Source: Deltaproteobacteria bacterium (GTDB lineage Bacteria; Myxococcota; XYA12-FULL-58-9). From it: a stretch of 17,880 nucleotides of DNA. The stretch lies in assembly GCA_041309305.1 (NCBI GenBank), contig JBFYZW010000069.1, positions 1 through 17,880 on the forward strand, given 5' to 3'. Under the pieces are notes generated by a model. The model was not told the origin of the DNA and searched no databases. It saw nothing but the letters and a program-made list of their open reading frames with translations. Shown one piece after another: positions 1 through 17,880 of this stretch (position 1 is the stretch's first letter; the number at the start of each line of letters is the position of its first letter). The translations under genes were made by a program, and so were the position numbers.

Positions 1-742
1 GCTTGCCGCGCGGGCCGCGCAGCAGCAGGCGGACCGGCCGGCCGAGCTCCCAGGCCGCCGAGACGACGAAGCGCACGCTCTGCTCGTTGCGTGGCGCGCC
101 GTGGTCGAAGCGGATCATCAAGGCCGCGAGGTCCTTCTTGGCCCAGTAGAGGCGGTGGTCGGTGTAGCGCATCCGCTCGCAGCTGGCGCGCAGCGCCAGC
201 GGCTGGTGGGGCTGGTAGCGTTTCTCCTTCTTCCACTCGAGGGCGAAGCCGAGCTGTGGTTGGCACAGCCCCTCGCCGAGCTCGCCGATCTCCCACAGCG
301 GCGTCACGGCCATCGCCCCGGGGGCGCGCTTCTTGCTCGGCCGCTTCGGCCACATCTTTTTGTACATGTGGTCGATCGTCCACAACCAGCTCGAGATCGG
401 GTCGAGTGGGATCGGATCGTGCGGCAGCGCCGCCTGGGTGAGGAAGTGTACCTGGACGTTCTGCTTGGGCGTCAACGAGCCGACGTCGAAGATGAGCATG
501 AACACCTCGCCGCGGTGTTCACCGAGTCGACCGCGCGTGACGTCGGAGGCGACCACGCCGACCTCCTTGAAGTCGGCGCTCCAGCCGAAGACCTCGCTGT
601 CGATGCGGTGGGCCGAGAGGTCCTCGCCCGGCTGGGCGACGTCGGCGCGCACCTCGCTCGTGCTGCTCTTGCCGGCCCGGCCGGCCGGCGGCACGGCGCT
701 GAACACGAGGCCGGCGGCGGCCCAGGCGGAGAGGAGGCGCAT
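1..742 (-). CDS. Secreted hypothetical protein, partial (C-terminus runs off the left edge of the window)
   Basis: Minus-strand ATG at 742..740 opens a frame with no stop down to position 1 (hand-translated; not in the ORF track because the stop lies outside the window). N-terminus MRLLSAWAAAGLVFSAVPPAG looks like a signal peptide. Downstream composition is diverse (W, Y, K, F, H), unlike the overlapping R/A/G-rich plus-strand ORFs. No family recognised. Confidence 0.5.
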   Translation of the reverse strand, partial: MRLLSAWAAAGLVFSAVPPAGRAGKSSTSEVRADVAQPGEDLSAHRIDSEVFGWSADFKEVGVVASDVTRGRLGEHRGEVFMLIFDVGSLTPKQNVQVHFLTQAALPHDPIPLDPISSWLWTIDHMYKKMWPKRPSKKRAPGAMAVTPLWEIGELGEGLCQPQLGFALEWKKEKRYQPHQPLALRASCERMRYTDHRLYWAKKDLAALMIRFDHGAPRNEQSVRFVVSAAWELGRPVRLLLRGPRGK

Positions 743-782
743 CGCCCCCGAGCCTAACCGCGTTTCGCCGCCGCTGTCCATT

Positions 783-826
783 TGCCGTTGGACCGGCCGG
801 CCCGGGCAGCTATTCTGCCGTTGAAC
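783..826. promoter_or_regulatory. Direct repeat TGCCGTTG[G/A]ACC x2 (783-794 and 815-826) in a 126-bp divergent intergenic region
   Basis: Two 12-nt copies matching at 11/12 positions, 32 bp start-to-start (about 3 helical turns). They lie between the divergent starts at 742 (-) and 868 (+). Candidate transcription-factor binding sites. Confidence 0.3.
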
Positions 827-867
827 CAACCGCCCCGGTCCGGCGCTATCGGCCGCAGGAGACGACG

Positions 868-1986
868 ATGATCACGACCCGATGGGCTATCTGTTTGGTT
901 TCGCTCTGCTCTTGCGCCGCGAACTACAAGACGGTGGCGGTCGAGAGCGCCCCGCCGCGGCTGGTCGCCGCCCCGGCCGCGGGCAGCAGGATCCAGCTCC
1001 TCTCGCTCAACGACGCGGAGGTGCGCGGCGAGCTCGCCTCGCCCTCCGGCAGCCCGATCGAGGAGAAGATCATCGTCGAGGCCACCGGGCGGCTGTTGGT
1101 CGACGTGCTCGGCGAAGCGGTGCCCAGGGTGCGGGCGCTGGTCCGCGAGCTGGGCGGCAAGCTGGCGCGGGACGAGATCTACAGCGACAGCGGCCGGGCG
1201 ATGTTTGTGCTGCGCCTCCCGCCGGCGCAGGTCGACCCGTTCTTCGACCGCCTCGGCGAGCTCGGCGAGCTAGCCGACCGCAACGTCGTCGCCACCGACG
1301 TGACGCGCCAGTTCAACGACACGACCATTCAGCTGGACAACCTGCACAAGGCGCTGGCTCGCTATCAGGAGATCCTCGCCGCGGCGACCAAGGTCGAGGA
1401 GATGCTCGCGGTCGAGGCGCAGCTCACCCGGGTCAAAGGCGAGATCGAGCGGCTCAAGGGCGAGCTGCAGTTTTTGAGCGACCGGGTCAACCTGTCGACC
1501 ATCACCCTGCACGTCTACCCCAAGGACGCCGGCGCGACCTTCGCGCCGCGGGCCAAGCTCCACCCCGGGTTGCGCTACGGCTTCGCCGGCACCTTCGCGC
1601 GCGGCAAGGAGGCGGCGCTGTGGTACGGGCCGGGGCTGTCGTTGCACTTCTTCCGTCACTTCCACGCCGAGGTCGACCTGCTCAGCGACATCGAGCGCGA
1701 GCCCTGGCGCGCCGACGCGATCGTCGCGACCGTGGGCGGCGAGACCTACAGCGACTTCCTCGGCCGCGGCAAGCGCACCTGGCTGAACCCCTACGTCGGC
1801 GCGCAGCTCGGCTACGCCCGACTCGGCGAGCGGGACTTCTTCGCCATGGGGTTGGCGTTCGGCCTCGAGCTGTACAAGAGCACCTACCTGCTGGTCGATC
1901 TCAACCTGCGCGGCCAGGTGTTGTTCGGCGAGGGGCCGAGCCAGCTGGCGCTGCAGCCGACCCTCGGCGCGAACATCGCCTTCTGA
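868..1986 (+). CDS. Putative lipoprotein, DUF4349-like middle region (coiled coil followed by the STITL motif) with a C-terminal OMP-like beta-rich extension ending in Phe
   Basis: ATG at 868 preceded by AGGAGA (857-862). N-terminus MITTRWAICLVSLCSCAAN carries a lipobox-like L-C-S-C. The segment EEMLAVEAQLTRVKGEIERLKGELQFLSDRVNLSTITLHV resembles the conserved DUF4349 core. The Gly/aromatic-rich C-terminal ~170 aa with alternating hydrophobics ends ...GANIAF, a C-terminal aromatic typical of OM beta-barrels. Confidence 0.6.
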   Translation: MITTRWAICLVSLCSCAANYKTVAVESAPPRLVAAPAAGSRIQLLSLNDAEVRGELASPSGSPIEEKIIVEATGRLLVDVLGEAVPRVRALVRELGGKLARDEIYSDSGRAMFVLRLPPAQVDPFFDRLGELGELADRNVVATDVTRQFNDTTIQLDNLHKALARYQEILAAATKVEEMLAVEAQLTRVKGEIERLKGELQFLSDRVNLSTITLHVYPKDAGATFAPRAKLHPGLRYGFAGTFARGKEAALWYGPGLSLHFFRHFHAEVDLLSDIEREPWRADAIVATVGGETYSDFLGRGKRTWLNPYVGAQLGYARLGERDFFAMGLAFGLELYKSTYLLVDLNLRGQVLFGEGPSQLALQPTLGANIAF

Positions 1987-1987
1987 G

Positions 1988-3121
1988 TTACCGGCTCGTC
2001 TCGCCGTCGACCGCGTCGCCGAAGGCGGCCAGCTCGTGCGGCGTGGCGCGGTCGGGTTGGGCGACGAACACCGGGCCGCCGAGCAGGTACCAGGCGAGCT
2101 GGGTGAGGCCGAGCAGGAGCGAGGTCGGCACCGATCGCTCTGGCGCGACGCCGACGAGCGCGAAGAAGTAGGCGAAGGCGCCCTCGCGCATTCCCCAGCC
2201 GCCGGGCAATAGCGGCACCGACGCGGCGAGGAAGCACAGCGGCGTGACCGCGAAGTAGTGGCTGAGCGGGTTGTCGATGCCGAGCGCCCGGCCGATCATG
2301 TAGGTCTGCCAGATGATGCCAGCGTGGTTGGCGACCGAGAGCAGCACCGCGATCGCCACCGTCCCGGGGGCGTCGCGGTAGACTGTGATCGCCTGGTCGA
2401 CGCGCTGCCAGAAGCGGCTGAACGGCAGGCGGGCGAGCAGCGCCTCGACGCGCAGCAGGCGGCGCAGGCGGCGGGAGAGCAGCACGCAGCCGATGAGCGT
2501 GCCGGCGCCGAAGACGGCGTAGACCATCCCGGCGACCGGCGCGAAGCCCGGCTCGTCGAGCAGCCCGGTGACGATCAGCGCCCCGAGCAGCGCCAGGCCG
2601 AACAGCCCGACGAAGCGGTCGATGAACACCGAGAGGAACATCTTGTACGGCGCGCGCGAGCCGCGGGCGACGTAGAAGGCCTTGACCAGGTCTCCGCCGG
2701 TCAGCCCCGGAGCGACGGCGTTGAAGAAGAAGCCGATGTAGGTGAGCCGCAGCGCGTCGGCGAACGAGATCGGCAGCGCGATGGCGCGCAACAGCAGCCA
2801 CCAGCGCACGATCGAGATCAGGGTGATCGGCCCGAAGATGAGCAGCGCCCAGAGCAGAAGCGCCTGATCGGCGCCACGCACGGTCGAGAGGACGCCGCGC
2901 TCGACCGTCGGGCTGCCGGGCTGCCCGCGGGTGAAGCGCTCGGGCGCGGCCGCGCCGCTGGCGCGGAACTCGACCTCGGCGGCGGAGATCGCGACGATCT
3001 CGCCGGTGAGCAGGCGCCCGTCGGGGAAGCTCAGCTGATCGCGGTATTGGATCCGGGTGAGGACGAAGACCGCGAGCGCGACGCCGAGCAGTCGGAGCAG
3101 GAGACGGACGGCGCGCTTCAC
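1988..3121 (-). CDS. UPF0104 / lysylphosphatidylglycerol-synthase-TM-like (flippase-like) integral membrane protein
   Basis: 377 aa with multiple TM helices. Duplicated hallmark motifs NAVAPGLTGGDLVKAFY and LLPGGWGMREGAF (P-G-G-x-E/D pattern of PF03706 / MprF N-terminal domain relatives). ATG at 3121. Confidence 0.75.
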   Translation of the reverse strand: MKRAVRLLLRLLGVALAVFVLTRIQYRDQLSFPDGRLLTGEIVAISAAEVEFRASGAAAPERFTRGQPGSPTVERGVLSTVRGADQALLLWALLIFGPITLISIVRWWLLLRAIALPISFADALRLTYIGFFFNAVAPGLTGGDLVKAFYVARGSRAPYKMFLSVFIDRFVGLFGLALLGALIVTGLLDEPGFAPVAGMVYAVFGAGTLIGCVLLSRRLRRLLRVEALLARLPFSRFWQRVDQAITVYRDAPGTVAIAVLLSVANHAGIIWQTYMIGRALGIDNPLSHYFAVTPLCFLAASVPLLPGGWGMREGAFAYFFALVGVAPERSVPTSLLLGLTQLAWYLLGGPVFVAQPDRATPHELAAFGDAVDGETSR

Positions 3122-3217
3122 CTCTCAGTCATAATGCAAAACCGCGCCGGCGGCCAAGCGAAGGTTGGGCGAACGGGCCGACACCTGGTATCGTCCCCGG
3201 TGCGGGAGGTCCCCAAG

Positions 3218-3961
3218 GTGCGCTGGCGCGTCGTTGCAACCCTCACGGCTGTTGGCGCGCTCGCGGCGGGCTGCCTCGAGCGTAGCCCGACGCGGGAGAG
3301 CTGCAGCGGCGATCCGTCCGGGGGTGACCCCGCCGGCGCGGTGGCGGTGCAGCCGGCCTCCTCCTCGGCCAAGTTCGAGGACGCGCAGGTCGTCTCGTGG
3401 TCGCAGGGGGTGCTCGAGGCCAACGCCGCGCGGTTGCTGCTCGTCGTCTGCAACACCGACGCGGCCTCGATCCACCCGGCCGCGGTGACTGCCGGCGGTG
3501 CGCCGCTCGAGCTCGTCGTCGCGCAGGACGCGCCGAGCTTCGGCGCCCTCTCGGTCTGGATGCTGCCCGGAGTGGCGACGGGGAGCTACCTCATCGAGGC
3601 GGTCTACCCCTCCCCGGTGCCCGGGCTGGCCCGCTCGCTCGTTCTGGAGCAGGTGGCGGCCGAGGTTCCGGTGCAGCTCTTCGTCGGCGGCTCCCACGCC
3701 GGCGGCGGCGCGTTCTCCGTCGGCAGCCGGGCGGGGGATCTGCCGCTGGCGCTGGTCTCCTGGGGCAACAACCAATCGACGAGTTGGCTCGGCGGCGAGC
3801 TGGAGCTGTGGGACGACACCGACCCGGGGCCGGCGAACTCGCTCGGCGGCGCCGCGGCGACCCTGCCCGGCGCGCCGGTGGTCGACTTCGCCTGGCAGAC
3901 GACCTCGGGCTCCTCGACCACTGGCGCGCACCTCGGCCTCAACGTGCGCAGGGCGCCCTGA
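3218..3961 (+). CDS. Hypothetical lipoprotein
   Basis: GTG at 3218 preceded by GGGAGG (3204-3209). N-terminus VRWRVVATLTAVGALAAGC has the LAAGC lipobox. The upstream in-frame part of track ORF 2258..3961 is a low-complexity antisense artefact over the UPF0104 gene. TGA stop at 3959-3961 shares one nucleotide with the next ATG (TGATG). Confidence 0.6.
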   Translation: MRWRVVATLTAVGALAAGCLERSPTRESCSGDPSGGDPAGAVAVQPASSSAKFEDAQVVSWSQGVLEANAARLLLVVCNTDAASIHPAAVTAGGAPLELVVAQDAPSFGALSVWMLPGVATGSYLIEAVYPSPVPGLARSLVLEQVAAEVPVQLFVGGSHAGGGAFSVGSRAGDLPLALVSWGNNQSTSWLGGELELWDDTDPGPANSLGGAAATLPGAPVVDFAWQTTSGSSTTGAHLGLNVRRAP

Positions 3962-4473
3962 TGAGCGGCGCGCCGCTCGATGCGCTGGTGGTCTTCGGTT
4001 GTCGGGTGATCGACGGCCGTCCGTCGCCGGCGTTGGTGCGGCGCCTCGTGCGCGCCGCGGCGGCGGCCGGCGAGTATCCGGCGGCGGTGCTCGTCTTGTC
4101 GGGGGGCGACGCGCATGGCGTCGCCGAGGCCGAGGTGATGCGCGACGATCTGGTCGCCCGGGGTGTGGCGCCGGCGCGGCTGCGCTGCGAGCGGCAGGCG
4201 CGCTCCACCGCGGAGAACGCCGCGCGGGTCGTGCCCATCCTCGCCGAGCTCGGCGCGCGGCGGATCGGCTTGGTCACCGATCCCTATCACGTGCGCCGCA
4301 GCGCCGTGCTCCTGCGCGCCGCGGCGCGCCGGGCTGGACTCGGCGGGCTCACGGTCGTGCCGCTGCCGGCGGTCGAGAGCAAGTCGACGTTGGCCCGGCT
4401 CGGCTTGTGGATTGAGGAGAGCGTGAAGCTGGCGGTGTCGCTGGTGCGCGGGCCGCCTACAACCTCTGCTTGA
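3961..4473 (+). CDS. DUF218 / YdcF-ElyC-SanA family protein
   Basis: [16 protein letters not shown]...[44 protein letters not shown] matches the DUF218 core (SGG ... EA..M ... GV ... E..S.sT.ENA). ATG at 3961 overlaps the upstream stop, indicating translational coupling. Confidence 0.75.
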
Positions 4474-5494
4474 GGTAGAAGTCGACCATCTCGGCCTTGC
4501 TGCGCGCCTTGATCTTGCTCGCCTGCCCGGCCTGGCCGAAGGCGATCATCCGCTCCTTGCACACCTGCTTCATCGCCTCGCGCGCCGGCTTCATGTAGTC
4601 GCGCGGGTCGAACTTCTCCGGCGTCTCGGCGAGGACCTTGCGGATCGCGCCGGTGATCGCCAGCCGGTTGTCGGTGTCGACGTTGATCTTGCGTACGCCG
4701 TGCTTGATGCCCCGCTGGATCTGCTCGAGCGGCACGCCGAAGGTCGGCTTCAGTTTGCCGCCGTACTTGTTGATCACGTCCTGCAGCTCTTGCGGCACCG
4801 ACGACGAGCCGTGCATCACCAGGTGGGTGTTGGGCAGACGCTTGTGGATCTGTTCGATCACGCTCATCACCAGCACGTCGCCGGTGGGCTTCTTCGAGAA
4901 CTTGTAGGCGCCGTGCGAGGTGCCGATTGCCACCGCCAGCGCGTCGACCTTGGTGTCGGCGACGAACTGCTCGGCCTGCGCCGGATCGGTCAGGTGCTCC
5001 TTGGCCTGGTCGGCCGAGAGGCCGGCGCCGTGGCCGTCCTCGATGCCGCCGAGCGTGCCGAGCTCGCCCTCGACGGTGACGCCAAAGGCGTGGGCGACGT
5101 CGACCACCTCGCGCGTGACCTTGACGTTGTAGTCGTAGCTCGAGGGGGTCTTGCCGTCAGCCTCGAGCGAGCCGTCCATCATCACCGAGGTGAAGCCCTG
5201 CTCGATGGCCGAGAAGCAGGTCTGCGGGCTGTTGCCGTGGTCCTGGTGCATCGCGATCGGCAAACGCGGGTGCAGCTCGGCGGCGGCGAGCATCAGGTGC
5301 TTGAGGTAGGCGTCGTTGGTGAACTGGCGTGCGCCGCGCGACGCCTGGATGATCACCGGCGAGTCGGTCTCCTCGGCCGCCGCCATGATCGCCTGGATCT
5401 GCTCCATGTTGTTGACGTTCAGCGCCGCCACGCCGTAGCCGTTCTCGGCCGCGTGATCGAGCAGGACGCGCATCGGGATGAGAGGCATGGGCAA
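4457..5494 (-). CDS. fba: Fructose-1,6-bisphosphate aldolase, class II (cyanobacterial/CbbA-like subtype)
   Basis: 345 aa, near-collinear with class II FBAs: [30 protein letters not shown]..., [63 protein letters not shown] on the minus strand at 5501-5506, before ATG 5494. Confidence 0.96.
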
Positions 5495-5603
5495 CTCCTT
5501 CTGGCTGAGTCGTCAGGGGTCTTTGGTGGGGCTCAATGTACGACTCCGGGGCGGTCAGGGGAAGGCCTTGCCGGGGCGCGGCCGCGCGTGGTACGCGGTG
5601 GGG

Positions 5604-5954
5604 ATGCTGCAGCGCAAGGAGACGCCGGTCTGGGATCGCCGCCGGTTCGTCCGCCGGCAGTTCATCCAGACCGTCGATGTGCGCTCGTCGACGCGGCCGC
5701 CGCTGAGCGGGCGGAGCCGCGACCTCAGCCTCGGCGGCATCCGCCTGACCTTGACGCAGCCGCTCAGCCCCGGCGAGCAGGTCAACGTCGGGTTGTCGTT
5801 CCCGAGCGAGCTGCGCGTCGCCTTCGACGCCGAGGTGCGCAACATCGACCATGACGCGCCGGCCGAGGCGTACGTCGCCGGGCTGCGCTGGCTGTCACCG
5901 GCGGAGGAGGACGTGGAGATCTTGCGCTACCTGCTCGAGGACAGCGCCGCCTGA
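5604..5954 (+). CDS. PilZ-domain protein (putative c-di-GMP receptor)
   Basis: RRRFVRRQF (RxxxR-type) and DLSLGGIRL (D-x-S-x-G-G) PilZ signature motifs, about 116 aa. The first in-frame ATG not overlapping the divergent fba start is 5604. Track ORF start 5478 would overlap fba. Confidence 0.65.
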   Translation: MLQRKETPVWDRRRFVRRQFIQTVDVRSSTRPPLSGRSRDLSLGGIRLTLTQPLSPGEQVNVGLSFPSELRVAFDAEVRNIDHDAPAEAYVAGLRWLSPAEEDVEILRYLLEDSAA

Positions 5955-5973
5955 GCGTCGGAACGCGCCCGTG

Positions 5974-6180
5974 CTAGGACACCGGGCGGACGGCCTGCGC
6001 GTGCGGGCCGTGGGCGCCGGGGATGCTCTCGAACTCGACCAGCTGCCCTTCGTGCAGCGTGCGCTCGCCGTCGTGATCGAGCGCGCTGGCGCGCACCAGC
6101 ACGTCGTCGCCGCCGTCGAGCGGCGCGATCATGCCGAAGCCCTTGCGTGGGTTGAACCACTTCACCGTGCCGGTCGCCAT
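5974..6180 (-). CDS. cspA: Cold-shock protein, CspA family
   Basis: MATGTVKWFNPRKGFGMI... (RNP1-like KGFGFI motif), 68 aa. ATG at 6180 with GGAGGG 8 nt upstream on the minus strand. The track ORF extends to 6234 but the conserved N-terminus begins at M(6180). Confidence 0.9.
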   Translation of the reverse strand: MATGTVKWFNPRKGFGMIAPLDGGDDVLVRASALDHDGERTLHEGQLVEFESIPGAHGPHAQAVRPVS

Positions 6181-6275
6181 GCCTGTCAGCCCTCCGAGCC
6201 GCCCGTCGAGCAACGGGCAGCGTGACGATCGCACGGCCGATCGGTCGGTTCAAGGGCCAACTGCCCGGCTCGGTG

Positions 6276-7889
6276 TCAGCGCTGCTGCTGCGGCGGCGGC
6301 GGAGCCTTCGGCGTCGGCTTGGGCGGCTGCCACGAGCCGGTGCCGGTCTGGCCGTTGCCCTCGGGCGTGGCGATCTGCCCCAGGTACCCGGGCAGCTCGA
6401 CGCCGGCCATCTGCGCGACGTCGTGGATCGGCGGCAGGCTCTTGATCAGCGACGAGACGAAGTTCGCGGTCGACGAGCCGGTGCCGGCGGCGGCGGCGCT
6501 GTCCCAGACGGTGACCTTGTCGATCTTGAGGTTCTGGATCGCCTCGACCTGACGGGCGACGATCGCCTCGATCTTCTCGACCATCAGCAAGGTCGCCGCG
6601 GCGCGGGCGTCGCCGGCGCAGCTCTGCACCAGCGACTGGTAGCCGTGCGCCTTGGCCTCGAGCACCTGCTTGATGCCCTTGGCCTCGGCCTCGTACTTCA
6701 TCAGGATCGCGTCCGCCGCGCCGGCGGCGACGCGCCGTTGGCGCTCGGCCTCGGCGGCGGCGTCGATCTCGATCTTCTTCTTGTCGATCTCCTTGCGCAC
6801 CACCTCGGCGGCGTTGAGCCGCTCCTGCTCGGCGCGGGCCTGCGCCTTCTGGATCTCGACCTCGGCCTCGCGCTTGGCCACCTCGGCGCGGCGGGCGGCG
6901 TCGGCCTGTTTGACCGCGAGGACGGCGTTATAGTCGGCGACGCTGGCGCGCGACTCGTTCTCGCCCTTGATCGCCAGCGACTCCTGGTTCCAGACGTAGA
7001 CCCGCTGGTCGGCCTCGGCCGCCTTCTTGCCCTTCTCCGCCGCGGCCAGGTTCTCGGCGACGCGGATCTCCTGGGTCTTGGTCGCCTCGGCCTCGCCGAT
7101 GCGGGCCCCGGACTCCTGCTGCTGGACGAAGATGCGCCGGTCGGCCTCGGCCGCCTTCTTGCCCTTCTCACCCTGGGCGACGTTCTCGGCGACCTTGATC
7201 TCCATCTCGCGCACCGCCGAGGCCTGGCCGATCTCGCCGAGCTTCATCTGCTCGGCGACGTCGATCTTGGCCTTGTTGATCGCCTCGGCCGCCGCCTTCT
7301 TGCCGATCGACTCGATGTAGGTCGACTCGTCGGTGATGTCGGTGATGTTGACGTTGATCAGGTTCAGGCCGATCTTGTTCAGCTCCGGCTCGACGTTCTT
7401 GCGGATGGCGGCGAGGAACGACTCGCGGTCCTGGTTGATCTGCTCGATGGTCAGCGACGCGACGGTGAGGCGCAGCTGGCCGAAGATGATCTCGCGGGCC
7501 ATGCTCTCGATCTCGCCGACCGTGAGCTCCAGCAGGCGCTCGGCGGCGTTCTGCATCACCCCGGGCTCGGGGCTGATGCCGACGGTGAAGGTCGAGGGGA
7601 CGTTGATGCGGATGTTCTGCAGCGACAGGGCGTTCTGCAGCGGGATGGGGATGGTGATCGGCGTCAGCGACATGTAGCGGTAGTCTTGGATGAGCGGCAG
7701 AACCAAGACGCCACCGCCGTGGATGCAGCGCGCCGCCTGACCGCCGGAGACCTTGCCGAAGACGACCAGGATCTTGTCCGACGGGCAGCGCTTGTAGCGG
7801 CTGGCCAGGTAGAGGAGCATGAAGACGACGAAGATGACCGCCGCGCCGATGGCGACGATCCAGATCGACGTGACCTCTCTCGACAGCAT
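6276..7889 (-). CDS. floT: Flotillin-like protein (SPFH/band-7 domain, FloT/YuaG-like)
   Basis: 537 aa. An N-terminal TM helix is followed by an SPFH domain, a long Ala/Glu/Lys-rich coiled-coil (EA repeats) and a Pro-rich tail. RBS AAAGGA 5-6 nt before ATG 7889, 27 nt after the nfeD stop. Confidence 0.9.
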   Translation of the reverse strand: MLSREVTSIWIVAIGAAVIFVVFMLLYLASRYKRCPSDKILVVFGKVSGGQAARCIHGGGVLVLPLIQDYRYMSLTPITIPIPLQNALSLQNIRINVPSTFTVGISPEPGVMQNAAERLLELTVGEIESMAREIIFGQLRLTVASLTIEQINQDRESFLAAIRKNVEPELNKIGLNLINVNITDITDESTYIESIGKKAAAEAINKAKIDVAEQMKLGEIGQASAVREMEIKVAENVAQGEKGKKAAEADRRIFVQQQESGARIGEAEATKTQEIRVAENLAAAEKGKKAAEADQRVYVWNQESLAIKGENESRASVADYNAVLAVKQADAARRAEVAKREAEVEIQKAQARAEQERLNAAEVVRKEIDKKKIEIDAAAEAERQRRVAAGAADAILMKYEAEAKGIKQVLEAKAHGYQSLVQSCAGDARAAATLLMVEKIEAIVARQVEAIQNLKIDKVTVWDSAAAAGTGSSTANFVSSLIKSLPPIHDVAQMAGVELPGYLGQIATPEGNGQTGTGSWQPPKPTPKAPPPPQQQR

Positions 7890-7916
7890 GGCTCGTCCTT
7901 TCTGTGGCGACCGTGT

Positions 7917-8555
7917 TTAGAGCGGCTTGACGACCAGCACGTTGCCGTCGGTGAGGCTCACCACCTTCACCCGCGCGTCGCTGGATATCTCACTCTTGTC
8001 CTCGGCGGTGGCGTCGAGCACCTTCAGGTAGCCCTGCACCATCACCCGCACCTTGCCGATCTGCCCGGCCGGGATCTTGAGGTAGACTGTCCCGTCCTGG
8101 CCGATGGCGGCGCGCAGGTCGACGTTGCCGGCCGCCTGCATGCCGGAGAAGAAGCGGAATAGCCGATCGACCACCCAGACGAGCCCGAGCCCGGCCACCG
8201 AGCCGCCGATGAGCGCGGTCAAGGCGCCCGACTGTCCGCGGCTGAGCGCCAGGCCGACCAGGCCGAACATCATGAAGAAGCCGGTCAGCCCCTGGAAGGA
8301 GAGGAGCTTGAAGCTCATCATCTCGTGCACCGACGCGGCGTCGCCGTGGTCAACGTGGCCGCCGCCGTCGTCGGCGTGGCCGCCGCCGTGGTCAGCGTGG
8401 CCGCCGCCGTCGACGCCGTGGTCGCCACCGCCCTCGTCGCCGCCCATGCCGACGAAGGCCATCACCAGCCGGATGGCGAACAGGCCGCCGCCGACCGCCG
8501 CGGCGCCGAAGAAGATCTTCTCGAGCACCGACAGACTCTCGAGCCAAGGCATCAT
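7917..8555 (-). CDS. NfeD/YuaF-like membrane protein (C-terminal OB-fold) with His/Asp/Gly-rich repeat loop
   Basis: 212 aa with three TM helices, then a C-terminal beta-rich segment DGTVYLKIPAGQIGKVRVMVQGYLKVLDA...VKVVSLTDGNVLVVKP typical of the NfeD OB-fold. It sits immediately upstream of flotillin, the conserved yuaF-floT order. GGAGAGGGGG RBS before ATGATG at 8555. Confidence 0.8.
   Translation of the reverse strand: MMPWLESLSVLEKIFFGAAAVGGGLFAIRLVMAFVGMGGDEGGGDHGVDGGGHADHGGGHADDGGGHVDHGDAASVHEMMSFKLLSFQGLTGFFMMFGLVGLALSRGQSGALTALIGGSVAGLGLVWVVDRLFRFFSGMQAAGNVDLRAAIGQDGTVYLKIPAGQIGKVRVMVQGYLKVLDATAEDKSEISSDARVKVVSLTDGNVLVVKPL
8334..8438 (-). repeat. Tandem 21-nt repeats (5 units, 4 well conserved) inside nfeD, encoding a (G)H-x-D-x-G-G heptad loop
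   Basis: Plus-strand units GTGGCCGCCGCCGT[C/G]G[T/A]C[G/A]GC repeat at 8355, 8376, 8397 and 8418, with a degenerate copy at 8334. Translated on the minus strand: DEGGGDH / GVDGGGH / ADHGGGH / ADDGGGH / VDHGDAA. Confidence 0.85.
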
Positions 8556-8639
8556 CGTCGACCCCCTCTCCGAGCGACCGAGGCTTATCGCGCCAGCCGG
8601 GACAACAGCAACCAGCGCCCCGCTTTCGCCGCTATCTGT

Positions 8640-8727
8640 GTTCTAGTGTGTATGGTTACATAATATTACACACCATGTCAACACAAATCATTTTTCCTGT
8701 CCCTCACGGGGCGCATCATTATATAGA
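8640..8727. promoter_or_regulatory. AT-rich (about 35% GC) intergenic island with inverted repeat GTGTGTA-N14-TACACAC; likely divergent promoter/operator for the nfeD-floT operon and the RHH gene
   Basis: The only AT-rich stretch in a roughly 70% GC window. IR arms at 8646-8652 and 8667-8673 flank a central TAATATTA palindrome (8661-8668). TATATA at 8720-8725 lies only 8 nt before ATG 8734. CATAAT at 8659-8664. Confidence 0.5.
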
Positions 8728-8733
8728 GTGCGC

Positions 8734-9069
8734 ATGAGTGCACGCGAGACGAAGCCGAAGAGCCCGTACCGTCGCGTCAACATCATGATCCGCGAGGATC
8801 AACACGAGGCGCTCAACGCGCGCGGTCTGAACGTCTCGGGGCTGATCCGCGACCTGCTCGGCGACTACCTGTCGCAGAACGTCATCCACCTGCAGGTCGG
8901 CGAGGAGACGCGGCGCATCTACGACCTGGTGGTTGCCAACACTGGCTCGTCCGACCGGGAGATCGAGACCCACCTGCGCACCGCGCTGGCGAAGGTGCTC
9001 GAGGACAAGATCGCCGAGATGCAGAAGCTGCACCAGAAGCTGGTGCGCGAGGGCGCGCACCGCGCCTGA
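8734..9069 (+). CDS. Ribbon-helix-helix (CopG/Arc/MetJ-like) DNA-binding protein with a C-terminal helical extension
   Basis: [33 protein letters not shown] fits the RHH beta-strand/helix-helix pattern. 112 aa from ATG 8734, with an alternative in-frame GTG at 8728. The stop is 11 nt before the pgm ATG, with GGAGGAGG between them. Confidence 0.65.
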
Positions 9070-9080
9070 CGGAGGAGGCG

Positions 9081-10733
9081 ATGCCGTTGCACCCTGGAGC
9101 CGGTCGTCCGGCGCCGCGCGAGAGCCTGGTCAACGTCCCGCGCCTGGTCAGCGCCTACTACGCTTACGCCCCCGACCCGGAGCGCGCCGAGCAGCGGGTG
9201 AGCTTCGGCACTTCCGGGCACCGCGGCTCGGCCTTGAAGGCCTCCTTCAACGAGGCGCACATCCTCGCCATCACCCAGGCGATCTGCGACCACCGGCGCG
9301 CGCACGGCGTCGACGGCCCGCTGTTCGTCGGCAAGGATACCCACGCCCTCTCGGAGCCGGCCTTTGTCACCGCCCTTGAGGTGCTGGCTGGCAACGCGGT
9401 TGAGGTGTGCATCGACGCGGCCGACGGCTACACGCCGACGCCGGTCATCTCGCACGCCATCCTGACCCACAACCGCAACCGGCGGGCGCACCTCGCCGAC
9501 GGCGTCGTCATCACGCCGTCGCACAACCCGCCCGAGGATGGCGGCTTCAAGTACAACCCGCCGCACGGGGGCCCGGCCGACACCGCGCTGACCCGGGAGA
9601 TCGAGCAGGCGGCCAACGCCCTGCTCGCCGACGGCAACCGCGCGGTGCGCCGCGTCCCGTGGGCGCGTGCCCTCACCGCGCCCTCGACGCGGCGGTACGA
9701 CTACGTCACGCCCTACGTCACCGACCTCTCGGCGGTCATCGACCTCGAGGCGATCCGCGCCGCGAAGTTGAAGATCGGCGCCGATCCGATGGGCGGCTCC
9801 GGCATCGCCTACTGGCGGCCGCTGGCCGAGCGCTTCGGCCTCGAGATCGAGGTGGTCAACCAGGTGGTCGACCCGACCTTCTCGTTCATGACCCTCGACA
9901 GGGACGGCAAGATCCGCATGGACTGCTCGTCGCCCTACGCGATGCAGAGCCTGATCGCCCTTGGCGACCGCTTCGACATCGCCTTCGGCAACGACACCGA
10001 CTACGACCGCCACGGCATCGTCACCCGCTCGCGCGGGCTGCTCAACCCGAACGCCTACCTGGCGGTGGCCATCTGGTATCTGTTCCAGCACCGCCCCGGC
10101 TGGGGTGAGCGGCCGGCGGTGGGCAAGACGCTGGTCTCGAGCTCCCTCATCGACCGGGTCGCCGCGGCGCTCGGCCGCCGGCTGTGCGAGGTGCCGGTGG
10201 GCTTCAAGTGGTTCGTCGAGGGCCTGGGCGATGGTTCGCTCGGCTTCGGCGGCGAGGAGAGCGCCGGCGCCTCGTTTCTGCGCCGCGACGGCACCGTGTG
10301 GACCACCGACAAGGACGGGATCATCCTCGACCTGTGCGCCGCCGAGATCTGCGCCGTGCTGGGCAGAGATCCGGGCGAGGTCTACGGCGAGCTCGTCGCC
10401 CGCTTCGGCGAGTCGTGCTACGAGCGGCTCGACGCGCCGGCGAGCGGGGCGCAGAAGAAGGTGCTCGCCTCGCTGTCGCCCGCGCAGGTGACCGCGACGA
10501 CGCTGGCCGGCGAGCCGATCACCGCCAAGCTGACCCGCGCGCCGGGCAACGACGCGCCGTTGGGCGGGCTGAAGGTGACGACCGCGAACGGCTGGTTCGC
10601 CGCCCGGCCGTCCGGCACCGAGGATGTCTACAAGATCTACCTCGAGAGCTTCCGCGGCCCCGAGCACCTCGCCCAGCTCAAGGAGGAGGCCCAGGCGCTC
10701 GTCGCCCGCACCTTCGCCGCCGCCGGCGCCTGA
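9081..10733 (+). CDS. pgm: Phosphoglucomutase (alpha-D-glucose-1,6-bisphosphate-dependent)
   Basis: 550 aa collinear with E. coli Pgm: [10 protein letters not shown] active-site Ser loop, [48 protein letters not shown]. Confidence 0.97.
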
Positions 10734-10784
10734 CCCTTGTCGCCGGCCCGCCGGTGCTCATATTCCAATGCGGAGGAGCTCGCC

Positions 10785-12020
10785 GTGCTGGGGCCGATGT
10801 TCACCGCCTTCGTCGCCGAATTGTGGGCGATCACGCTCGAGCTGGCCTGGCCGCTGTTGCTCGGCCTCTTGCTCGCCGGCCTCCTGCACGTGCTGTTGCC
10901 CACCGCCTTCGTGCGCCAGCAGCTCTCCCGCCCGACCTTCGGCAGCGTGCTGCGCGCGGTGCTCATCGGCGTGCCGTTGCCCTTGTGCTCCTGCGGCGTC
11001 GTGCCGACCGCGATCGGCCTCAAGCAGCAGGGCGCGTCGCGCGGCGCGGCGACCGGCTTCCTCATCAGCACGCCGCAGACCGGCGTCGACTCGGTGCTGG
11101 TCAGCGCCACCTTCCTCGGCTGGCCGTTCGCGCTGTTCAAGGTGGCTGCCGCGGCGCTCACCGGCCTCATTGGCGGCGCGCTGGTCAACCGCCTCGAGCG
11201 CGGCGCGCCGGCGCCGGCGCCGGCGGAGCAGGAGCTGGTCGCCGCGCCCCGACGCCACCCGCTCGAGGTCGTGCGCTACGCGGTCTTTGATCTCCTGGCG
11301 ATGATCGACCTGTGGCTAGTGGTCGGGGTCGGTTTCGCGGCGTTGCTCGGCGTGCTGCTCCCGGACGACTTCTTCGCCCGCCACGCCTGGACCCAGGGGC
11401 TCGGCGGTATGCTGCTCGTTTTGGTCATCGCCTTGCCCCTCTACGTCTGCACCACCAGCTCGGTGCCGATCGCCGCGTCGCTCATCGCCGCCGGGATGCC
11501 GGCCGGCGCGGCGCTGGTCTTCTTGATGGCCGGGCCGGCGACCAACGTCGCGACCCTCGGCGCGGTCTGGCGTGGCCTCGGTGGCCGGGTGCTCGCGGTC
11601 TACCTCGGCACCGTGACGGTGATGAGCCTCGGCCTCGGCTGGCTGTTCGACTTCGTGCTCGCCGGCGCGCGCGCACCGCACCACCTGCACGCGCACGGCG
11701 CCTCGTGGCTCGAGCAGGGCAGCGCGGCCCTTCTGGTGGCGCTGCTCGCCTTTCTGCTCGGACGCCGTCTTTGGCTGCGGCTGCGGTCGGCCGCGCCTTT
11801 GACCCAGGAGAGCGCGATGGATCTGACCCTCAAGGTCGACGGGATGACCTGCCAGCACTGCGTCGCCAACGTCAAGCGGGCGCTCGAGGCGGTCGACAAG
11901 GTCGCGGCCGCGGAGCCGGACCTGGCGACCGGGCGGGTCGTCGTGCGCGGCGAGCAGCCCGAGGTGGCCAAGTTGATCGCCGCGGTCGAGGCGGCCGGCT
12001 ACCGCGCCGCCGCCGGGTGA
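10785..12020 (+). CDS. ArsP-type permease (PF03773/DUF318) with conserved CSC motif, fused to a C-terminal heavy-metal-associated (HMA) domain
   Basis: Two-repeat polytopic membrane protein. PLPLCSCGVVP resembles the TPFCSCS motif of the ArsP organoarsenical efflux permease. The C-terminal DGMTCQHCVANVKRALEAV carries the GMTCxxC HMA metal-binding motif. Start chosen at in-frame GTG 10785 (GGAGGAG at 10772-10778, 6-nt spacer). The first in-frame start codon after the upstream stop is at 10737, immediately after the pgm stop. Confidence 0.8.
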   Translation: MLGPMFTAFVAELWAITLELAWPLLLGLLLAGLLHVLLPTAFVRQQLSRPTFGSVLRAVLIGVPLPLCSCGVVPTAIGLKQQGASRGAATGFLISTPQTGVDSVLVSATFLGWPFALFKVAAAALTGLIGGALVNRLERGAPAPAPAEQELVAAPRRHPLEVVRYAVFDLLAMIDLWLVVGVGFAALLGVLLPDDFFARHAWTQGLGGMLLVLVIALPLYVCTTSSVPIAASLIAAGMPAGAALVFLMAGPATNVATLGAVWRGLGGRVLAVYLGTVTVMSLGLGWLFDFVLAGARAPHHLHAHGASWLEQGSAALLVALLAFLLGRRLWLRLRSAAPLTQESAMDLTLKVDGMTCQHCVANVKRALEAVDKVAAAEPDLATGRVVVRGEQPEVAKLIAAVEAAGYRAAAG

Positions 12021-12100
12021 TCGGCCTCACCAGGTGACAGAGTCGAGCTCGGCCGGTGTTTCACCGGGGACGGGCGCGTGCCCGCCGGTGGAGGACCCCG

Positions 12101-12466
12101 ATGCGCATCATCTCGTTGGCTCTCTTGTTGGCCCTGTTTGGCCTCGTGCGCGGCGCGCAGGCCGAGTCCGGCCGGCAGGTTATCGTCGCTGCCCAGGCGG
12201 AGCCGGAGTCGTACATGTGGACGATGACCAAGGACACCTTCTTCGGCGGGCTGGCCGGCGCGCTGGTCGGCGGCGCGGTGCTGCTGGTCACCGGGTTCGA
12301 GGCCGACCCGATCCTGGTCGCCTACTGCGCCGGCGGCGGGATGATCGCCGGGGTCGGCTTCGGTGTCTGGGAGATCGCCGACCGGCGGGCTCAGCTGAGC
12401 GGGCCGAGCGCGATGCGCGAGCGGGCGACGCCGGCGCGCCTGGTCAGTTGGACCTGGCGGTTCTGA
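12101..12466 (+). CDS. Small secreted/membrane glycine-zipper protein, hypothetical
   Basis: ATG 12101 with GGTGGAGGA 5 nt upstream. Signal peptide MRIISLALLLALFGLVRGAQA. The Gly-rich hydrophobic segments GGLAGALVGGAVLLVTGF and GGGMIAGVGFGV follow a glycine-zipper pattern. 121 aa. Confidence 0.5.
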   Translation: MRIISLALLLALFGLVRGAQAESGRQVIVAAQAEPESYMWTMTKDTFFGGLAGALVGGAVLLVTGFEADPILVAYCAGGGMIAGVGFGVWEIADRRAQLSGPSAMRERATPARLVSWTWRF

Positions 12467-12468
12467 GG

Positions 12469-13584
12469 CTACTCGGCCGGCGGTGCGGGCGTCGGCAAGA
12501 GCGGTGCGAGGTCGATGCGGACATAGGGCCCCTTGGCCGCCGGCCGGCCGGTGAACGAGACGTAGGCGACGCGGGTCGCCGGCTCGAGGATCACCGCCTT
12601 AACGTTCAGGTCGCCGAGCGCGACCTCGGCCAGGGCCGCCTGCAAGCCGGCGACGTCGAGCCGCCGGCGCGCCGCCTGGCCGAGCGCGAACACCCGGCTG
12701 CCCTCGGGGGCGGCGCGGTCCTCGTCGAACAGGTTGGCGACCGCGACGTAGCCGGTGGCGGTGGCGTCGCGGCGGCGGAAGCGCTGCCGATCGGTCTCGA
12801 GCACCACCGCCGCGCCAGGATCGACGAGCGCGTAGTTCTGCGCCACGGTGCGCTTGGCCGCCTGCAGGCGGTCGGTCGCCGCGGCGACCGAGTCGGTCTC
12901 CTCGAGCAGGTGGCGCAGCGCGAACAGCACCGGCACGCCGGGCTCGGCCTTGGGGTTGACGCCGATGACCACCAGGTCGGCGACCGCGAGTCCGGCGTCG
13001 TTGATGCCGGTGGCGACACCGACCAACCCCGGCCAGGTGAAGCTGGCGAAGGCGTGACGCGCGCCGCGCTCGACGACCACCAGGCCCAGATCGCGGAAGA
13101 CCGAGCCGGCCAGCCAGTCGAGGTTGCGCGCCAGGCGCAGCGTGCCGTCGGCGCTCGCCTCGGGGGTGACCGCCAGACACGAGCACATGATCGAGAAGAC
13201 CAGCTCGGGGGCGAGGTTGGCCAAGAGCAGCTGGCGGCGATCGACGCCGGCGCTGTCGGCCAGCGCCTCGAGCTGCTCGCGGTGCGGCGCGGGCAGCTCC
13301 GGCCAGAGCCGGTCGGCGAGCTCGAGCGGATAGCCTGTGACCTCGCGGGTCTTCAAGGTCGCCCGGAGGTAGCGGGGCAGGGCCCAGCGGATCTGCGCGC
13401 CGACCAGGCGGCCGGCCGCGGCGCCGCGCTCGGCCGGCGTGCCGTCGAGCTGCATCAGCCACAGCCCGTCGCGTCGTGCGAGCGAGCCGTGCGGCACCTC
13501 GGCGGCGACGAACGGTGGGGGCTCGCCGCAGCCGGCGAGCAGCAGGACGAGGAGGGCGGCGCTGGGCATCGGTGAGCGGGGCAT
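12469..13584 (-). CDS. Ntn-hydrolase superfamily lipoprotein, C45 (acyl-CoA:6-APA acyltransferase-like) / choloylglycine-hydrolase-like
   Basis: ATG at 13584 (alternative 13569) gives MPRSPMPSAALLVLLLAGCGE with lipobox LLAGC. The internal motif SIMCSC-LAVTPEASADGTLRLARNLDW matches the Ntn nucleophile-Cys ... DG ... RNxD(W) spacing of C59/C45 enzymes. About 125 aa precede the Cys, which fits an autoproteolytically activated C45-type precursor. The overlapping 933-aa ORF 12599..15400 (-) is an Arg/Ala-rich artefact. Confidence 0.6.
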   Translation of the reverse strand: MPRSPMPSAALLVLLLAGCGEPPPFVAAEVPHGSLARRDGLWLMQLDGTPAERGAAAGRLVGAQIRWALPRYLRATLKTREVTGYPLELADRLWPELPAPHREQLEALADSAGVDRRQLLLANLAPELVFSIMCSCLAVTPEASADGTLRLARNLDWLAGSVFRDLGLVVVERGARHAFASFTWPGLVGVATGINDAGLAVADLVVIGVNPKAEPGVPVLFALRHLLEETDSVAAATDRLQAAKRTVAQNYALVDPGAAVVLETDRQRFRRRDATATGYVAVANLFDEDRAAPEGSRVFALGQAARRRLDVAGLQAALAEVALGDLNVKAVILEPATRVAYVSFTGRPAAKGPYVRIDLAPLLPTPAPPAE

Positions 13585-13981
13585 CGGCACTCCCGGGCGA
13601 GTGTGAGCTGACCTGCAGGGTGGCGTAGCCGTGAACGGGCGCGCGCGCAAGGGCGTGATTCGATGTCGTCGGCGGCGATCGACTCAGCCGCGGCGGCGCT
13701 CGCGTGGCTGCCGCGCCGCAGAGCGGCGACGGGGGCCTGCGCGCAGGTCCGCGAGCGCGGAGTTGAGGCCAGCAGCCTAACCGCGGCCGTTGCTCGCGAG
13801 CGCAGCCCGCGCACCAGCAACGACCGGGGCGAGCGAGCGACCGAGCACAGGCCCCCAAGCCGCGTGCGGCGCGGCAGCCTTGGAGCCTGCCGACGGTCAG
13901 CGGACACACCCCGTGCGCAAGGGCGACGCGACAAGGCCCGGCGGCCTTTGCTATGCTGCCGCGACCACGAGGAGGGGTCCG

Positions 13982-14989
13982 ATGAGGTCGACCGTTCATG
14001 CCGCCGCCGCCCTGACCGCCCTGGTGTTGGGCTGTACCAACGGCACGCCGGCGCGCGATTGCCCGCCCGGCTCGGTGTTCGTCAGCGACCGCTGCGTGGT
14101 CATCTGCGCCCACGATCTCGACTGCGGCGAGGGCGAGATCTGCGCCGAGGGGCTGTGCGCCGCCGGGGTGCGCGCCGCGCCGCGCATCACCGCCGTCGAC
14201 GGGGACGGCGAGGGGCTGTGCCCCGACGCGCCCGGGACGCACTGCGTCGCCGGTGGGCTGTGGGTCAGCGGCGAGAACCTCGACGGCGGGCTGTTCGCGC
14301 TCGCGGTCGACGGTGGCGCGCGGACCGAGCTGTCGGTCCTGGCCCGCGAGGGCGGCCGGGCCCGCGTCGGGCCGATCGCGCCGGCGACCTTCCCGACCGG
14401 CGACTACGTGCTGACCGTGACCAACGCCGCCGGCAGCGCCGACCAGGGGGTGACCTTCCTGCAGGGGCCGCCCGGGCCCGACATGACCGCCGACGAGCTG
14501 ATCGTCCACATCAACACCGGCGCGGCGACGATCGCCTTCGCCCGGTTGGCCAATGTCGCGCCGCTCGCTCATACGCACGGCGCGAGCGACCTCGATCTGC
14601 CCGGGCTGTGCGCGGCCTTGTGCACCGGACCGTGTCAGAGCTGCTCGGCCGCGGGGGCGTGTCTGGCGCTCGACGACCGGGCGCAGCACGGCTGCACCGA
14701 CGGCTTCGTCTGCGTGCGCGGCGAGTGCGAGCAGCGGGTGATGATCCTGGTCAACGAGCTGGCCGGCACCTGTGACGCGCTGTGCGCGCTGCACGCCGGC
14801 GGCCGGCCGTGCGTCGACGTCGGCATCGACGAGGCGGGGACCAACGACCAGAGCATGGCCGCCGGGCCCGCCTCGTGCCAGACCTACGCCGCGCAGTGCA
14901 GCACCGCGATGGCCTGGGACGGGCTCGCCGGTCCGACCTGCACGCACCACCGCTACGGCAACTGGACCAACTGCCGCTGCTCGTTCTGA
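13982..14989 (+). CDS. Cysteine-rich secreted lipoprotein with IPT/TIG-like Ig domain
   Basis: ATG 13982 preceded by GAGGAGGGG. N-terminus MRSTVHAAAALTALVLGCTNG has the LVLGC lipobox. About 30 Cys in CxxGxC-like arrays (DCGEGEICAEGLC; CTGPCQSCSAAGAC; CVRGECE). The central PRITAVDG...GDYVLTVTNAAGSADQGVTFLQGP resembles an IPT/TIG domain. Ends CRCSF. Confidence 0.65.
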   Translation: MRSTVHAAAALTALVLGCTNGTPARDCPPGSVFVSDRCVVICAHDLDCGEGEICAEGLCAAGVRAAPRITAVDGDGEGLCPDAPGTHCVAGGLWVSGENLDGGLFALAVDGGARTELSVLAREGGRARVGPIAPATFPTGDYVLTVTNAAGSADQGVTFLQGPPGPDMTADELIVHINTGAATIAFARLANVAPLAHTHGASDLDLPGLCAALCTGPCQSCSAAGACLALDDRAQHGCTDGFVCVRGECEQRVMILVNELAGTCDALCALHAGGRPCVDVGIDEAGTNDQSMAAGPASCQTYAAQCSTAMAWDGLAGPTCTHHRYGNWTNCRCSF

Positions 14990-17880
14990 CGCCGCCGCCG
15001 ACCGGCGAGCAGTGCGACGACGGCCAGCAGCGGCGCGCCGCCGGTGCGACAGCCGCAGCCGCCGACCAGCGCGGTGGGGTCGGCCCCCGGCGGCGGCGGC
15101 AACGCCTCGACGTCGGCGGTGACCAGGCGCGAGCGGGCGAGCACGGTGCCGGCGGCGTCGAGCGCGACGACGCCGTAGCGGTGCGCGCCGAGGCTCGGCG
15201 GGATGTCGACGACGCTGCGCTCCGCGCCGCGCGAAACGAAGCGGCCGTCGCGCCACAGCGCGTAGGCCGACGGGGCGGGCACGTCGAGCGGGGCGGCCCA
15301 GGTGAGCTGCACGCCGCCGCCGGCAGCCGCCGCGGCCTGCAGCGCGAAGCGGCGCGGGTAGTAGGCGGTGTTGCGCGCGTCGTGGCGGGCGCGGCTCCAC
15401 TCGCTGGTCAATGGGTCGTAGGTGCCAGCGAGGTCCCAGCCGTAGACCTGCCAGCGCAGGTCCGACCCGCCGACGAACAGGTCGACGTCGCCGTCGCCGT
15501 CCAGGTCGGTGAGCGCCGCTGAGGAGCCCGAGCCGCCGTCCAGGTGGCGCGGGAAGTCCGCGAGCGGTGTGCCGTCGGCCGCCCAGGCGTAGACCAGCCC
15601 GTCGGTGCAGCTGGTAACCAGGTCGACGCCGCCGTCGCCGTCGAGGTCGCCGGCGGCGACGGCGGCCCAGATCTCGCCGCCGGTGCTCTGCGGCCAGCCG
15701 GCGAGCGGCGCGCCGTTGGAGCGCCAGACGCGCACCTCGCCGTTCTTCAAGCCGAGGATCACCTCGGGCCGCTCGTCATTGTCGAGGTCGGCGAGGCTCA
15801 CGCGGTTGTACTGCGAGTCGGGGAGCGGCTGTGGCCAACCGGGCAGCACCGTGCCGTCGAAGCGGACCAGCTCGACCGCGGTGCGTTGCACCGAGACCAG
15901 CTCGACCTGGCCGTCGCCGTCCAGGTCACCGGCGGCGCCGTCGCCGAAGCCGCCGCTCACCGGGCGCGGCCAGCCGGGGGCGAGCGTGCCGTCGGCGAAG
16001 AAGAGGTACTCCTGCGTGCTCGTGCCGACGAAGATCTCCTCGACGCGATCGCCGTCCAGGTCGGCGACCACCGGCGAGGCGCGGGCGCCGCTGCTCAGCG
16101 TCTGCGGCCAGCCGTCGATCGCCTGGCCGTCCTGGTCGAGGAGGTGGAGCGTCGCCTCGGTGGCGTCGTCGTCGGCGGCGACGATCGCCCAGCCGCCGCC
16201 GGGAGCGAGCGGTGCGACCACCGCGGCGCCGGAGGTGCGGCCGAGCGCGGCCGCCCAGCGGCGGGTCTCCCAGTCGTCGTGCTCCCACAGATAGACCGCG
16301 CCGCCGCCGCCGTCGTCGTGCGCGGTGACGACGATCTCGACGTCGCCGTTGCCGTCGAGATCGGCGAGCGCCGGCATGTGCGGCAGGCGCTCGTTCATCC
16401 ACAACGGCGCGAACCAGACCGGCGCGCCGGCGGCCGTCCAGGCGTGCAGGAAGTGCTCGGTGTCGGCGACCAGGAGCTCGAGGCGCCCATCGCCGTCCAG
16501 GTCGCCGAAGGTCGGTGAGCTGTGCACCGCGCCGAAGGCGCCGGTCGGGAAGCCGGGGTAGAACGGCGGGCCGTGGTAGACGCGCACCGTGCTCTCGACG
16601 TTCTCGGCGCCGCGGGTCGCGGCCAGGCGCAGCTCGACCGGCCCGAAGGGCACGCCAGCGAGCGTGAGCGTGCCGAGCGCGCCGTCGATCACCGCCGCGC
16701 CGCTGGCGAAGTCGGTCCAGCCGCCACCGGCCGGGCGGTAGGCGAGCGTGTAGCCGTCGCCGTTGGCCAGGCCGACCACCGTGACCGTGGGCTGGCCGAC
16801 GACGCTGCCGTCCTCGGGCAGGCGCACGCTGGCGTGCAGCGGCGCGGCAGCGCCGGTCAGCGCCCGGCCGAGGTTGACGCGGGTGTAGCCAACGAAGCGA
16901 TCGGTGGCCAGCCGATCGCCGGAGACGAGGATCGCGGCGCGCAGCTCGGCGGCGGTCCAGGTCGGGTGGACGGCGCGCAGCAGCCCGGCCAGGCCGGTGA
17001 CATACGGCGCGGCGAACGAGGTGCCGCTGACCTGCACGATCTGGTCACCGTTGTTCGCGGTGACCAGACCCTCGCCCGGGGCGGCGACGTCGAGCCAGGC
17101 GCCGGCGTTGGAGAAGCCAGAGCGCTGGTCGCTGTCGTTGACCGAGCCGACGCCGAGCACCGTACCGTTGGCCGCCGGGAAGGACGGGGTCATCACCCCG
17201 TCGTTGCCGGCCGAGGCGACGACGACGACCTCGGCCGTCTCGGCGCGGGCCAGCGCCTCGCCGACCAGGCTGTCGTCGCCGAAGACCTGCGGCAGGTAGA
17301 TGCCGAAGCTCAGGTTGAGGACGTGGGCGCCGTTGTCGACCGCGTAGTCGATCGCCTCGGCGACCTGGACGCTGGAGTAGACCAGGCGCAGCGGCATCAA
17401 CGCCGCGCTCCACATCACCCCGGCGCCGCCGGCGCCGTTGTTGGCCGCCGCAGCGATCACGCCGGCGACGCGGGTCTCGTGATCGCCGCCGCTCGGATCG
17501 GCGTCGTCGTTCTGGAAGTCCCAGCCGCCGAGGTCATCGACGTAGCCGTTGCCGTCGTCGTCGACGCCGTTGCCGGCGGTCTCGCCGGCGTTGTGCCACA
17601 GGTTCGGGGCGAGCTCGGGGTGGTCGAGTTGGATGCCGGAGCCGAGCACGGCGATGACGACCGCGTCGCTGCCGGTCGAGACGTCCCAGGCGAGCTCGGC
17701 GCCGGTGAGCTGGTGCGCGGTCTGGTCGGCGTAGAACGGATCGCTCGGCGCCGCGCTGGCGGTGTAGGCGAAGTTGGGTTGAGCGGCGCGCACCCCGGGC
17801 AATGTGGCGGCGCGGCGGGCGGCGGCGAAAGGCGACAGCGGTCCGCGGTAGCGCAGCAGGCGCCAGCGGGAGATCGGAAG
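14953..17880 (-). CDS. Subtilisin-like (S8) domain with substituted catalytic Asp and His, fused to a 7-blade FG-GAP beta-propeller and a MYXO-CTERM-like sorting tail (5' partial at window edge)
   Basis: The frame stays open to the window end (upstream ...LLRYRGPLSPFAAARRAATL...). The first in-frame start codon in the window is TTG at 17802, so the N-terminus probably lies beyond the window. S8 motifs: AVVIAVLGSGIQLDHPEL, where Gly sits at the Asp32 position and the DNA reads GGC; GNGVDDDGNGYVDDLGGWDF, the Ca-site; GGDHETRVAG, where Arg sits at the His64 position and the codon is CGC; ASAGNDG, Asn retained; GTSFAAPYVTG, Ser retained. Seven DLDGDG-type FG-GAP repeats fall at about 15480-16510. 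The tail GGCGCRTGGAPLLAVVALLAGRRRR has a Gly/Cys motif, a hydrophobic helix and an Arg cluster. Confidence 0.85.
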   Translation of the reverse strand, partial: LPISRWRLLRYRGPLSPFAAARRAATLPGVRAAQPNFAYTASAAPSDPFYADQTAHQLTGAELAWDVSTGSDAVVIAVLGSGIQLDHPELAPNLWHNAGETAGNGVDDDGNGYVDDLGGWDFQNDDADPSGGDHETRVAGVIAAAANNGAGGAGVMWSAALMPLRLVYSSVQVAEAIDYAVDNGAHVLNLSFGIYLPQVFGDDSLVGEALARAETAEVVVVASAGNDGVMTPSFPAANGTVLGVGSVNDSDQRSGFSNAGAWLDVAAPGEGLVTANNGDQIVQVSGTSFAAPYVTGLAGLLRAVHPTWTAAELRAAILVSGDRLATDRFVGYTRVNLGRALTGAAAPLHASVRLPEDGSVVGQPTVTVVGLANGDGYTLAYRPAGGGWTDFASGAAVIDGALGTLTLAGVPFGPVELRLAATRGAENVESTVRVYHGPPFYPGFPTGAFGAVHSSPTFGDLDGDGRLELLVADTEHFLHAWTAAGAPVWFAPLWMNERLPHMPALADLDGNGDVEIVVTAHDDGGGGAVYLWEHDDWETRRWAAALGRTSGAAVVAPLAPGGGWAIVAADDDATEATLHLLDQDGQAIDGWPQTLSSGARASPVVADLDGDRVEEIFVGTSTQEYLFFADGTLAPGWPRPVSGGFGDGAAGDLDGDGQVELVSVQRTAVELVRFDGTVLPGWPQPLPDSQYNRVSLADLDNDERPEVILGLKNGEVRVWRSNGAPLAGWPQSTGGEIWAAVAAGDLDGDGGVDLVTSCTDGLVYAWAADGTPLADFPRHLDGGSGSSAALTDLDGDGDVDLFVGGSDLRWQVYGWDLAGTYDPLTSEWSRARHDARNTAYYPRRFALQAAAAAGGGVQLTWAAPLDVPAPSAYALWRDGRFVSRGAERSVVDIPPSLGAHRYGVVALDAAGTVLARSRLVTADVEALPPPPGADPTALVGGCGCRTGGAPLLAVVALLAGRRRRQNEQRQLVQLP

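Follow-up and report, generated by a model that had tools for sequence, protein, structure and literature searches.

The SPFH2/NfeD2 operons described as a class by Hinderhofer et al. pair a flotillin with a small membrane partner; these operons co-evolve, and the NfeD architecture that has been described joins N-terminal transmembrane (TM) helices to a C-terminal OB-fold (PMC2636767). The locus studied here belongs to this class. In B. subtilis, YuaF (NfeD2) and YuaG/FloT show the same arrangement as our pair, with a short NfeD-type protein (N-terminal TM helices, C-terminal OB-fold) encoded directly upstream of the flotillin (PMC2636767). However, the similarity in sequence is marginal (E 0.12 for our profile against 2k14), the YuaF structure in the PDB is that of the soluble domain only, and the NfeD literature that we searched describes no Asp/His repeat loop for YuaF, unlike the protein reported here. 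In E. coli, the YqiJ–YqiK pair has a partner of nearly the same length (209 versus 212 amino acids) followed by the flotillin, with a gap of 26-27 nt in these operons and flotillins that are 23% identical (E 7e-15). The loop between TM1 and TM2 of YqiJ is, like ours, free of Lys and Arg, and carries a D-A-H...D motif that is at least 90% conserved in the YqiJ family. But in YqiJ this loop is short and its sequence conserved, in contrast to our expanded hypervariable repeat, and the two partners have no detectable homology (hhalign probability 2.8%): YqiJ matches YqiJ_N (PF21001) at 1e-15 and YqiJ_OB (PF07290) at 1.7e-14, whereas neither our protein nor any of 73 relatives matches either family, which is why we do not file the protein under YqiJ. 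A third partner, E. coli YbbJ, is encoded with an SPFH protein, and the QmcA–YbbJ cage (PDB 8z5g), built of 26 heterodimers, faces the cytoplasm according to PMC13086221 and PMC12478178. YbbJ differs from our protein in that its own partner is stomatin-type (SPFH1) rather than flotillin-type, identity is only 13%, and its 148 amino acids are too few to hold a long acidic loop. What distinguishes our locus from characterized YuaF, YqiJ and YbbJ is the expanded, hypervariable Asp/His loop.

Segments that look like this loop occur outside the NfeD family. Hpn, HypB, the tails of SlyD and the loops of ZIP, CDF and RcnA proteins carry low-complexity stretches enriched in His and Asp, some of them in a loop between TM helices, and in this respect may resemble our loop. 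Set against these His-rich metal segments, our loop is only 16% His, has no His runs and no Cys, and belongs to a family in which His is dispensable (24% of loops have none) and the conserved rule is Asp-richness together with the absence of Lys and Arg. The family loops also resemble DxDxDG/RTX-type Ca2+-binding repeats, which are likewise short, rich in Gly and Asp, and place Asp at alternating positions. Our own loop, however, holds no GGxGxD or DxDxDG signature and no (Dx)3 run, period and unit vary across its family, and no beta-roll or EF-like fold is predicted.

The window, by which we mean the whole analyzed stretch of 17,880 nt, contains the following features of the locus:

7917..8555 (stop codon included), minus strand: NfeD-like (NfeD2-type) flotillin-partner gene, an ATG-to-stop open reading frame of 212 amino acids
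8445..8528, minus strand: TM helix 1, residues 10-37, an AlphaFold2 helix with the near-invariant Arg29 toward its loop end
8337..8444, minus strand: disordered Asp/His/Gly loop between TM1 and TM2, residues 38-73, with no secondary structure in the model, a net charge of about -10 and no Lys or Arg
8342..8430 (near-identical core units at 8346-8408), minus strand: imperfect 21-nt (heptad) tandem array found by TRF
8238..8336, minus strand: helix 2, residues 74-106, an AlphaFold2 helix made of the amphipathic entry SFKLLSFQGLT and TM2 (FFMMFGLVGLA)
8130..8225, minus strand: helix 3, residues 111-142, an AlphaFold2 helix comprising TM3 and a basic juxtamembrane extension
7923..8096, minus strand: C-terminal five-stranded beta-barrel of the AlphaFold2 model (OB-fold, NfeD partner-binding domain), residues 154-211
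6276..7889, minus strand: flotillin (SPFH2-type), the operon partner, 537 amino acids (Pfam Band_7 3.8e-29, Flot 2.5e-6)
8556..8727, no strand assigned: AT-rich divergent intergenic region with TTGACA and nested inverted repeats, the presumed promoter/operator, recognized by composition and inverted repeats

We first establish what the protein is. Its architecture consists of a short acidic N-tail, TM1, the disordered loop, a TM2–TM3 helical hairpin and, at the C-terminus, an OB-fold. AlphaFold2, run on the family alignment, gives a model (mean pLDDT 84) with three helices and a beta-barrel, so that both the three-helix N-terminal membrane anchor, a feature of the NfeD family, and the C-terminal OB-fold required of that family (PF01957) are present. 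In a Foldseek comparison with the PDB, the model matches best to three NfeD domains, those of YuaF from B. subtilis (2k14, E 1e-5), 1510-C from P. horikoshii (3wwv) and MTH693, and it superposes on full-length YbbJ (8z5g_B). Against Pfam NfeD our protein scores 18.2 bits (E 0.0029), below the gathering score of 29.1, with the match in the right place (residues 149-211); among 73 aligned relatives, 51 match the same family at E<=0.01, the best at 6.3e-8. Despite the sub-threshold score of the protein itself, the matches of its relatives, the model and the Foldseek results together settle the NfeD assignment. NCBIfam holds no family that matches the protein. The only meaningful match in a sequence-profile search of the PDB is YuaF, at the E 0.12 given above; the top matches in that search, designed 'Bagel' beta-propeller proteins, are spurious and involve only a 22-residue motif (AIGQDGTVY). 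At least 215 full-length homologues are conserved on both sides of the loop. Arg29 is kept in at least 90% of 73 sequences, and helix 2 is the most conserved stretch of the family, with S81, F82, L85, S86, Q88, G89, T91, F93, F94, M96, F97, G98 and G101 invariant or nearly so. The gene encodes an ordinary NfeD2-type membrane partner of a bacterial flotillin.

The genetic arrangement bears this out. The flotillin gene lies on the same strand, 27 nt downstream of the NfeD-like gene; its product matches NCBIfam FloT only in part and far below the cut-off. We find a flotillin gene directly downstream and on the same strand in 79 of 80 related loci from species-representative genomes, whose phyla include Myxococcota, Planctomycetota, Chloroflexota, Verrucomicrobiota, Acidobacteriota, Lentisphaerota and Bacillota; at the sole exception the sequence ends 23 nt after the NfeD-like gene. 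A preliminary description of this DNA had taken the two genes for a conserved unit, and both the predicted structure and this synteny confirm it. By analogy with characterized NfeD proteins, the protein would be expected to bind the adjacent flotillin physically. Elsewhere in the window, at 10737-12020 and 2.2 kb from the operon, is an ArsP-type permease with an HMA domain.

We now turn to the loop, which we delimited between TM1 and TM2 in 240 family members drawn from 120 word-index hits and 150 representatives of an exhaustive HMMER search. The family is large: with a threshold of E<=1e-30 the search counts at least 899 clusters at 50% identity, and with E<=1e-3 it counts 5,477; the loop-bearing subfamily, taken as those at least 899 clusters, spans Planctomycetota, Myxococcota, Chloroflexota, Verrucomicrobiota, Acidobacteriota and other phyla. 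Every one of the 240 relatives has an Asp-rich, low-complexity loop without Lys or Arg at this position. Loop length ranges from 8 to 69 amino acids (median about 31; 20 to 72 under our first delimitation) and the sequence itself is unconserved, yet the composition is not free to vary. Lys, Arg and Trp are completely missing from the 7,690 loop residues but make up 4.5%, 3.9% and 1.1% of the rest of the same proteins. Asp accounts for 29.6% of loop residues against 2.7% elsewhere, while Glu falls from 4.0% to 2.3%, giving an Asp:Glu ratio of 12.9 rather than 0.67; His is enriched tenfold (8.5% versus 0.8%) and Gly rises from 12.0% to 17.1%. The Asp residues are also regularly spaced: given an Asp at position i, the probability of another is 0.02 at i+1, 0.39-0.42 at i+2, i+4 and i+6, and 0.19-0.23 at the odd offsets. 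This corresponds to a D-x-D-x-D pattern in which x is mostly V, A, G, F, S, T or I; DxDxDG occurs in 33 of 119 family loops and (Dx)3 or longer in 62 of 119. The TM1–TM2 loop is a hallmark of the family, a disordered polyanion that is hypervariable in sequence and variable in length but held to strict compositional rules. In our own protein the AlphaFold2 pLDDT drops below 50 at residues 46-62 and 66-71, although this disorder may simply reflect missing alignment signal. Our search of the full-text literature on NfeD structure and the acidic loop found no description of it, and the family feature is apparently undescribed so far.

Where does the loop of our protein fall within this distribution? 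Its 41 residues include 8 Asp, 2 Glu, 7 His and 14 Gly, which places it 9th of 241 in His count, 19th in His fraction and 3rd in Gly fraction, with Asp on the low side. Since it lacks the D-x-D-x-D run that is usual in the family, it may not behave like a typical member. Across loci, loop Gly increases with the GC content of the locus (rho 0.40, p 3e-4) and so, weakly, does His (rho 0.28), while Asp, Ile, Met and Phe become rarer. The window, at 72% GC, is the highest of the loci compared, and the Gly-rich flavor of its loop is therefore largely compositional. The preliminary description had called such a loop unusual for a flotillin partner. This does not hold: the same kind of loop is found in all 240 relatives, and 21 of 241 loops carry seven or more His. 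The whole family shares a floppy, Asp-rich loop without Lys or Arg; the one in the window is a GC-rich local form of it and probably not a special metal-binding or phase-variable device.

Taking these observations together, the best joint explanation, to which we assign a probability of roughly 0.6, is that the protein is an NfeD2-type partner of the downstream flotillin whose hallmark disordered loop faces the cytoplasm. Because only composition and spacing are conserved, the loop would most plausibly act in bulk. Judging from characterized NfeD proteins, the OB-fold would dock on the cytoplasmic coiled-coil or SPFH part of the flotillin and aid its oligomerization, with the TM helices located in the patch of membrane surrounded by the flotillin assembly. 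On the cytoplasmic face, inside or beneath this assembly, the loop would be suspended away from the anionic membrane, which would repel it. There it could serve as a tethered brush of carboxylates and imidazoles, providing low-affinity, high-capacity coordination of cations or a strongly negative local field, with no specific folded metal site and no switch. Asp might hold Mg2+ and Ca2+, and copies rich in His, ours among them, might bind borderline metals as well. In the lineage of our copy, a 21-nt unit coding for GGGH-x-D-(H/D) was expanded or homogenized, and the extreme GC content (72%) pushes the loop toward Gly. The bias of Asp over Glu, the enrichment of His and the D-x-D spacing lead us to prefer a brush that coordinates cations over a generic acidic spacer, a tentative choice that we hold at somewhat less than even odds.

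A more specific possibility, and the one that the preliminary description had raised, is that the His/Asp heptads are a dedicated segment for binding or storing Ni, Zn, Cu or Co, coupling the flotillin microdomain to metal homeostasis. Several observations invite this idea. Over 44 amino acids the loop has 7 His and 10 acidic residues, including HADH and HVDH motifs; across the family His is enriched tenfold and Asp far exceeds Glu; the corresponding position in the E. coli YqiJ family holds a conserved D-A-H motif; the ArsP-type permease with its HMA domain lies 2.2 kb away; and a sentence in one review (PMC13086221) connects SPFH proteins with the metabolism of ions or metals. We nevertheless regard a specific transition-metal site as unlikely. 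With no His at all in 58 of 241 loops (24%) and a median His content of 8%, His is not essential for whatever function the loops share, and part of its variation weakly tracks GC content. The loop of our protein has no HHH run and no Cys, and if it is cytoplasmic it is exposed to extremely low concentrations of free transition metals. In the neighborhoods of the operon on four diverse long contigs of relatives, no metal-related gene recurs and nothing apart from the flotillin hints at function, and in the window the permease is separated from the operon by a phosphoglucomutase gene and by its opposite orientation, so its presence is probably coincidental. It is equally doubtful that the loop is a genuine multivalent cation- or metal-binding module of a very large, uncharacterized subfamily of flotillin partners, with the D-A-H of YqiJ as its minimal form. 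Were this so, dozens of loops gathered under one flotillin assembly would make the microdomain respond to cations or pH, or let it buffer metal locally; each lineage would adjust the capacity by gaining or losing repeats, and the His-rich heptads of our protein would be a variant leaning toward transition metals.

The distribution of charge allows us to ask on which side of the membrane the loop is found. In 73 aligned sequences, the N-tail has on average 0.08 Lys/Arg and a net charge of -1.8, the loop has none and a net charge of -10.7, loop 2 has 1.1, and the 20 residues after TM3 have a mean of 2.7; two near-invariant positions flank the loop, R29 within TM1 and K/R83 at the TM2 entry. The flotillin has a single TM segment followed by SRYKR. 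Among homologues, the NfeD OB-fold of S. aureus is cytosolic and binds the flotillin coiled-coil (FloA–NfeD; PMC11222466), and the cage of QmcA and YbbJ extends into the cytoplasm, according to a citation in PMC13086221. With charges placed in this way and a flotillin oriented toward the cytoplasm, the most consistent predicted topology has the N-terminus out, the loop in, loop 2 out and the OB-fold in. In the opposite arrangement the loop would be periplasmic, and its acidity and lack of Lys and Arg would mainly reflect the translocation of the hairpin, driven by the proton motive force or YidC (negative-outside), with or without periplasmic binding of Ca2+ or Mg2+. The complete absence of Lys and Arg from 7,690 residues is what one would expect of a translocated loop under the positive-inside rule, and loop 2 does carry about 1.1 such residues. 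With three TM helices, however, this arrangement would leave the OB-fold on the periplasmic side, remote from a flotillin whose TM segment is followed by SRYKR and whose homologues are cytoplasmic (PMC11222466; PMC13086221). Also against it are the 2.7 Lys/Arg after TM3 and an N-tail almost devoid of positive charge, and the constraints of translocation leave the excess of Asp over Glu, the period-2 spacing and the His enrichment unexplained. We consider a periplasmic loop quite unlikely.

We next examine the repeat itself. The preliminary description had quoted the peptide GDEGGGDHGVDGGGHADHGGGHADDGGGHVDHGDAASVHE as encoded by four to five perfect copies of a 21-nt unit. The peptide is found at residues 39-78, between predicted TM helices 1 and 2, and the 21-nt repeat exists, but the number of copies was overstated (three good units and one diverged) and the repetition is not perfect at the DNA level: TRF reports 83% matches at period 21 (4.2 copies, score 115) and 89% at period 42 (score 143). 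In heptad register the array reads GMGGDEG / GGDHGVD / GGGHADH / GGGHADD / GGGHVDH / GDAASVH. The core units GGGHADH, GGGHADD and GGGHVDH have 18-20 of 21 nt in common, GGDHGVD shares 15-17 of 21 with these three, and the two outer units, GMGGDEG and GDAASVH, share only 9-13 of 21. The array is the strongest tandem repeat of the 17.9-kb window, and its 53 of 63 matches at lag 21 were reached in none of 5,000 shuffles of the loop's own codons, which shows the repeat to be genuine.

How does such an array arise? Compared among relatives, as the preliminary description had proposed, the loop is universal (all 240) while its unit, period and copy number vary. TRF finds tandem repeats in the loop-coding DNA of 17 of 63 relatives, with periods of 9-63 nt that are all multiples of three and with different units, so the loop turns over by in-frame duplication on an evolutionary timescale. 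The array of a Myxococcales metagenome-assembled genome, with at least six ADVGHAG heptads and a score of 224, is stronger than ours. The closest relative (P0002; 79% identical in amino acids, 83% in nucleotides) also has a 21-nt period (score 68) with diverged units, so the heptad array predates the split between the two. Between this relative and the window we find indels of seven and four amino acids, and identity is 23 of 35 in the loop versus 146 of 170 elsewhere. After the split the array was partly homogenized or re-expanded in the lineage of the window, and loops of this family evolve by in-frame tandem duplication and decay.

Another reading of the array is a contingency locus, at which slipped-strand mispairing often changes the number of 21-nt copies and so produces phase or antigenic-type variation of the loop, and the preliminary description had indeed considered the loop phase-variable. 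A tandem repeat does exist, whole-heptad indels separate relatives, and repeats with different units recur across the family. The classical signature, a long run of identical short repeats that shifts the reading frame or promoter spacing when its copy number changes, is nevertheless missing here, where a 21-nt in-frame unit lies within the coding sequence. Because the unit is a multiple of three, no on/off frameshift can result; only three units are near-identical (18-20 of 21); and a second NCBI contig (GCA_041309345.1, JBFYZV010000076.1), from an assembly that may not be independent, shows 100% identity to the window across 1,639 nt, array included, and so gives no sign of copy-number heterogeneity. 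The variation that we do see lies between lineages at 79% identity, an evolutionary rather than a population timescale, and a loop that is probably cytoplasmic would not be exposed to immune or phage selection. Phase variation at this locus is highly improbable. Finally, the notion that the repeat is an assembly error, or the open reading frame a chance frame in DNA of 72% GC with many spurious long frames on both strands, is effectively already refuted by the at least 215 full-length homologues conserved on either side of the loop, by the identical second contig, by an array of 89 nt that is shorter than a typical short read, and by the homologous 21-nt array of the closest relative. We treat two antisense frames on the plus strand that run over the repeat (8104-8646 and 8325-8663) as spurious and GC-driven.

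The locus is, in short, an ordinary NfeD–flotillin pair, and its repeat is the lineage-specific version of a family trait. At the level of the family the loop is of modest interest, since all measured members are under unusually strict compositional selection. The loop offers a defined, mutable handle on what NfeD proteins do for flotillins (by charge reversal, deletion or swapping), for which the conserved D-A-H motif of E. coli YqiJ would be a tractable starting point.

Upstream of the pair, on the far side of the intergenic region, is a divergent gene for a 113-amino-acid RHH-like protein (8728-9069). We considered it as a dedicated regulator and rejected it as a conserved partner because it is absent from all 80 related loci. 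A scan of 5900-8800 for sigma-70 promoters and terminators was uninformative, with no promoter match and one terminator-like site that falls inside a coding sequence. The intergenic region itself (8556..8727) has a GC content of 44-45% in a window of 72%. It contains the inverted repeat GTGTGTA-N14-TACACAC at 8646-8673, nested within a second one at 8634-8642/8680-8688, and its identity to the corresponding upstream stretch in the closest relative is 81%.

Across the NfeD-like family, conservation peaks not in the OB-fold, the C-terminal beta-barrel, but at the entry to the second transmembrane segment (TM2), SFKLLSFQGLTAFFMMFGLVGLA (residues 74-106; window 8238-8336). Here, immediately after the hypervariable His/Asp/Gly-rich loop, we find the near-invariant polar residues S81, S86, Q88 and T91. 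The TM2 entry may serve in function or in contacts with other proteins or parts.

The loop has a counterpart in a Myxococcales MAG (L037, CAZGVR010000526.1, ~32-748), where the orthologous loop carries at least six ADVGHAG heptads and is reported by TRF with a period of 63, 2.0 copies, 93% matches and a score of 224. This His-containing heptad expansion is larger and cleaner than that of the window, and its repeat unit differs. The window itself holds another short-period repeat, near the N-terminus of a 949-aa subtilase/FG-GAP-repeat ORF (14953-17802, minus strand):

17545-17593, second tandem repeat with a 21-nt period (score 61), comprising 2.3 copies at 82% matches

The sole basic-leaning low-complexity segment of the NfeD-like/flotillin pair is the flotillin C-terminus (window 6276-6350), a Pro/Gln/Thr-rich tail, …GQTGTGSWQPPKPTPKAPPPPQQQR. 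A low-complexity C-terminal region has been described for S. aureus FloA, to which this tail might be related.

The operon is bordered by the following features:

8556-8727, divergent intergenic region upstream of the operon, AT-rich, with TTGACA and nested inverted repeats
8728-9069, plus strand, 113-aa ORF oriented divergently to the operon; its N-terminus weakly resembles CcdA/ribbon-helix-helix proteins
5974-6234, minus strand, cold-shock domain protein gene (CSD, 1.8e-18)

The GC content of the intergenic region is 44-45%, against 72%. Within it, the inverted repeat GTGTGTA-N14-TACACAC (8646-8673) is nested between outer arms at 8634-8642 and 8680-8688, and the upstream region in the closest relative (L082) is 81% identical, TGTGTA/TACACA motifs included. 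The TTGACA hexamer is present, and we found no sigma-70 consensus in the region. Conserved operator or promoter function is possible for this region.

The 113-aa ORF is also called on a second NCBI contig (JBFYZV010000076.1), and its CcdA/ribbon-helix-helix-like Pfam match (E 0.0087) falls below the cut-off. Because none of the 80 related loci carries a homologue, we rule it out as a conserved operon partner. On the other side, the cold-shock gene begins 41 nt 3' of the flotillin stop on the shared strand; this gap holds no terminator-like site, and the gene may be co-transcribed with the operon.

In the contigs of one relative (L086/L087), the NfeD-like/flotillin pair is preceded, at a distance of ~0.9 kb, by a PspA/IM30 membrane-stress gene (4441-5139); we did not see this gene in the three other neighbourhoods examined.

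Three further genes of the window deserve comment:

10737-12020, plus strand, fusion of an ArsP_1-type permease with a heavy-metal-associated (HMA) domain at the C-terminus, TTG start
5478-5954, plus strand, PilZ-domain protein ORF (1.7e-12)
4457-5494, minus strand, class-II fructose-bisphosphate aldolase gene (9e-96)

The permease starts 4 nt past a phosphoglucomutase gene (9081-10733), and we judge the proximity of this metal-related gene to the His-rich NfeD loop a coincidence. The PilZ ORF overlaps the start of the divergent aldolase gene by 17 nt, and one of the two start codons was probably mis-set in the mechanical ORF call.

Follow-up and report, generated by a model that had tools for sequence, protein, structure and literature searches.

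The AT-rich island that separates the nfeD-floT flotillin operon from a divergently oriented RHH-like gene, in a 17,880-nt stretch of DNA (the window) from a Myxococcota MAG, is probably a divergent promoter-operator region at which an RHH repressor occludes the flotillin promoter. In the mechanism that we propose, the operator would be an array of 7-bp sites at 8637-8672, lying one helical turn apart with two sites reading rightward and two leftward, and the binder would be dimers of the adjacent RHH-like protein, probably acting cooperatively on one face of the DNA. The predicted target is a sigma70-type nfeD-floT promoter with a TG-extended -10 element and a start near 8645. As its geometry suggests, occupancy of the array would block RNA polymerase and so keep the flotillin operon repressed.

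The island lies between an nfeD/yqiJ-like gene followed by floT on one strand and the RHH-like gene followed by pgm on the other (Table 1). The weak NfeD assignment of the first gene of the divergent operon is accompanied by a YqiJ_N match (6e-11) in its orthologue at L074, the closest related locus. The pgm gene has a strong Shine-Dalgarno (SD) sequence and starts 11 nt past the RHH-like stop codon; the two genes are probably co-transcribed, and the same gene order is found at L074 and L076. The locus is on the chromosome, close to fba, pgm and floT, and the scanned ORFs of the window include no ParA. The sequence-only reading had placed a drop to about 35% GC at 8640-8727; the measured value is 38.6%, compared with 71.7% for the whole window. 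In a scan of the 17.9 kb, the island is the 88-nt stretch of lowest GC, the runner-up having 52% and all stretches a mean of 71.6% (sd 5.6).

Table 1. Position, strand and basis of assignment of the features of the locus (window coordinates).
Feature	Position	Strand	Basis
Flotillin gene (SPFH/Band_7 + Flot), second gene of divergent operon	6276..7889	-	Pfam Band_7 3.8e-29, Flot 2.5e-6
nfeD/yqiJ-like membrane protein gene, first gene of divergent operon	7917..8555	-	weak Pfam NfeD match
Intergenic region, nfeD/yqiJ-like-floT versus RHH-like gene	8556..8733	.	ORF list, Pfam, source-contig gene calls
Heptad H1, TGTGTTC, weak, 5/7 identical to H2	8637..8643	+	10-bp phase and mirror position to H4
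AT-rich island, 38.6% GC	8638..8725	.	GC profile, 88-nt scan
Heptad H2, TGTGTAT, inside left arm of inverted repeat	8647..8653	+	PWM 13.3 bits; invariant in 3-way alignment
-10-like AACCAT, TG at 8660-8659 (extended -10 type)	8652..8657	-	homology to L074; 18-nt spacer
Heptad H3, TATGTAA (TTACATA on plus)	8656..8662	-	PWM 10.3 bits
Heptad H4, TGTGTAA (TTACACA on plus), inside right arm of inverted repeat	8666..8672	-	PWM 10.8 bits
-35 TTGACA	8676..8681	-	read from sequence; conserved in alignment
Weak -35-like CTGTCC, putative RHH-gene promoter	8697..8702	+	inference; 17 nt before TATATA
-10-like CATTAT/TATATA, candidate leaderless or near-leaderless promoter	8717..8725	+	position, L074 alignment
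RHH-like gene, 111 aa	8734..9069	+	CcdA-like N-terminal RHH motif and conserved C-terminal helical domain
Phosphoglucomutase (pgm) gene	9081..10733	+	TIGR01132, 7.6e-278

Within the island, GTGTGTA (8646-8652) and TACACAC (8667-8673) are separated by 14 nt, exactly as had been read; the palindrome TAATATTA, which the repeat had been said to surround, lies at 8661-8668, off-centre in the inverted repeat and overlapping its right arm. Taken alone, the inverted repeat is not significant, because 305 of 2000 dinucleotide-shuffled versions of 8556-8733 (15%) also contained a perfect 7-bp inverted repeat with a loop of 3-30 nt. Its sequence is less common: GTGTGTA occurs twice in the whole window, both copies being the repeat arms, where 0.32 would be expected, and at least two copies were present in 7 of 200 shuffles. 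The significance of the repeat comes from conservation across loci.

What is conserved is a 7-bp unit rather than the repeat. The two arms of the inverted repeat correspond to heptads H2 and H4, and the unit is present three to four times in the array, which forms a pseudo-palindrome of two rightward and then two leftward heptads. H1, which scores below 4 bits by position weight matrix (PWM), begins exactly 10 bp ahead of H2. The centre of H3 is 9 bp from that of H2, the usual spacing of a convergent pair, and its GTTACA is kept in both L074 and L033; H4 lies 10 bp from H3. In L074 the third heptad is flipped, such that the inverted repeat is lost and the heptads are kept. When 73 loci were searched for the exact pattern GTGTGTA-N8-20-TACACAC, only the window's own copies were found, which means that the inverted repeat is not the conserved unit. 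The single inverted repeat that had been put forward as the functional element is therefore replaced by an array of heptads phased at 10 bp.

About 70 related loci were fetched, and the comparison drew on about 60 orthologous loci from Myxococcota and Bdellovibrionota MAGs. The 200 nt located 5' of the orthologues gave 59 unique upstream regions, and 1116 windows of 200 nt served as controls. The heptad family has the consensus TRTGTAT. TGTGTAT was present in 24 of the 59 unique upstream regions and in 9 of the 1116 control windows, and GTGTGTA in 19 and 5, respectively. PWM sites occurred at a density of 11.6 per kb upstream of the orthologues and 0.32 per kb elsewhere, an approximately 36-fold difference that is partly circular for the main PWM, which was trained on the same upstream regions that it scores. 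Because these training regions are also the tested regions, the PWM was retrained using only 31 distant, low-GC loci. The single best match of this second PWM in the 17.9-kb window was 8643-8656, at 13.0 bits, followed by a site of 6.9 bits. Enrichment of the heptad holds in genomes of 29% to 73% GC, and about 230 kb of flanking DNA holds hardly any heptad clusters other than those upstream of the RHH gene. In an alignment of the window with L074 and L033, the heptads and the -35 element (with the neighbouring TCAAC) form the main conserved intergenic block. Strong heptads are missing in a Bdellovibrionales subgroup (L014-L024) and in L076.

These data bear on one alternative, that the island is an ordinary AT-rich divergent promoter region in which an inverted repeat has arisen by chance in low-complexity DNA. 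Promoter regions of high-GC genomes are commonly AT-rich, and 15-20% of the shuffles hold a perfect 7-bp inverted repeat, both of which are in keeping with such a reading. However, chance does not account for a heptad enriched some 36-fold upstream of the orthologues, across genomes spanning the range of GC content given above and at 10-bp phasing, nor for the top rank in the window that an independently trained PWM gives to this site. Chance is already disfavoured, and we regard it as very improbable. The operator-like repeats proposed for the island do travel with the RHH-like gene, and across two phyla.

The spacing of the heptads is informative about what might bind them. The centres of adjacent heptads are 9-11 bp (28 pairs), 19-21 bp (20 pairs) or ~30 bp apart, with few distances in between. 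A spacing of 10 bp places the heptads on one face of the helix, and same-face phasing of this kind, as far as sequence can indicate, is typical of cooperative protein binding and not of RNA structure. An element acting at the RNA level, whether as a hairpin within the 5' leader of nfeD, as a small RNA or as an attenuator, would be consistent with the folding of the minus strand of 8600-8733, which is better than that of its shuffles (z=-3.1; 0 of 200 as good). Nevertheless, the plus strand gives z=-0.85, the hairpin formed by the inverted repeat sits upstream of the predicted start, and neither L074 nor L033 preserves the GC-rich stem at 8600-8636. Moreover, inversion of the third heptad in L074 abolishes the pairing and keeps the heptads, and the occurrence of both orientations at 10-bp spacing is a signature of DNA binding. 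Rfam searches, run on the whole window at the gathering threshold and on 8450-8850 at E<=10, returned chance-level matches to eukaryotic miRNAs and snoRNAs only, and a tRNA/tmRNA search found none. We rejected an RNA element as extremely improbable, given that its stems are unconserved in L074 and L033 and that its hairpin would precede the predicted start.

The DNA-level operator that we favour is supported by its position relative to a conserved promoter. The sequence-only reading had argued that the same DNA must hold the promoter for nfeD-floT on the other strand, and a conserved TTGAC -35 element, followed 1-3 nt later by a heptad, bears this out. GTCAA, the plus-strand form of TTGAC, was found in 33 of 63 upstream regions compared with 12% of control windows (p=1e-14, a p-value that overstates independence, as the loci are phylogenetically related), and most loci have a heptad that begins 1-3 nt past the TTGAC. 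A minus-strand promoter satisfying strict sigma70 criteria was found in 32 of 62 regions, and 22 of these promoters overlap a heptad. In the window, the -35 TTGACA is perfect, and the -10 AACCAT matches at 3 of 6 positions and fails the strict sigma70 criteria; the homologous promoter of L074, TTGACT-17-AACAAT, passes them. A generic promoter and terminator scan of 8400-8900 called nothing. The window promoter is recognised only through homology, since its -10 element is too weak for the criteria of the scanner. Relative to this promoter, H4 falls within the spacer at 3 nt from the -35, H3 overlaps both the TG and the -10, and H2 overlaps the predicted start region. Because H4 would thus occupy the spacer, H3 the -10, and H2 together with H1 the predicted start, binding to the array should repress nfeD-floT. 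The conserved overlap of promoter and heptads makes one operator for the divergent operon the best reading.

A different promoter for nfeD-floT was also weighed. The sequence CGGGGC-N5-TTGC (8622-8608, minus strand) could be a sigma54 promoter of the PspF type, for which the AT island would serve as an enhancer or as a site of the IHF type. The abundance of sigma54 activators in Myxococcota lends this idea some appeal, and the match, at 3 mismatches, retains the key GG and GC of the -24/-12 element. Yet at that stringency matches do not exceed the chance expectation (122 observed, 150 expected), the element is not conserved, and in L074 its GG and GC stand, by eye, 2 nt too close together. The scanned ORFs of the window contain no gene for an enhancer-binding protein, and a conserved sigma70 -35 is present instead. 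A sigma54 promoter was accordingly rejected, and we find it very hard to credit.

The candidate binder belongs to a small, unnamed family of 81 clusters, all from metagenomes or MAGs, whose members are named 'hypothetical' and carry no precomputed Pfam domain. The family ranges over Myxococcota, Bdellovibrionota and a few other MAGs, mostly of predatory lineages. Its description as RHH stands at the family level, where Pfam CcdA matches 61 of the 81 members (best 6e-5), RHH_1 12 and ParG 4, but not for the window protein alone, which scores 16.9 bits against the Pfam cut-off of 22.4. An hhalign comparison with CcdA gave a probability of 76% and an E value of 2e-5, over an aligned stretch that runs from the strand through helix 1 and into the beginning of helix 2, and CcdA ranked first (2adl) in a profile search of the PDB. 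The secondary structure of an AF2 monomer model fits RHH, a structural support that is weak and points in the same direction. Residues 50-111 form a second, well-conserved helical region. Its origin by internal duplication of the N-terminal RHH part is not supported (hhalign E 0.14, probability 0.4%). A type II, CcdA-like antitoxin was rejected. In the window, L074 and L076 the RHH-like gene is followed by pgm, and elsewhere by other genes; clustering of 30 genome-contig loci yielded no downstream gene conserved family-wide, and this gene differs in the other loci that were read. Without a conserved toxin partner, the RHH-like protein does not qualify as an antitoxin.

The sequence of the heptads varies with the protein. 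Members with xR[VIL]N in the predicted beta-strand are accompanied mostly by TGTGTA/TACACA/TGCGCA heptads, and those with xR[IV]S by TATGTA/TACATA/TATATA heptads. This covariation holds irrespective of genome GC; the Asn/Ser split largely follows the two phyla and may reflect few evolutionary events. Heptads are found next to pspC, pspA, SPFH, nfeD, BI-1 and ICMT genes, and also at L007, which has no divergent gene. Since they are present whatever the divergent gene is, they go with the RHH gene and not with any one neighbour. From these sequence relations, and from the phased arrays found 5' of the gene in most orthologues, we infer that the RHH-like protein binds repeated short sites near its own gene.

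It could be argued that the heptads are real and that a different conserved factor binds them, for instance a global regulator of these phyla, in which case the RHH-like gene would be a neighbour or a co-regulated target. The weak RHH identity of the single window protein and the orthologues without strong heptads (L014-L024 and L076) are compatible with that proposal. It is at odds with the constant company of heptads and RHH gene whatever the neighbour, with the near absence of other clusters from about 230 kb of flanking DNA, a scarcity that one would not expect of a global regulator, and with the tracking of the heptad variant by the Asn or Ser of the predicted DNA-reading strand. On balance, we consider another factor improbable and continue with the RHH-like protein as the likely binder.

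The RHH-like gene itself would be read from a separate, weak promoter, CTGTCC-17-TATATA. TATATA occupies 8720-8725 and is followed by 8 nt (GAGTGCGC) and then by the ATG at 8734, an arrangement correctly noted from the sequence, as was the lack of a recognisable ribosome-binding site: the SD cores GGAG, GAGG and AGGA are absent before this ATG, where there is AGAG only. Five neighbours (floT, nfeD, pgm, an efflux gene and a cold-shock gene) have clear SDs. TATATA lacks the T at position 6 of a -10 element. The overlapping CATTAT does carry that T, together with the A of position 2, and ends 11 nt before the ATG and 5 nt before an in-frame GTG at 8728. A weak heptad, TATATAG (6.2 bits), overlaps the -10-like element. 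At the positions aligned with CTGTCC, TTGTGC is found in L074 and TTGCGC in L033. L074 reads TTGTGC-17-TATGAA-8-ATG, with its hexamer at the same aligned position as TATATA of the window, and this aligned promoter geometry fits a leaderless mRNA in both, as far as the alignment can suggest. L033 keeps the upstream elements, but its ATG is ~28 nt further on and is preceded by an SD. The distant orthologue L007 has a leaderless geometry, TTGACA-17-CATACT-7-ATG, and about two thirds of the orthologues have a normal SD leader. A start at the ATG of 8734 or within a few nt of it would make the mRNA leaderless or nearly so; of all the steps of the mechanism this one is the least certain, and we hold the leaderless mRNA to be plausible, if tentative.

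Two further expectations, that the RHH protein would autoregulate through repeats in its own promoter and that one operator could serve both genes, were borne out in part. The geometry of L007, L034-36, L045 and L079 points to direct autorepression. In the window, it is not evident, because the strong heptads lie ~60-95 bp upstream, off the putative RHH promoter. This layout allows another interpretation, in which the array is mainly an activating or architectural site for the RHH-pgm promoter, with a secondary effect on nfeD-floT, and the protein is an activator or a dual regulator. If transcription starts at ~8734, the strong heptads fall at about -60 to -95, a typical position for an activator, and the two -35 elements stand back to back, ~15 bp apart. 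Against this, heptads in the spacer or on the -10 of a promoter, which is the divergent one in most loci and the gene's own in L007 and L034-36, have the geometry of a repressor site, and most known RHH regulators are repressors. We therefore judge an activating role to be quite improbable, and retain repression of nfeD-floT as the predicted outcome of binding.

The class of the gene opposite the RHH-like gene is conserved, unlike floT or pgm synteny, which was rejected as an explanation, not being kept beyond the closest relatives. The divergent gene encodes a PspC-domain protein at about 36 loci, where it is usually followed by a PspA/IM30 gene; pspA lies there directly at 1 locus, an SPFH/Band_7 gene at 6, nfeD/yqiJ-floT at 3 (the window, L033 and L074), an ICMT-type gene at 2, and a BI-1/YccA-type gene and a DUF3592 membrane protein gene at 1 each, the last being L026, with TATATA-rich heptads. 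Heptads were found in nearly all of these classes. A genomic link of PspA with band-7/flotillin and YqiJ/YuaF has been published for Psp/flotillin modules (PMC11237479; see also PMC8581546). In the PSP surveys, PMC11237479 among them, RHH factors occur only in other operon types, and Myxococcota and Bdellovibrio do not appear. Systematic PSP surveys and keyword searches of the literature gave no description of the family, an absence that is not proof of non-description.

Across the family, the RHH-like protein would act as a dedicated regulator of pspC-pspA, SPFH/flotillin, nfeD/yqiJ and BI-1 genes, and its conserved C-terminal helical domain is a candidate for oligomerisation or signal input. 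The operator could be released when this domain is sequestered, for example by PspC, PspA or NfeD at a damaged membrane, leaving the heptads free. The full version of this proposal, a dedicated RHH master regulator of membrane-stress and membrane-organisation modules that replaces PspF-sigma54 or LiaRS and senses a membrane signal through its C-terminal domain, is speculative, and we consider it rather doubtful.

An RHH repressor with an array operator is a well-known kind of system, whose closest analogy here is omega (ParB of pSM19035), an RHH dimer that recognises 7-bp sites in direct and inverted arrays over promoters and needs several adjacent heptads for stable binding (PMC9499535). The window shares with omega the 7-bp sites, in direct and inverted orientation (for example, two rightward and then two leftward), over promoters. 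However, the omega heptads are contiguous, with a 7-bp period, whereas the period of the RHH-like locus is 10 bp; omega serves plasmid partition and copy control with a ParA partner, whereas the RHH-like locus is chromosomal and has no ParA; and the RHH-like system has another site sequence and an extra conserved C-terminal domain of ~60 aa. ParG/parH of TP228 is also an RHH protein on an array of short degenerate boxes with AT-rich spacers (PMC3130281). It resembles the RHH-like locus in its short-box array and in the weak ParG matches within the family; but its boxes are tetramers at a plasmid centromere, with a ParF partner, none of which applies here.

CcdA, the F plasmid antitoxin, has in its N-terminal RHH domain the best sequence match of the family; the RHH-like locus differs in having no toxin gene, and the C-terminal part of the protein is unrelated to the CcdB-binding tail of CcdA. 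Unlike Arc, MetJ and CopG, the family has no Pfam model of its own, its members are ~105 aa long with a second conserved domain, and both the operator and the regulon (Psp and SPFH genes) are different. PspF-sigma54, LiaRS, ClgR, PadR-like regulators and sigmaW (for B. subtilis floT) are also regulators of pspA/pspC or flotillin genes that act from a neighbouring gene; the RHH-like locus is distinguished from them by its predicted RHH fold and by a putative promoter of the sigma70 rather than the sigma54 type. The family, its operator and its link to a Psp/SPFH regulon appear to be new.

To our knowledge, the induction of Psp, flotillin and SPFH genes is known only in a few model groups. The switches of these genes are PspF-sigma54 in enterobacteria, LiaRS and sigmaW in Firmicutes and ClgR in Actinobacteria. 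For the window alone, the present reading gives a reasonable annotation to an AT-rich patch that would otherwise lack an explanation. More broadly, two large, mostly uncultured phyla gain a candidate regulator with a defined operator (TRTGTAT, 10-bp phase) and a predicted mode of action by promoter occlusion. This regulator stands beside pspC/pspA in some genomes and beside flotillin/SPFH genes in others and, being found beside both gene sets, provides independent genomic support for the view that they form one functional system.

In the record titles of the related loci compared (L003-L079), the MAGs that carry the RHH-like family are assigned to Myxococcota, Bdellovibrionales, Bacteriovoracaceae, Halobacteriovoraceae and Oligoflexia, with single assignments to Micavibrio or Alphaproteobacteria (L026, L029) and to Acidobacteriota (L005). 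Predatory lineages make up the majority of the MAG groups carrying the family.

The heptad, the 7-bp putative operator site, takes a GC-rich form, (A/G)TGCGCA, in some lineages with Asn in the predicted DNA-reading strand (L004, L040/L064, L041, L076 and L078), where it occupies the same promoter positions as the other heptads. L040 and L041 each have a minus-strand promoter with TTGACA set back to back with a plus-strand promoter with TTGACC, and both promoters carry one copy of this variant in the spacer. At L031, a phased heptad cluster directly adjoins the start of the SPFH gene, and a small ORF, whose product appears to be a hydrophobic membrane peptide, separates the cluster from the RHH-like gene, an arrangement which suggests that this lineage has an operon of a small TM protein and the RHH-like protein. 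In one Bdellovibrionales branch of the family (L014, L015, L017-L019, L021, L023 and L024), we detected no heptads scoring at least 7 bits. The gene neighbours of this subgroup also differ from those of the rest of the family: the divergent side carries a gene for a 289-aa protein without known function and, after it, one for a 167-aa protein, and downstream lie a glutamyl-tRNA-reductase-like gene and another conserved gene that resembled hemC/D on visual inspection. This subgroup has either a diverged operator or a changed role.

Features of the window and of related loci (window coordinates unless a locus is named).
Feature	Position	Strand	Remarks
PilZ-domain gene	5478-5954	+	just past floT (within 5478-6234)
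Cold-shock-domain gene	5974-6180	-	just past floT (within 5478-6234)
21-bp tandem repeat	8342-8430	-	~4 copies, 83-89% matches; within nfeD/yqiJ-like gene
Predicted GC-rich hairpin	8600-8636	-	would-be nfeD 5' leader
Inverted repeat with perfectly matching 8-bp GC-rich arms, GCGCCCCG / CGGGGCGC	8615-8622 and 8707-8714		84 nt between arms
pgm region downstream of RHH-like gene	9070-10733		
pgm region downstream of RHH-like gene, L074	1403-3049		
pgm region downstream of RHH-like gene, L076	3357-5006		
Cu/Zn efflux gene with HMA domain	10737-12020		2 kb from 21-bp tandem repeat
Region with phased heptad cluster and small ORF, L031	2647-2989		heptad centres 2661, 2671, 2691

In the window, the 8-bp inverted repeat encloses the entire AT-rich island and has no obvious counterpart in L074 or L033, the closest nfeD-type relatives. 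The predicted hairpin belongs to a fold with z=-3.1, and its conservation is absent in the two closest relatives compared.

The tandem repeat codes for a stretch rich in Gly, His and Asp (GGGHADH-like), which falls within the N-terminal half of the NfeD-like protein; the L033 orthologue of this protein likewise contains an acidic Gly/Asp/His-rich insert. Given the nearby Cu/Zn efflux gene, a metal-binding role for this stretch is conceivable. Besides the cold-shock-domain gene just past floT in the window, a cold-shock gene occurs close to the RHH-like gene at L076.

The phosphoglucomutase gene (pgm) begins 11-35 nt 3' of the RHH-like gene, an arrangement confined to the three closest relatives (the window, L074 and L076), and this restricted adjacency suggests a lineage-specific RHH-pgm operon. 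If so, a sugar-phosphate enzyme supplying envelope precursors would fall under the same control region as the RHH-like gene.
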